From Armatimonadota bacterium (GTDB taxonomy: Bacteria > Armatimonadota > SYMT01): a DNA stretch of 64,000 nucleotides. A program made the translations under genes and the position numbers. Under the pieces are notes generated by a model. That model saw nothing but the letters and a program-made list of their open reading frames with translations, made no database searches and had not been told where the DNA came from. Where the stretch lies: contig JAWLHY010000002.1 in the NCBI GenBank assembly GCA_041690135.1, positions 720,342 through 784,341 of the forward strand. The letters are read 5' to 3'. Below are positions 1-64,000 of the stretch, one piece after another (position 1 is the stretch's first letter; every line of letters starts with the position of its first letter).

Positions 1-621
1 CGGCAGGCGGTTTCCGTAAAACTGGGGAGTGATCTCATCGGCGGCTCCACAGAGGCCCGCATAATCGCGGGAGCGGAGCCAATCCGGGAGGGCGGTGAGG
101 CCCAGCGCGGTGCTTGGCTGCAGGATGGGACGAAGGCGGGTCAGGAATTCCCGGTAATCCGCGAGGCGTGCAGTAGGCACGTCCGCATCCCATTGGACTC
201 CTTCTACTGCCCGAGGAAGCGCGGCCTCGCGCACGAGGTCGGCCGCCTGTTTCGCTCCTCCAGTGGCGAGGAGGAGGTCGATAGCCCCGGAATGGACTCG
301 GAACACGGCGTGGATAGGGACGGGCGAGGTGACCTGCCACTGCTGGCGCGCAATCAGCTTCAGGCGCTCCCCGCGGCGGACGACAGTTCCGGCCAGGACA
401 TAGAGACGGTCCACTTCCGCCGCCTGGAGAGCCTGGAGTTCGCGGTCGTCGAATTGAAACGGCCGGTGCCAGTACCAGTAGGCGGTCCGGAGACGGGGCG
501 GCGGGCCGGCCTCCGGACGGTTCACCGCCATCACCACCGCTCCCACCGCCGCCGCGGCTCCGAGCAGTTTCAGGGTGGCAGCCAGTCTTGTGTGAGGCGA
601 TGGAGTGGGCATCGTAGGCAT
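1..621 (-). CDS. DUF3142-domain protein (GH18-like TIM barrel), partial, runs off the window start
   Basis: Not in the ORF track. Manual translation from ATG 621: MPTMPTPSPHTRLAATLKLLGAAAAVGAVV...AYWYWHRP...GVQWDADVPTARLADYREFLTRLR...LGLTALPDW...DEITPQFY; open to position 1. Motifs fit DUF3142. Confidence 0.75.
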   Translation of the reverse strand, partial: MPTMPTPSPHTRLAATLKLLGAAAAVGAVVMAVNRPEAGPPPRLRTAYWYWHRPFQFDDRELQALQAAEVDRLYVLAGTVVRRGERLKLIARQQWQVTSPVPIHAVFRVHSGAIDLLLATGGAKQAADLVREAALPRAVEGVQWDADVPTARLADYREFLTRLRPILQPSTALGLTALPDWLRSRDYAGLCGAADEITPQFYGNRLP

Positions 622-644
622 GCGGCCAATGGGGAAAGGTCAGG

Positions 645-1532
645 TCAGTCCGTGGTCAGGCTCCGGGTCCAGCGAACCACGGCGCGCAGGCCCGCCACGC
701 TCACGAGGACGCAGCCCAGCAGGAACCAGAGCCACTCCGGTACGAGGGGGAGGACCAGCGGACTGCCGACCGGCTCGAACAGGACCAACTGCGTCACCTG
801 CCACACCGGGCTGCCGTACCACCAGAGGTTCTCTCCCCGGACAAAGAATTGCGGCAACGAGACGAGCGCCAGCCAGAAGACGCTGCCGGTGGCGAGATAG
901 GCTGCGGTGACGGCTGCCAGCGTCCGCCGAAACCGGACGGAGCACCAGAGGCAACCGGCTGCCACCGTACCATTAGCGGCCAGCAGCACCAGGAGCAATA
1001 GGGGGCCCTTTTCGACCGGCAGCCGGGCGGCATGGAGTGCCGGCACCAGAACGGGCAGAGTGAGCCCCAGCAGTCGAACGGCGGGCCAGAGCACGGCCAC
1101 GTACTTGGCGGCCACCAGTTGCCCCGGCGTGAGCGAGGTCAACAGCAGGTCGGCCCAGGCCTGGCGTTCCCGCTCTCCGGCGATCGCCGCCGCGGCAGGG
1201 CCGGGGAGGAGCGCCGTTACGGCAAGGAGGTACCCCAGCAGCACCACCAGCAAGAAGGCTCGCGCCTCCCACGGTGATCGGCCGTCGGCGCTCAACCAGT
1301 GGGCCACCCCGGCATAGAGGGCGATGAGCAGCAGCAGCCCGATCCAGCGCATGGACTCCCGTACCCACTCCCGGCGTCCCGTACCGGGTCGCTCCGGTCG
1401 CCGGCGCAAGAGCCACTCGCGATCGAGTGCCGGATTGGACCAGAGCCAGTCCCGCGGGCTCAGCCGATCCCGGAGTGGCGGCGATTCAGAAAGATGCATG
1501 GGAGTCGGATTGGAGAGGAACGATGGCGCCAC
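645..1532 (-). CDS. ABC-2 type transporter permease-like membrane protein
   Basis: NPALDREW, AIAGERERQAWADLLLTSLTPGQLVAAK and several TM helices. Start may be ATG 1499. Confidence 0.8.
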   Translation of the reverse strand: MAPSFLSNPTPMHLSESPPLRDRLSPRDWLWSNPALDREWLLRRRPERPGTGRREWVRESMRWIGLLLLIALYAGVAHWLSADGRSPWEARAFLLVVLLGYLLAVTALLPGPAAAAIAGERERQAWADLLLTSLTPGQLVAAKYVAVLWPAVRLLGLTLPVLVPALHAARLPVEKGPLLLLVLLAANGTVAAGCLWCSVRFRRTLAAVTAAYLATGSVFWLALVSLPQFFVRGENLWWYGSPVWQVTQLVLFEPVGSPLVLPLVPEWLWFLLGCVLVSVAGLRAVVRWTRSLTTD

Positions 1533-3604
1533 TTACATCTTCGCCGGAAAACGGGTGGAACGGCAGCAAGCCGCTTACGTAAGAGCAGCCGGTGTTGAAC
1601 TCCCAAATTATTTCCGGAATCGGATAAGGATTCGTATTGAACCCAATGGGTGCGGACGTTGCGACCGGTGGGGATCTGCCAGGTGGGATCAGTGCCGCGG
1701 GCGAAGACATGGGTATCCTGGCGGTCACCCCGGTCGTCGGTCCAGGCAAAGGTCACCTTCGTGGCATCCTGGGTGGGCACGCGGTAGCTGAGGTGCAATT
1801 CCCCGCGGGCGTAGATCCGGCCTCCGTTATTGCTGAACCGCACCCGAATGGGGCCGCGGGTGGGCCGGGGTAGTGCCAGGGAGCCCCAGCACAGGCTCTG
1901 CGACCAGAAGTCGGGTGGGTCCTCCCCTCGCCGCGAGATCGTCCAATCCTTGACCACCGGCTGCCACGTCCGCCCGCTATCGAGGGAGTAGTCGATCTGA
2001 TAGCGTATGCGGGGATCCGGGGGATTGCCGGAATTGACGTGGGCGGCGGCGTGGATGGTGGTGGCCTCCGTTCCGCGAGGAGCGGCCAGTTCCAGGGTGA
2101 CCGTCCGCGTTCCAAAAGCGCCGTCCACGACATGGCTCTGTGCCTGGGGGAGCGTGGGGCCGGCGGAGACCACCGCCTGGCCGGAAGCCTGGAACTCTAC
2201 GCGGTTGCCTCCCTCGCCGAGCCGCGGGAGGACGGAACTGTTGGCCTGGCACACGGTGGTGATGACCAGCCGCGAACCGCGGAGAGCGGGGGCTCCGGCG
2301 CCCAACTTCAACCAGTACTGCCGGTGTCCCTTCACGGGGTCGGTGAGGTCCATCCGGTCGCGGAGGGGGCCGCATGGCTTCCAGGTCCGGCCGCGGTCCA
2401 CGGAAACGGAGACGGGGCAGTCGGCGCGGCCTCGCAGCACCAGGCCGTTCCGCCCGCCGGGAGCGTAGATGCCCCAGGCGGATGCATCTGGCGGCGTGGT
2501 GCCGATGATGTACGGGGATTGGAATTCGAAGACGACGTGGGAGTCGCTCTCTTCCACGATTCCCTCCCGGTAGTCGCCGCGAAAGTCCGGACGGTAAGTA
2601 TAGACGGCGTTGGCGTACCGTGCCTGACCCTCCCGGTACGGTACGCCGGTGCGGGAGCGGTACATCTTCTCCGGCTGGTTCACCCAGGTGAGGGAGCGCT
2701 CCGGCCCTGGAATTCCTCGCGTGTTGTAGTTGCGCCCCCAGAACACAAAGGTCTTGCCGTCTTCGAGGCCGGGTTCGAGGTAGCGGCGCAGCGTTTCTCC
2801 GCGGCGGAGGTGGACCATCGGCGGGGGCCCGGCATAGCCGGCGAGGTACTCCGCCACCCGAAAGGCGCCGTACACCCCGCCATCTCCGGGGTGGAGCCCG
2901 CAGACGAGCCAACCGTTCTGCCTTTCCGGAAGAAAGGTGCGGTCCGTCAGGCGCTTCAGGTCCCGCTGGACCTCCGAAATGGAGAGCAACGCCGTGCCCG
3001 CGGGATTGAAGATCACTGTGGAGAGATCGTGGTCGAGCAGCGCCCACTTCCCCTCGCCGTAGAGACCGCCGGTGAGGAACACCTCGAACGAGTTATGGCC
3101 CTCCACGCCGACGCCCCGGCCTCGCCCGGGCCCGAAAAGCGCGTGCATCTCGGCGACCCACTGGGAGTGTGTGGTCCCGCAGAGGCCAAAGCCATGGGCG
3201 AAAAGGCCGGTCCAGTACTCCCGGGTGCGCAGGTCCTGTCCCACCTGAAAGCCGCGCCCCCAGAGGTCCTCCGCGCCTTCCTCTCCATGCCAGTAGTGAG
3301 TGTTGCGCCAGAGCCAGGACGCGAGTGCCTTCTGCTCGTCGGTCCGGACCTCCTGCCCCGTCACCCGGCGGTAGAGCTCCGCCTGGGTGGCGAAGAGCCG
3401 GGGATAGGTCGACATGGCCAGCTCACCGGGATACCAGGGGTGGTTCGTTTTCAATTGCGGGTCGCCGACGCCGGCCTGTGCGGGCTGGGACACCAACACC
3501 GCCGCCAGCACCAGGAGGCGCCACCCACTCGTAATCCGCTCGTCTCGGTTCCCCCAACACCGCATGCTTGCGCCCCCTCGTTTCCTCGTTTCCCCCATAA
3601 CCAC
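1460..3604 (-). CDS. Secreted hypothetical protein with a transglutaminase-like (Cys-His-Asp) N-terminal domain
   Basis: Signal peptide LLVLAAVLVSQPAQA; GFGLCGTTH, GHNSFEVF, WALLDHD. The C-terminal ~50 aa look like read-through overlapping the next gene. Confidence 0.65.
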   Translation of the reverse strand: MVMGETRKRGGASMRCWGNRDERITSGWRLLVLAAVLVSQPAQAGVGDPQLKTNHPWYPGELAMSTYPRLFATQAELYRRVTGQEVRTDEQKALASWLWRNTHYWHGEEGAEDLWGRGFQVGQDLRTREYWTGLFAHGFGLCGTTHSQWVAEMHALFGPGRGRGVGVEGHNSFEVFLTGGLYGEGKWALLDHDLSTVIFNPAGTALLSISEVQRDLKRLTDRTFLPERQNGWLVCGLHPGDGGVYGAFRVAEYLAGYAGPPPMVHLRRGETLRRYLEPGLEDGKTFVFWGRNYNTRGIPGPERSLTWVNQPEKMYRSRTGVPYREGQARYANAVYTYRPDFRGDYREGIVEESDSHVVFEFQSPYIIGTTPPDASAWGIYAPGGRNGLVLRGRADCPVSVSVDRGRTWKPCGPLRDRMDLTDPVKGHRQYWLKLGAGAPALRGSRLVITTVCQANSSVLPRLGEGGNRVEFQASGQAVVSAGPTLPQAQSHVVDGAFGTRTVTLELAAPRGTEATTIHAAAHVNSGNPPDPRIRYQIDYSLDSGRTWQPVVKDWTISRRGEDPPDFWSQSLCWGSLALPRPTRGPIRVRFSNNGGRIYARGELHLSYRVPTQDATKVTFAWTDDRGDRQDTHVFARGTDPTWQIPTGRNVRTHWVQYESLSDSGNNLGVQHRLLLRKRLAAVPPVFRRRCKWRHRSSPIRLPCIFLNRRHSGIG

Positions 3605-3816
3605 GGTTAGCTTTCACCCCATCAAGAACGGATTCCTGTACCCACTACCGGGGGGGCGGACCTGGGTACACTGAAACGGGCCTACCCGAAGTGCGGCTAT
3701 TCAAAGATCGTGACCAGGGTCCCTTGAGCTTTAGTGGAATGAGGCCGATTTGGATAGGGGGACCTAAGGATCGTGAACACAGGCCCTTTCCTAGGTCTCC
3801 AGCCGGTGTCGTATTT

Positions 3817-6825
<3,009 letters not shown>

Positions 6826-6867
6826 CGGTCCTTACCGCACCCCCCGCGGTAGGCTCGTCCGCCCACT

Positions 6868-7098
6868 TCAGCGCTGGAACGCCCGGAGCACTTCTCCCAG
6901 CTTCCCAAACAACTGCGCTTCCACGGCCGGGTCCGCATCGGTCGAAGCCGCCGAGCAGAGCAACAAGACCGCCTCCGCTTCCTGCTGGGTAAGCCACAAC
7001 GGCAGGAGTGATTGGGCCGGGGCGGGCCCCGAAGGTTCCCCGTGCGTCTCTTTGGGATGGTGTCGCTGGATGCGAATGGCGGTTGCGCTCTCCATCAT
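6868..7098 (-). CDS. Small hypothetical protein
   Basis: ORF MMESATAIR...LPLWLTQQEAEAVLLLC...LFGKLGEVLRAFQR, preceded by AGGAG; fills the gap between the kinase and Rpn genes. Confidence 0.5.
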   Translation of the reverse strand: MMESATAIRIQRHHPKETHGEPSGPAPAQSLLPLWLTQQEAEAVLLLCSAASTDADPAVEAQLFGKLGEVLRAFQR

Positions 7099-7377
7099 TT
7101 CGGACACTCCTGGCGCTCGTTGGCGCGGCGTGCGGCCCCGGTCGCCCCGGGAGCCGCGATCTACTTCTCCCCTATGATGGACTTTCCACAGCACACCTAG
7201 GTGTGAAATACGTCACGCTCCTGTGGTGGAGCGGACTATGCGCCAGAAGAATGTATCCAGTGGTTGAACGTTGAACGATCTAACACCCGTCCGCCCGGAG
7301 ATGCAAGTGAGTTCTCTGGCGCTGCGAACAAAGGCGCGGGTCAACCTACCGGTTCACGGCAGGCCAAGACAGGTCTT

Positions 7378-8301
7378 ATGCTCAAGCCGACGGATTACGA
7401 CAACCCCTGGAAGGAAGCACTCGCCCGTTATCTGGCGGCTTTCTTGGAGCTCTGCCTCCCAGAGGCGTACCGCGACATCGATTGGAGCCGGGGATACCAG
7501 CTTCTGGATCAGGAGCTCCGGCAGATCACCCGGCGGTCGACGGCGGGACCTCGCAGAGTGGATCTGCTGGTGCAGGTGTGGCGCCGGGACGGTTCCGAAG
7601 CCTGGGTATTACTCCATGTCGAAGTCCAGGCGCAGGTAGACGCCGGCTTTGCGAAGCGTATGTGGCGCTACTACACGCGGATCATGGACCGCTACGACCG
7701 CCCGGTCGCAAGTATTGCGGTGCTCGCGGATGACAACCACGAGTGGCGGCCGGCCTCCTACTCCACCGCGCTCTGGGGATGCCGGTCGTCCCTGGAGTTT
7801 CCGGTGGTGAAGTTGCTGGATTTGAACGAGGCGGACCTCGCTGCGAGCCGCAATCCGCTGGCGGTGGTCATTCGCGCGCACCGGCGTGCGCAGGCGACAC
7901 GCCGTTCGCCGGCCCGGCGGTTGCGTAGTAAAATGGAGTTGGTTCAGGACCTGTATCGTGCCGGTCTGTCGAGAGAAGACACTCTCGAGTTGCTGCGCCT
8001 GCTGGACTGGCTGCTGACGCTGCCGGATGAACTGGAAGAGACCTTCTGGGATCAACTGCAGACATGGGAGGAGGAGAACCAGATGCCTTACATCACGAGT
8101 TGGGAGCGACGTGGAAGGCGCGAGGCGCTTCACGAGTTGATTCTTGAGAACCTGGCGCTCAAGCTCGGAAATCTTCCGGAGGACCTTGTCTCACGCGTTC
8201 ACGAGGTGGCCGACCAGGCTCGCCTGCGGGCACTGGTCCGCGCCTCGATGACCGCCAATAGCCTGGAGTCGTTCCGACGGCAGATGGACGACGCACACTG
8301 A
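7378..8301 (+). CDS. Rpn family recombination-promoting nuclease / putative transposase (PD-(D/E)XK)
   Basis: DYDNPWKEAL, RVDLLVQV, LLHVEVQ, FAKRMWRYY, FPVVKLLD and C-terminal MPYITSWERRG. Confidence 0.9.
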   Translation: MLKPTDYDNPWKEALARYLAAFLELCLPEAYRDIDWSRGYQLLDQELRQITRRSTAGPRRVDLLVQVWRRDGSEAWVLLHVEVQAQVDAGFAKRMWRYYTRIMDRYDRPVASIAVLADDNHEWRPASYSTALWGCRSSLEFPVVKLLDLNEADLAASRNPLAVVIRAHRRAQATRRSPARRLRSKMELVQDLYRAGLSREDTLELLRLLDWLLTLPDELEETFWDQLQTWEEENQMPYITSWERRGRREALHELILENLALKLGNLPEDLVSRVHEVADQARLRALVRASMTANSLESFRRQMDDAH

Positions 8302-8401
8302 CACAGACGGTACCTCCCTGCCGAGGGCGGAACTAGGCCCGATGCAGAATAGACGCTCCGATACTCCCTCGCCACCTTGGAGCCCAGGAAGGACTTCCTC
8401 C

Positions 8402-9079
8402 GTGAAACAGCTTTTCTACGTAACGCAGTCGTGCGGATACCGGCATGAAGTGCTGCCGTACTCCCAGGAAATGATGCAGAAGATCGGCCAGGACAGCGGC
8501 GCATTCGAGGCCACCTGCACGGATGACGTGAGCACCGTGGACTGGAATGACCTGGGTCGGTATTCCGCCATCGCCTTCTGCACCACCGGCGAACTGCCGA
8601 TCTCCGAGGAAGGCAAGGTGAACCTGCTCCGCTTCGTCCGCGAGGGTGGGGCCTTCATCGGCATCCATAACGCCACGGACACCTTCTACCAGTGGGCGCC
8701 GTACGGCGAGATGGTGGGAGGCTATTTCAACGGCCATCCCTGGCACGAAGAGGTGGGGATCATCGTGGAGGACCGGGACCACCCGGCCACGCGCCACCTG
8801 GAATCCACCTTCAAGATCCACGACGAAATCTACACCCACCGCGACTGGTCGCGTGCGAAAACGCACGTGCTGATGCGGATGGACAATGAAAGCGTCGACT
8901 TCGAGAAGGGGCGGGACAAACGGCCGGACGGCGACGTGGCGATGGCCTGGTGCCACCCCTATGGTCAGGGTCGCGTATTCTACACGGCGTTAGGGCACGG
9001 TATGCCGACGTGGACCGACGCGCGTTTCCACCAGCACCTCCTGGGCGGCATCCGCTGGGCGATGGGTGACGCGGAGTAG
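8402..9079 (+). CDS. ThuA (trehalose-utilisation/GATase-like) domain protein
   Basis: GGAFIGIHNATDT, GGYFNGHP, DEIY, GRVFYTALGH; GTG 8402 after GGAAGGA. Confidence 0.9.
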   Translation: MKQLFYVTQSCGYRHEVLPYSQEMMQKIGQDSGAFEATCTDDVSTVDWNDLGRYSAIAFCTTGELPISEEGKVNLLRFVREGGAFIGIHNATDTFYQWAPYGEMVGGYFNGHPWHEEVGIIVEDRDHPATRHLESTFKIHDEIYTHRDWSRAKTHVLMRMDNESVDFEKGRDKRPDGDVAMAWCHPYGQGRVFYTALGHGMPTWTDARFHQHLLGGIRWAMGDAE

Positions 9080-9108
9080 GCGCTCCGTAGGGTTTTGGAC
9101 CCAAATCG

Positions 9109-9537
9109 ATGCTGCAGCACCTCCCGCAAAACGATGCTGTAGAAGCGGCGAGTGCACCTGTCCGGGTGGCAGTTCCTGCTTCCCTCGGCGACCCGGGGGC
9201 GCGCCTGGAAGCCGCCCGAACGGCGGATCGTGAGTGGCATGCGGTTCGGAGATCGGAGTTGGATGCCCTCGAATCCGCGATCGAGGCCAGGTACCGTAGA
9301 TTTCACGAGAACGTGCTTACCTGGGGCTTCTTCGCTGGGGCAGTTGCCTGCAGCCTCTTCTCTTGGCAGTGGCTGCAGGCCCGTGGCCTCTGGCTTCTAA
9401 CTCCCTTCGGCTTCATTCTGGGAGTCGTGGTGGCCTTTTTTCTTTGCGGGCTCCTGTTGGGTGGCTTCAGACTTTGGGTGTATCTCCCCTGTCTGCGCCT
9501 TTACCTCCGGAGAAAACAACGGCAGCTGGGGCTTTGA
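9109..9537 (+). CDS. Hypothetical membrane protein (2 TM)
   Basis: Two hydrophobic segments and a basic C-terminus; converges on murJ. Confidence 0.6.
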   Translation: MLQHLPQNDAVEAASAPVRVAVPASLGDPGARLEAARTADREWHAVRRSELDALESAIEARYRRFHENVLTWGFFAGAVACSLFSWQWLQARGLWLLTPFGFILGVVVAFFLCGLLLGGFRLWVYLPCLRLYLRRKQRQLGL

Positions 9538-9539
9538 TA

Positions 9540-11363
9540 TCAGCCGTTTCGTGGCTCCGTCTTTTCCGATTCGTTCGCTGGCGTTGATCCCGAGCGCCGG
9601 CCGAAACGGGCAAGGCGGCGACCCACGGTGCTCATCACGAACTCTGCCTCCGGCACCCGGAGGAGCTTGACGGCTGCCAGGTAGACGCCGCCGCCGACGG
9701 CCGAGCAGAGCAGGATCTCGACCAGCAGGAGCGGCGTGTTGATCCCCCACTCGCCGTATGCGCGGAGCGTGTTGTCCAGAACGAGGCGGCAACCCCAAGC
9801 CACCGCGCCCATTCCCAGGGCCGCGATGAAGACCCGGCCCACTGAATTCGAAATCTCCCGGCCGTTGATCCCCCCGAGCCGCTTGCGCCAGAGGACGAGC
9901 AGCGCCCCGAGGTAGAGCACCATGGAGAGGGTGTAGGAGAGGGCGAGCTTGTTGGACTGCAGGACCTTGAGCTCGTAAGGGACGCCGACCGCCGTGCCCG
10001 GCTCTCCGAAACTGGGAAGGCCGACCAGGAGCACGTTCAGCAGCAGGAAACCCACCGTGGCGACCGTGCCGACGAGCATCGGGGTGAGCGTGTCCTGGCA
10101 GGAGTAGAAGCCCCGGTTGACGATCTGCTGGCCGGAGACGGCGAAGATGGCCAGGGAGTAGAAAACGACGATCTGGCCGGTGGCCCAACTATCGGCCCAG
10201 GTCCACTCGCCGCGCTGGAAGAGCAGCGCCGTGATCGGCGTGGCCAGCACGATGATGAGCACGGCCGAGGGGATGGTCAGGAAGAGGATCGAGCGGATGC
10301 CCAGACTGAATTGGTTCCGCAGGCCGTCCCAGTCCCGCTTCGCCGCCAGGGCCGACATCGTTGGGAAGATCGCCACGCTCAAGGCTTGGGCGAAGATCCC
10401 AAGCGGCATCTGCATCAACTTGATGGCGTTATCCAGCCAGGTGATAGGTCCATCACCCAGGTCGCTGGCGAACGGTCGGGTAAGGATGACGCAGAGCTGC
10501 GGCAGCGAGAGGCCCAGAAGCACCGGCAGCATCAACTTCGCTACCCGGACCACGCCGGGGTGCCGGATCTCCAGCGACGGCCGGTACCGCACCCCAACCC
10601 GGCGCATCATCCAGGCCTGCATCAGCACGTTGCCGATGAACGCGCCCGCCAGCACTCCCCAGGCCAGCCCGTAGATGCCGGTCCGCCCTCCGTAAAGCGC
10701 CCCGCCGATAGCCCCGCCGATAATGATGGCCGTATTGTAGACGAGCGGTCCCAGGGCCGGCACCAGGAAGTGGTTGCGGGCGTAGAGGGTGCTCATCATC
10801 AATCCGCCCAGGAAGAAGAAGACCTGGGCGGGCAGGATGATCCGGGTGAGGCTGGCGGTGAGCGCGAGCTTGTCTGGGGTGAAGCCCGGACAGAGGGGGA
10901 TCAGCAGGGCCTCCGTGAAGAGCTCCCCCAGCAGGATTACGACGGAGAGCACCCCTACGATGACCGTTCCGAAGACGCTGAAGACTTTCCAGGCGTTCTC
11001 TTCGTCGTCGTTGGTGAGATATTCCGTGAATACCGGGATGAAAGCGCTGCTGAGGGCGCCGCCCGCAATGAGGTAGTAGAGCAGGTCCGGCAGGCTGAAC
11101 GCCGCTTTGTAGGCGTCGGTCGCAAATCCCGCGCCGAAGAAATAGCTGACCACCATGTCGCGGACCAGGGCCAGGATGCGGCTGCCCAGGATCGCCAGGA
11201 CCATGATCCCCGCCGCGGCGGCGACCCGCCCGGAAGTTCCCGTGGCGGCTGGAGTAGTATTCTTCGAGAGGGTGGGGGTGTCGGGATCCGTGGTGTGGGA
11301 TTGGGCCGAAGCCCGGGGGGCTGCGCCGGGGTTTTCGCCTGCGGGGGTTGCTTCACTACTCAT
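9540..11363 (-). CDS. murJ: Lipid II flippase MurJ (MviN)
   Basis: SRILALVRD, DAYKAAFSLPD, GGALSSAFIPVF, QMPLG, RGFYSCQDTLTP; divergent from rpsT, a common synteny. Confidence 0.95.
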   Translation of the reverse strand: MSSEATPAGENPGAAPRASAQSHTTDPDTPTLSKNTTPAATGTSGRVAAAAGIMVLAILGSRILALVRDMVVSYFFGAGFATDAYKAAFSLPDLLYYLIAGGALSSAFIPVFTEYLTNDDEENAWKVFSVFGTVIVGVLSVVILLGELFTEALLIPLCPGFTPDKLALTASLTRIILPAQVFFFLGGLMMSTLYARNHFLVPALGPLVYNTAIIIGGAIGGALYGGRTGIYGLAWGVLAGAFIGNVLMQAWMMRRVGVRYRPSLEIRHPGVVRVAKLMLPVLLGLSLPQLCVILTRPFASDLGDGPITWLDNAIKLMQMPLGIFAQALSVAIFPTMSALAAKRDWDGLRNQFSLGIRSILFLTIPSAVLIIVLATPITALLFQRGEWTWADSWATGQIVVFYSLAIFAVSGQQIVNRGFYSCQDTLTPMLVGTVATVGFLLLNVLLVGLPSFGEPGTAVGVPYELKVLQSNKLALSYTLSMVLYLGALLVLWRKRLGGINGREISNSVGRVFIAALGMGAVAWGCRLVLDNTLRAYGEWGINTPLLLVEILLCSAVGGGVYLAAVKLLRVPEAEFVMSTVGRRLARFGRRSGSTPANESEKTEPRNG

Positions 11364-11413
11364 GGTTCTGTTATACTCGGCAGGTTTTCCAGTTTTCGAA
11401 GGGGGTTTGAACC

Positions 11414-11695
11414 GTGGCCAATCTCCGGTCAGCACTTAGAGATATCAAGAAATCGCGCAAGCGCGCCGAGCGAAATCAGTCGGTGCGAAGCGCTATCAAG
11501 ACGTTCGTGAAGAAGACCAAGGCGGCAATCGAGGGCGGCGACGCCCAAGCCACCCAACTTCTCAGCGACACCGCCGCGCTGGTCGATAAGGCCGCCAAGC
11601 GCAACATCATCCACAAGAACGCGGCGAACCGGCGGAAGTCCCGGCTGGCCCGGCGCCTGAACGCGGCCAAGGCCGCGGCCGAAGCGCAGGCCTAA
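11414..11695 (+). CDS. rpsT: 30S ribosomal protein S20
   Basis: MANLRSA...RNQSVRSAIKTFVKK...DKAAKRNIIHKNAANRRKSRL. Confidence 0.98.
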   Translation: MANLRSALRDIKKSRKRAERNQSVRSAIKTFVKKTKAAIEGGDAQATQLLSDTAALVDKAAKRNIIHKNAANRRKSRLARRLNAAKAAAEAQA

Positions 11696-11792
11696 CCACT
11701 TCCCTACAGTCCCACGTTCTATCCCCCGAGTTCACCGGTTTCAATCGGCGCCCGCTTGGCGTCGTGCGGATCGGGTGCGGGCAACAGGTTTC

Positions 11793-11826
11793 AGGCTCCC
11801 CAACCAGGGGAGCCTTTTGTTGTTTG
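11793..11826 (+). terminator. Rho-independent terminator after rpsT
   Basis: AGGCTCCCC-AACCA-GGGGAGCCT hairpin followed by TTTGTTGTTT. Confidence 0.8.
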
Positions 11827-11965
11827 TCTGGACCCCACGCCGAGGTGCTTGCCGGGAGCGGCGGGCAAGCGGAGCTCCGGGCGTTATCATGTTCTGGGTT
11901 GCCGGGCTCAAGGTCCAGCCCTGGAGTGGGTCGAGGCGCTCCCGAGACGGAAGGGTAGGTAAAGC

Positions 11966-12865
11966 ATGTTCAGGATTCTCTTTGCGACAGACGGTTCCGC
12001 AGCGGCCGCGGAGGCGGGGCGGTTCCTGCAAGCAATGCCCCTACCGGAGGGCGCGGAGATCGAGATACTGTGCGTGGTGAGTGAGCCGGTGCCGTTGGTC
12101 GGAGCCTACGCGGAGGGACCCTGGATGAACCAGGAGCCGCTGTATGAGATCGCGCAGACCGAGCGTGACCTCGCGCAGTCGCTCCTCGAACGCACCGCCG
12201 CGCAGCTTTCCCGCCCGGGCGTGGAAACGCGGATCGCGATCCGGGATGGGGCGGTAGCGCGAGAGATCATGGCGGCGGCCGACGACTTTCACGCCGACCT
12301 GGTGGTGGTGGGATCTCGCGGGCTGACCGGTCTCGATCGACTGCTCCTGGGAAGTGTCGCGCAGAGCGTCGCGCGCCACTCTCGCCGGCCGGTGCTGGTG
12401 GCGCGGACGCCCCGGCACGGTCTCAAGAGCTGCGTGCTCGCGACGGACGGTTCCGACCACGCGCAGCACGCCGCCGCTTTTGCCGCCCGGGTGCCGTTGC
12501 CGGACGGGATGCGCACCACCTGCGTGCACGCGTTCAAGCCCTACGATCCCTTCCCCGGCCTCTTCCCGACGGACCGGGAGGAGTTCGAGGCCGCGGTGGC
12601 GGAGGTGCGCGAAAAGCAGCGGGACACAGCGGCCCGCATCGTGACCCGCGCCGCCGAGCCGTTGACCCAGGCCGGGCGACCGGTGGTGACGGAAGTCCGC
12701 GAGGGGGACCCCGCCACCCAGATCCTGTCGCTGGCGGGCGAGGTAGACGCGGCCCTGATCATCGCGGGGGCGCGCGGGGCCTCGTTGATCGAGGGTCTGC
12801 TGGTCGGCAGCGTGGCGGACCACCTGGTGAAGGAAGCTGAATGCTCGGTATTGCTGGTGCGCTAG
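11966..12865 (+). CDS. Tandem-domain universal stress protein
   Basis: Two USP domains: ILFATDGS...VVGSRGLTG...LGSVA and LATDGS...AGARG...VGSVA. Confidence 0.95.
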   Translation: MFRILFATDGSAAAAEAGRFLQAMPLPEGAEIEILCVVSEPVPLVGAYAEGPWMNQEPLYEIAQTERDLAQSLLERTAAQLSRPGVETRIAIRDGAVAREIMAAADDFHADLVVVGSRGLTGLDRLLLGSVAQSVARHSRRPVLVARTPRHGLKSCVLATDGSDHAQHAAAFAARVPLPDGMRTTCVHAFKPYDPFPGLFPTDREEFEAAVAEVREKQRDTAARIVTRAAEPLTQAGRPVVTEVREGDPATQILSLAGEVDAALIIAGARGASLIEGLLVGSVADHLVKEAECSVLLVR

Positions 12866-12887
12866 GGACGGCTGCGCCAAGGAGGGG

Positions 12888-14105
12888 ATGATGCAGACAT
12901 GGGGTACGTTGCTCAGCGCTGATGAAGCCCGCAAGCGGTTCGCGGAAGCGTGGACACCGGTACTGGAGACGGAAGAGATACCCACGCCGGAAGCACTCCG
13001 TCGCGTTCTCGCCGCGGCCATTACCTCCACCGAGGATCTTCCGCCGTTCCGCCGTTCGCTGATGGACGGGTTTGCCTGCCGGGCGGAGGACATTGCGTCG
13101 GTACCCGCCACGCTGGCGGTTGTGGACGATATCCAGATGGGAACTGAGGCGCGCGTGCCGGTGGGGACAGGCGAGGCGGCGTGGGTCCCCACGGGTGGGA
13201 TGCTGCCGGAGGGGTCCGACGTGGTAGTCCCGATCGAGCAGGCGGAAACAGGGGCGGGAAAGGTCACGATCCTGACCTCGCTCGTCGCAGGGCGCCACCT
13301 GATCGAAGCGGGTGAGGACGTGCGTGCCGGAGAGCTGATCCTGGCGGCGGGGCACCGGCTGCGGCCACAGGACGTAGGGGCGCTGATGGGCCTGGGCATC
13401 ACTCGGGTTTCGGTCTACCGTCAGCCCCTCGTGGGCATCCTCTCGACGGGCGACGAGATTGTGCCGGCCGAGCAGACGCCTCCCCTGGGCAAGGTGCGCG
13501 ACCTCAACTCCTACTCGCTGGCAGCCTCCGTGGAGTCCGTGGGGGCACGAGCGCGACGCTACGGCATCATTCCGGATGAGTCCGATACCCTGTATGAAGC
13601 AGCCCGGCAGGCCCTGGCAGAGTGTGACGTGCTGATCCTCAACGCGGGCACTTCCGTGGGTAAGAAGGACGTCGTCGCGCCCGTGATCGATCGCCTCGGA
13701 CGGCCGGGGGTGCTGGTTCACGGAGTCGACATCCGTCCCGGCAAACCGACGGTCTTCGCGGTATGCGACGGCAAGCCGGTCTTTGGATTGCCCGGTCAAC
13801 CGGTCTCCGTGCTCAATACCTTCGACCAGTTCGTGGCCCCGGTGCTGCGGCAACTCCTCCGGCTGCCCCAGGAGGTCCCCACGCTCACCGCGCGGCTCAC
13901 CGAAGCGCTCCGTTCCGCCGACGGCCGCGAGGACCACGTGCGGGTGACGCTGGAACGCCGGGACGGGGAGTGGTGGGCTACCCCCATCTTCGGGGTGTCC
14001 GCCATGATCAGCACCATGGTCCGCGCCGCGGGTATCACCGTGGTTCCCTCGCGCTCTCCCGGGTTCGAGGCCGGGGATCAGGTGGAAGTCCGCTTGTTGG
14101 AGTGA
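12888..14105 (+). CDS. moeA: Molybdopterin molybdotransferase (gephyrin-like)
   Basis: PPFRRSLMDGFA, TGGMLPEG, STGDEI, IRPGKPT, GLPGQPVS. Confidence 0.93.
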   Translation: MMQTWGTLLSADEARKRFAEAWTPVLETEEIPTPEALRRVLAAAITSTEDLPPFRRSLMDGFACRAEDIASVPATLAVVDDIQMGTEARVPVGTGEAAWVPTGGMLPEGSDVVVPIEQAETGAGKVTILTSLVAGRHLIEAGEDVRAGELILAAGHRLRPQDVGALMGLGITRVSVYRQPLVGILSTGDEIVPAEQTPPLGKVRDLNSYSLAASVESVGARARRYGIIPDESDTLYEAARQALAECDVLILNAGTSVGKKDVVAPVIDRLGRPGVLVHGVDIRPGKPTVFAVCDGKPVFGLPGQPVSVLNTFDQFVAPVLRQLLRLPQEVPTLTARLTEALRSADGREDHVRVTLERRDGEWWATPIFGVSAMISTMVRAAGITVVPSRSPGFEAGDQVEVRLLE

Positions 14106-14112
14106 GGAGATG

Positions 14113-14297
14113 GAGCGCGGGCGTCTCGCCCGCCAGCGTCCGATCACGATCACGATCACGAAGGCGACAGTGCGGTTGATTTGACGCGGTAGCCGGTGCG
14201 ACCGGGAGCCCGGTTTGTGGAGGTTGCAGCTACGGGTACCTACCAGGCTGAGGAAATAGAAAATTAACCGCGGATGCCGTGCCGGCACGGCATCCGC
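14113..14297. repeat. Intergenic palindromes and a hexamer tandem repeat
   Basis: GCGGGCGTCTCGCCCGC REP-like hairpin; (CGATCA)x3; perfect 28-bp palindrome GCGGATGCCGTGCCGGCACGGCATCCGC at 14270-14297. Confidence 0.6.
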
Positions 14298-14317
14298 ACA
14301 GCACGGTAGGGAAGAAA

Positions 14318-15136
14318 ATGGAAACGGTTGCAGGGGAGTTGAGGACGGACTCCGGATTTCTGGAGTCCGAGGATGGAACGCGGCTATTCTGGCAGGGGGT
14401 CGAGCCGTGCGATGAGTTGAAAGGGGCCGTGGCGCTGCTCCACGGCTACAACAGTCGCAGCGACTACCTGCTGCCGATGATGAACCGCCTGGCGCAGGAC
14501 GGTTTCGCCTGTTACGCCATCGACTACCGGGGCCATGGGCGCAGCGAAGGGTTGCCGTGCCACATCTTCCGGTTCCGGGAGTACCTGATGGATGTGCGCA
14601 CCCTCTGCCGGCACACGGCGGAACGGGCGGAGCGGCGCCGGACGTTCCTGTTCGGCAACAGCCTGGGCGGTCTCATCGCGAGCCACTACGCGCTGCGTCA
14701 CTCCGACCAGGTGTACGGCACGATCCTGACCGCGCCGTTCTTCGGACCGGCGTTCCGGGTGCCGGGCCCTCTGGATGCCTGCGGGCGCCTGGTGAGTTAC
14801 GTGTGCCCCACCTTTCGGGTGCCCCGTCGTCATCCGGATCTGCCGGAGCACGTGACGCTGCGCTGGTGGACGGAGACGGTGGCGGCCCAGCAGGTGCTCT
14901 TCCGGCACGCCCATAAGTTCACACTGCCCACGCTCATCCTGCACGGGCAGAAGGACGGCGTGGCGAGCCCTACCGTGGCCCAGGCCTACTTCGAGCGCCT
15001 CGGGTCTCGGGACAAAACGCTCCGGATGCTGCCCGGCGCTCGGCACCGCGATCTGGATCCCGCCGAAGGAAAGGCGTGGTGGAATCAGGTGACGGAGTGG
15101 CTGATGGTGCGGAGTGGGCGAATTCCCGCTGGCTAA
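14318..15136 (+). CDS. Alpha/beta hydrolase (lysophospholipase / Hydrolase_4 type)
   Basis: LLHG, DYRGHGRS, GNSLGG nucleophile elbow, HGQKD, GARH. Confidence 0.9.
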   Translation: METVAGELRTDSGFLESEDGTRLFWQGVEPCDELKGAVALLHGYNSRSDYLLPMMNRLAQDGFACYAIDYRGHGRSEGLPCHIFRFREYLMDVRTLCRHTAERAERRRTFLFGNSLGGLIASHYALRHSDQVYGTILTAPFFGPAFRVPGPLDACGRLVSYVCPTFRVPRRHPDLPEHVTLRWWTETVAAQQVLFRHAHKFTLPTLILHGQKDGVASPTVAQAYFERLGSRDKTLRMLPGARHRDLDPAEGKAWWNQVTEWLMVRSGRIPAG

Positions 15137-15236
15137 CGGGAGGGATTCGGCTGCAGCGCGGACGACAGTCTACCGATCACTTCATCTGGAGTAGAACTGC
15201 CCTGTCCGCGGCCCCAGCTACAGCCGATCCCCCCTC

Positions 15237-16682
15237 ATGCAAACCAAGACCCCGCACCTCGACGAGCCGCCGATTGCCGAACCTACCACGGAGCCGAAGT
15301 TCTTCCGCGCCCTGGGCCCTGTGGAAGGGACCTGTATTGTCGTCGGTACCGTGATCGGCTCCGGCATCTTCCGCGTTCCGGCGGAGGTGGCCCAGTCCCT
15401 GGGAGGCTTCGGTCTCGGTACCATCCTGCTGGTCTGGCTTCTCTGCGGTTTCCTCTCCCTCGCCGGCGCGCTGGCTTACGCCGAACTGTCGGCGCTCTTT
15501 CCGCGGTCGGGGGGACAGTACGTTTACCTGCGGGAGGCGTACGGTCCCCTCTGGGGCTTCCTGTTCGGGTGGATGGAGTTCTGGGTAGCCCGCCCGGGAA
15601 GTATTGCGGCTCTCGCGGTGGTGTTCGCCGAGTACAGCGGCCAGTTCACACACCTGGACGGCGACTGGGGGCTGCGCTGGACCGCCTTCCTGATGGTCTT
15701 CGTCCTGACGTGGATCAACTACGTCGGCGTGCGGTGGGGTGGCACGGTCCAGGTCGTCTTCACCGCTACCAAAGTTGCGGCGCTGCTGGCGCTGATCGCC
15801 TGCTCCTTCGGATTGCCCGAGGGGAGTACCGCCAACTGGGCCCCACTCTGGTCGGCGGGGAACGATCTCTCCCCCGGAGGACTGGCGGTGGCCGTGGGGA
15901 CCGCCATGATCGCCGTGTTGTGGACTTACGACGGCTGGGCCAACGGTGCGGCGGTCTCGGAAGAAATGAAGGAGCCGCAGCGCGATGTGCCGCGGGCGCT
16001 GATCGGGGGGACCCTGATCCTCATCGGGCTCTACATGGTGGCGAACCTGGCGTACCACTACGTGCTGCCGATGGGGCAGGTGGCGCAGCACGATAAGATC
16101 GCCGCGGCCGTGGCGGAACGGCTGTTCGGGACCATCGGGGCGGGCCTGGTGAGTGCGGCGGTGATGATTTCGACCTTCGGCGCGGTGAACGGCTTGCTGC
16201 TGACAGGGCCGAGGATCTTCTACGCGATGTCACGCGACCAGCTTTTCTTCCGGGAGATGGGGGAGTTACACCAGCGGTTCCGCACGCCGCACTGGTCGAT
16301 CCTCTTTCAGGGTCTCTGGGCGGGGCTATTGATCCTCGTCCCGTTCAAGGATCTCTTCAACTCCTGGTTCGGGGGCCTGGGATGGTCGATGCGGGTGGAC
16401 CTCTACGACCAGCTCATCACCTTTGTGATCTTCGCTTCCTGGGCCTTCTACGGAATGACCGTCGCCGGGGTGATGGTCCTGCGCCGCCGGCACCCGGAAC
16501 TGCCCCGTCCCTACCGCGCATGGGGCTACCCGGTGGTCCCGTTGCTCTTCGTGCTCACCAGCGCGGCTTTCGTCGCCCACACCCTGTTCCACAGCCCCGT
16601 GGAATCGCTCGGTGGCCTGCTGATCGTGGGCCTCGGACTACCTGCCTATGCCCTGTGGAAACGGCAGGCGGTGGCCGCGTAG
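15237..16682 (+). CDS. APC family amino acid permease
   Basis: VGTVIGSGIF, YAELSALFPRSGGQYVYL, TYDGW, EEMKEPQRD, RPYRAWGYP. Confidence 0.95.
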   Translation: MQTKTPHLDEPPIAEPTTEPKFFRALGPVEGTCIVVGTVIGSGIFRVPAEVAQSLGGFGLGTILLVWLLCGFLSLAGALAYAELSALFPRSGGQYVYLREAYGPLWGFLFGWMEFWVARPGSIAALAVVFAEYSGQFTHLDGDWGLRWTAFLMVFVLTWINYVGVRWGGTVQVVFTATKVAALLALIACSFGLPEGSTANWAPLWSAGNDLSPGGLAVAVGTAMIAVLWTYDGWANGAAVSEEMKEPQRDVPRALIGGTLILIGLYMVANLAYHYVLPMGQVAQHDKIAAAVAERLFGTIGAGLVSAAVMISTFGAVNGLLLTGPRIFYAMSRDQLFFREMGELHQRFRTPHWSILFQGLWAGLLILVPFKDLFNSWFGGLGWSMRVDLYDQLITFVIFASWAFYGMTVAGVMVLRRRHPELPRPYRAWGYPVVPLLFVLTSAAFVAHTLFHSPVESLGGLLIVGLGLPAYALWKRQAVAA

Positions 16683-16685
16683 GCC

Positions 16686-16780
16686 TTCGGGTGGTCAGGT
16701 GTTCGGATGGTCAGGTGTTCGGGTGTTCGGGTGTTCGGATGTTCGGGTGTTCAGGCATTCAGGCATTGGGCATTCAGGCG
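16686..16780 (+). repeat. Degenerate 8-bp tandem repeat (TTCGGGTG / TTCAGGCA), about 12 units
   Basis: ttcgggtg gtcaggtg ttcggatg gtcaggtg ttcgggtg ttcgggtg ttcggatg ttcgggtg ttcaggca ttcaggca... Confidence 0.85.
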
Positions 16781-16825
16781 GTCGGTCCCCCCATGGGTGG
16801 TAAACATTCAGGCATTGACCACGCT

Positions 16826-16931
16826 CGTCATTGCGAGGAGCGGTGAATCTGCTGCAACTTCACAGTCTAGATGAGCCTTTCGTCGAAGCTCCCATTCAGT
16901 AAGTCTGAACCTGTGAGCGACGCGGCAAGCC
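16826..16931 (+). repeat. Degenerate GTCATTGCGAG-type REP/MITE-like element
   Basis: CGTCATTGCGAGGAGCG...GCGACGCGGCAAGCC resembles the widespread GTCATTGCGAGGAGC...GCGACGAAGCAATCC repeat. Confidence 0.45.
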
Positions 16932-17004
16932 CCCTGGTCAGGGAAGTCGCCCTTATGCGGAGCGGCCGTTCTCTGCTCAGGGCAGTTGGCCTGAAGCGGG
17001 ACTC

Positions 17005-17120
17005 TTTATCTTTATCCTGGTCCTAATCGTAATCCTGGTCCTAGTCCACTCCGAAGCAGCCGCCAGGCGGGTGAGCGTCCTTATCCTTATCCTCCCCTTC
17101 CTTATCCTTATCCTGATCCC
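17005..17120. repeat. Hexamer tandem repeats (TCCTTA/TCCTGG/TCGTAA)
   Basis: tttatctttatcctggtcctaatcgtaatcctggtcctagtcc and ccttatccttatcct...ccttatccttatcctgatcc. Confidence 0.6.
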
Positions 17121-18133
17121 GGTCCATGCGGCTTCGGCAGGTAGCGGGCGGCCAGGGCGAGGACGATCAACGCACCCCCGGCCAGGGTAGCGGGGGTGGG
17201 GGTTTCCCGGATGACTAGGGCCACCCAGAGGGGGTTGAGCAGGGGCTCCACCAGGGCGAGCAGCCCCGCCTCCACGCTGCCGACCCGCTTGAGACCGTAG
17301 CTGAAGAGCACGTAGGGGGCCGCGATTTGCACGCAGCCCATCAGGACCAGGGCCAGGACCGGCATCCAGAGGGACGCCTCCCCCGATAGGGCGCGCGGAA
17401 TGAGGGTCAACTCCTCGGGCCGCTGAATGAGCAAGACCCCGGCCGCCAGGATTGCGACCCCGCCATTATTAAGCGCCGTGACGGCCACTGGATCGGCGTC
17501 TCGCATCCGCCGCAGCCAGAGCATGAACAGGCCGAACAGCAGGCCGCTCCCCGCCCCCATCAGCAGGGGCAGCCGTTCCGCGCCTCCGGCATTGTTGAAG
17601 TTGCCGAAGAAGAGGACGCCGATCCCGACCATGGCCACCCCGAGCGCCCGCACGTCCGATTTCCGGAACGGCTCGCCGAAGAGCCACGGTCCCAGCACCA
17701 GGGCGTAGAGGGGCGCCGTGTACTGCAGGAAGATAGCGTTCGCCGCCGTAGTGCCCTGGGTGGACGAGATGTACAGGGCCAGCAGGAGCGCATATAGGAT
17801 CACCGCCACGGCCACATCCCGCATCCTGGGAAAGAGGCGTCCCCGCAGGAGCGGGAGCAGGCAGAGCGCGGCGAAGAGGCTGCGGTAGAACGTGATGCCG
17901 AAAGCGCTGGACTGCCACGCCGGATGCGCCGAAAGGCCCTTGATGAAGAGGCCGCCCAGACTCCACAGCACCCCCGCCGCCAACAACGCGAGGCGGTATT
18001 TCAGCAGCGACTCTTCCTCTTCGGTTTCGAGTCCGGTTGGGTGCAATGGAGACAGACCGCGGTGAGTGCGTTCCGCTTCCTCATCTGCGAGAGCGGTAGA
18101 AGGCATAAGTACGCGAGGAAATCGCCACCTCAA
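17108..18133 (-). CDS. DMT/EamA family transporter
   Basis: LWSLGGLFIK, TTAANAIFLQYTAP, LVEPLLNPLWV. Start uncertain: TTG 18133 overlaps the upstream stop by 4 nt, or a later start near 18007. Confidence 0.9.
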   Translation of the reverse strand: MRWRFPRVLMPSTALADEEAERTHRGLSPLHPTGLETEEEESLLKYRLALLAAGVLWSLGGLFIKGLSAHPAWQSSAFGITFYRSLFAALCLLPLLRGRLFPRMRDVAVAVILYALLLALYISSTQGTTAANAIFLQYTAPLYALVLGPWLFGEPFRKSDVRALGVAMVGIGVLFFGNFNNAGGAERLPLLMGAGSGLLFGLFMLWLRRMRDADPVAVTALNNGGVAILAAGVLLIQRPEELTLIPRALSGEASLWMPVLALVLMGCVQIAAPYVLFSYGLKRVGSVEAGLLALVEPLLNPLWVALVIRETPTPATLAGGALIVLALAARYLPKPHGPGSG

Positions 18134-19941
18134 AGTTCCTGCCAGTGGGAACCGGTATAGATAAACCGCACGAAGTCGCCGCTTGCAGGGGTGCGACCGT
18201 CCCCACTTCCGTCCGTGGACCGCAGTCGGAGGTGGCGGTTATGGGCAATGCGGCGCGTCCCGTTAGCCGTAAAGGTCACTTCCTTGCCGGGGTATTTCCC
18301 TTCCAGATCTGCGATCACAACGTTCTCGTCCGCGCGCATCAGGTAATGATTGCCGCGGAAGACCCCCGGCGAGGCGGTGTTGTCCAGTACACCGGCTGCT
18401 CTTGGAAAGATCTCCCCACGCAGGTCGATGACCTTGCGGTAAGCGGGATTACCGTTCTGGTCATCCAACACCCACGGATTGAGCTTCTCACTCCCCTCCA
18501 CGGACCAACCGGTGCCGTGCGAAATGACGTGGCGGGCGACGGGTCCCACGTACGCCCGGGGGCGATACGGGAGCCCTCCGCCGCCGAAGGTGAGGCCCTG
18601 CAGGTGCAACGTCCCCCAGTATGCCTCGATGACGTAATTGCCGTCCGAGGGATGTGGACCCTTGCCGTCCCAACGGGCATCGTCCTCTTCCTCGTAAATT
18701 CGGTTGCAGTCGAAGCGGTTGTGGCCGGTCACCGAGATCCGGCTTTGAGCGTCCGCATTCCACGCGCGGCCCACGCGTAGAAAGGCGCGGGAGTCTTCGG
18801 AAGTGGTGTTGTGGATGTTGTAGCCTTCGCTGGGCGTGTAGAGCAGGTAGTTGGCCCGGCGCGAGTAACCGATGCCGCCGCCCTCGTGGCGGAAGCTGCC
18901 GTCCAGGCAACGAATCCCGAACGGCATCACCCGGGGATACCGGGTAACTTTGGCACCGGTCGCGTCCCGGGCCGTATACGGCGCATCGAAGTTGCTGGCT
19001 CCGTTTACGCCCCATTGGCGGAACCAATGCGTGAGGGACTGCGAGTGCTCAATGCTGGCGCCCGCCCGCGAGCAGTTGAGCACGCCACAGTGCTCCACGG
19101 AGGAGAGATCGTTGTTGGCGTCGTGATAGCGAATGGCGCGCCCATCCGCCAGGACGGTGCGCTTCTTCTCCAGGGTGCTGCCCTGGCTGCCCGCGGCCAC
19201 CGGAAGGCCGGATCGGTCGTCGATGGTGTAATCGATGGGTCCTACCCACTGCCAACCGAAGTGGAGACCGTACTCCCGGGTGCCGTCCGCATAGCAACGG
19301 CGGAAGTTTACGGCACTGGCGGAGACCTCCGCCTCACCGGGCAGCGTGCCGATGTTCGCCATCTGGAAGATGCAGTCCAACGGCCGATCCCGGCTGGTGG
19401 CGACATACAAGTTTTCGACGAGGGTGTCCGCGCAGCTTCCAAAGAAGAAGAGGGGGGTGATCGCGTCCGCAGTGCGGGACGCGAGACTGCCGCTGCCGAA
19501 GTAAGACGGCCCCTTCCAGGAAATGCGGACTCCGTAAGGGGTTTCACCACTGATGGTGAGCCCCTTCATGCTGATGATGTCGATAGGCCCGTCGGCCCGG
19601 TAGCTGCCCCGGGGAAGAAGGATGCGCGCGTCCCACACGCCGTACCCGTGCGCCCGGCGATTGGCCTTAATATCCCGGAGGATGCTCTTCATCACCTGCG
19701 TGAAGTTGGTCATCATCCCACCGGAGTCGTACGTGGCACCCCAACGCGCATCCCGGACGTTGTAGGGGCCGGATTTCGCTGCCTGGGCGGAAGGTGCCCG
19801 CTCGACCGGTTCTCCGGCGCTGGGCGTACCTGATAGAAGCCAGAGGTGGCCCAGCAGTACCACGGCTCCCCAGCGGCTGATCCTGCGAGTCAAACTGGAA
19901 GCTCCATTTCTGCTTACGGGATCGGGTTTGGCCGTCTCCAC
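18130..19941 (-). CDS. Secreted pectin-lyase-fold (right-handed beta-helix) protein
   Basis: Signal-like N-terminus; YNVRDARWGA and ILLPRGSYR resemble the Pectate_lyase_3 cap, followed by repetitive beta-strand segments. Confidence 0.55.
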   Translation of the reverse strand: METAKPDPVSRNGASSLTRRISRWGAVVLLGHLWLLSGTPSAGEPVERAPSAQAAKSGPYNVRDARWGATYDSGGMMTNFTQVMKSILRDIKANRRAHGYGVWDARILLPRGSYRADGPIDIISMKGLTISGETPYGVRISWKGPSYFGSGSLASRTADAITPLFFFGSCADTLVENLYVATSRDRPLDCIFQMANIGTLPGEAEVSASAVNFRRCYADGTREYGLHFGWQWVGPIDYTIDDRSGLPVAAGSQGSTLEKKRTVLADGRAIRYHDANNDLSSVEHCGVLNCSRAGASIEHSQSLTHWFRQWGVNGASNFDAPYTARDATGAKVTRYPRVMPFGIRCLDGSFRHEGGGIGYSRRANYLLYTPSEGYNIHNTTSEDSRAFLRVGRAWNADAQSRISVTGHNRFDCNRIYEEEDDARWDGKGPHPSDGNYVIEAYWGTLHLQGLTFGGGGLPYRPRAYVGPVARHVISHGTGWSVEGSEKLNPWVLDDQNGNPAYRKVIDLRGEIFPRAAGVLDNTASPGVFRGNHYLMRADENVVIADLEGKYPGKEVTFTANGTRRIAHNRHLRLRSTDGSGDGRTPASGDFVRFIYTGSHWQEL

Positions 19942-20256
19942 ACGGGCCGGGGCTCTGCCCCGGTGCGAAAACTATATCCCGACCGCGCAACCCTAGCAGT
20001 ACCTTGCTTGTCGCGTGGAGCATAGCCGTACATTGTCCCGGTCAAAGGCCGCGTCAAAGCCTGCGTCGGCTGTCAAATGTGGTGCCCCGGTTAAAATAGG
20101 GAACGCTCTATTTCCCTCGCCGTGTCCTTAACAGTATCCCAATGCCGCTCCGGTTTTGGCCCATTTCGGCGCGGGGATGAACGGGTGGTCCGCTGTGGAG
20201 CGGCCCGTGGGGTGGGGCAAATTCACTGCGGAGTGTTAGGGAGATCGGCCGGCTGG

Positions 20257-22176
20257 ATGAATACCGAACGCATGGGAAGGATGTGGCGAGCCATTCGCCG
20301 CCATCCGCGTTATCTTGTTCCGCTTCTGGGAGTAATCCTGGTGGTCCTGGGGCTCGGCACGCACCGCCTGATTATCGGACAGGCGGATAGCAGCGGCCCG
20401 GCTCCGGTGGCCGGGGCCGCGCGTGCCTCTCTGCCGACGGTGGATGTGGTCCTGGCGCGAGAGGGATCGCTGCGCTCGGAGTTGGAGTACACGGGTAGCA
20501 CCCGCGCGACCCGGGAGGTGGCGCTGCGGGCGCGGACGGAAGGACGCCTGCTCGACTTGACCCTGGACGTGGGCGACCCGGTACGCCAGGGCCAGGTAGT
20601 TGCCCGCCTGGATGATGTGCTTCTACGCAACAGTCTCCGGCAGGCGGAAGCGGAATTGGACAGCCGCCGGTCGGAAGTGATGGCCGCCCGCAACCGGGTC
20701 TCCGAAGCACGGACTCAGGTGGAGCAGGCGCGCCTGGATCTTCACCAGAAGCGTAGCGATTTCGACCGTGTGTGGCGGTTGTGGGGCCAGGGGTTCGAAT
20801 CCCGGCAGGCGGCGGAACAGGCAAAGACGGCCACACGGATCGCCGAGCAGGTGGTGCGCTCGCAGGAAGAGCAGGTGCGCAACCTGCAGTCGGCGGTTTC
20901 CGCGGCGACCTCACGGGTGGCGGCCCAGGAAGCCGTGGTCCGGCAGGAGCGGGAACGGCTTTCGTATTCCGTGGTCAAAGCCCCCATCACCGGGTTCGTA
21001 ACAGCCCGCCTGGTCGACACCGGAGACCTGATCGGTGCGGGCGGTGAGATCGTGCGCATCGGGGACTTCCGGCTCGTGCAGGTCGACGTGGAGGTAAGCG
21101 ACCTGGAACTCGCCCAGGTGAGCGTGGGCCAGCCGGCCCGGGTGCGGTTCGACGCGGTCGCGGAGCGTGAATTCGTGGGACGCGTGGATCGTATCTCGCC
21201 CCAGGCCGACCCGCTCTCCCGTCTCATACCGGTCACGGTAACCGTGGAGAACCCGGATGGGCGCGTGGGCGCCGGTCTCCTGGCGCGGGTGCGGTTCGGC
21301 GCCACGGGAGAGCCGCGTGTGCTCATTCCGGAATCGGCTCTCACCGTGGCCCGTGGCCGCCGGGCGGGTGCGGCAACTTCGGAGAGGACGGCCCGCGACG
21401 AGCCCCAGGCGACCACTGTCTTCGTGGCGGCGGCTCCGGATCCGCTGGAAGCGCCTCTCGGTGCTGCTCCGGGAACGCCAAACGCAGAGACCCGGACTCC
21501 GGAACCGGAAGCTGCCGGATCTCCGTTGGCGGTGACCCGCCAGCAGCTAACGGTCCAGGGGCGGCCGGTAGTGATTGGTACCCGGGCGGACGGGCAGGTC
21601 GAGGTATTGAGCGGGCTGCGTCCCGGCGACCGGGTGATCTCTCGCAGCAGTCGCCCGCTGAAGGTGGGGGATACCGTTCTCCCCAGCATCCTCTCCGCGG
21701 AGGCTCTGGCAGAGAGTGCGCCGCCGCCCGCGACCTCTCGCCCGGGTGGGGTTCTACCGCCGCCACCTTCACAGCTTCCGCGCGGGTCGGGCGCACCGAG
21801 TTCCACCAGCACCGGCGTGGGGGCGATCGGCGGGGCCGGCGGTGCTCGCGGCGGCTCCACGGGGAGCCGCTCGACGGGAGTTCTTTCCCCGGGCGGAGGC
21901 GCCACTGCCGGTGGGATGCGAGGGGGTTCCTCGTCCGGCTCGCGTCCTTCCGTCTCCGGCATGAACCAGCGTACCGGTCTCCCGAGCTTGCCGGCGCCGA
22001 CCCAGGGGATCGGTTCGGAACTCTCCGGCGCGGGTCGTGGCTTCGGCGGCTCCAACGGCGCGCGCGGGGTGCAGAATGGAACGGCAGGAAGCTTTTCCGG
22101 TGGTCGCTCCGGCGCACCTGGTGGAGTGTCGGGAAGTGGCGCCACCGGGAGCTTCGGACAGGGCGGTAGCCGATGA
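20257..22176 (+). CDS. RND efflux periplasmic adaptor (membrane fusion protein) with a long Gly/Ser-rich C-terminal tail
   Basis: N-terminal TM; lipoyl-like motifs LDVGDPVRQGQVVARLD and APITGFV; coiled coil; VEVLSGLRPGDRV. Start uncertain (ORF from 20122). Confidence 0.9.
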   Translation: MNTERMGRMWRAIRRHPRYLVPLLGVILVVLGLGTHRLIIGQADSSGPAPVAGAARASLPTVDVVLAREGSLRSELEYTGSTRATREVALRARTEGRLLDLTLDVGDPVRQGQVVARLDDVLLRNSLRQAEAELDSRRSEVMAARNRVSEARTQVEQARLDLHQKRSDFDRVWRLWGQGFESRQAAEQAKTATRIAEQVVRSQEEQVRNLQSAVSAATSRVAAQEAVVRQERERLSYSVVKAPITGFVTARLVDTGDLIGAGGEIVRIGDFRLVQVDVEVSDLELAQVSVGQPARVRFDAVAEREFVGRVDRISPQADPLSRLIPVTVTVENPDGRVGAGLLARVRFGATGEPRVLIPESALTVARGRRAGAATSERTARDEPQATTVFVAAAPDPLEAPLGAAPGTPNAETRTPEPEAAGSPLAVTRQQLTVQGRPVVIGTRADGQVEVLSGLRPGDRVISRSSRPLKVGDTVLPSILSAEALAESAPPPATSRPGGVLPPPPSQLPRGSGAPSSTSTGVGAIGGAGGARGGSTGSRSTGVLSPGGGATAGGMRGGSSSGSRPSVSGMNQRTGLPSLPAPTQGIGSELSGAGRGFGGSNGARGVQNGTAGSFSGGRSGAPGGVSGSGATGSFGQGGSR

Positions 22177-25100
22177 GCGACGCGGAACGGAACGAAGGCC
22201 GCAGGAGCCATCGCCAGCGCGTGCGGCGCGTCACCCAGCGGGTGGCGGCGGTCCGGGCCGGCTTGAGTAGCCTCGCCATCCGGAGACCGGTCGGCACGCT
22301 GATGCTGACGCTCACGCTGATGGTCCTGGGCCTGTTCTACCTCTTCCGGCTGAACGTCGACCTGCTGCCCTCCATCACCTACCCGCGGATCGGAGTCCGG
22401 ATCTCCGCGCCCGGTGTCGCCCCGGAAGTGGCGGTGGAGGAGATCACGCGTCCCCTCGAGGAGGCGCTGTCCGCTACCGAGGGTGTGACCCAGGTCTTCT
22501 CGCAGACGCGCGAGGGGCAGGCCAGCGTCGACCTCTACTTCCATCCGGGCAGCGACATCGACCAAGCCCTGAACGACGCGACGGCCGCAGTGAACCGCGC
22601 TCGGGGCAGCCTCCCGGATACGGTGGAGCAACCGCGACTGTTCAAAGTCGATCCTTCCCAGTTACCGGTGATGGAGTTCGCGCTGACCTCGCCGCAGTTG
22701 GAGGGGAAGGAGCTCCGGGTCTTCGCGGAGGAGGAGTTGGCCCGGGAACTGGCGGTGGTGCCCGGCGTGGCCTCCGTCGATGTATCCGGGGGCGAGCGAG
22801 AAGAGGTGCAGGTCAACATCGACCTGGATCGGCTCCAGGCGGTGGGAGTGGGGCTCAGCCAGGTGCTGGCGACCCTGCGGGCCGAGAACCAGGACGTTTC
22901 GGGCGGCCGGCTGGAGGGGCAGCGTTCGGAGTCGCTGACCCGCACCGTAGGCCGTTTCCGCAGCGCCCTGGAGATCGAGAACCTCTCTTTTCCCGTAGAG
23001 AGTGCCGGCACGGCGACCGGCTTCGGCCGGCAGCGCGTGTACCTGCGGGAGTTCGCCACCGTCGTGGACGGGACAGAGGACCAGCGGGTCTTCGTGACTC
23101 TCAACCGCAACCCGGCGGTGAAGGTGAGTATTCAGAAGCAGCCGGAAGCCAACACGGTGGAAGTGGTGCGCGCGGTGCAGGTGCGCATCGCCGCCCTGCG
23201 CACCTCCGGCCTGATTCCCGAGGGCGCGGAACTGGTGACGACGCTGGACGAGGCGCGTTTCATTAACCGCTCGATCCAGGACGTGGCCTATTCCGCCCTG
23301 ATCGGGGCGCTACTGGCGGGCGGAGCCGTGCTGCTCTTCCTCGGATCGGTACGCCAGACGCTGATTGTGATCCTGGCGATCCCCGTCGGCAGCCTGATCG
23401 CCGTCGTGTTGATGGGGCTGTTTGGGCTCTCCATCAACCTCTTCAGCCTGGGCGGACTGGCGGTGGGCATCGGCGCGGTGGATAGCTGTATCGTGGTCCT
23501 CGAAAACATCGTGCGGGGGAGTGCCGAGCGACGGGCGGCCCTCGATACAGAGGCTGCGGCGGACCCCACCCTGCCGGACGGGGCGGCGCTGGGCCCGGAG
23601 CGGCTGGAACAGGTCTCCATCGAACGCGCGGGCGAGCTGGAGTCGGCACTCGTCGCGTCCACGACCACGAACCTGATGGCGGTGCTGCCGTTCCTCTTGA
23701 TCGGCGGCTTCGTCGCCCTGCTCTTCAACGAGTTGATCCTCACCGTCGCGTTCACGGTGGCCGCCGCGCTGCTGACCTCGCTTACCCTGGTCCCCACCGT
23801 CGCCTCCCGCCTCCTGGCGATTCCGCGCAGCAGCGGGTTGAAGGACTGGGCGCCGGTCCGTGCCTTCAACCGCGGGTTCGAGCGAGTCTCCAACGGGTAC
23901 GGTCAGGCGCTCCGCCTAGCCCTGGACCACCGCGGGTTGTTGCTGCTGGCGGCCTTCGGCGGGTTGGGGGCGGTCACCCTGCTGCTGTTCCCGCGGATTC
24001 CGACGGAGATCCTGCCGCGGATGGGCACGGGGCAGGCCCGACTGATCGCGCAGCTCCCACCGGGAACGCCGCTGGAGACGAGCCGCCGGATCATGGAGGT
24101 CGTGGACGACATCCTGCTGGCGCAGCCGGAGACGCGGTATGCCTTCACCACGGTTGGAGGCTTCCTTTTCGGCAGCAACACCTCCGAGAATCCGCTGCGG
24201 GCCTCGACCACCCTCACGCTGGCCGAGGGAACGGACGTGGAAGCCTATGTCGCGCGGGTAAACCGGGAGATGGCCCGGTTGAACCTGGTGGACGTCCGCC
24301 TGCGCCTCGCGCCCGAGCAGATACGCGGCCTGATCACCAGCAATAGCCCGGTGCGTGGCGCCGAGATCGACGTGATCCTGCAGGGGACCGACGACCGCCT
24401 CCTGGAAGAGGGGGGCCGGCAACTCCTGGCCGCGCTCGATGCCCAGGCCAAGCTTTCCGAGTTTCGACCGGATGCCGACCCGGTGCAGCCGGAGGTGCAG
24501 ATCCGGCGGGACCGGGAGCGCGCCGCCGCCCTGGGTCTCTCCTCGCAGGTGATCGGGGAAACGATCGCCACGGCGGTGGAAGGAAGCATTCCGACCCAGC
24601 TCCAGCGGGGAGAGCGCCTCATCGACGTGCGAGTTCGGTTGAACCCCGAGGCGATCCGCAGCACGGCCCAACTGGCGCGCCTGCCGCTGTTCGTGGGCGG
24701 AGGACGCCAGGTCCGGCTATCCGACGTGGCGACCCTGGAGAGCGGCCGGACGTCGGGGCAGATCCAGCGGATCAACCAGCGCGACGTCTTCGTCCTCGCC
24801 GGCAACCTGACGGAGGGCGCCAGCCTGGGAGAGGCGTTGGCGGAAGTGGAGCGCATCGTGCGCCAGGTGGAGCTGCCACCGGGAGTGACGGTGCTGCCCT
24901 CCACGGCGGCCCAGAGCAGCCGCGAGCTTCAGTCTTCCCTGCTCCTGCTGGGTGGTTTGGGAATCTTCCTGGTCTTCACGATCATGGCTGTCCAGTACGA
25001 CTCCCTCATCGACCCGCTGGTGATCTTGTTCACCGTGCCGCTGGCGTTGGCCGGCGGGGTGATCGGCCTCTGGCTCACCGGCACGCCCCTGGGCGCGACC

Positions 25101-25523
25101 GTGCTGATCGGGGTGGTGCTGCTGATCGGCGTCATCGTGGGCAACGGCATCATCCTGGTGGAGCTGGCCAACCAGATCCGGGAGCGAGACGGTATCGACC
25201 GCCGGGAAGCGATGCTCCTGGCGGCGCCCGCCCGCCTCCGCCCGATCACCATGACCACCGTCATTGCGGTGCTCGGCCTGTTGCCGCTGGCGCTGGGCTA
25301 CGGCGAGGGCACGGAACTGCTGCAGCCGCTGGGGATCACCGTGTTTGCCGGTCTTTCCCTGGGCACCGTGTTGACCCTGTTCGTGGTGCCGTCGCTCTAT
25401 CTGACCCTCCACGATCTGTTCCGCTGGAATCCCTTCGCGGGGCGGGAAGGCGGCGAGGTAGTTGCCGGGTCGTCCGTGGGCGCGGATAAGCCAAGGGTCT
25501 CCGCGCCCACCGGCGCGGAGTAG
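22173..25523 (+). CDS. RND efflux permease (AcrB/AcrD/AcrF family)
   Basis: AIRRPVGT, VDLLPSITYP, SINLFSLGGL, ARLRPITMTT, LTLFVVP; ATGA overlap with the adaptor gene. Confidence 0.95.
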   Translation: MSDAERNEGRRSHRQRVRRVTQRVAAVRAGLSSLAIRRPVGTLMLTLTLMVLGLFYLFRLNVDLLPSITYPRIGVRISAPGVAPEVAVEEITRPLEEALSATEGVTQVFSQTREGQASVDLYFHPGSDIDQALNDATAAVNRARGSLPDTVEQPRLFKVDPSQLPVMEFALTSPQLEGKELRVFAEEELARELAVVPGVASVDVSGGEREEVQVNIDLDRLQAVGVGLSQVLATLRAENQDVSGGRLEGQRSESLTRTVGRFRSALEIENLSFPVESAGTATGFGRQRVYLREFATVVDGTEDQRVFVTLNRNPAVKVSIQKQPEANTVEVVRAVQVRIAALRTSGLIPEGAELVTTLDEARFINRSIQDVAYSALIGALLAGGAVLLFLGSVRQTLIVILAIPVGSLIAVVLMGLFGLSINLFSLGGLAVGIGAVDSCIVVLENIVRGSAERRAALDTEAAADPTLPDGAALGPERLEQVSIERAGELESALVASTTTNLMAVLPFLLIGGFVALLFNELILTVAFTVAAALLTSLTLVPTVASRLLAIPRSSGLKDWAPVRAFNRGFERVSNGYGQALRLALDHRGLLLLAAFGGLGAVTLLLFPRIPTEILPRMGTGQARLIAQLPPGTPLETSRRIMEVVDDILLAQPETRYAFTTVGGFLFGSNTSENPLRASTTLTLAEGTDVEAYVARVNREMARLNLVDVRLRLAPEQIRGLITSNSPVRGAEIDVILQGTDDRLLEEGGRQLLAALDAQAKLSEFRPDADPVQPEVQIRRDRERAAALGLSSQVIGETIATAVEGSIPTQLQRGERLIDVRVRLNPEAIRSTAQLARLPLFVGGGRQVRLSDVATLESGRTSGQIQRINQRDVFVLAGNLTEGASLGEALAEVERIVRQVELPPGVTVLPSTAAQSSRELQSSLLLLGGLGIFLVFTIMAVQYDSLIDPLVILFTVPLALAGGVIGLWLTGTPLGATVLIGVVLLIGVIVGNGIILVELANQIRERDGIDRREAMLLAAPARLRPITMTTVIAVLGLLPLALGYGEGTELLQPLGITVFAGLSLGTVLTLFVVPSLYLTLHDLFRWNPFAGREGGEVVAGSSVGADKPRVSAPTGAE

Positions 25524-25699
25524 TGGGGTGGGGACCGGTCAGACCTGGAGATTATTGCGGCGGAGGCCTAAGCGAAATATAAAAATACAACATCTTGGGG
25601 TCTTGAGTCGCTGTATTCTTGATTTGCAGTGTTGCGCCTGCCGGCTTCGCTCGGCAAGCGGATAGTAAGTCTCACCGCAGAGATATTGGAGATCCCCAC

Positions 25700-26413
25700 A
25701 TGATCGGTCGCCTCAAGGCGCGCGGGTTTACTCTCATCGAGCTTCTCGTTGTAATTGCCATCATAGCAATCCTCGCCGCCATCCTGTTCCCCGTGTTCGC
25801 TCGCGCCCGTGAAGCTGCGCGGGCAAGCTCCTGTCGCAGTAACCTGAAGCAGATCGGCACCGGAATGCTGATGTATGCACAGGATTACGATGAACAGCTC
25901 GGGCACAGCTGGATCAACAGCCCGAACAACAACAGCTGGAAGCACTACCTCCAGCCGTACCTCAAGAACCAGGGCATCTATATCTGCCCCTCTTCACCCA
26001 CCCGGTTCACTCCGAACACCTTTGGATCGAACTACGGTTTCTACACGGCGCTGAACCGGCGAACCCTGGCCGACATCCAGGTTCCCGCGGGTACCGTGAT
26101 GTTCTGCGATTCCTCGAACACCAATAAGCCCGACCCGGCCAACCCGGAGACGTGGACGGAAACGTCGAGCACGGACTGGGAAGTCGGTTACAACCGGGTA
26201 TTCACCGGTACTCCTCCCGGAGGCTGCTGCAGCGGCGACACGAACCGTCTCGCTATTGGGCGACATAGCGGCATGTGCAACGTGGCCTACGCCGATGGGC
26301 ATGTGAAGGCGGTGCAGATCAAGCGGCTGCTCGGGCTGCAGGGACCGTGGGCTAACGGCCAGGCGAACGGCTATCCGGTCCAGCACCCGGACAACGAGTG
26401 GGATAACTACTAG
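25700..26413 (+). CDS. DUF1559 prepilin-type N-methylation / H-X9-DG domain protein
   Basis: RG|[60 protein letters not shown]. Confidence 0.95.
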
Positions 26414-26455
26414 AGCCCAGCGACCCCGCAGTCTTGTGCTGCGGTTCCGGTTAGC

Positions 26456-26491
26456 GCTAGTGGCCGCTCCTGTAAAGGGGCGGCCACTGGC
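26456..26491 (+). terminator. Stem-loop between the pilin and TPR genes
   Basis: GCTAGTGGCCGCTCC-TGTAAA-GGGGCGGCCACTGGC. Confidence 0.6.
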
Positions 26492-26548
26492 ACTTAGCTT
26501 AGATGTTGCTCGAATTCGAAAGCGCCGCTTTGCGTATACCGGACTGGT

Positions 26549-27841
26549 ATGCCACCCTTTCGCGACAAGCCGAAGAGCCCCAAGCTGCCACTGGGCACCT
26601 CCGTATCCGTATCTCCCGTTCCGGCGACCCGGACGCGACGCCTGACCGTGTTGGGGTTTACCCTGGTCATCCTTTTAGCGGGAGCCGTGTGGGTCAACGC
26701 GGAGTCATTCCTTCGCTGGCAGTATTCACGCTGGAGCCCGGACCAACTGCTCTCCGCTTCTCTTCGGAAGCCGGAGGACCGGGTCCTCGCGCATGCCACC
26801 GTAGCGCGCCTGCTCGAAGCGGGTCGCGCCGAGGATGCACAGAAAGTGATCCTCTCACTGGCGGAAAGAGATCCGAGTGATGTGACCAGCAGTCTCCTCG
26901 CGGCACGTGCCCTGTGGCGGTCGGGCGAGCCGGACCGGGCCGGCCCCTACTTCGACCGCATCCTGAAGGCGGCACCCGCAAACGCGGAAGTGAGGTACTG
27001 GGCTGCGGAGTTCCTTTACTTCCGGGGTTATGCCGAAGCTGCCGAGGAGCTGTTGAAAGAAGTGATCGAGCTGGATCCCAAGCGCGGTGCGGCCTGGCTC
27101 CGGTTGGGAGAGATCGCCCTCAATGATGAGCACTACGCCGAGGCATTGAGGCAGTTGGACCGCGCGGAGAAGTTGGCCCCTAGTGGCGAAGTCGCCCGCG
27201 TCCGCGCACGCGCTCTCAAGAACCTCGGTCGTGTGCCCGAAGCGGAAGCCGCTGCCCGCGCGGCGGTGTTGCGGGAGCCGACAACGACGTCCTATGCCGA
27301 GTTGGGTGAACTGCTGCAGTTCATTGGGGGAGAAGAGAAACTCCGGGAGGCGCAGACGTTCTTCCTACGCTCCCTGGATCAAGATCCGACCGCAGTAGAC
27401 ACGATGAAGTTGCTGGGGATCAACTACCGGATGCTGGGGGATCACCGCGCTGCGATCCGGATCCTGCGCCGGGCACTCCGCGCGGCTCCAGCCATGTCGG
27501 AGGGCTATCTCTTGCTGGGACAGTCTTACCAGTCGCTGGGAGATGTTCAACGGGCCCGGCGCTGCCTGCTGATCTATGATCGTCTGGAGCCCCTGGAGAC
27601 CCGCGTGAACGCCGCTCTCTACGCCGCTAACATTAGCCGTGGCTCGCTTCCTCACCAGATCCGCCTGGTTCGAGCGTACTTGCAAGCCGGGCGACAGGAC
27701 CTGGCCCGGGAGACTTTGGAGCGCGTCCGTCGCAAGCATCCGGAGGACCCTGCGATCGCCCGGCTGCTCCGGGAAGCGGAAGGTCCGCCGACCCTCCACA
27801 TTGAGCCGCTGCCAGCGGACCCGGAGCACGACTCACTATGA
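26549..27841 (+). CDS. Membrane-anchored TPR protein
   Basis: N-terminal TM followed by multiple TPR-like helical repeats (AWLRLGEIAL, GYLLLGQSY). Confidence 0.9.
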   Translation: MPPFRDKPKSPKLPLGTSVSVSPVPATRTRRLTVLGFTLVILLAGAVWVNAESFLRWQYSRWSPDQLLSASLRKPEDRVLAHATVARLLEAGRAEDAQKVILSLAERDPSDVTSSLLAARALWRSGEPDRAGPYFDRILKAAPANAEVRYWAAEFLYFRGYAEAAEELLKEVIELDPKRGAAWLRLGEIALNDEHYAEALRQLDRAEKLAPSGEVARVRARALKNLGRVPEAEAAARAAVLREPTTTSYAELGELLQFIGGEEKLREAQTFFLRSLDQDPTAVDTMKLLGINYRMLGDHRAAIRILRRALRAAPAMSEGYLLLGQSYQSLGDVQRARRCLLIYDRLEPLETRVNAALYAANISRGSLPHQIRLVRAYLQAGRQDLARETLERVRRKHPEDPAIARLLREAEGPPTLHIEPLPADPEHDSL

Positions 27842-29499
27842 AAGCTGCCGTTAACCTGCGGAGCCCGGTTCTCCTCGTTCTCTCCGGGCTTACTGTTCTC
27901 AGTGGGTGTGGGACTCCGACAGCGCCTGCCGAGCCCGCAGCGTCGAGATCAGCGCCAGCGAGCGCGGAGGTTCGCTTCCGGGACGTGGCTGAGGAGTGCG
28001 GCATCACCTTTGTTTGCGGCATCACGGATGAGACTCCGCTCAACATCACGCGGATGGTCTCCGGCGGCGCGGGATTTCTGGACTACGATCAGGATGGGTG
28101 GCCGGATCTCGTACTCGCGGGAGTCAAGGGAGTCCGTCTCTATCAGAACCAGGAGGGGAAGACGTTCCGCGACGTCTCGAGCGGCAGCGGCCTGGACCGC
28201 ATCTCCGGCGAACCCCAGGGAGTGGCGTCGGGAGACTTTGATGGGGATATGCTTCCGGACCTGCTCATCACCCGGTACGACGGTGTTGCGCTGATGCGCA
28301 ACCTGGGCCGCGGTCGCTTTGCAAACGTCACCGAGCGGGCGAGCCTGGATCTCCGCGGCTGGACCACCAGCGCGAGTTTTGCTGATGTGAACGGGGATGG
28401 GCGACTGGACCTGTATATAGGTCGCTATGTGCGTTTCGAACCGGGAATGCCGGAGTATCAGCAGGACGGGGACGCAATGCTGGCATTGGGACCGGATGCC
28501 TACCCGCCGCTGCAAGGCGCCCTCTACCTGAACCTGGGGAACGGGAAGTTTCGGGAGGCTACCCGCGACGCGGGTATGGCTGATGCCCACGGAAAGACCC
28601 TGGGGGTCGCCTTCGCGGACTACGACCAGGACGGCGATCAAGATCTCTACCTGGCGAATGACCAGGCGCTGGGGGACTTTTACCTGAACGACGGAAAGGG
28701 CCGCTTCCGCAATGTCGCCGTGGAGAACGGTACGGCGGCTTCGGTCAGTGGCCGGAGACAGGCAGGGATGGGCGTGGACTGGGGGGACTACGACGGTGAT
28801 GCCCGCTTCGACCTGATCGTCGCCACATTCTACAATGAGCCCAAGAGCCTCTATCACCAGGATGCAGGCGCCGTGTTTTCCGAGCGCGGCCAGACCGCCG
28901 GATTGCTGCGGAGCGTGCTGCGGGGTACAGCCTTTGGCGTGGCCTTTGAGGACTGGAACAACGATGGCGCCGTGGACCTGATGGTGGCCAATGGGCACGT
29001 TCAGGATCAGTTGGATCGGGTCGATCCCGACACTGGCTATCGTCAGGCGACACAGGTCTTCCTCAATGACCAGCGTAGCTTCCGCGAAGTCTCCGCGGCC
29101 GCGGGGCCTGCCTTCGCGCAAAAGATCGTCGGCCGCGCCCTGGCTGCGGCGGACTTCGACCGGGACGGTCGCCGGGACGCGGTGGTGGCGAATTTTGCCG
29201 GCCGGCCGCTCCTGCTCCGCAACGAAAGCGCGGCGGGACACTGGATCACCTTCCGCCTGCAGGGCAAGGGTGCCAACCGCCAGGGGGTGGGTGCGGTGAT
29301 CACGGTCGAAAGCGGCGGGCGCCGGCAGGTGTGCTCGGTGCAAACGGGACGGAGCTATCTTTCCGCGTTCCCGCCGGAGGCACACTTCGGGCTGGGAGCG
29401 GAGACGGAAGCGACGGCCGAAATCCGCTGGCCGGATGGCTCGGTCCAACGCGTGGCGAATCTCAAGTTGGACGCGGTCAACGAGATCGAGCAGCAGTAG
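27838..29499 (+). CDS. CRTAC1 family (FG-GAP/VCBS + ASPIC/UnbV) lipoprotein
   Basis: LSGC lipobox; repeated DYDQDGWPDL / DVNGDGRLDL motifs; C-terminal GRSYLS...HFGLG...IRWPDG. Confidence 0.93.
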   Translation: MKAAVNLRSPVLLVLSGLTVLSGCGTPTAPAEPAASRSAPASAEVRFRDVAEECGITFVCGITDETPLNITRMVSGGAGFLDYDQDGWPDLVLAGVKGVRLYQNQEGKTFRDVSSGSGLDRISGEPQGVASGDFDGDMLPDLLITRYDGVALMRNLGRGRFANVTERASLDLRGWTTSASFADVNGDGRLDLYIGRYVRFEPGMPEYQQDGDAMLALGPDAYPPLQGALYLNLGNGKFREATRDAGMADAHGKTLGVAFADYDQDGDQDLYLANDQALGDFYLNDGKGRFRNVAVENGTAASVSGRRQAGMGVDWGDYDGDARFDLIVATFYNEPKSLYHQDAGAVFSERGQTAGLLRSVLRGTAFGVAFEDWNNDGAVDLMVANGHVQDQLDRVDPDTGYRQATQVFLNDQRSFREVSAAAGPAFAQKIVGRALAAADFDRDGRRDAVVANFAGRPLLLRNESAAGHWITFRLQGKGANRQGVGAVITVESGGRRQVCSVQTGRSYLSAFPPEAHFGLGAETEATAEIRWPDGSVQRVANLKLDAVNEIEQQ

Positions 29500-29501
29500 C
29501 C

Positions 29502-31202
29502 ATGGCTCCCAGCGAAGAAAGGACAGGGGCAGACCCGGCCACCGATCCAGCAGAAGGGCGAAAGCCGGTGTGGGGGATGTGGCCGGCGTGGAAGGTCGCC
29601 GAAGCGCTCCTTTTTCTGGTCGCGGCGGTGGCGACCGCCGCTCTGCTTTTTGCGGGTCCGGTCCTGGTTCGAGACCCGGATGAGCTGTACCACTTCCGGC
29701 ATGCGGCGCTTTATGCGCAGCGCGGGCTCCTTTTCAGCGAGTTTCCCTGGACCGCCTTTTCGATCATCGGCACGGCCAATGCCGACCTGTGGTATGGCTT
29801 TCACCTGTTCCTCCTTCCGTTCACGCTGGGCACGGATCCGGTTGAGGGCATGCGGTACGCGGGGATCGCGATCCTCGCCAGTTCCCTGACCCTGACCTAC
29901 CTGGCCCTGGCTCGGGCGGGAATCGCCTATCCCTTTGTCTGGCCCTTCCTGGTTCTGTTTGCCGCTCCTCCCGCGGTGCTGCGGATGGTGATGCTCCGAC
30001 CCCACGTGCTTTCGTTGGGGCTCTTCGCCTGGCTGCTCGTTACGCTCATGCGCGGCCCCACCTGGGGGGTTTTCCTCGCGGCCTTTGCCGCTGCTTTCCT
30101 GCACCTCAATCTGGTGTGGATCGTGCTGCTTTCGACAGGCGTCGCCCTCCTGGCCCACTGGCTTCTGGAGCGGAAATGGGCATGGCGGGCGGCTGCCGCC
30201 GCGCTGGCGGGGGCGGCGGGCGGCTGGCTCCTCCGCCCCAACCCGCTCTCCGCGGCCAAACTGCTGCGGGTGCAGTTGGTGCAATGGGCCATTGAGAAAC
30301 AGCAGGGTACGCCGCTCCTGCTGGGCGGTGAGGCGCTGCCGGTCGATCCGGCCGGGCTCGTGCTCCAGTTCCTCCCGTTCCTGGGCCTCTGGTGCGGGGC
30401 GATCACCCTCCTGGTGGTGGTCTTGCTGCGGAAGCGGGAAATCTACCGCGCGCTCCCGGCACCGCAGCGTGCCTTCCTCTGGACCAGCGCAGTTCTGTCC
30501 GTGGTCTTCTTTGAAATGACGGTGCTGGTCTCGCTGCGGGCTTCGGACCAGTGGAAGCTGTTCGCCGTCCTTTTTGTCGCCGCGGTTTTCACGGCTTTCC
30601 TGCGGCCAGTTGCCCCGGGTGGGTCAATGGCTCTCGCGCCTCGGCTCCGCCGGATAATCACCGGGGTGGGGCTGGTCCTCAGTTTCATTCTGGCGGGACG
30701 GGTGCTCGCCCCGGGGGAGGAGCGCTGGCTGGCGCAGGGGTATTCGCCGGACCGGCTCCGAGGCGCGGCGGAATGGCTGCGTTATCAAAGCCAGCCGGGC
30801 GAGATCGTGTTTCACGCGCAATGGCAGGTCTTTCCGGAGTTGTTCTTCTGGAATCAGCAGAACCGGTACATCAACGGAATGGACCCGATCTTCCTTTTCG
30901 CTGCCGATGCGCGCCGTTACTGGAAGGCGCACCACCTGGCTACAGGACAGGGATCCGCATTCACCTGCGCCGCGCCCGAGTGCCCGGATGAGATCGTGGA
31001 AGATACCTACCAGGTGCTGCGCCGGGACTTCCAGGCCACGTACTTGCTGGTGGACAGAAGGAAGAGTCCTTACCTCGCGGCTTGGGCAGAGCGCGACCGT
31101 CGCCTGGAACGGGGGTTCGCTTCCGGGGAAGTGGCGATTTATCGCTTGGTGGGAGCGCCGACCGCTGCTCCCTCCGATTCCGAGACGGGCGCGCGGGACT
31201 GA
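29502..31202 (+). CDS. Polytopic membrane protein, GT-C fold glycosyltransferase-like
   Basis: DPDELYH acidic motif after TM1, about 10-12 TMs, C-terminal periplasmic domain (NGMDPIF). Confidence 0.65.
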   Translation: MAPSEERTGADPATDPAEGRKPVWGMWPAWKVAEALLFLVAAVATAALLFAGPVLVRDPDELYHFRHAALYAQRGLLFSEFPWTAFSIIGTANADLWYGFHLFLLPFTLGTDPVEGMRYAGIAILASSLTLTYLALARAGIAYPFVWPFLVLFAAPPAVLRMVMLRPHVLSLGLFAWLLVTLMRGPTWGVFLAAFAAAFLHLNLVWIVLLSTGVALLAHWLLERKWAWRAAAAALAGAAGGWLLRPNPLSAAKLLRVQLVQWAIEKQQGTPLLLGGEALPVDPAGLVLQFLPFLGLWCGAITLLVVVLLRKREIYRALPAPQRAFLWTSAVLSVVFFEMTVLVSLRASDQWKLFAVLFVAAVFTAFLRPVAPGGSMALAPRLRRIITGVGLVLSFILAGRVLAPGEERWLAQGYSPDRLRGAAEWLRYQSQPGEIVFHAQWQVFPELFFWNQQNRYINGMDPIFLFAADARRYWKAHHLATGQGSAFTCAAPECPDEIVEDTYQVLRRDFQATYLLVDRRKSPYLAAWAERDRRLERGFASGEVAIYRLVGAPTAAPSDSETGARD

Positions 31203-31487
31203 GGCTTGCGGAAATAGGCGCGCCTTCCGGAGTTTGATGGCGCTGCCTCGGCCACTCCGGGTCGCCAGGGCCGTTCAGGCAGTGCGGGGTGGCTACGGGT
31301 AATGTGCCTGTAACATCGGATTGGCGGTGGCTCGCCTCTTCCCCTACCAGAGCCCGCGGGTTCTAAAACCGGTCCACTGGTCCCAGGCGCGGCAGTAACG
31401 GCGGGACCGGGGGCCCAGCATCGGCACGTAGGAGTCGGGGTTGATCTGCTCCGGGGTCACGTTCAGCAGGTTCTCCAGGAAACAGGG

Positions 31488-32045
31488 TCAGGTCCGCAAC
31501 CGCCGGAAGGTCAGGCTGACGCGTGGGCCGGTCTCCGGCTGCGCGGGGACCCCGTGCTTCCATTCCAGTTGTACCTCCGGCGGCATGTAGAGCAGGCTTC
31601 CGTGCGGCAGCGGCTGGTCGAAGGTCACGGCCTTATCGTCGATACGCCGGAACCGCAGGACTCGCTCCGCGCCGAGCGAGATGATGGCGACCCCCGTTCC
31701 GGGCTCCAGGTCCTCCAGGGCATCTATGTGGAAGCCCATCGTGGCTTCACCGCTGGGATAGTAGTTCGCCAGGCAGTTGTTGGGTGTGAAGCCGATCCGC
31801 TCCGTCAGGGCTGCGACCACCTCCGCGAGACAATCCGGCATCGGGATTTCCGGATAGGACATGCCCGAGTAGTTGTACGGTACGCCGAAGTTGGCGGTGA
31901 GCCGGGCGCGCATCCGGGTGTCCCACTCCGTGCCGTCGCGGATGGCGGCCAGCAGCGCATCGGCGTCCTTCACGAACCGTGCCTCAAAGAGGCACTCCGG
32001 CGCTGGTAACCTGCCTGCTTCGCGGCCCAAATCCGTGTAGTTCAT
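31488..32045 (-). CDS. AlkB-like 2OG-Fe(II) dioxygenase
   Basis: NNCLANYY, HID (HxD), ISLGAER, WKHGVP, RVSLTFR. Confidence 0.92.
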   Translation of the reverse strand: MNYTDLGREAGRLPAPECLFEARFVKDADALLAAIRDGTEWDTRMRARLTANFGVPYNYSGMSYPEIPMPDCLAEVVAALTERIGFTPNNCLANYYPSGEATMGFHIDALEDLEPGTGVAIISLGAERVLRFRRIDDKAVTFDQPLPHGSLLYMPPEVQLEWKHGVPAQPETGPRVSLTFRRLRT

Positions 32046-32362
32046 GACCTGAACTCCTGTCCGACATCCGGATGGAAGAGCTCCAGGTGCCCGCACCGGG
32101 GGCAAACATACATCTCAGTGCGGACCTCGGATGCGAAGACACCGTCTCGAAGTTCCAGGTTGCTGCGCTGCAGGCGCTGCGAGCCTTCAAAGCGGAGGGG
32201 AACGGAGCATCGCAGGCAGCAGAGCTCAGCCACTTCATTCCCGGTGGAGGCGAACTCGGCACTTAGCGGAACGCCGTCCAGTGACGTTCCACACAAGCGG
32301 CAGTGGAGCCGGTCCGGCGAGTTGTCCACCTGGCACGAAGGGCAAAAAAGGTAAGCTTCCAT
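32042..32362 (-). CDS. Double zinc-ribbon protein
   Basis: CPSC, CRLC, CLRC, CPRCGHLELF; ATGA overlap with the alkB-like gene. Confidence 0.75.
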   Translation of the reverse strand: MEAYLFCPSCQVDNSPDRLHCRLCGTSLDGVPLSAEFASTGNEVAELCCLRCSVPLRFEGSQRLQRSNLELRDGVFASEVRTEMYVCPRCGHLELFHPDVGQEFRS

Positions 32363-32659
32363 CAGAAGGTAGTTCGCAAATCAGGTGTTGGGTTCCCCGC
32401 GGACTGGGGAGACATCTGCTTCGCGGGTTCCCATTCGTAGTCGTGGGGTGCCAGAACCACCTTCCACACTGCACGGCCGGTGCAAGACCACAGGCAGGCG
32501 GGGACAGCTTGCGCGTAGGGGAGCCTCCAGCCTACTTCTACAGGTGCAATGACGGAGCCCATGCAGCTCACCACGTGCCCCATTACCGCCGTGCAATGCC
32601 GGCGTGGCCAATCGAAACTTATGTTGCAAGTCATCCGTTGACGCCACCGCCACCCTTCT

Positions 32660-32875
32660 TCAATAGTTCCGGTTGTGGCATTTATCGAGTCTTTCCCGGA
32701 GGAGCACCTGGAACTCCTCTTCTGGCAGGTCCGGGAACCGTTGGCGGAGGCCCTCCGCGAAGGCCTGGCGTGCCATCGCGGAAAGCTCAAAGGCCTTGAG
32801 GAGGCGCTCTTCCGGAGTCATCCGGCGGAGGATTTCCAGGTAGAGTCTCCGGTTGGGGCGGGGCTTGGGGTCCAT
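32660..32875 (-). CDS. Small protein resembling Rv0078B/MenA1-type antitoxins
   Basis: RRMTPEERLLKAFELS...GLRQRFPDLPEEE pattern typical of genes upstream of nucleotidyltransferase toxins. Confidence 0.65.
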   Translation of the reverse strand: MDPKPRPNRRLYLEILRRMTPEERLLKAFELSAMARQAFAEGLRQRFPDLPEEEFQVLLRERLDKCHNRNY

Positions 32876-32915
32876 GCTTCAATCCTACCAAAGTCCGCCA
32901 ACCTCCCGCACGCGG

Positions 32916-33359
32916 TTACTCCTTGGCTTCCTTCTCCAGCACGAGCTTCCAGACCCCGTCCACCTTCTTCCAGGTCTGCGCGGTGAAGGACGGCTTCGAA
33001 AGCTTCCCGGAAGGGGTTTGGACCAGGCGGCTCTCGACGGTGTTCGCCGTGTCGCCTTCGATCTTGATCCGGGTGAGGGTGGCCGAATCCTTGCCGGGCT
33101 TGGGGAGGAACTTGAAGGCTTCTTCCAGCCCCTTCAGCCATTCTGCCAGCGGGATCTCCCGGTTAGGACCCTCCACGAACTTGTAGTCCGGCGCGTAGAA
33201 GGCCCGGAGCGCTTTCATGTCCCGCTGGTTGTAGGCCGTAAACAGCGCCTGGTGACGGACTTTCAAGTCCTGTTCCGGAGTAGCGGCGGAGACTCCCGCA
33301 GCCAGTCCGCAGGCGGGAAGCAGGGCCAGGGAAAGGAACCAGCGACGGCTGTGAAGCAT
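32916..33359 (-). CDS. Secreted NTF2-like (DUF4440/SnoaL) protein with a Tat-type signal
   Basis: SRRWFL twin-arginine motif; AYNQRDMKALRAFYAPDY...WKKVDGVWKL. Confidence 0.85.
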   Translation of the reverse strand: MLHSRRWFLSLALLPACGLAAGVSAATPEQDLKVRHQALFTAYNQRDMKALRAFYAPDYKFVEGPNREIPLAEWLKGLEEAFKFLPKPGKDSATLTRIKIEGDTANTVESRLVQTPSGKLSKPSFTAQTWKKVDGVWKLVLEKEAKE

Positions 33360-33603
33360 GGGGAATTCTCCTGGTGAAGAAGTGAACGGCAGCGGTCGGT
33401 GCATGGGACGGCACGGAGGTGCTGCAAAGGCAACAGGTGCTACGCGGGTGGCGCAGGGATGGGTTCCGATACGCCGACTGTCAGGCATCCATACTAATCT
33501 GCATCGGGGTAGATTGCTTCCTTCCCTTTCTTCAGCGGCGCCGAATGCCACCAGGAATGGAAACGGCTGTTTGATAAATGCTGTGCCAGACGGCGTGGTT
33601 GGC

Positions 33604-33675
33604 TGCTAACATAGAGGGGCGGCACCGCGGACAGTAGGCGGTACTGCGCCAGGGGCCGGAGAGATAGGGTTAGCT
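33604..33675 (+). mobile_element. Degenerate attC-like site
   Basis: TGCTAAC...GCGGCACCG...CCGGAGAGATAGG-GTTAGCT, ending just before the SRPBCC ATG at 33679. Confidence 0.4.
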
Positions 33676-33678
33676 CTT

Positions 33679-34086
33679 ATGAAAATCACAGTCGAGACCC
33701 AGGTGGCTGCACCGATCGAGGAAGTCTGGCGTGCGTGGACGACGCCGGAAGACATCAAGCAATGGAATGCCGCGTCGGACGATTGGCACACGACCGCGGC
33801 CACAGTGGATCTGCGGGAAGGCGGCGAGTTCTCGTCGCGCATGGAAGCCAAAGACGGGAGCGCGGGCTTTGACTTCGCCGGGACCTACACCCGCGTGGTC
33901 CCTCATGAATTGATCGAGTTCGCTTTCGGAGATCGCGCCGCCAGGGTCGAGTTCCTTCAGGCGGACGGAGGGGTCCTCGTCCGAGAGACGTTCGACGCGG
34001 AGACGACCTACACCCCGGAGCAGCAGCAAGCCGGCTGGCAGGCGATCCTGGACAATTTTGCCCGCCATGTCGAGGCACGCGGGTAA
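33679..34086 (+). CDS. SRPBCC/AHSA1 family protein
   Basis: VWRAWTTPEDIKQWNAASDDWH, DLREGG, RMEAKDGS, GWQAILDNF. Confidence 0.92.
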   Translation: MKITVETQVAAPIEEVWRAWTTPEDIKQWNAASDDWHTTAATVDLREGGEFSSRMEAKDGSAGFDFAGTYTRVVPHELIEFAFGDRAARVEFLQADGGVLVRETFDAETTYTPEQQQAGWQAILDNFARHVEARG

Positions 34087-34107
34087 CCTGTCGCCGCGGA
34101 GGAAGCC

Positions 34108-34719
34108 ATGAGTACGACCTATACCGGCCCGGACGGCCTGGAACGCTGCCATTGGTGCTCCACGGCCCCGGAGTTCCCGAGCTATCACGATACGGAATGG
34201 GGTTTCCCCGTTACCGACGATTTCCGGCTGTTCGAGAAGTTGAGCCTGGAGGGGTTCCAGTCCGGGCTGAGCTGGAGAACCATCCTCGTCAAGCGCGAAG
34301 GCTTCCGGCGCGCGTTTTGCGATTTCGACTACCACCGGGTTGCCGCGTTCACCGCGGAAGATGTGGACCGCCTGGTGCAGGACAGCGGCATCGTCCGGCA
34401 TCGCGGCAAGATCGAAGCCGTTATCAACAACGCGCAGCGCGCGGTGGAACTGGCCGGCCGCGAGGGGTCCCTGGCGGCCTACGTGTGGCAATTCGAACCG
34501 GACTCGGCACAACTGGCCGAACCCCAGACGGTTTCCACCTCCGCGGAGTCGGTCGCGCTGTCCAAAGCCCTCAAGAAGCATGGGTGGAAGTTCGTAGGCC
34601 CCACCACCGTCTACGCTTTCATGCAGGCGATGGGGCTGGTCAATGACCATGTGGAAGGCTGCGTGATCCGCGCCCGTGTCGAGAGTGCAAGGAAGGCCTT
34701 CGACGTTCCCCGGAAATAG
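34108..34719 (+). CDS. tag: DNA-3-methyladenine glycosylase I
   Basis: RCHW, YHDTEWG, LEGFQSGLSW, IVRHRGKI, FVGPTTVYAFMQAMGLVNDH...C. Confidence 0.97.
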   Translation: MSTTYTGPDGLERCHWCSTAPEFPSYHDTEWGFPVTDDFRLFEKLSLEGFQSGLSWRTILVKREGFRRAFCDFDYHRVAAFTAEDVDRLVQDSGIVRHRGKIEAVINNAQRAVELAGREGSLAAYVWQFEPDSAQLAEPQTVSTSAESVALSKALKKHGWKFVGPTTVYAFMQAMGLVNDHVEGCVIRARVESARKAFDVPRK

Positions 34720-34984
34720 CCCGGGGACAGCCCCGCGGGCGGAAGGGGAGAGGCTGGTTCCGACCGCCTTTCCCCTCGCTTGCCCAGTATCGGCCCCGGG
34801 GAAGAACCGCAGCGCGATGCAAGGTGGGCGTGAGCATCCCGCACCAACCAGCGGGTCCGCCGAAGCCGTTGGAGCAGGCCTCCGCGGAAGCACACCCGAA
34901 TGCCAGGGCTGCCGCGCGATGCTTGGCGTGGCAGCCCTGACATCATCCCTCAAAGCAAAGTTCCGCATTCGGAAGGCGTCACTC

Positions 34985-36403
34985 TCAACCATCGAGTGGC
35001 TGCGGTAGAGCCACCGGCGGCGTCCCGCGCCCGCTTCCTCCCGGCTGCGTGGGGTGAGAGGGGTCCGGTACCCCTTCCAGCCCGGCCTCCGGCAACCCGG
35101 TTCGCACCTTCGCCCGGACCCGGTTCTTCGCCTGCCCCTTCTTCTTCAATGCCCACATCCAGATGCCGGTAGTAAATAGACTGAGCGGCATGAGGCCCGT
35201 CAAGCTATAGAGCGTCTTCGACCAGACCCCCGCATACCAGCCATAGTGCAAATGGAACACGGCGCCCATGACCGTCGTGCCGGGGGAAAGCGGTCGCCCG
35301 AATGCCGCTTCGCCACTGGTCTTGAGCCGCTCTCCAGTATAGGGGTCGAACGGTACGCCTCCGTTGGTGATCCGGACGAACTCGTAGGTGGCCATATAGG
35401 GTTGACCGGGGCGACGGGGAGCGCGAATGGAGACGAGGGGGTTGTGGGGCAAAGCTGCCCGGGCTTTCTCCACGATGACGTCGATGGGCAACGGTCCGCC
35501 GCGGCCGTCAACTTCCGGCGCGGTGCTCTCTTGAGTGCTCGCCCCACCTGCCCGCGCCAGCGTACTGCCCGTTGCGCCGCTACTCTGTTCCGGCCCTCCG
35601 TTTCGACGCCCCAGGACGGGAGCACCTTCTCTCCCTCGTTCTGCCCCGCCCCGGCGGGGCTGGGGCTCGTCTTTAACCCCCGCGAGACGGTTGATTCCCC
35701 GGCGGATGCTCTGATCCGTCTGGCCGTTGTAGCAGATGATCACCCCGGTCAACGCCAGGGTGAAGAGAATGACGAACAGGTAAACGCCCGACACATTATG
35801 CAGGTCGTGGAGCGTGCGTTTGAGGGAAGCCCCGCGCTTGAGCACGATGCGCGTCTTGAACTGCTGAAGGTTCGAGGGCCACCACAACCACGCCCCGGAG
35901 ATCAGCATGAAGAGCGCGAAGAACGTAAAGAACCCGTTGGCGATAGTTCCCTTGACTCCCGCGAGGAGGTTGTGGTGAATCTGCTCGTTGATGTCGATCC
36001 AGAGTGTGCTCTTCACGACCGGAGGATACACTTTAGCCGTGTCGGGATGGACCAGGTAAACATGCGCTATCCGCTTACCGTTCACCTCACCGCGCGCACT
36101 GTGCAGGTAGTAACCCGTCCGGGACACCGGCAATGTGATGCCGCGCTCCGGCTTCAATTCCGGATTGAACGCTTTCAAAGCGGCGATGGCCCGGGATACC
36201 GGAATCTTCTGCGCGCCTGGATCGGGAGTGGGCGCGGAAACGCGTTGACGGACCTCCCATTCGGTGATTTCCGCTCGCCAGGAGAGAAGACTGCCGGTCA
36301 ATCCCATCAGGACCAACCACAGTCCCAGGAGTAGACCCGTCCAGAGATGGATCAAGTAGAAGACCTTACGAGACTTCTGCGAAAGCTTCTTCGGCGGCTT
36401 CAT
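34985..36403 (-). CDS. PepSY-associated TM helix protein (FoxB-like putative heme reductase)
   Basis: IHLWTGL...LTGS, QIHHNL, SGAWLWWP, DLHNVSG, HLHYG (four conserved His). Confidence 0.92.
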   Translation of the reverse strand: MKPPKKLSQKSRKVFYLIHLWTGLLLGLWLVLMGLTGSLLSWRAEITEWEVRQRVSAPTPDPGAQKIPVSRAIAALKAFNPELKPERGITLPVSRTGYYLHSARGEVNGKRIAHVYLVHPDTAKVYPPVVKSTLWIDINEQIHHNLLAGVKGTIANGFFTFFALFMLISGAWLWWPSNLQQFKTRIVLKRGASLKRTLHDLHNVSGVYLFVILFTLALTGVIICYNGQTDQSIRRGINRLAGVKDEPQPRRGGAERGREGAPVLGRRNGGPEQSSGATGSTLARAGGASTQESTAPEVDGRGGPLPIDVIVEKARAALPHNPLVSIRAPRRPGQPYMATYEFVRITNGGVPFDPYTGERLKTSGEAAFGRPLSPGTTVMGAVFHLHYGWYAGVWSKTLYSLTGLMPLSLFTTGIWMWALKKKGQAKNRVRAKVRTGLPEAGLEGVPDPSHPTQPGGSGRGTPPVALPQPLDG

Positions 36404-36426
36404 GCGCTTGCGTGTCTCTTCCGTGC

Positions 36427-37212
36427 CTAGGGCGCGCCCGTGCCGTTCCAGAGTTCGTCGGAAGTGGGGTTGCCCGGGTTACCCGTTACGTTGCCGCGAA
36501 TCTGGCCGCGGGCGTTGCTGCTCAGCACGTCCATCTTCATGGCCTTCACATGGCCATCAACGAACGAGACGTTGGCCGTCTGCATGTGGCGGAAGTGGAT
36601 GGCCCCCAGGTTGGTGCCCAGGCTGGGAGGATACATCCAGGGCCACCGCTGCACATAGGTCGGCCCGCTCATCACCGATTCGCCAAAGAGGACGGTGTTG
36701 GCGGGGGCAGCGATCACCGCGAGATTGGCCGGACCCTGGGTCATGCGGCTGTGGTTGGGGCTGTTCGTGAAACGGCTGCTGGCGTATCCGGGGCCGGCGC
36801 CTCCCACGTAGGCCATGTTGTAGCCGTAATCGGTCATCCCATAGTCGGCCTGCGTGCTGCTGAAGGACTTGCAGCCTGTGAAGTGAGCGTTCTTCATGTA
36901 AGGCCACATCGGCGAAGCGGTGTAATCAAAGCTGCCGCCGTAGGATCCCGAGCCGTGGTAGAAGTGGTAGACCGTCCCGGCTCCGGACCCCGACTGCCAG
37001 TACGTAGGCACCGCCTGTTCGTCGTGATCCTGGGTGTACATCATCCATGCCAGCGAGAGTTGCTTCAGGTTGCTCTGGCAGGTGGCGCGCCGGGCGGCAT
37101 CGCGGGCCTGCGCGAAGACCGGAAACAGGATGGCGGCGAGGATGGCGATGATGGCTATGACGACGAGGAGCTCGATGAGCGTAAAGCCGGTTCTGCGGCG
37201 TAGGCGCAACAT
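36427..37212 (-). CDS. DUF1559 prepilin-type N-methylation / H-X9-DG domain protein
   Basis: TG|[51 protein letters not shown]. Confidence 0.95.
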
Positions 37213-37347
37213 GGGGGGTCCTTTGATCCAGGCGAAAACGTGAAGTGCTGATGGCGGGAAGGGACGGCGTTCGGTGGCGGCGGAGACGGCATTTCTCCGG
37301 CCTCTGCCTGCCGGCATCGCGTGCGCGTCACTGCGGAAGCTCGCGCA

Positions 37348-38070
37348 CTACCCGCCCCCGGCGAACTCGAACATGAGGGAAAGGTAGGTCTCGGTGAACT
37401 GGCCTTCCTTGCCCTGGAAGCGGACGGGCTTCGCGTCCCGCGCCATGATGCGGAGATGCTGCCAGCCCTTGCTCAGCGGGATCTCCAGGCGTCCCTCCGC
37501 AGAGGTCTTCAGCTTCTCCTCATTCGAAGAGCCCACCCGCGTCACTTCCGCCTGGACGGGCTTCCCATCCAGGGTCACCTGAAGGGTCAGCTTCCCGCCT
37601 GCCGTGGGCGACAGGGTCGCCGCCAGTGGGAGACCCGTTTCCACGCGGCTCCATCGTCCCAACTCGACCGCGGAAAGCGGTTTGCCCTCGCCGCGGATCA
37701 ACTGCCCCTGGTAGCGGAGCAAGAAGGCAGGGTTGCCGGGCTGCGCCAGCACGCCGTAGTCCAGGAGCGCGGTCGCCACCGGCGCGTTGCCGAGGCCCGC
37801 GAAGAGGTAGTGATCTCCCTGCTTGGACTGCTTCAACTCGCGTCGCCGACCGGCTCCCAGGGCATGGGCGCGCACCCGCTCGATCTTTTCCAGCAGCGGC
37901 GAACCCTCTCGAACCTCCGGGTATTCGCCAAAGCAGACTTTTACCGCGTCGGAGTTGGGCGCCGACTCCACCCACACGAAGTGAGCGGAAGCGGCGCTCT
38001 GGAAGAGGGCGCACCCCGCAAGGGTGAGGAGGGCGGTGCCCAGGCGTCGATCGAGAGCGAGTCGCATCAT
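37348..38070 (-). CDS. DUF4198-like secreted metal-uptake protein
   Basis: Signal peptide ending SAASA|HFVWVE (N-terminal His), FGEYPE, LDGKPV, TSAEGR. Confidence 0.75.
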   Translation of the reverse strand: MMRLALDRRLGTALLTLAGCALFQSAASAHFVWVESAPNSDAVKVCFGEYPEVREGSPLLEKIERVRAHALGAGRRRELKQSKQGDHYLFAGLGNAPVATALLDYGVLAQPGNPAFLLRYQGQLIRGEGKPLSAVELGRWSRVETGLPLAATLSPTAGGKLTLQVTLDGKPVQAEVTRVGSSNEEKLKTSAEGRLEIPLSKGWQHLRIMARDAKPVRFQGKEGQFTETYLSLMFEFAGGG

Positions 38071-38351
38071 GCTTGTCCTGTTGCTGTTCGTTGCCTGACG
38101 AGCTGCGGGCGTCCGACGTGGGGCCCGGCTGACCCGTGCAAAAGAGATGACCTGTGTGAGGTTGGCCCAAAGACCGCGGAGTTGTTGCCCCAGGCGCTGC
38201 CCATCACGGGGTGGTGGATGGACGTCCGGCGCCCAGCCGGGTCGCGGGAGGAGAGCCCCGGCTATCTGCAAGAGCAAGTGGAGCTTTCACCGTCCCTACC
38301 ACAAGCGGTATAGCTCAGGGTGAGATCGGAAGCAGGTTGAGCTAGTGTTGG

Positions 38352-38370
38352 AAATTAGCTAAGCCTAAAT
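38352..38370. promoter_or_regulatory. Putative DtxR/IdeR/MntR-family operator
   Basis: AAATTAGCTAAGCCTAAAT; core TTAGCTAAGCCTAA matches TTAGGTTAGCCTAA at 12/14. AT-rich spot upstream of the metal-uptake-type operon. Confidence 0.55.
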
Positions 38371-38740
38371 CCGAGACTTAAACTGAAGCCAAATCATCGG
38401 CCGGTGGGGCTAATTGGGCGCAGGAGGTAATGCGAGTGGCAGGTTGAAGCTTACCCTCTCCGGCCGGAACCGGAGGTTGTTGGGCCTCCGACGTGATGAC
38501 AACCGTCAGCCCACACTCGGCGAGACGAGGTGTGCCCCGCAAGAGCGAGGGGAAGGGAAGGCAGGTCTGTGCCTACCGGAATGGCTGGAGCAAATCGGGC
38601 TGCTCCTTGCGGTGGTGGATGCGCGGAAATTACACCCGGACGTTGTCCTCCCCGGAAGTGAAGCGTGGGGAAGAATCCGGCCGATCTCCGCCCCCGCTAC
38701 CGCACCGGACGCCGTGCCGGTGCGGTAGCGGGAGCCGGGA

Positions 38741-40024
38741 TCACTTTCCTGCGTTGGTGCGGCGCAGGTCCTTCTTGCATGACGCATCCGGAGGGACCGG
38801 TTGGCCGGTCTGCTCCACCGGGTGCGTGAAGAGGTAGCGCCACACCGCCTCGTGAATGAACTTCCCGCCGGCGTCCTTGACCGCGGCGCCTCCGGGGACC
38901 ACCGAGCTATGCGCGCGGCGGGCGTCGCCTTTCACGTCCGCCGCGGTGATGAGGCGGCGGACGTGGCCGTAAGGCGCCGGCGTTTTATCCACGTCCACGA
39001 TGGGGCCGAACTGGTGGAGCCCCAACAGCTCCCAGGAGCGGCAGTAATGGTCCCCGGTCCAACCGCCGTCCAGCACGTGGCTGAACCCGAAGAAGCGGTT
39101 GGGTGGGGTGGCGGAGGGCAGCGCCTGCCACGTCTCATACTGGTCGCGCGGACCGCAGAACATCACCACACGGTCTACCCGCTGGTGCTTCGCGAAGCGG
39201 GAGGCCGTGGTGGAACCGTGGGAGCTTCCCGCCATGATCACCCGGTCCCACCGGAGCCCCTTCCGGTCCTCGCTGAGGAAGTAATCCCAGCGCCCCTGCG
39301 GGTTCTCCTTCGCCAGCCACTGGACCAACTGGAACGCGCGCTCCATGATGCCGTCCGGTTTCGGGATCTCCACCACGTCGCTGAAGTTCTCACCGGTCGC
39401 CGCTTCCAGGCGGATCTTGCCCAGGAACTTGTCGTCCGCGGGAGGCGGCTCCTTCCCGAACTTGCTGAACCAGCCGTTGGCGTAGGAGACCTGGATGGCG
39501 TGGAGCCCGTAGCTGTTCACCCGCTCGAAGAGCGGTCCGCTGTAGCCCATCAGCCAGATGACCAGCTTCCCCTGCGGGGGGACGCGCGTGTCTACCGAAG
39601 CGCGCTCCGTGTCTGCGGGCTTCCCGTCCCGCTCGAAGACGAAATTGATCTCCGGGTGTGGCCGGGTGCGCGGGTCGAGCTGGCTGGCGCGGGCCGTGAA
39701 CTCGTACCTGCGGGCCGCCGGATCGTTGAACGCCAGGGGCGGATCCGCGGCCCGGCCCCGCGCGGGGAGCAGCCCCAACGCGAGGACCAACGTCCCCGCA
39801 GCGCCCAAAAAGAACCGCGGGAAAGGGGAGCCAGTAGTGCCCGCGGAACACCGCCCAAGGGCACCCGAAGGACGCGGAAGAGGTCGAGCGAAGTCGGACT
39901 CTCGCGGAGGCTCCTGGAGAGGTAAAACCTCTGTGGCGCTGTTTGGAGTTGACGCGGTACTTCCCCGCGGAGACCGTCTCCCGGTTTCAGTTGTTTGCTG
40001 GGTCCTCTCGTCCGGCATTCTCAT
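38741..40024 (-). CDS. BPSS1187-like secreted alpha/beta hydrolase-fold protein
   Basis: KLVIWLMG, KIRLEAATG, MAGSSHG nucleophile elbow, RAHSSV; start uncertain. Confidence 0.65.
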   Translation of the reverse strand: MRMPDERTQQTTETGRRSPRGSTASTPNSATEVLPLQEPPRESDFARPLPRPSGALGRCSAGTTGSPFPRFFLGAAGTLVLALGLLPARGRAADPPLAFNDPAARRYEFTARASQLDPRTRPHPEINFVFERDGKPADTERASVDTRVPPQGKLVIWLMGYSGPLFERVNSYGLHAIQVSYANGWFSKFGKEPPPADDKFLGKIRLEAATGENFSDVVEIPKPDGIMERAFQLVQWLAKENPQGRWDYFLSEDRKGLRWDRVIMAGSSHGSTTASRFAKHQRVDRVVMFCGPRDQYETWQALPSATPPNRFFGFSHVLDGGWTGDHYCRSWELLGLHQFGPIVDVDKTPAPYGHVRRLITAADVKGDARRAHSSVVPGGAAVKDAGGKFIHEAVWRYLFTHPVEQTGQPVPPDASCKKDLRRTNAGK

Positions 40025-40297
40025 CCTTCTCCCGCCCTGGGTGGCGTTAACGGCAGCAGGAAGATCTTTCCGGGGGGGCCGGACGCATTCCTCCCCCAGC
40101 ACGGGGCGGCCCCAGGGTGGCGCTGGCCGATCCCGTTCGTGAGAAGGAGGTGGGTCGCCGCCCCGGACGGATGCTTGTAAAGCGCGGTTTGCCGGGCCGG
40201 CAGACCTACAGACTGGGGCGAGAGGGAGGTGGTAGAGGGCCGCCGGCCGCTGGGAGAGCCATCCGGCTCCCCCAGTGGCGGAAGTTGAACGTTATCC

Positions 40298-42466
40298 TCA
40301 GGCAGGCACCTGGTCTTTCGGGCGGCTCCAGAAGCGGTGCTGCGCCAGGGCACTCAGGAGTTCCCGCGCCACATCTCCGACGTCCTCACCCTGCGAAATG
40401 CCGACCGCATCCTTCACCTTGTCCACCACCGAGGTGTTGACGTGGCCCGCGGTGATCACCCCCTGATCCACCACGAGCTTCCCGTCCGTCGCCACGGAGA
40501 CGCCCGGCAGACCGGAGAGGAGCGTCACGCCTTCCCCCGTGGCGACCAGCGGTTTCCCGTGCTTGTAGGCCTCGCGGACGAAGTGCAGGGCATCCCCCTT
40601 CCGGCAGAGGGTCTCCGCGCTCTGCTTGCCGCCCGGCACGTATACGGCGTCGAACAGCACCGAGGCAGTCGTGGAGAAATTCTCGTCCGCCATCAGCTCG
40701 CCCCCGGAGGAAGGCTCGAGCGGGCCGCTCCGCGGGGCCACGACCTTGGCCATCACGTCCTCTGCTTTCAGCGCAGCCTTGATGGCCTCGACCTCCGCCG
40801 CGTTCACGCCGTCTGCCACTAGAATGGCGACCTTGCGGCCCCGCGCGGTACGCGGCGAGTTCTCCATACTCAGCGCCGGCGAGGAGCCGATGCCCGCCTT
40901 TTGGGGACCGGGCCTGGGTGAGGACGAGTGCGCCAGGTAACTCAGATCGCCCGTGAATTGCTTGACGCCGATCTCCGGGCCTGCGCGCTCCGCGATCTCC
41001 GGCGAGACGTTGTAGAAGAGGTCGATCATCCGCTGGCGAATGTGCAGATGTTCGACCTTGCCGAGCTCGAACTTGATGGCTTCGATGATGCGCTCCTTCT
41101 CGGGCGCGCTCATGCTGTTCCAGAAGAGCTCCGCCTGGCTGAAGTGGTCGTCGAAGCTCTCCGGACGAGCCCGGAGCTTCACCCCTTCCTGCGGCTCGGG
41201 GTAGCTGACGAAGCCCCGCGCTTTGTCCTCGTGCGGCCGCCCTTCGTCCAGGGAGTTGGGCTCATAGTTCACCCGCCGCTGGGTCACCGTGTGCCGCATA
41301 AAGCCGTCCTGATTGTTGTTGAACACCGGGCAGCGCGGACGGTTGATCGGCAACTCGGGGAAGTTCGCGCTGTGGAAGCGGTTGAGCTGCGTGTCCAGGT
41401 AGGAGAAGAGACGCGCCTGCAGGAGCGGATCGTTCGTGAAGTCGATGCCTGGAACCAGGTGGCCCGGGTGGAACGCTACCTGCTCCGTCTCCGCGAAGAA
41501 GTTGTCCGGGTTCCGGTTGAGGGTCATCTTCCCCACTCGCCGGACCGGGACCAGTTCCTCGGGTACGATCTTCGTGGCGTCCAGGACATCGAAGTCGAAC
41601 CGGTTGGCCTCCTCCTCCGTGAATAACTGGAAGCCGAGCTCGAACTCCGGGTAGACCCCCATCTCGATGCGCTCCCAGAGATCCTTGCGGTTGAAGTCCG
41701 GGTCCTTCCCCGCGATCTTCTGCGTCTCGTCCCAGACCAGGGATGAGAGCCCTTCCAGCGGCTTCCAATGGATTTTGCACAGGGTGGACTTACCCTGCGC
41801 GTTGATGAGGCGGAAGGTGTGAACCCCGAAGCCTTCCATCTTCGCGTAGCTGCGGGGGAGCGCCCGGTCCGAGAGGACCCACAGCAGCATGTGCGTGATT
41901 TCGGGGGTGAGCGAGGCGAAGTCCCAGAAATTGTCGTGCGCGGCGGAGGCCTGCGGCATCTCGTGGTGCGGCTCCGGCTTGATGGAGTGCACCAGGTCCG
42001 GGAACTTCATCCCGTCCTGGATGAAGAAGACCGGGATGTTGTTGCCGACCAGGTCATAGATTCCCTCGACGGTGTAGAACTTGGTCGCAAACCCGCGGAC
42101 GTCCCGGACCGTATCCGCGGAACCCCGGAACCCGACCACCGTGGAGAAGCGGGTGAACGTCTCCGTTTCCAGTGAGGGGTCCGTAAGGAACTTCGCCTTG
42201 GTGAACTCCTTCATTGAGTCGTCGTAGACGCGGAACACACCGTGAGCTCCAGAACCGCGGGCATGGACCACGCGCTCCGGCATTCGCTCATGGTCGAAGT
42301 GCGTCATCTTCTCCCGGAAGATGAAGTCCTCCATGAGCGTTCCGCCGCGCGGGCCGGCGGTGAGCTGATTCTGATTGTTCGCGACCGGGCAACCCTGATT
42401 GGTCGTCATGAGTTGCTGGTCGCCCTTCTCAAGGGGCTGTTCCGAGTCGTGGACTGGCTCTGCCAT
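40298..42466 (-). CDS. katE: Large-subunit catalase HPII with C-terminal DJ-1/GATase domain
   Basis: [34 protein letters not shown]...FDAVYVPGG. Confidence 0.97.
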
Positions 42467-42874
42467 GGGTCGGTGAATCTCCTGATCGCACAGCCGGAAG
42501 GCGGACCGGTGCCGGCCCGACCGCCTGGCTAAGGCTCGCCGTCTCCTCGTGCCCGGGAGCCAGCGGGGGATCAGAAGGCTGCTCTACGGGAGCCGCCCAC
42601 CGATGCCGCGCGTGCGGGAGCGCCCGTAGCACGAAGATGCTTGGTGTTGTGGCTGATTTTCCCGTCGAACCCGTTCTCTAAACCACGCTCTGTTATATTG
42701 GCAACATCTGCACTGCTGAAGCTGCTGCTCCGAGGCTCCGTCACGACCTGCCGCGGGTGCAGGGCCGTCACAACGAGAACGGCGCAGTGAGGAGTGTTTC
42801 CCTGCGCCGAGAGGGGAGAAGGTGGGGACGAAGGGGTGAGGAATGCCGATGCATCAGGAAGAGCGTCTGCGGCG

Positions 42875-43333
42875 TCATCCCGCTGTTGGTAGCTCCTGGA
42901 CCTTCGCTGCCTCGGTCAGCATCGTGCGTCCGGCGTTATCCGGCACGCCCAGCTCGTCCTCGCTCCAGTCGTCCCAGCGGCGGAACCACTGGATCACCTC
43001 GATGTTGTTTCCGTCCGGGTCCGCGATGAAGAAGCGGTCCGCCCCGGCGATCGGCACCGTCTCCCGGATTTCCACGCCACGGGCGGCCAGGGTCTCCCGC
43101 GCGGCCTGTACGTCGTCCACGTGGAGCGCCATGTGGCGGGGGGAGACGAAGTCCGGCGTATCGTTGGGGATCAGGTGGATCTGCTGTTCCCCCAGCTCGA
43201 ACCAGCGGACGGGGGTGACGAAGTTGGTGGGGCGCTTGACCTCCTTGAGGCCCAGCGTTTCGCCGTAGAAGGCGACGGCGCGCTCCATGTCGGCGACAAG
43301 GATCGAAACGTGGTGGATGCCGGTGAGTTTCAT
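42875..43333 (-). CDS. VOC/glyoxalase family protein
   Basis: [37 protein letters not shown]. Confidence 0.92.
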   Translation of the reverse strand: MKLTGIHHVSILVADMERAVAFYGETLGLKEVKRPTNFVTPVRWFELGEQQIHLIPNDTPDFVSPRHMALHVDDVQAARETLAARGVEIRETVPIAGADRFFIADPDGNNIEVIQWFRRWDDWSEDELGVPDNAGRTMLTEAAKVQELPTAG

Positions 43334-43391
43334 CGTGCTTCAATCATGGCACCGGGAGGCGGCAGACGTCCGGCCCCGGAAGCACGGCAGC

Positions 43392-43486
43392 ACCCCAGGG
43401 CCAAGCTCACCCACCAAGCCCGCACCTGGCCTTCCGCTTACGCTGCCGGCTACGCCGGGCCTGGTCGGGTGCAGCGACTTTTAGGC
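43392..43486 (-). mobile_element. Integron attC site with a degenerate R' box
   Basis: Minus strand GCCTAAA-AGTC-GCT(G)CACCC(G)ACCAGGCCCG...CGGGCTTGGT-GGGTGAGC-TTGGCC-CTGGGG: long inverted repeat with two extrahelical bases. The GNAT stop lies in the R'' box; the GTT core is lost. Confidence 0.75.
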
Positions 43487-43951
43487 CGTCGCTTCCGGTG
43501 AGAGTGCCTTCATGAGATGATACTTGGCGTGCCCGCAAGAGTCCCAATCATGGAGTTCACCCACCACTTGATAGCCGAGTCGCCGGTAGAAGCCAGGGGC
43601 TTGATAGGACATGGTGTCCACATAGGCGTACTTACACCCGCGGCGTTCCGCCTCCGCTTCCGCGCGCCTAACCAGTTCTGTTCCAATGCCGCAACCGCGC
43701 AACTCCGCCCGGACGGCCATGACGGCCAGTTTGAACCAAGAGAACTGCGTCTCGCCCAGCAGTCCGCCCGCTACCGCTCCCTCTGCATCGAAGGCGATGA
43801 TGATGAGCGGCAGAGGGGCATTGGCTGGCTCTGCGACGCGTGCCCAGAACACCGGATTGGCGGTTTGGTTGAAGCTCCGGAGTTCGTCGTAAACGGCTTC
43901 TCGGATAGTCGTGTCGAGTTGCGAGGTGAGTTCGTAGCGACAGTTTCTCAA
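43481..43951 (-). CDS. GNAT N-acetyltransferase (gene cassette)
   Basis: RGCGIGTEL, DTMSYQAPGFYRRLGY; TTG start after GGAGG; flanked by attC sites. Confidence 0.9.
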   Translation of the reverse strand: MRNCRYELTSQLDTTIREAVYDELRSFNQTANPVFWARVAEPANAPLPLIIIAFDAEGAVAGGLLGETQFSWFKLAVMAVRAELRGCGIGTELVRRAEAEAERRGCKYAYVDTMSYQAPGFYRRLGYQVVGELHDWDSCGHAKYHLMKALSPEATA

Positions 43952-43998
43952 CAGGTTACCTCCGAGTTTCTGATGCCAGGCTCCAAAGAAGCACGGCG

Positions 43999-44056
43999 GT
44001 GTAACGTTGGCGCTCATCCGCGGCGGCTGCGGCTCGGTGCAGCGCCTTGGTTAGCC
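43999..44056 (-). mobile_element. Integron attC site
   Basis: Minus strand GGCTAAC-CAAGG-CGCTGCACCG...CGGATGAGCG-CCAAC-GTTACAC; near-consensus RYYYAAC/GTTRRRY ends and complementary L boxes. Confidence 0.85.
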
Positions 44057-44138
44057 CGCCCTTCCCGAAGCACATGGACGCTGGAGCGTCAAACCAAGAC
44101 GTGCTGCTGCTCGTTCTGCGATCGCACGATGTTTTGGG

Positions 44139-44250
44139 TTCGCCACTCATCTGCTCGAAGATGGCTACAACAACCGCACCGTGCAGGAGTTGCTGGGTCA
44201 CAAGGACGTGAGCACGACCACGATCTACATCCACTTCCTCAACCGCGACG
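44139..44250 (+). pseudogene. intI: C-terminal remnant of an integron integrase (IntI-type tyrosine recombinase)
   Basis: [36 protein letters not shown] matches IntI box II ([37 protein letters not shown]); no upstream part of the gene is present. Confidence 0.85.
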
Positions 44251-44372
44251 GGCGTGACGAAGTTAGAGGGGCGCTTGACCTCTTTGAGGCCCAGGGTTTC
44301 GCCGTAAAAGGCGACGGCGCGCTCCATGTCGGAGACGAGGATGGAGATGTGGTGGATGCCGGTGAGCTTCAC
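44247..44372 (-). pseudogene. Truncated second copy of the VOC gene 5' end
   Basis: 126 nt aligning with 43208-43333 with 13 differences by manual count; interrupted at the intI remnant. Confidence 0.85.
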
Positions 44373-44390
44373 GGTGCTGGGTGGGTATCG

Positions 44391-45023
44391 CTACTTGTTG
44401 CCGGCCAGCGTGAAGTAGCTGGTCATCAGGTTCCGGTAGTTGGGGATGTAGTTGGAGAAGAGCATGCCGAGGCCTTCGATGTCGTTGCGCCAGTCGCGGT
44501 GCAGCTCGCAGGCCATTCCGAACCAATTGATCAACTGCACGCCGGCCGCCTGCATGCGGAGCCAGGCCGTGTGCCGCGTCACCTCGTTGAAGGTCCCGGA
44601 GGCGTCCGTGATGACGAATACCTCGTAGCCTTCCTCGACAGCGGAGAGGGCCGGGAAGGCTACGCAAACTTCGGTCACCACACCGGCGATGATCAACTGC
44701 TTCCGCCCGGTGGCCTTCACTGCCTTCACGAAGTCCTCGTTGTCCCAGGCGTTGATGTTGCCGGGCCGGGCGATGTAAGGCGCGTCCGGGAACATCTCCT
44801 TGAGTTCCGGCACCAGCGGCCCGTTGGGTCCGTTCTCGAAGCTGGTGGTGAGAATGGTCGGAAGCTCGAAGTACTTCGCGCAGGCCGCCGTGGCCAGCAC
44901 GTTGTTCTTGAAAGCGCTCGGCTCGAAGTCCTGGACCAGAGAGATCAGGCCTGCCTGGTGGTCGACCAACAGAATCGCGGCATCGTCTTTGGCAAGACGG
45001 CGGTATTGAAACGGCGCACTCAT
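44391..45023 (-). CDS. ycaC: YcaC-like isochorismatase family hydrolase
   Basis: [50 protein letters not shown]. Confidence 0.9.
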
Positions 45024-45208
45024 GATCAGCCTCCGTCGGCGGTGAAATGTAATGGGGTTTTACCTCAAGAGCCGGTGGGTGTCCGGTGCTTCATCCGATC
45101 GTGGGAGGAGGGGTGCGGGTTCCTTCCATAACCTTCCACGAAGCGCCGAGATCGACGACTGGCAGGTCATACCGTCATTCCGCGGAACTGCCGGCCTTCT
45201 GGAACATG

Positions 45209-45928
45209 CTATCTGGCGCCAAACCGTTTCAGAAGGCGGACCATCTCCAGGAACTTTTCCGCCCGGGCTCTATCTATCGCGGTGGCACCGGCATGGTCTT
45301 CAGCGTCGACCCGCGCTCCGTGTTTCAGCAGGACCTCGGCTGTTTTCAAGGCGTTTGTGCCGCCCTCAAACCCGCCATCAGCCACGACCATCAGTGCGGT
45401 GGACCCATCCGGGTAAGTCTGCTCCGGGTTCGCACCGTGTTCCAATAGAATGCGCACCATCTCCCATCTGCCATAGTGAGCGGCGTGAATGAGGGGGCTG
45501 ATTCCCGACACCTTTGAGTCAATCTTTGCCCCATGTGCGAGTAGGAGCCGTACCACTTCCGGGTTGCCGGATGCTCCGGCATAGCGCAGGGCAGTCCCGC
45601 CGCCACGATCCGTCTGATTAGGGCTATGCCCTTTCTTGAGAAGTGCCCGGACGGCTGATGCATCGCCAATGAAGGCTGCTAACATCAGGACCGTCTGACC
45701 ACTTGGACCGGTCATGTCGAGGTCTTCGGACCTGCGGATCCGATCGTGCAGTATCAGTTCTGCCCAGCGATTGTCCGTCTGTGGAACCAGGTAGGTCGCG
45801 TGGAAGGTGTCCTGGAGCTCCTCTCGCCTCGCAGCCGCATGTCGACGCTCCGCTGCGGAATGTCCGAGCCCGATGGCACAGAGTATCATCGCCAATGTAA
45901 CGGTAAGGCCGAAGAATCTACGCGACAT
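45209..45928 (-). CDS. Secreted ankyrin repeat protein
   Basis: N-terminal signal; GQTVLMLAA, GGTALRYAG, GISPLIHAA, GSTALM, GATAID. Confidence 0.9.
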   Translation of the reverse strand: MSRRFFGLTVTLAMILCAIGLGHSAAERRHAAARREELQDTFHATYLVPQTDNRWAELILHDRIRRSEDLDMTGPSGQTVLMLAAFIGDASAVRALLKKGHSPNQTDRGGGTALRYAGASGNPEVVRLLLAHGAKIDSKVSGISPLIHAAHYGRWEMVRILLEHGANPEQTYPDGSTALMVVADGGFEGGTNALKTAEVLLKHGARVDAEDHAGATAIDRARAEKFLEMVRLLKRFGAR

Positions 45929-46005
45929 AAATCGTTGACTGCTTTGATTGGACGTTCAAGCTCACCTCCTGCGGCGGGGAGGGGAGTTGCGTCACGAATG
46001 AGCCT

Positions 46006-46329
46006 TCATTCCTGCGGCGGCCAGTAGCTGTCGCAGACCGCAGGTGGAAGGGCGGATCTCGCCATCAGATCCGGGATATGCCCGAACCGCGGTCGTGGCC
46101 TCTCCGTCAGGATCAGCTCGTATTCATCTTCCTCTAGTTGGGTGCGACCGCTCAGCCAGTAAGCAACGATGCGATGATGCCCGTCGTCCACCTAGATCGA
46201 GCCATCTTCCGCTTCGCTCAAGCGAATCGGAGGGATGGGTTCGCCCTTTGCAATCGCCTGCAACAGGGCAGGAATCTGTTCCGCGCGCCGCAGGTTCCGC
46301 TGCGACACGAATAGCATGGTGATGTCCAT
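46006..46329 (-). pseudogene. ParB/Srx-like small protein interrupted by an in-frame TAG
   Basis: GGAGG + ATG 46329: MDITMLFVSQRNLRRAEQIPALLQAIAKGEPIPPIRLSEAEDGSI*VDDGHHRIVAYW...; TAG at 46192-46194. Confidence 0.75.
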
Positions 46330-46481
46330 GTTGACCTCCAGCGGATGCTGGAGATCGGTCCATCACGGGCCTTTGCATGGAATGTATAGGATGTCATCTT
46401 GAGTTCGCTCGCCGGGGCCTTCGTTTCACCCGCGGCTTGCCGCAATTTCGCGGGTGGTCCGCCGGTGTCGCCGGGAATGTG

Positions 46482-46964
46482 TCATTGCGCAGTTTCCTCG
46501 GAAGTGGCCGGCCGAGCGCCCTGTCTTTCCAGGCGTGCCTTCGCCTTGGGCGCCGCCTTTTCGTACGCCTCTACGATGAGAGACGAAACAGACACGAATG
46601 TCTCTTCGCTGGGGTTGAGCACGCACACCCACGACATTGGGCTGTAAGTCGGGTGAGGCATGAGGCGGTCCAACTGCCGGTAGTCGTGGCCCGTCTCGAC
46701 GACACTCCAGTCCTTAGGTGGAGCGGGCGGAGGGCCGAACAGCCGGGTGTAGGTCTCCTTGCTGATGCCGACGTTCAACCGATAGACCCCGGCGCGGCTG
46801 AGCTCGGACACGGGTGCGGCATCGTGAACGTCCCTGGTGACGAGGGTCGCGAACGGCATCATGCGGTCCTCACCGCAGAAGAAGAACGTGTCGCCTTCGG
46901 TAGTAACACGCTGGGCGCCGGGGCACAGGGCCAGAATGCGCTCGATTACGGTTTCTTCGTTCAT
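46482..46964 (-). CDS. DUF6194 family protein
   Basis: MMPFATLVT, GVYRLNVGI, LDRLMPHPTYSPMSWVCVLNPS. Confidence 0.8.
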   Translation of the reverse strand: MNEETVIERILALCPGAQRVTTEGDTFFFCGEDRMMPFATLVTRDVHDAAPVSELSRAGVYRLNVGISKETYTRLFGPPPAPPKDWSVVETGHDYRQLDRLMPHPTYSPMSWVCVLNPSEETFVSVSSLIVEAYEKAAPKAKARLERQGARPATSEETAQ

Positions 46965-46987
46965 GCTGTCAGGTTCCGGAGTCGGAT

Positions 46988-47045
46988 GCGTAACAGATGC
47001 CCCTGCTCATCCGTCAGCATAGATCGGCTGCGGCGACGGTTAGGC
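46988..47045 (-). mobile_element. Degenerate attC site
   Basis: Minus strand GCCTAAC-CGTCG-CCGCAGCCG...CGGATGAGC-(10 nt)-GTTACGC; the stop of the Imm1-like gene lies within GCCTAAC. Confidence 0.6.
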
Positions 47046-47456
47046 CGGCATTCCTTCCCCGTTCTCCCAGCGGATGTTCTCGGTCCTGCGTTGGTCCCGT
47101 ACAAACTCACGGACCGCACGCATGGCCTCGGCAAAGGGCACGAAGTTGCGCCGGTGGAACGGGGTCCAGTTTCCGCAGCCACCGAAACCCACACTGTCGG
47201 TGGCACCGGCGTCCCCCACGGACAGGTAGTACTCCCCGTCGAACGGCTCCACCTGGACCATCACAAACGTGGGGTCCGCCCCGAGGCCCACATGGAGGAG
47301 GTAGTGGGGGATCTCCACGGTCGCGCAGAGGGGCCGGTCGCGGTCGCAATTGCGGCCGATCTCGTGCAAGACCGCTTCCATCTCGTCTACCGAGCCGCAC
47401 CGGAGTGGCGGCCGGTCCTCAGCGATGTGGATCCGGATCTCATCTGGAACTGGCAT
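47040..47456 (-). CDS. Imm1-like immunity protein
   Basis: LHVGLG...VPFAEAMRAVREFVRDQRRTENIRWE pattern. Confidence 0.7.
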   Translation of the reverse strand: MPVPDEIRIHIAEDRPPLRCGSVDEMEAVLHEIGRNCDRDRPLCATVEIPHYLLHVGLGADPTFVMVQVEPFDGEYYLSVGDAGATDSVGFGGCGNWTPFHRRNFVPFAEAMRAVREFVRDQRRTENIRWENGEGMPA

Positions 47457-48027
47457 GACGGATCTTCGTGTCGGCAGCAGCATCGAGAATTCGAACCGTT
47501 CGGAGACCCGCATCCAGCGCGCGCATCAGCGTGTCGAGCCGGCTGTCACCGAAATCACGAGCGGGCATCCGCTGGAGAACCGCACCGACTTCCGGCGGAG
47601 CCTGCTCGATGGCCCGGCGGATCTCGCTGTCGCCTACTGCCGCGTCACCGGATTGCTCGAGCTCGCATGCCCATGCCGCATACGCTGCGGGGCCAAGCAC
47701 ATGGTTCGTTTGATGGGGCGTCGCCAGGGGGTGCAGGTAGGCTATGGCCGCCGCCAGCCCCGCCGCGCGCGCGGCAGCCTTCGCCGCCGGAGGGTCTACC
47801 TCCCTTGCGGCCGCATACGCTGCCCAGGCACATGAGCGCAGCTTTGCGGTGCGCCTCCCCCTTCGCGCGAACTCCATAATGCCTTCGACCGCCGCCCGGG
47901 GCCGGGAATCGGACGGGGCGTGTGCTTCAAAAACCGGCAAAGCCCGGGTGGCGCAATCCGCAGCCCAGCGCCCGAGAACCCAGATCTCCTCCGGTTCCAG
48001 CGGGATCACGCTGTCCTTTTGGGTCAT
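47440..48027 (-). CDS. Imm5-like putative immunity protein
   Basis: WAADCATRALPVFE...SDSRPRAAVE, AAARAAGLAAA, HVLGPAAYAA. Confidence 0.75.
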   Translation of the reverse strand: MTQKDSVIPLEPEEIWVLGRWAADCATRALPVFEAHAPSDSRPRAAVEGIMEFARRGRRTAKLRSCAWAAYAAAREVDPPAAKAAARAAGLAAAIAYLHPLATPHQTNHVLGPAAYAAWACELEQSGDAAVGDSEIRRAIEQAPPEVGAVLQRMPARDFGDSRLDTLMRALDAGLRTVRILDAAADTKIRHASSR

Positions 48028-48044
48028 TCATCGCTCCTCTTGCT

Positions 48045-48848
48045 TCAATCGATGAAGCTGACGACCCGGAGATCTTTGAAGTTCAGCTCACGCAGGACCA
48101 GCACTTGCCCGATCATGCGATGCACCCACTCGTTCCACGTATCATCACCAGCATCCGAGGCCAGTCCCACGCACTCCGGGGGGGCCGCAAACCGCGGCTG
48201 CTGCGCCCGGATCTGCTCCAGCACGGTGACCACGAACTCTGCCTCTTCCTGCGTCCACACGCCCATCTGGAGGCCGGCGTCGTCTGTGGGAATGATCGGG
48301 AAGGCGAAATCCCCGAGCGTGAAGGACCGACTTGGCAGGGGTTTTCCACAATCACAGCCACGGAGCACCTTCTGCCAGAGCAGGACAAACTGCTCGTAAT
48401 CTTCGCGCGCAATTCCGGGGGCCTGCTCCGCATAAGCCAGCAGGCTCCCGATCCACCAGCGACGCTGCCCGTGGGTGACTCTGCGGATGAACGGATAGGA
48501 GGCGCATTGGCTGAAGGCTTGTAAGAGCGCCATCAGGCCCCAGCTTTCGTCCCGGGCCAGGTGTTCGCGGATCGTCTTTGAGAGGAAGGGATGTTCGGCG
48601 ACCGTTTCGCGGGTCAGAACCACAGGTTCATGGCGGGGCGAGGACCACACGTAGGGAGGCTCTCCGGGGTAGGCGATGTAGTATCCTCTCGACTGCTCAT
48701 CGTACCAGCAGAGTTCATCCACTTCGCCCGGAGGATCGCGCCGCAAACCGCGCTCGGCGTAGAGCCAGAGGACGTCGCCCACGGGCTGGTCGAGAAGCTC
48801 ATCCAGTCCGGCAAGGTCAACTGCATACAGTTGGATACGAACGCCCAT
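48045..48848 (-). CDS. Hypothetical protein (acidic, immunity-like)
   Basis: MGVRIQLYAVDL...VVSFID; co-oriented in the small-gene array. Confidence 0.65.
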   Translation of the reverse strand: MGVRIQLYAVDLAGLDELLDQPVGDVLWLYAERGLRRDPPGEVDELCWYDEQSRGYYIAYPGEPPYVWSSPRHEPVVLTRETVAEHPFLSKTIREHLARDESWGLMALLQAFSQCASYPFIRRVTHGQRRWWIGSLLAYAEQAPGIAREDYEQFVLLWQKVLRGCDCGKPLPSRSFTLGDFAFPIIPTDDAGLQMGVWTQEEAEFVVTVLEQIRAQQPRFAAPPECVGLASDAGDDTWNEWVHRMIGQVLVLRELNFKDLRVVSFID

Positions 48849-49006
48849 CGTGAGAAGTGGATGGTCTCGATGCCTGAGGCCTCCGGGCGGCAGTCACGGC
48901 CCGTCACGCGGTCGGGTGCCGCGACTGCCAGGGTGCGATCTGCCTGGGGATGCTGCACTCCGACGTCCGGCGGAGTAGTTTAATCGACGCGGGTGACGGT
49001 TTACAC

Positions 49007-49486
49007 TTATTCATCCGTATTCTCGCGTTCCAAATGGCTGCGCACATCAAGGAGTTCGCCAGGGTCCAGTTGCCAGGCCCATAGATCCACCGCCGCACGA
49101 AGTACGTCTGGGCGTAGCCAGTCGACTATCTGGGCTCGAACGGCTGCGGAATAACCGATGTGTTCCAGGAAGGCTACCCCCACTGCGTTCCCAGGGTCTT
49201 CATCTGCCTCTGGGTCCGCATCCCAACACCAATGGACAAAGTCGTAGATGGCTCTGAGGTCCTCGGTGTTCGAACTCTCGTGAGCCCTCACGCATAACGG
49301 CGCCAGTTCCCCAAAGACATGGTAAATGGAATCATTACTCTCCAGAACCGGTGCGAGATCCCGATGTAGGGCGCGGAAGAGTTGGTTAGCCTGCTGCCGC
49401 CAGGCCGAAGTTGTCGAACACGGCAAAACGGTTCGAGTACCTGCCGAACGCCTGCCGCGATCTGCACTGCACTTCCGTTGGCTCAT
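49007..49486 (-). CDS. DUF7674-like helical hypothetical protein
   Basis: SAWRQQA, AIYDFVHWCW, NAVGVAFLEHI; start uncertain. Confidence 0.6.
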   Translation of the reverse strand: MSQRKCSADRGRRSAGTRTVLPCSTTSAWRQQANQLFRALHRDLAPVLESNDSIYHVFGELAPLCVRAHESSNTEDLRAIYDFVHWCWDADPEADEDPGNAVGVAFLEHIGYSAAVRAQIVDWLRPDVLRAAVDLWAWQLDPGELLDVRSHLERENTDE

Positions 49487-49631
49487 GCTGCGCTCCCTGT
49501 CCCGGCCAGCACGCCGCGGACTAACGCTCTGCCGTTCCGGACCGGAAAACGTAAGATGGAGCATGCAACTAGTTGGCAAGCACCGCAACCATAATTGATT
49601 TGTTCGTCCAGTTCAGGCCATTTGGCCGGCA

Positions 49632-49950
49632 TTAGATCAGGGTGACCGGCTTTCCGTGTCGGAGCTGCCAGCCGGGCTCTCCGAGTTCGGTCACCCCCAC
49701 CGCGAGTGTCCAGCCATTGGAGAACGTGAGAGTAAGCTCCCCTCCGGGTTGAAGGCACACGTGCTCGATTCGCTCGCCCAACAGGTCCAGCAATGGCGCC
49801 AACTCACGCGGGTTGTGGCCACTGCCTGGCCTGGCTCCCGGAAGCACCAGTTGATCGTCGTCGCGAGTAAGCGTGAGCACTTCTGCCAGGGCCAGGTCAT
49901 ACAGCGGTTCGTTTACGCCTGCTGGTTCAACCGCCCAGCGTGAAGTCTTG
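49632..49950 (-). pseudogene. DUF6188-like protein, N-terminus apparently degraded
   Basis: LLDLLGERIEHVCLQPGGELTLTFSNGWTLAV; no convincing start or RBS. Confidence 0.45.
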
Positions 49951-50108
49951 CAGCAGTGTTCGTCAGCACGACAGTCAGCCCCGATTTTCGGAAGTGGGCG
50001 TGCTTTACGGAAACAAGCAGAGTACGAAACTTTCTCTTCCCCATTCTTTCCGCGTCGTTCCGTGTGTTCCGCGGGCACAAACGATTCGCCGCTCGGCAGC
50101 CCTCTTGG

Positions 50109-51797
50109 CTAATCGTCTCCGCGGGAGCGGTCGCGCAGTCGCTTGAAGGGGATATTGCGGAGCAGCGGGTTGCTGAAGTCCAGCGCCGTCACCTTGCCGG
50201 ACCTGTTCCGACGGAAGCGCACCGTCAGCCTGCCCATCTGAAAGGTGTCGGGGTGGACCGGCTGGAATTCCAGGCGCGTCGCCGGCGAGTGCTCGAGGTG
50301 CGCCGCCAGGCCGTCTCCCTGGGGCGTGACCTGGAAAACCGCCCCGATCTCGGTGCTTTCATAGCGGCCCGCGAAGACTTTCAAGTCGTCCGGGGTGGGC
50401 GAGTAGGGCCGGGCGCGGCGATACCGCGTCGTCTTGTTTTTCATGGACTTCAGCTCGAACCGGTCCGGAGAGAGGAAGCGCAACTCGAACTCGTCCCCCG
50501 ACATGAAGCTCAAAACGCTGCGGGGATTGCGGAAGCGGTCCTGGCCCGCCGGAACCAGCGCGGGCCCCCCGGCGATACGCAGCCTACCGCCCTCCGTGGT
50601 CAGTCGCAGCGGCTCGCCCGTGCGCTCGCTAAAGAACAGTCCCGCCCTGCAGTCCAGCTCCGGCTTCACGCCGGCCGGATCGGTACTCGTGGCTGGGGCC
50701 GGAGCCTCGGTCTCATTGGAATCTCTGTCGGGTACAAACAGGTCGAAGATGCGCCTGGCTAATGCGGCGCCGTCCGGTCCTGCGTCCGAATTGCGCAGGA
50801 TAGCGATGGAAAGACCTTGTTCCGGAAAACGGGCCAGAAGTGACTGGTACCCGCCCGCGCCGCCGCTATGCCAGACCACCGGAATGCCGCCGCGCAAGGT
50901 GTCCACGAACAGGCCGCGGGCGTAGCCGATCTTCCTGCCGTTGCGCAGTCTTGCCTGTTCCTGAATCTTTTCGGTGACGAACGGACCGAGACGCCCCTGC
51001 GTCAGCGCGTCGTTCCAGATCAGGAGGTCGGCGGCCGTGCTGAAGAGGGCGCCGCCCCCGCCGCGGTCGTTGTCGAGCCGTGTCGCCAGCTTCCAGCGGC
51101 CATCTACCTTCTCGTAAGCCAGAGCGCGGTTCCGGATCACTTCCCGCAGATCGTCGCGGTAGGCGGTGGCCTTCATCCCAAGCGGTTTGAACAGGCGCCG
51201 GCGCGTGAACTCCGCGAACGAGGCCCCACTCTTGCGCGCGACGATCTCCTTCAGCAGCACGTAGCCGCTGTTCGAGTAGGCCCATTCCTCGCCCGGCGCG
51301 AAGTTGAGGCCGTGCTGGCGCAGGATCATGGTCAGCGCATCCTGGTCGCCGGCCGCCAGCGCCCCGATGGCGGTCCAGTCGCGCAGACCGCTGGTATGGG
51401 TGAGCAGGTGGTCCAGCGTGATCCTGTGGCCGTAATCGGGCAGCACCGGAATGTGCTTGCGGACGTCGTCGGTTAGCGAGAGGCGGCCCTCCTCCACGAG
51501 CAGGAGGACCGCCGCCGCGACGAACTGCTTCACCACGGAACCCACATCGAACACGGTGTCCGGGCGGATCGGCACGTCGCGCTCCAGGTCGGCCGACCCG
51601 TAAGCACGGTTCACGAGCACCTTTCCGTTTCGCGAAACGGCGACCGCGCACCCCGGCGTGTCCGTCTGGACCCAGTTGAAGATCCTGTCAATCTGGGGGC
51701 TCTGGTCCTGGGCGTGCGCGCGACCGCCGGCGAACAGACCGGCGGCCACGCACAACATCAAGAGGAAGGGGGAACGATGCGGATGGTGGTTTCTCAT
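50109..51797 (-). CDS. Serine hydrolase, class C beta-lactamase/PBP fold
   Basis: Signal peptide from ATG 51797; GSVVK (SxxK), YSNSGY, LLTHTSG, WHSG. Confidence 0.92.
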   Translation of the reverse strand: MRNHHPHRSPFLLMLCVAAGLFAGGRAHAQDQSPQIDRIFNWVQTDTPGCAVAVSRNGKVLVNRAYGSADLERDVPIRPDTVFDVGSVVKQFVAAAVLLLVEEGRLSLTDDVRKHIPVLPDYGHRITLDHLLTHTSGLRDWTAIGALAAGDQDALTMILRQHGLNFAPGEEWAYSNSGYVLLKEIVARKSGASFAEFTRRRLFKPLGMKATAYRDDLREVIRNRALAYEKVDGRWKLATRLDNDRGGGGALFSTAADLLIWNDALTQGRLGPFVTEKIQEQARLRNGRKIGYARGLFVDTLRGGIPVVWHSGGAGGYQSLLARFPEQGLSIAILRNSDAGPDGAALARRIFDLFVPDRDSNETEAPAPATSTDPAGVKPELDCRAGLFFSERTGEPLRLTTEGGRLRIAGGPALVPAGQDRFRNPRSVLSFMSGDEFELRFLSPDRFELKSMKNKTTRYRRARPYSPTPDDLKVFAGRYESTEIGAVFQVTPQGDGLAAHLEHSPATRLEFQPVHPDTFQMGRLTVRFRRNRSGKVTALDFSNPLLRNIPFKRLRDRSRGDD

Positions 51798-51967
51798 GAG
51801 TTTCCCTGTCAACCAAGCTTTCTCGACCGGCGCGCGTTCCGGCTCCAGACGACCGCGCCGAACACTGTCAAGACAAGATATTTGCGTCGCAAAGCAAACA
51901 GCGGAGTCAGAGGATGGATCATTGCCGCTCCGCTTCCACGGCTGCGGAAGCAGGGCGGCGGGCTCTG

Positions 51968-53338
51968 TCAGATGGATCCGAATATCAGCGGAAAGAGGAC
52001 CACCACGATCGCCGCCCACACGGCGTAGACCGGCAGGTAGTCCGTCTGCCACCGCTCGAGGGCCGCGAACGATCCGCGCCCCCGCAGAAAGCGGAGGTAG
52101 AGCACGGCGGACCACGCCAGGTTGACCAGGAGGATCACGTTCTCCCCCAGGGCGGCCACGCGGTTCGGGGTGAAGCCGAACCCGGTGATGCGCGCGGCAA
52201 TGGCCCACAGCGCCACCGCGTCCGCCAGCAGCGCGCAGACCACGAGTACCACCTGCACCACGTCGAAGGCGCCGGGCGGCGACTGGGGATCTCGGGCGGA
52301 GAGGGAGTAGAGCAGCAGTCCCAGGACCAGGACCAGGAGCAGGTCGAACGCGATGAGCACGTTCCGCTCGATGTCGACGCCGCGCCCGGTCCACAGCAGG
52401 GTCCCCAGGAACGCCACCAGCACCGCGGCGAAGAGGGGGGTGAACAGGCGCGTCAACACGGGCGCCATGTTTTCGATCACGCTCTGCTTGGCCTCTACCA
52501 GCCAGGAAGCGATCAGCACGGCCCCGGCCGCCCCACAAGGCAGCAGCCACGACTCGAAGAACGGCTCGACGTCGATCCCGATGGCCTGGTAGATCAACGC
52601 CATGAACGCGGTGAGAACGCCGCCGCCGAGCGCGATCAATACATAGTAGATGAAGAGCTCGCCCGAGAACCGGATGAAGTCCATGCGGCCGCTCACCTGG
52701 TCCCACCGGTCACCCGCGTATGCAACCCCTACTACCAGCCAGAGTGCGATCGGCAGGTGCAGCGCCGTAAGCATCTCGGTGTAGCCGCCCGGGGCGAAGG
52801 GATAGATATTGGCGAACACCGCCGCAACGAAAAGCGCCGCAGCCAGCCAGCGGATCATCCGGGCATCGAGCCGCCGTTTCCAGACGAAGTATCCGGCCAG
52901 GAGGGGCAGCACGAAGAGGCTCAGATTGCGGGCGTAGAAAGCGGCGTCCTCGTCCAGTTGCAGCCCGAAGAGCGCCGGCAGCTTGATGGCCATGGCCGCC
53001 GCCACGGCCAGCCCGAAGGCGACGAAGGCCTCCATCCGAACGTGCGCCTGGGGCTCCCCGGAATCCGCGGGGGCCATCACGAGCTGTCTCCAGAGGCGCT
53101 CCGAGTGCTCCCGCGCAAACTCGCGGGAGAGGGCATCGAGGTTGCCCATGCGCTTCACCGCCACCAGGAACGCCTCATCCGTGGCGAGCCCCGCGTCGGT
53201 CAGAACCGCTATCTGCTCGCGCAGATGGTCCTCCAACTCCGCCACGTCGGCGGACTGGATTGCCTGCCGACGGCGGACAAAGCTCCGCCAGCGGTCGATC
53301 TGTTCCTCGAGCGAAACCGCGTTACCTGAGGCCCACAT
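51968..53338 (-). CDS. Permease prefix domain 1-containing membrane protein
   Basis: ELEDHL...EAFLVAVKRMG N-terminal domain followed by many TMs; lies downstream of PadR. Confidence 0.88.
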   Translation of the reverse strand: MWASGNAVSLEEQIDRWRSFVRRRQAIQSADVAELEDHLREQIAVLTDAGLATDEAFLVAVKRMGNLDALSREFAREHSERLWRQLVMAPADSGEPQAHVRMEAFVAFGLAVAAAMAIKLPALFGLQLDEDAAFYARNLSLFVLPLLAGYFVWKRRLDARMIRWLAAALFVAAVFANIYPFAPGGYTEMLTALHLPIALWLVVGVAYAGDRWDQVSGRMDFIRFSGELFIYYVLIALGGGVLTAFMALIYQAIGIDVEPFFESWLLPCGAAGAVLIASWLVEAKQSVIENMAPVLTRLFTPLFAAVLVAFLGTLLWTGRGVDIERNVLIAFDLLLVLVLGLLLYSLSARDPQSPPGAFDVVQVVLVVCALLADAVALWAIAARITGFGFTPNRVAALGENVILLVNLAWSAVLYLRFLRGRGSFAALERWQTDYLPVYAVWAAIVVVLFPLIFGSI

Positions 53339-53341
53339 CGC

Positions 53342-53728
53342 TCACGCTCCTTCCGGCAGGGGCGCGGGCGCAGTCGGGTGGACGGCCGGGACGGATTGGG
53401 AGAGCGTCTGCCAGAGGCCGCGGAGCGTGGCGTCTACCGCCTGCCACTGCCGGCGTTCCTCCTCGAGCTGCGCCCGGCCCTGGGGCGTGATCCCGTAGTA
53501 CTTGCGGCGCCGACCGCTCTCCGCCACCTCCCACCGCGCCCGGACATGGCCCAGCCGTTCGAGCCGGTGCAGCACGGGGTAGAGCATCCCGTCCGTCCAC
53601 TCCATGCGCCCACCGGACAATTCTTGAACTCGCTTCAGGATGGCATAGCCGTAGCTGTCCCCCTCGGCCAGGATCGCCAGGACGATCGGGGTCGAGGAAG
53701 CGGCTATCAGGTCCTTGTTGATCTCCAT
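53342..53728 (-). CDS. PadR family transcriptional regulator
   Basis: SYGYAI, GMLYPVLHRLE, RRRKYYGITPQG. Confidence 0.95.
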   Translation of the reverse strand: MEINKDLIAASSTPIVLAILAEGDSYGYAILKRVQELSGGRMEWTDGMLYPVLHRLERLGHVRARWEVAESGRRRKYYGITPQGRAQLEEERRQWQAVDATLRGLWQTLSQSVPAVHPTAPAPLPEGA

Positions 53729-53787
53729 GGTTTCACCCGCCTGGTAGCACTTACGCACGCATTCCTCTATACCTGATACCTGGCAGT

Positions 53788-53817
53788 ATTATACATAGAG
53801 GTCCAAGGTATTGCCAA
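53788..53817 (-). promoter_or_regulatory. Sigma70-type promoter of the padR operon with a candidate autoregulatory operator
   Basis: TTGGCA-N18-TATAAT on the minus strand; the spacer contains the imperfect palindrome ATACCTTGGACCTCTATGTAT. Confidence 0.65.
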
Positions 53818-54228
53818 TCCGGGTGTCCGTGGGGAATCTCCGTTAGCTGCGGCCGGATCTCCACCGCGGTTCACGGGCGCGTGTTTTCCAAGCTTCGGCA
53901 TCCGAGCTCGGAGGGTGCGCAGCGAAATGCGGCCGGGTGGGTAGATGTACAAGGCGTCGATCTCCCACTGGATTGATAAAAGGTTTCCAGGCGCATCTTT
54001 ATGTGTATAAAGTATATTTATATGGCGAGGCAGGGTTATTGCTTTTCAGTTAAGCAAACTGCCCCAGCTTTGGTACCTGTGACGGGTTGTAGTGTGCGAA
54101 ACTGGCCACAGCATAGGTCGCCAATTGCGGTGTGATTTGTCATAAGAACCGAGAGACCTGGAAACGCACCCGGAGTGAACCCAGCGGAGCAGGACGAAAC
54201 TATACTTCCTGCCTGGAGAAGTACCAGC

Positions 54229-56130
54229 ATGCCAGATGGGGAAGGAAGAGGGTGGCGGGAAGTTATGGAATCGGCCTTCCTGGACGCGATTGTGGCGTCC
54301 TCAGATGACGCCATCGTCAGCAAAGACCTGAACGGCATCGTGACCAGTTGGAACGCCGCCGCGGAGCGGATCTTCGGTTACAGCGCGGAGGAGATGATCG
54401 GGCAGCCGATCCTGAAGCTGATTCCATCGGACCGCCAGAGTGAGGAACCGGCAATCCTGGAACGCATCCGCCGCGGGGAGCGGGTCGATCACTTCGAAAC
54501 GATACGACGGCGCAAGGACGGCCGCGAAATCAACGTGTCGGTCACCATCTCTCCGATCCGCGGCGCCGACGGCCGGATTGTAGGTGCGTCGAAGATCGTG
54601 CGAGACCTTACCGGACAGCAGGAGGCACTTGTGCAGGGCGCATTACTCGCGGCCATCGTGCAGTCCTCGGACGACGCTATCGTCAGTAAGGACCTGAACG
54701 GCATCGTGACGAGCTGGAATGCCGCCGCGGAGCGGATCTTCGGTTACACCGCCGCCGAAATGATCGGGCAGCCGATCCTGAAATTAATTCCACCGGACCG
54801 CCAGAGTGAGGAGCCGGAGATCCTGGCGCGGATCCGCCGCGGGGAGCGGGTCGACCACTTCGAAACGATACGACGGCGCAAGGATGGCCGCAAAATCAAC
54901 GTGTCGGTTACCATCTCTCCGATCCGCGGCGCCGACGGCCGGATCGTGGGCGCCTCCAAGGTCGCACGCGATATTACCGAGCAGAAGCGGATGGAAAAGG
55001 AACTCCGCCGGTATGCAGAAGAACTGGCGGCCCAGCACCGGCAGAAGGACCGGTTCATGGCGATGCTGGCCCACGAACTGCGCAACCCGCTGACCCCGAT
55101 GCGCACCGCCCTGGAGATCTTACGCCATCGCGGCGGGGATGCGACCCAGGTCGAACGGGTGCGGGAAGTGCTCGACCGGCAGGTGAGAAACCTGACGCGA
55201 CTGGTGGAAGACCTCCTGGACATCTCCCGTCTGACACAGGGGAAGGTGCATCCCCGGCTGGAGCGGGTCGATTTGGCCCGGCTCATCCGGTTCAATTGCC
55301 GGGGGCACGAAGCTCATGCGGAAGCTTCCGGGCTGGCCCTCCACTGTATGGTTCCCGAGCTACCCCTCTGGGTGATGGCCGACCCGACTCGTCTCGACCA
55401 GGTCCTCGACAACCTGCTGGAGAACGCCATCAAGTTCACGGCCAGCGGGGGAAGAATCACGGTGGCGGCGGGAACGGAAGGTGACAGTGTCTTGATGACC
55501 GTCCGCGACACGGGGATTGGGATCGATCCGCAGTTGCTCCCCCGGCTGTTCGACGCCTTTACGCAGGATGAGCAATCGCTCGCGCGCAGCCGGGGTGGGT
55601 TGGGCCTCGGGCTTTCGATCGTTCGCGGACTGATCGAGCTTCACGGCGGCAGTGTTTCCGCGCACAGCGACGGCCGCGACCAAGGGGCGGAGTTCCGCGT
55701 GCGTCTGCCCCGCCTGGAAGAGCCTTCCGCACTAACGCAGGAGACGCCGGAGGCGAAACCGGCTGCGGGCAGCCATCGGGTGCTGGTAGTCGAGGACAAC
55801 CAGGATGCGGCGGACAGCCTGGCCGACCTGCTGCGGATCTTCGGTTATGAAGTGCGGGTGGCATATTCCGGCCCGGCCGGGCTAGAAGCGGCGCAGTTGT
55901 TCCACCCGGAGATCGTCTTGTGCGACATCGGTCTACCCGGTCTCGATGGCTACGAGGTCGCCCGCCGGCTGCGGAGTGACGCCGGCACCACTGCGGTGCG
56001 TCTCATCGCCGTGACCGGGTACGGCGATGAGAACGATCGCGAGCGCGCCCGCCAAGCCGGCTTCGATGAGCATCTCGTAAAGCCCGTGGACCCGGACCGC
56101 CTCCTGGGGGAGCTTTCGTCCAACCGGTAG
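54229..56130 (+). CDS. Cytoplasmic PAS-PAS-HisKA-HATPase-REC hybrid kinase
   Basis: Two near-identical PAS domains; LAHELRNPL, NLLENAIKFT, GGLGLGL, CDIGLPGLDG. Start uncertain (54175/54229/54265). Confidence 0.95.
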   Translation: MPDGEGRGWREVMESAFLDAIVASSDDAIVSKDLNGIVTSWNAAAERIFGYSAEEMIGQPILKLIPSDRQSEEPAILERIRRGERVDHFETIRRRKDGREINVSVTISPIRGADGRIVGASKIVRDLTGQQEALVQGALLAAIVQSSDDAIVSKDLNGIVTSWNAAAERIFGYTAAEMIGQPILKLIPPDRQSEEPEILARIRRGERVDHFETIRRRKDGRKINVSVTISPIRGADGRIVGASKVARDITEQKRMEKELRRYAEELAAQHRQKDRFMAMLAHELRNPLTPMRTALEILRHRGGDATQVERVREVLDRQVRNLTRLVEDLLDISRLTQGKVHPRLERVDLARLIRFNCRGHEAHAEASGLALHCMVPELPLWVMADPTRLDQVLDNLLENAIKFTASGGRITVAAGTEGDSVLMTVRDTGIGIDPQLLPRLFDAFTQDEQSLARSRGGLGLGLSIVRGLIELHGGSVSAHSDGRDQGAEFRVRLPRLEEPSALTQETPEAKPAAGSHRVLVVEDNQDAADSLADLLRIFGYEVRVAYSGPAGLEAAQLFHPEIVLCDIGLPGLDGYEVARRLRSDAGTTAVRLIAVTGYGDENDRERARQAGFDEHLVKPVDPDRLLGELSSNR

Positions 56131-56159
56131 CGTCGGCGGGTTTCATGCCCCCTCTCGTG

Positions 56160-56546
56160 TCAGATAACTCGTCGGTCAGGCTCTACCTCCAGGCACTCGC
56201 GCACGAAGGCGGAAAGGGCTTCAGCATCTCGGCAACCACACCTCCCCCCGACCAGTTCGCCATCCACGAAGCACGCGAGGAACGGAATGTTCAGCACTTC
56301 GCATCTTCGGCAGAACTCCGCGTTCACGGGAAGATCGATATTGCACGAACAGAAGTAGACACGATCCTGAAACTCCGATAGGACTGCCAGGAGAGTTCGG
56401 TCCATCACAGGATCGTAGCCATTCCACTCGGCCCAGAAGTGCACGACGACCACGGCATGTGTTTGCAGCACCCTCGGCAGGGAGCTACCCGTTACCTCGG
56501 GTGTCGAAGGGCGCCAGCCTTGGATGGGGCGAGGAATCTCGTTCAT
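56160..56546 (-). CDS. Thioredoxin-fold protein lacking CxxC
   Basis: VVVHFWAEWNGYD, NIPFLACFVDG. Confidence 0.75.
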   Translation of the reverse strand: MNEIPRPIQGWRPSTPEVTGSSLPRVLQTHAVVVVHFWAEWNGYDPVMDRTLLAVLSEFQDRVYFCSCNIDLPVNAEFCRRCEVLNIPFLACFVDGELVGGRCGCRDAEALSAFVRECLEVEPDRRVI

Positions 56547-56626
56547 CGTGCCTGATAGGACCTTCGCGATCATATCCGCGAGCCATGTTCGACTTCATTG
56601 GCCGCCCACTTGAACGGCTCCGTGGC

Positions 56627-57472
56627 TCAACCGGGAAGACCTTCGCGCAAGATCTCGTTTGGGGTGGAGGTCCAGGCCACGCTCTCACCGTCCGACCAGT
56701 AAGCGTAGAAGGCCGGCTCGGTGTCATCCGGCGAGCGGTAGGCGAGAAGCACCTCGCCGCCCTGCTCGTCGTCATAACCGAAGTCGAACGTCAGGGCTGG
56801 ATCGTAGGGCTGGGGGAGCCCCGCACCGAATTCCTCGACGTAAGCCTCGCCCAGCGGCTCCACTTCTTCCAGCCGGAAGAGGAAGAGACGCTGGCTGCGA
56901 ATCATTCCGCCGTTCTGCTGTTGATACGCCTGGCGCACGATGCCCGGAAGGGCGACGCCATGACGGCTTTCCCATTCCGCAATCTGCGCCTCCGTGAGGG
57001 CCGGTCCAAAGTTCTTCGTGCCGGGGTCCTCATTCGGCTGGCCCCACATCCAGTCCGCGGGAAGGGCCGGTGCGCCGGCGTTCTGCTGGGGCGCAGTCCG
57101 GTCCCCCTTCAGGCCGGCGATGAATTGCGAAAAGAGCCTCCCCTTGTTGTCCATCGCTTCCTCCGCTTGTAACACGATCAAGAGCTGGAAGAGGGCGCCC
57201 ATGGCGGCGTCCTCATTCTCCGCACCGCCGACCGCCTCCACGAGCGACCCGTGCGCAATCAGTAGCTCCAGATGTGACCGCACTTGCGCGCGTTCGGGGG
57301 GCGAAACCGCCTGGGGTTCCTCGTCCAGAAACGCGAGCGCCATGCGCAGGCGCTCCTCCATCGGCCGCCCTGCGTCTCTCGCGGCGGCGATCCGGGCCAT
57401 AAGCGCACTCACTTTTTCATTCTGCACGGTCGGGCTTCCTGTCCATCCTCCGTGGAATATTCGCCGGATCAA
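56627..57472 (-). CDS. SMI1/KNR4 (SUKH) domain protein
   Basis: PALTEAQIAEWESRHGVALPGIVRQAYQQQNGG; start uncertain. Confidence 0.8.
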   Translation of the reverse strand: MIRRIFHGGWTGSPTVQNEKVSALMARIAAARDAGRPMEERLRMALAFLDEEPQAVSPPERAQVRSHLELLIAHGSLVEAVGGAENEDAAMGALFQLLIVLQAEEAMDNKGRLFSQFIAGLKGDRTAPQQNAGAPALPADWMWGQPNEDPGTKNFGPALTEAQIAEWESRHGVALPGIVRQAYQQQNGGMIRSQRLFLFRLEEVEPLGEAYVEEFGAGLPQPYDPALTFDFGYDDEQGGEVLLAYRSPDDTEPAFYAYWSDGESVAWTSTPNEILREGLPG

Positions 57473-57586
57473 CAGCGATCCTGAGGGCGGGATTCCTGCC
57501 GTGTCCGCCAGCCTACCCGGCAGGGCTGAGGTATCTGGAACTGCGAGTGCCCGTGAACACTTTGTGGAGCAGCTCTTCCCCGCGCA

Positions 57587-58363
57587 TTACCTGCACAAAA
57601 AGCGCATGACGCTTTCAGCATACAGGGCGGGGGCCGTCGTCATGCCCTCGTGCGCCTGGCCGGGCAGCTCTTCAATGCAGGCATGCGGTAGGACGGACGC
57701 CAGCGCATCGGTGACGTAGAGATCGCGGGGACTTTCCGTGCCGACTTGCAGGAGCACGGGTACTGTGAGCTGCCGGAACCGCTCGGGAAGGAACTTGTAG
57801 CGGTGAAGCACCTGCAAGTCCCCGAGCGTTGCCGGCGCATCGGCGAGAATGGGCGGCCAGTGCACCGAGTTCCGCAGTTCGTCCAGTTCTTCGGTTGGAA
57901 CCAGAAGCGTATCGCGGAAGAACCTGTAGGCAAACTCGTCCCAATCTCCCGCGCGAGCGAGCGTCTCCAGTCGCGACAGGGGCTCCCTACCGATGAGTTG
58001 GGGCCACGGAGCTTCGTAAAGCACCAGTTTGCCTACCGCTTCCGGGACCTGCGCCGCGGCGGCCAGCGCGATCTGTGCTCCGTAGGAGTGGCCCAGAAGA
58101 AAGACCGTCTCGCCGATGGAGTTGATCAGCGCCACCGCATCCCGGCTTTCATCCACGAGGCTGTGACCGCGGGCCATACTGGTTTCACCTCGTCCCCGGC
58201 GGGCGAGGGCGTAAACAGTGAACCGGCTCTCGAAGTGCGGCTTCACGAACTCCCAGTTGGAGAGGTGATCGCTAAAGCCACCGTGCACCAGCACGAGCGG
58301 CGGACCACTGCCGTACTTTTCGTATGAGACGGTGATGTTCTCGGAAGTGATGATCTGCTGCAT
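57587..58363 (-). CDS. Alpha/beta fold hydrolase
   Basis: GSGPPLVLVHG, GHSYG, LPGQAH. Confidence 0.92.
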   Translation of the reverse strand: MQQIITSENITVSYEKYGSGPPLVLVHGGFSDHLSNWEFVKPHFESRFTVYALARRGRGETSMARGHSLVDESRDAVALINSIGETVFLLGHSYGAQIALAAAAQVPEAVGKLVLYEAPWPQLIGREPLSRLETLARAGDWDEFAYRFFRDTLLVPTEELDELRNSVHWPPILADAPATLGDLQVLHRYKFLPERFRQLTVPVLLQVGTESPRDLYVTDALASVLPHACIEELPGQAHEGMTTAPALYAESVMRFLCR

Positions 58364-58778
58364 GGTTTGGTTTCCGGGTGGGCTCATGCCCCTGGGAATA
58401 ACTATCGCCTGCGCCGGCGGAATTCAAGCCGCATCGGCCGATCCCGTGTCGTTCTTTACACACTGCTTCGCTTGCAGATGCAAGAACTCCGCACGGTCTC
58501 GATAGCTGGTAGAGGCCGGGAGGCGGTAGTTCCGGCCGCCGGCTTCCTCACAGCAGCCGGAAAACCCGTCGGCCAGGGTCCTGTAGGCAAACTTGTCCGA
58601 ATGGGTCGGATGGCTGTCCTTCGGGCCACTCGCCAGCGGCATATGCTTGCGCTGGTGATTCGCACTGCCGGGGCCCAATCCCCGCTGCGTTGAGTCGGCC
58701 GCCCGGACCTCCCGCCTCCCAGAGATGGGGCAGGCGTGCCAGGGTCCGCTTGTCGTTGCCACACTAAGGAGAATGCCC

Positions 58779-59522
58779 ATGTCGATGCCATCGAAACCCA
58801 CGGACCTTTCCGCCGCAAGTGCGGATCCCTGCTCCCAATCCGGAGGCAGCGCCGGCGTGCTGCGAGCCGCCCCGGAGAGTTGGCCGATCCCCCGGGAAGT
58901 CGCCGGGGTGCGTCTTCCGGACAGCCGCCTGGCCCAGGAAGCGACAGAGTTCACCCGCGAAGCGTCCTCACCCGTGGTGTTCAATCACGCCATGCGCACG
59001 TACCTGTTCGGCGAGTTGTTGGGACGGCGGCAGGGACTGCATTTCGACCCGGAGCTCTTCTACCTGGGAGCCGTGTTCCACGACCTGGGGCAGACGGAAC
59101 GGTTCATGGGGGAGCAGCGGTTCGAAGTGGACGGCGCCGATGCGGCCGCCGCGTTTCTGGTCGAGCGCGGGATTCCGGTGGAAACGGTGGAAGTGGTCTG
59201 GGACGCGGTTGCGCTCCACACTTCACTGGGGATCGTGCACCGGAAACGACCGGAGATCGCGTTGGTGTCCGCGGGCGCCGGGCTCGACGTTGCCGGGCGA
59301 GGCTTCGACCTGCTGGACCGCAGCGCGATCGAGGCCGTGGTTGCGGCCTTTCCCCGTCCGACCTTCAAGGCGACCTATCAGCAGGTGCTCGCCGAAATCG
59401 TCACCCGCAAGCCGGAGACCGCCTGTTGGAACTTCCTGGCTGGCATCGGAAGACGGCACGTGCCTGGGTTCGAAGAGCCCAACATCTGCGATTGGATCGA
59501 AGACGCCCCGTTCGCGGAATAG
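58779..59522 (+). CDS. HD domain metal-dependent hydrolase
   Basis: NHAMRTY, FHDLG, RFEVDGADAA, VWDAVALHT; AAGGAG RBS. Confidence 0.9.
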   Translation: MSMPSKPTDLSAASADPCSQSGGSAGVLRAAPESWPIPREVAGVRLPDSRLAQEATEFTREASSPVVFNHAMRTYLFGELLGRRQGLHFDPELFYLGAVFHDLGQTERFMGEQRFEVDGADAAAAFLVERGIPVETVEVVWDAVALHTSLGIVHRKRPEIALVSAGAGLDVAGRGFDLLDRSAIEAVVAAFPRPTFKATYQQVLAEIVTRKPETACWNFLAGIGRRHVPGFEEPNICDWIEDAPFAE

Positions 59523-59574
59523 AAGCACGAGGCACGGAAATCCACGGGGCTTGCTTGGGCCAATCCGACGGCGA

Positions 59575-59934
59575 TCAGTCCGGCACTAACGGAATAGGGG
59601 CGTGGAATGGGAGACAGAGGAACACGCCGAGGCACCCCACCAGCACTCCCAGCGCGAGCGGAACCAGTACCCGCTTCCGGCCCAACAGTGCGCTCCATTG
59701 CCGGCGGGTACCCGCCGCCATCAGGGCGCCCCACACACCGCCGCAGAGAGCCCCGTAGAGCGCGAGGATCCCCATCCCGGCCGCCGTCGGATGTGCGGGC
59801 ACGCCGTTGAGCAGCCAGTCGACGGTGAGGGCCAGGAGGGTAAGCGAGGCGGTCCCGCCCAGCGCCCCTCCGGCGCCGCCCCAAACGGTGGGAGAATCCC
59901 CCGGCGAAGCGAGTTCGGTCTGTTGCATCCGCAT
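59575..59934 (-). CDS. Small hypothetical membrane protein
   Basis: MRMQQTEL..., three hydrophobic segments; downstream of the CPBP gene. Confidence 0.55.
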   Translation of the reverse strand: MRMQQTELASPGDSPTVWGGAGGALGGTASLTLLALTVDWLLNGVPAHPTAAGMGILALYGALCGGVWGALMAAGTRRQWSALLGRKRVLVPLALGVLVGCLGVFLCLPFHAPIPLVPD

Positions 59935-59968
59935 GCCACCTGCTTCCCCAGTGGAAGCTGAACTTCCT

Positions 59969-60811
59969 TCAGCCCGGGTAGGGCAGAGCCCAGCCCGGCT
60001 CCGGTCGGTAGCGGCGAAGGTAAGCCCACAGCAGGGGAGCGCCCAGGCAGAAGCCGAGGACGCCGGTCCACCACTCCGCCTGAAACTGGGCGAGCGTGGG
60101 GGTAGAGGCGCCGTCCCCCAGGAACACTCCGCCCGCCGCGACCAGCACCACCAGCCCATTATGCGCGGCGTGGCACAGGATGGGTGTCCAGAGGCTGCGG
60201 GTCCGCACATAGAGCATGGCCATAACGAGTGCAAACACCAGTCCACCCAGGACTTCCACGTGAACGACCGCAAACGCTGCCGAGCTGAGCAGGACCCCGC
60301 GCCGGACTCCCCACCGGTGCGCCCAGCGGTGCAGCAGGAGACCGCGGAAGAGAAACTCTTCCACCACCGGCGCGAGCACCACCGCCTCCACGACCGTCAG
60401 GGCGTTGCGCACGGGCGCATTCGGAACGATCAACGCCATTTGGTCGTTCAACACCCAATCGGATACAAACTGGGGAGCAAAGAAGGAGAGTGGTAGATAG
60501 GTAAGCCACAGTCCCGCCAGGGAGAGCGCGAAGAGCGGTATCGCGATACCCAGCAGGCGCCACTCTGACAGCGCAGGGCGCCCGCCGAACAACTGACCCA
60601 GGACTCATCCCGCGCGCCGCGAGAATAGCAGCAGCATCCCGCCGGTCAACAGGTAGGTCAGGCTTCCGGCGAAGGCTTCGAACGCTGACGAGTTTGCGTT
60701 CTCGACCGGCGCGATGAGCTCCGCCACTGTAAAAAAGGTGGCCAGCGTCCCGAAGCAAGCGGCCAATAGCCAACGCGCTCGCAGCCGCGAAAAAGCTGAT
60801 AGATCTGCCAT
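59969..60811 (-). pseudogene. CPBP (Abi/CAAX) intramembrane metalloprotease interrupted by an in-frame TGA
   Basis: ATG 60811 MADLSAF...RRAG*VLGQLFGG continues in frame to EEFLFRG, FAVVH, HAAHN; TGA at 60605-60607. Confidence 0.75.
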
Positions 60812-60962
60812 CTTTTCTGTTCCCCCTGCGTGTGGCACACCGGGAATCCGCCGAATCTGGCCGGTCCTCCCGCGCGCGCCCACCGTTATTGGCTTTATTT
60901 ACTCGATTGTCTTTCCTACCGCTAGACCCCCTGGCAGCCACGCAGAAAGGACCGCTGAACCG

Positions 60963-61523
60963 ATGACGATCCGCCGCCTCACGGCCGACGAAGCCCGAAG
61001 TAGCATGAGCGCCCTCGCCAACGTTCTGATCGACTGCGTGGAAGGCGGAGCTTCCGTCAGCTTCATGGCGCCGCTCTCGCGCGCGAAGGCAGAAAGCTTC
61101 TGGCAAGGGGTGGCGGAAGGCGTGGCGGCCGGGGACCGGATCCTGCTCGTGGCGGAGGAAGCCGGCGGTGGAGAGATCGTCGGCACGGCGCAGGTGCTGC
61201 TCGGGCTGCCGGAAAACCAGCCGCACCGGGCCGAAATTGCGAAGGTGCTGGTCCGCCGCTCCGCCCGCCGCAGGGGTATCGCTGCCCGCCTGATGCACGC
61301 CGCCGAGGCCGCGGCCCGCGAGGCCGGCCGGACGCTGCTGGTGCTCGACACCGTCACCGGAGGGGATGCGGAGCGCCTCTATGAGCGATTGGGTTGGCAG
61401 CGGGTGGGGGTAGTTCCGGACTTCGCCCTGATGCCGGATGGGCGCCCCTGCAACACGACGATCTTTTACAAGTCCCTCGCTACCGCCGCCAACTGCTCCA
61501 GTTCCCGCACAAAGACCGGCTGA
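60963..61523 (+). CDS. GNAT acetyltransferase (TTR-like)
   Basis: DCVEGGASVSF, PENQPHRAEIAK, LLVLDT, AERLYERLGW. Confidence 0.92.
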   Translation: MTIRRLTADEARSSMSALANVLIDCVEGGASVSFMAPLSRAKAESFWQGVAEGVAAGDRILLVAEEAGGGEIVGTAQVLLGLPENQPHRAEIAKVLVRRSARRRGIAARLMHAAEAAAREAGRTLLVLDTVTGGDAERLYERLGWQRVGVVPDFALMPDGRPCNTTIFYKSLATAANCSSSRTKTG

Positions 61524-61912
61524 AGCAGCCGCGTCATGAACCACCGCTCCAGGGCTCCCGGCAGCCCAGCCCGACCGGGGAGCGCCGTGGAGATAGTCAC
61601 CTCCGCCTGCTGCCCCTCATCCCGCGGCTCAACCGTGAAGGTGGTGACGTACCCGTTGTCGTTCGTCTCCACCAGCACCCGCCCCGGATCCGGCTCTGAA
61701 ACTTCCGAACGGAACGACTGCAACTGCCCCAGCACCCGCATGTGAGCCCGAATGACGGTACCGGCCCCATTACCACCCCGCTCTACCTCCAGGGAGACGA
61801 AGGGCGGTCGGGGCAGGATGCGGGCGTGGCCATCGTGGTAGTCGGCCAGGATGGCGTAGAGCACCTGGGGCGGCGCCGGAATGAGAGCGGTAGCGGAAAT
61901 CTGATGCGGCAC
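61466..61912 (-). CDS. SRPBCC family protein (polyketide cyclase-like)
   Basis: LADYHDGHARILP, GGNGAGT, EPDPGRVLVE, TTFTVEP; convergent overlap with the GNAT gene. Confidence 0.85.
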   Translation of the reverse strand: MPHQISATALIPAPPQVLYAILADYHDGHARILPRPPFVSLEVERGGNGAGTVIRAHMRVLGQLQSFRSEVSEPDPGRVLVETNDNGYVTTFTVEPRDEGQQAEVTISTALPGRAGLPGALERWFMTRLLQPVFVRELEQLAAVARDL

Positions 61913-62097
61913 GAGAAATGACTCCGCGGGACCGGGCAGAGAGAGGGTGGTTGACCCCGCGGAATAAAGCTGGCCGGCTCGTCCGGCACCGGCACTCCCC
62001 AGGGTCCCTGATAGTCTAGCCCCCGAAATCGCCAAACGTGCTTCGGAGCGGCAACCGCATCAGGACCTCGTGAGGCCATCGTGGGCGGAAGCGCGGA

Positions 62098-62370
62098 TCA
62101 GATGGACCACCGGCCCGGATCCATACGCATCCCTCCGTCCAGGAGGATCAGCCGGATATCTTGGGTGACAGGGTCCTGCCGGAGAGTATCGGCCACCTCG
62201 GCCCAACCCGCGTCGATCACGATCAGGTCGGGCCGTTCCGTCTGGGCCAGGCGGATCACGGCATCGGCATCGGTCGCTGTCAGGACCTCATAACCGCACC
62301 GCTGGAGATTGAACTCGGCAAGGCGGACGATATGCCTTTCGTCATCACCCACCAGCACTCGCAAAGGCAT
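62098..62370 (-). CDS. Truncated/degenerate single-domain response regulator
   Basis: VLVGDDERHIVRL...PDLIVID; lacks the C-terminal Lys-Pro segment. Confidence 0.7.
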   Translation of the reverse strand: MPLRVLVGDDERHIVRLAEFNLQRCGYEVLTATDADAVIRLAQTERPDLIVIDAGWAEVADTLRQDPVTQDIRLILLDGGMRMDPGRWSI

Positions 62371-62430
62371 GGATGTCTCCGCCGTGGGTCTCAGGTCAGG
62401 ATGGTTCAGTATTCGACAGGTGTCGATTGG

Positions 62431-62534
62431 TAGCCCCGGAGGAGCGGATGGAAAGCGGGCGCCCACTTGTGGGCAGGGGAGTGTGAACCCCCGGTCCTGG
62501 TGCCCGCACGGAACAGCCCTGGAGGGGCGACAGA
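62431..62534. repeat. REP/REPIN-like element
   Basis: Two related hairpins, AGCCCCGGAGGAGCG and AGCCCTGGAGGGGCGACAGA, flanking GGGGAGTGTGAACCCCC. Confidence 0.55.
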
Positions 62535-62571
62535 GCAACACCCCGGTCGGAATTGTATCTGACGCTAGGTT

Positions 62572-63078
62572 TTACTCCTCGCGCTCCCCTTCGAGAATGG
62601 CGAAGTACTCTCTCCGCTGATCCTCCAACTCATTCCGGCGAACGTGCTTCTTGTGGAGGTTCCAACCCCTTTCCAGCACAACGCGTGCGGTTTGAGGGTC
62701 CCCGCGTTCCAGCAGTTCCTGAGCAATATGGCGGTGAATCGCGTAGTTGCCCGGATCCACGGCCAGAGCAACGTTCAGTTGCAGGAGGGCCTCTTCGCTC
62801 TTTCCGAGCCGCCGGTACGACTTGGCGGCGATGAGACGGAGTAGGCCGGAGTCCGGAGCGCAGTGGAGCAGCTCAGCGATCCACTGTTCCGCTTCCTCGG
62901 TACGACCCGCCTCTTGCGCATCGATGAGTTTCTGGCAGTAGTAAAGCGCCTCGTCCGGACGCCCGGCCACCTCTGTCGGCGTCATGGTTTTGAGTCCCTC
63001 CGTTTCCTGCTGCATCTGCACCATGCGCAGGTGGTAATCTTCTTCCGATTCCTGCCTCGCCCAGCGTGGAAGTCTCAT
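62572..63078 (-). CDS. TPR-like helical protein
   Basis: YRRLGKSEEALLQLNVALAVDPGN; ATGA overlap with the upstream SLH gene. Confidence 0.75.
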   Translation of the reverse strand: MRLPRWARQESEEDYHLRMVQMQQETEGLKTMTPTEVAGRPDEALYYCQKLIDAQEAGRTEEAEQWIAELLHCAPDSGLLRLIAAKSYRRLGKSEEALLQLNVALAVDPGNYAIHRHIAQELLERGDPQTARVVLERGWNLHKKHVRRNELEDQRREYFAILEGEREE

Positions 63079-63785
63079 AGCTCTCCCGTCCCCCAACGCT
63101 GAACTACCTGGGTGATGCGCTGGCACACCAGGGCAAACTCCCCCGGTGTAACCGCTTGATCACCGCGAAAGGTCCCGTCCGGATACCCCGAGAACAGACC
63201 CCTCCGTGCCTGGAGGCCGACGAGAGCGGCAGCCCGGTGATTCGGGGGGACATCTGGAAAGTCGACCGGCGTATTGTAGAAGTTCCCGAAGCTGAGGTTG
63301 GCCGCTCTGGCATTTCGCTGTTCCCGTTCGAGATTCACCGTCCATGACAGACGCTTTCCTCGTGCGGCCGACCAGGATTGCTTTACCACCCACTGGAGGG
63401 TCGAGGGTCCGCCCGCGAGGTGGGCGGGCATCTCCTCCTCACCCATCCGAATGGCCTCGAGATGTTTTTCCACCTCACGCATGTCCGCGGCCAGCAGTGT
63501 GATCAGGTGGCGCGTAATGGCCACAAACTCATACCGGCTCAGCGGCTGTCCCCCAGGCTTGCGCGGCACCTCGGCAGATATGCCGAAGGAGCCGAAACCC
63601 CGGAGCGCATCCGCGGCGAAGGGTTCGGAGTCGGCCGTCGCGTCGGGAGAGGGCTGTTCCCTTCGAAGGGCGGCGTCTGGTGATTTCTCTTGCGTGGTAG
63701 CCTGAGCACCTGACTCCGATTGTGATGGCCGAAGTACTACTGCGCCGAGCACGAGTATGATGCCTAACGTGCGCGCAGCGACCAT
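63075..63785 (-). CDS. Secreted S-layer homology (SLH) domain protein
   Basis: FPDVPPNH...GLFSGYPDGTFRGDQAVT; signal peptide; GGAGG RBS. Confidence 0.85.
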   Translation of the reverse strand: MVAARTLGIILVLGAVVLRPSQSESGAQATTQEKSPDAALRREQPSPDATADSEPFAADALRGFGSFGISAEVPRKPGGQPLSRYEFVAITRHLITLLAADMREVEKHLEAIRMGEEEMPAHLAGGPSTLQWVVKQSWSAARGKRLSWTVNLEREQRNARAANLSFGNFYNTPVDFPDVPPNHRAAALVGLQARRGLFSGYPDGTFRGDQAVTPGEFALVCQRITQVVQRWGTGEL

Positions 63786-63873
63786 GGCGTTTCCTCCGAT
63801 TCACGGCTGCGTGTTATGTACTCCGAAGTGGCCCGAAGAAGTGGGCAGCCGTCCGCCAGTGGTCTTGCCGGTC

Positions 63874-64000
63874 TTATGCACCGAAGCCAAGCACCCAACC
63901 CTCGTGTCGATCGGCAAGGGAGTTGGGGCACTCCGCATACCCCTCGAGAGCCTCGCGGGCGGCTTCGGGGGACCCATCGCCCGTCCCCAGCACCTGGAGC
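63874..64000 (-). CDS. 3' end of a hypothetical protein running off the window end
   Basis: Open frame LQVLGTGDGSPEAAREALEGY...WVLGFGA*. Confidence 0.4.
   Translation of the reverse strand, partial: LQVLGTGDGSPEAAREALEGYAECPNSLADRHEGWVLGFGA

Follow-up and report, generated by a model that had tools for sequence, protein, structure and literature searches.

In integrons, the tyrosine recombinase IntI swaps gene cassettes in and out by recombining folded attC sites. In the usual layout, intI faces away from attI and from the cassettes, which are read in the opposite direction. The R'' box of a canonical attC site (RYYYAAC) pairs with its R' box (GTTRRRY), and the site further consists of an L''/L' helix, extrahelical bases and unpaired spacers. 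What separates IntI from XerC/D is an extra domain of the protein, situated between its patch III and its box II.

A sedentary chromosomal integron is present in G010, a genome of the same phylum as the one studied here. Its intI is genuine, scoring 428 bits against the cut-off of 265 bits that is curated for the integron integrase family TIGR02249, and stands beside at least four repeats in which each R' is complementary to the next R'', as cassette logic demands; 42 attC matches occur across that genome. Clusters without such a neighbour are known as CALINs, defined in the relevant part of Cury et al. (2016; PMC4889954) as two or more attC sites that are separated by less than 4 kb and have no integrase gene nearby. 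The same part of that work counts an intI pseudogene as recognisable when more than 50% of the intI_Cterm profile is covered, and reports one close to 15 of 279 CALINs (PMC4889954). Single attC sites without an integrase ('SALIN') can arise by an attG route, as far as the part of the preprint concerned with them goes (bioRxiv 10.1101/2022.09.11.507474).

The window, a 64,000-nucleotide stretch of DNA from an Armatimonadota bacterium, contains a locus (Table 1) that is very probably a non-functional remnant of a chromosomal integron. Its derivation from integron DNA is supported by an IntI box II scrap, by two attC sites of a family found in genuine arrays and by one GNAT cassette. The locus is a small CALIN with a recognisable intI scrap: attC1 lies upstream of attC2 by 511 bases on the same strand and there is no intact intI, an assignment that hinges on the marginal site attC1. 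It is not a complete integron, since intI is cut to 108 bases and there is neither a recognisable attI nor a Pc promoter.

Table 1. Features of the integron remnant and of its surroundings (positions are those of the window)
Feature	Position	Strand	Description
Complete VOC/glyoxalase gene	42875..43333	-	152 aa; 58 bases downstream of attC2
attC2	43392..43488	-	97 nt; conserved L''/L' arms, two bulged bases; R'' GCCTAAA, R' changed to CCTGGGG
GNAT N-acetyltransferase gene	43481..43951	-	156 aa; intact; TTG start after GGAGG
attC1	43999..44058	-	About 58-60 nt; R'' GGCTAAC, R' GTTACAC; fold with R box, L box and bulge
Stretch between attC1 and intI relic	44059..44138		80 bases, unassigned; minus-strand reading ends on the TAA of attC1 R''
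intI relic	44139..44246	+	36 codons (FATHLL...HFLNR); tyrosine-recombinase box II, LLGH motif, catalytic-Tyr region
VOC' fragment	44247..44372	-	Codons 1-42 of another VOC/glyoxalase gene, starting with GTG; Glyoxalase profile positions 1-30
YcaC-type isochorismatase-family hydrolase gene	44391..45023	-	NF041461, 396.6 bits (cut-off 310)
Decayed attC-like site	46988..47047	-	R1 15.9 bits (E 0.028); R2 21.0 bits (E 0.001)
Decayed attC relic	48882..48935	-	R2 12.7 bits (E 0.33); R boxes lost

Like the CALINs of PMC4889954, as far as these are described in the part of that work cited above, the locus has at least two attC sites on one strand within 4 kb, at a cassette-sized spacing, and no functional integrase. 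It resembles in particular those with an intI pseudogene, in that the intI trace adjoins the cluster and the gene carried by the cassette does not belong to the known resistance genes. Unlike the pseudogenes of that class (PMC4889954), however, the trace would fail the coverage criterion, because it comprises 36 residues and lacks the IntI-specific domain; a further departure from the cases described there is that one attC has no R' and that the scrap lies between cassette runs, not at their end. The likeness to the G010 integron extends to the sequences themselves. The attC sites belong to the same family (L'' ...AAGGCGCTGCACCCGA..., L' ...CGGGTGAGCTT...), with the same layout of helix, bulge and spacer, and DNA identity is 80% over the 107 bases that remain of intI, the homology running exactly from 44139 to 44245/6. 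The divergent orientation of integrase and cassettes, remarked on in the preliminary description, is also common to both, the scrap being on the plus strand and the attC sites and GNAT gene on the minus strand. In contrast to G010, the window has no full 321-aa IntI and no intact R'/R'' complementarity between successive cassettes.

Profile searches confirm the plus-strand fragment of IntI box II that the preliminary description had recognised. Positions 44136-44273 score 53.9-57.6 bits against TIGR02249, over profile positions 267-311 of 315, and the relic is the top match to that family across the whole 9.1-Mb genome. That the score lies below the family cut-off is expected of a piece of only 36 residues; no match anywhere in the 9.1 Mb exceeds the cut-off, and no intact intI was found. 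The fragment also sides with IntI when set against XerC/D: the same piece scores 57.6 bits for IntI, 48 for XerD and 45.7 for XerC, a margin that is small because the relic is short. When the genome's own four Xer-like loci were searched by tblastn with the relic, only a chance-level match was returned (15.8 bits, E 4.9). Thirteen loci of the phylum encode IntIs with 70-81% protein identity to the relic, which has the ...HxLNR ending in common with them, and IntI relatives in named genomes, across many phyla, are 48-64% identical. Upstream of 44139, no IntI homology was found by DNA alignment, by BLASTP or by an NCBIfam search of a longer translation, and at the other end the homology stops at 44246, about 12-15 codons before the normal end of the gene. 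The upstream cut takes with it the IntI-specific additional domain, which is present in the G010 comparator, so that the family assignment rests on 36 residues and on a 10-bit margin over XerD.

The attC sites were scored with two covariance models, R1 (10 sites) and R2 (21 sites), made from attC sites of G010, of a second genome (G038) and of contigs C1 and C18 of the organism's own genome, with the window sites excluded. These models are specific to one attC family and differ from the general attC model of IntegronFinder. Across the 21 sites of R2, 89% of the L-helix cells are paired and one pair covaries (CG 9, UA 9). Of the five best matches to R2 in the window, four are on the minus strand and fall between 43.4 and 48.9 kb. 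The site attC2 scores 43.4 bits with R1 (E 1.9e-10) and 38.2 bits with R2 (E 5.4e-9). Its L helix carries two bulges 6 nt apart, as do G010 sites, and its arms match those of the arrays adjoining genuine intI genes in G010 and G038. The earlier reading of a dead R' box is correct: at R', CCTGGGG stands in place of GTTRRRY and the GTT cleavage motif is absent.

The second site, attC1, had been described as a near-canonical attC on the minus strand. It ranks third over the whole window with both models, is weakly recovered (R1 14.5 bits, E 0.074; R2 13.2 bits, E 0.23) and is not significant by the covariance models alone, a chance-level match at 4688 having an equal 13.2 bits. The evidence in its favour is the 13-mer AAGGCGCTGCACC, the L'' arm in the G010 array consensus, which has exactly one exact occurrence in the window, at attC1. 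When up to one mismatch is allowed, the window has three matches against 0.22 expected, a number reached in none of 100 shuffles. R'' and R' each depart once from the consensus, and the L helix has one bulge and an extra bulged A. A base change in L', from GGGTGAGC to GGATGAGC, creates the spurious ATG of a 178-aa ORF. Single-strand fold energies are no better than those of shuffles (z -0.2 to -1.0), a comparison that is uninformative because a genuine G010 attC also gives z -0.3.

Between these sites lies a GNAT gene with its stop in the R'' box, much as first proposed: the TAA at 43481-43483 falls inside attC2 R'', and the product matches Pfam Acetyltransf_7 (PF13508, 45.4 bits, cut-off 27) and Acetyltransf_1 (PF00583, 43.7 bits, cut-off 20.7) with E of about 1e-11. 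The LRGxGxG stretch of the acetyl-CoA motif is conserved in 16 aligned sequences; no substrate is indicated by the NCBIfam equivalogs, whose best matches, at about 28 bits, are far under their cut-offs. Alignment with 15 homologues places the true start at the TTG of 43951, and the ATG of 44017, which is inside attC1, was rejected. The cassette begins at about 44004 (TTACAC of attC1 R'), with 48 bases between R' and the GNAT start, and extends to attC2. Its gene has a GC3 of 0.68, compared with 0.87-0.88 for the neighbouring VOC, ycaC-like and katE genes.

Homologues of the GNAT protein number 35, with lengths of 150-156 aa, the two closest being 81% and 72% identical. Within the attC-rich genomes there is one relative, at 44% identity, in G025, on a contig that carries no array. 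None of 53 metagenome loci carrying relatives (38-74% identical) has a credible attC of the window's family, and the 10 nearest have no attC-like site at the stop codon; two weak model matches among the 53, inside the coding region and on the opposite strand, were taken as chance. In the window, the gene has a textbook cassette layout, and its attC sites are of the family proper to the lineage. It is improbable that the cassette is young, its attC having been acquired in that lineage or close to it; if this were true, the locus would catch the birth of a cassette, something rarely seen in nature. The recombination at work in a young cassette might also have left its traces in the decayed R' and in the scattered fragments of VOC genes.

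The 80 bases beyond attC1 hold, as the preliminary description had observed, the tail of a minus-strand ORF (...CASGRAG, 26-29 codons), and the TAA of attC1 R'' (GGCTAAC) is its stop. This reading is a candidate for the end of a cassette gene that has been lost. The stretch has no IntI homology and no match elsewhere in the organism's own genome or in G007, G010, G025 and G038; a search of the same five genomes with attC1 and the 80 bases together returned the self-match alone.

At its other end, the integrase relic is joined head-on, at 44247, to the VOC' fragment, which abuts the 3' cut. VOC' had previously been overlooked. Over 132 bp it is 89-90% identical to the complete VOC gene at its 5' end (43208-43339), with three differences in 42 residues and with homology that extends 6 bases upstream, to 44378. 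The history of a single deletion, proposed earlier, is therefore not supported: the relic is truncated at both 44139 and 44246, and the joining of its 3' end to codon 42 of VOC' implies at least two breakpoints. The complete VOC gene has orthologues in five of six relatives of the same family, all without attC. No attC below E 0.2 was found near these five orthologues or near a VOC fragment on C1, so VOC is no cassette at these places. Downstream of the complete VOC gene in the window, a third attC was rejected: the only candidate is an arm match with three mismatches (42753-42767), no better than chance (7.3 expected). VOC upstream leaders show no conservation across relatives and so cannot show which VOC copy is resident. 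The ycaC-like gene, 18 bases upstream of VOC', was found in none of the six family relatives and in one of 60 other genomes, at 48% identity. A scan of 42400-45400 gave no promoter-like sites, no Pc promoter was recognised, and two terminator-like sites were found where 2.0 are expected.

At two of the junctions an assembly error is made less likely by bridging contigs, which come from other metagenome runs; the soil runs include pieces from close strains, 93-96% identical. The passage from VOC through its leader into attC2 is covered by X4 record 22 (151 nt, no differences) and X2 record 10 (355 nt, 14 differences), and that from the 80-base stretch into the intI relic by X2 record 13 (157 nt, 11 differences). 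X1 record 5 runs across attC1; the VOC'/intI junction at 44246/44247 is absent among the contig pieces listed.

The remnant is part of a longer cassette-like island (about 43.4-49 kb), which runs on the same strand, is in a more advanced state of decay and has genes for Imm1, Imm5-like, DUF6194 and ankyrin proteins. Further decayed attC relics lie upstream on that strand, and the intI scrap is therefore not at an array edge. The site at 46988-47047 follows an Imm1-family gene (47040-47513), whose stop is inside R'' (GGCCTAAC), and precedes a gene assigned by Pfam to DUF6194 (46482-46964). The L'' arm of the relic at 48882-48935, AGTCGCGGCACCCGA, has one mismatch to the 15-mer family consensus and is the only such match in the window besides attC2. 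Elsewhere in the genome, 15 attC sites lie on one strand at 530-546 kb of C1 and one more is on C18; a possible N-terminal intI scrap on C1 was assigned to no family by an NCBIfam scan. Of 201 genomes sampled from the phylum, 13 have an IntI above the family cut-off. The window belongs to a soil lineage, and neither IntI nor the window's attC family was found in the six sampled relatives from its own family, whereas a different family of the phylum has such attC sites in abundance. This pattern suggests that the integron was acquired across family boundaries and that its integrase was lost afterwards.

The locus can thus be pictured as follows. The intI gene would once have been read on the plus strand and the cassettes on the minus strand, with attI between them. 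At least two deletion or rearrangement events would have cut the integrase gene: one would have taken the first 270 or so codons along with attI, with the Pc promoter and with the greater part of the first cassette, and the other the last 12-15 or so codons, joining intI to codon 42 of the second VOC gene. The survivors would be the 36 box II codons, the 80 bases, attC1, the intact GNAT cassette and an attC2 without a working R'. GNAT would be fixed in a co-oriented string, ycaC-like/VOC'/GNAT/VOC. Since the genome lacks IntI and attC2 lacks GTT, excision of the GNAT cassette should no longer be possible, and its expression, if any, is probably by read-through from upstream. Decay would have taken place in situ; alternatively, the block could have come already broken.

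This last history is unlikely, but has some points in its favour. A block broken elsewhere in a related organism (the scrap, attC1, GNAT, attC2 and perhaps the complete VOC gene) would have been imported and integrated, on one side by recombination anchored in VOC homology and on the other by illegitimate joining to the resident VOC gene at its codon 42. At their 5' ends the VOC copies have 14 differences in 132 bases, yet three in 42 residues, and are as distant from each other as the organism's own VOC gene is from the orthologue of another genus (0.90 versus 0.89), so that they look like alleles of different lineages. The absence of IntI and of the attC family from the six family relatives fits with import, and so does that of the ycaC-like gene. 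However, the homology between the VOC copies ends 6-9 bases ahead of the start codon, just as it does between orthologues of different genomes, and nothing marks the repeat as made by an insertion. The upstream same-strand attC relics and the 15-site array of C1 amount to resident integron DNA, and the donor arrangement was not found.

Insertion in trans of one or two cassettes at a non-att site (attC x attG), with no integron platform ever present and the recombinase scrap unrelated, is very improbable. Small CALINs and single attC sites can form in this way, according to the part of the preprint that deals with them (bioRxiv 10.1101/2022.09.11.507474), and the window shares with such insertions an isolated cassette or small cluster, no local integrase and one non-canonical junction; attC2 without a proper R' could be a hybrid junction, and few CALINs in the counts of PMC4889954 cited above have a recognisable intI pseudogene nearby. 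Unlike the insertions described in that part of the preprint, though, the window has a scrap that is IntI-like and the sole such piece in the 9.1-Mb genome; 80 bases separate it from attC1, its orientation is divergent, as expected of a platform, and the attC2 junction (TTGGC-CCTGGGG) lacks the G that such recombination would keep. The attG route is therefore not needed here. Still less credible is a chance association, in which two GC-rich inverted repeats would happen to adjoin a fragment of a Xer-type pseudogene and a GNAT gene of the ordinary kind. The unremarkable fold z-scores, the marginal model scores of attC1 and the lack of credible attC sites at the 53 metagenome GNAT loci would suit it, but attC2 has an E of 5e-9 or better from models blind to it, its arms are those of arrays beside genuine intI genes, and the 13-mer and 15-mer arm matches far exceed the shuffle expectation.

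Taken as the remnant of a chromosomal integron, the locus is a real but ordinary genomic fossil, a further example of a kind already known, and it leaves the known mechanism of integrons unchanged. Integrase scraps of 36 residues and degenerate attC sites slip past ORF tracks and the usual pseudogene criteria, and the proportion of CALINs with a recognisable intI pseudogene given in the part of PMC4889954 cited here may therefore be an underestimate. What the locus records is the death of an integron, with its integrase cut on both sides, one attC disabled and a cassette fixed among ordinary genes.

The locus is integron-derived: two attC sites of a family found in genuine integrons flank one intact cassette, an IntI-like scrap lies beside them, and attC2 has lost its R' box. 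Integron integrases recombine the folded bottom strands of attC sites at the R' box, and intI lies divergent from its own cassette array. No intact intI is present in the genome, of which the window is C2:720342-784341.

Layout of the locus in minus-strand reading order, with matches to R1 and R2, covariance models of the attC family
Feature	Position	Strand	Match or remark
Decayed attC relic	48882-48935	minus	R2 12.7 bits, E 0.33; absent among R1's listed matches (E up to 10)
New decayed attC relic	46988-47047	minus	R1 15.9 bits, E 0.028; R2 21.0 bits, E 0.001
YcaC-type isochorismatase-family (ycaC-like) gene	45023-44391	minus	NF041461, 396.6 bits
VOC', first 42 codons of a VOC/glyoxalase gene	44372-44247	minus	18 bases after ycaC-like gene
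Tyrosine-recombinase piece (intI scrap), 36 codons	44246-44139	plus (coding)	antisense to the minus-strand locus
80 bases without assigned feature			between intI scrap and attC1
attC1	44058-43999	minus	R1 14.5 bits, E 0.074; R2 13.2 bits, E 0.23
GNAT gene	43951-43481	minus	
attC2	43488-43392	minus	R1 43.4 bits, E 1.9e-10; R2 38.2 bits, E 5.4e-9
Leader, 58 bases			between attC2 and complete VOC gene
Complete VOC gene, 152 aa	43333-42875	minus	
Catalase gene			408 bases beyond complete VOC gene

The preliminary description took the scrap for a box II fragment of intI, and comparison with IntI and XerC/D bears this out. In a profile search of the 9.1-Mb, 97%-complete genome with TIGR02249 (integron integrase), the scrap is the best match (53.9 bits, profile positions 267-311 of 315) and nothing exceeds the cut-off of 265 bits. 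The excised peptide scores 57.6 bits as IntI against 48 as XerD and 45.7 as XerC. By tblastn, IntIs at 13 loci of the phylum share 70-81% of the scrap's 36 residues, whereas the genome's own four Xer-like loci give only a chance-level match (E 4.9) in the same search. Searched as DNA against 40 relatives, the scrap matched genomes from a different family of the phylum, best G010, whose intI is 80% identical over 107 bases with sharp limits at 44139 and 44245/6; the product, a 321-aa protein with the IntI-specific extra domain, scores 428 bits on TIGR02249. The HMM alignment of the scrap extends to 44273, into the antisense of VOC', but a similar reading comes from the antisense of the complete VOC gene, and the extension was taken as coincidence. 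The scrap is IntI-like by all tests still possible, the region that defines IntI against XerC/D being deleted.

Beside the G010 intI, a repeat search found at least four repeats of ~100 nt with common arms (...AAC-AAGGCGCTGCACCCGACCGCC and GGCGGCGGGTGAGCTTRGTC-GTT...), each R' being complementary to the R'' of the repeat that follows, which is what cassette structure requires; these arms are present in both attC1 and attC2. R1 was built from 10 sites outside the window (four from G010, one from G038, a further genome, and five from other contigs of the same genome as the window), and R2 from the 21 sites that R1 found in the same loci; the window was scanned with both models on both strands, all filters off. 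In the alignment of the 21 sites, 89% of L-helix cells are paired and one pair covaries (CG 9, UA 9); a one-base spacer difference leaves the R helix poorly aligned. In folding energy no site beats its shuffles, genuine sites included.

The search with these models leaves the second site, described as having a dead R' box, highly significant. This site, attC2, has GCCTAAA as R'' and, at R', CCTGGGG in place of GTTRRRY, which leaves it no cleavage motif. The other site, called near-canonical, is not established by model alone, since its R2 score is equalled by a chance-level match at 4688. We accept attC1 because of the 13-mer AAGGCGCTGCACC, whose one exact occurrence in the window lies there (allowing up to one mismatch gives 3 occurrences where 0.22 would be expected, and none of 100 shuffles gives as many), its GGCTAAC and GTTACAC boxes, its sharing of a strand with attC2 at cassette spacing and the start of GNAT 48 bases beyond its R'. 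In the relic at 48882-48935 the L'' arm, 15 bases long, departs at one base; the only other match of this kind is attC2. A possible third upstream relic (52753-52768, minus strand) shows only the 13-mer with one mismatch and a 10.6-bit model match.

The GNAT gene between the sites is intact and, as first described, its stop (TAA) falls within the attC2 R''. The listed 178-aa ORF begins at an ATG inside attC1, where L' reads GGATGAGC against the family's GGGTGAGC; alignment with 15 of 35 homologues places the true start at a TTG at 43951, 7 bases after GGAGG, giving 156 aa (homologues, 150-156 aa; nearest, 81% identical). It is a base change in L' (43999-44017, minus strand) that creates this ATG, which lengthens the frame by 22 codons into attC1 and is a likely source of mis-annotated starts. 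GNAT has a GC3 of 0.68, whereas the VOC, ycaC-like and catalase genes reach 0.87-0.88. In the flanks of 53 metagenome loci with GNAT relatives (L123-L175; 38-74% identical) there is no credible attC of the window's family, two weak model matches being dismissed as within the coding region and on the wrong strand, and at the 10 nearest loci nothing attC-like accompanies the stop codon. The gene family seems to be mostly chromosomal outside the window's cassette.

While the scrap, the attC sites and the cassette uphold the integron interpretation, the single deletion proposed with it is not supported: the scrap is truncated on either side, its 3' end meeting VOC' at 44247, so at least two breaks are needed. 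The 132 bases at 44247-44378 are 89% identical to 43208-43339, and residues differ at 3 of 42 codons, so both VOC copies evolved as working genes. The distance between VOC' and the complete copy (0.90) equals that between the complete copy and an orthologue of another genus (0.89); upstream of the start codons VOC/VOC' homology extends for 6-9 bases, the same limit as when orthologues from different genomes are compared. On these grounds VOC' reads as the remnant of a second VOC gene that would once have followed the ycaC-like gene, and not as a duplication made by insertion. A third VOC piece, at 154176-154317 of contig C1 (L020:2177-2318), covers codons ~96-142, is 85% identical to the complete copy and contains an in-frame TGA; pieces of VOC genes are dispersed through the genome.

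An integron platform would formerly have stood at this locus. One event would have eliminated attI and Pc along with codons 1 to ~270 of intI and the bulk of the first cassette, and another the last intI codons and most of the neighbouring VOC gene. That the block instead arrived already broken, by recombination anchored in the VOC homology, seems improbable. Metagenome contigs, from public runs one of which may be the source of the assembly itself, bridge the VOC start, leader and attC2 (X4 record 22, 0 differences in 151 bases; X2 record 10, 14 in 355), attC1 (X1 record 5) and the join of the 80 bases to the scrap (X2 record 13, 11 in 157). Since the last carries the join at 7% divergence, this break predates that divergence. 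No contig among the pieces listed bridges the VOC'/intI join.

The scrap is not heading a lone array: upstream of it, decayed attC relics and small co-oriented genes (Imm1, Imm5-like, DUF6194, an ankyrin-repeat protein and one of no known family) run to ~49 kb. The co-oriented small accessory genes at 45209-50078 (minus strand), which also include DUF6188, have a GC3 of 0.62-0.81, below that of flanking genes, and look like an orphan immunity-gene island. Elsewhere in the genome, C1:530371-546145 (L022:3372-19146) holds 15 attC sites of the window's family. Every one is on the minus strand, and small cassette-like genes separate them; an 846-aa plus-strand gene interrupts the cluster (~C1:533.5-536 kb), and there is no intact integrase in the vicinity. 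A stretch of 26 residues, RFQHLNYRTEQSHLPVIRRFNDFHRQ, at ~C1:532,939-533,016 (plus strand; L022:~5940-6017), may be an N-terminal scrap of intI: it aligns to residues 19-44 of at least eight IntIs and scores 33.9 bits, whereas 30 shuffles reached at most 24.6. It is divergent from an attC 173 bases away; an HMM search gave it no support. A solitary, well-preserved attC of the family lies at C18:96612-96700 (plus strand; 72 and 61 bits).

Of 201 genomes sampled from the phylum, 13 have IntI above the cut-off, and the window's attC family occurs in 5 of 41 genomes (matches: G010, 42; own genome, 16; G038, 16; G025, 15; G007, 1), neither being found in the six same-family relatives. Nor was the ycaC-like gene found in these six; five have VOC orthologues, without attC.

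The locus belongs to an already known type, the attC cluster lacking an integrase, with an intI trace. In PMC4889954, where such clusters are termed CALIN, intI traces were found near only 15 of 279, and the 36-residue scrap would fail the trace criterion used there. Insertion of cassettes at non-att genomic sites, an alternative origin of small clusters according to bioRxiv 10.1101/2022.09.11.507474, need not be invoked here, given the intI trace at a distance of 80 bases. The GNAT cassette would now be immobile and, if expressed, would depend on read-through from upstream.
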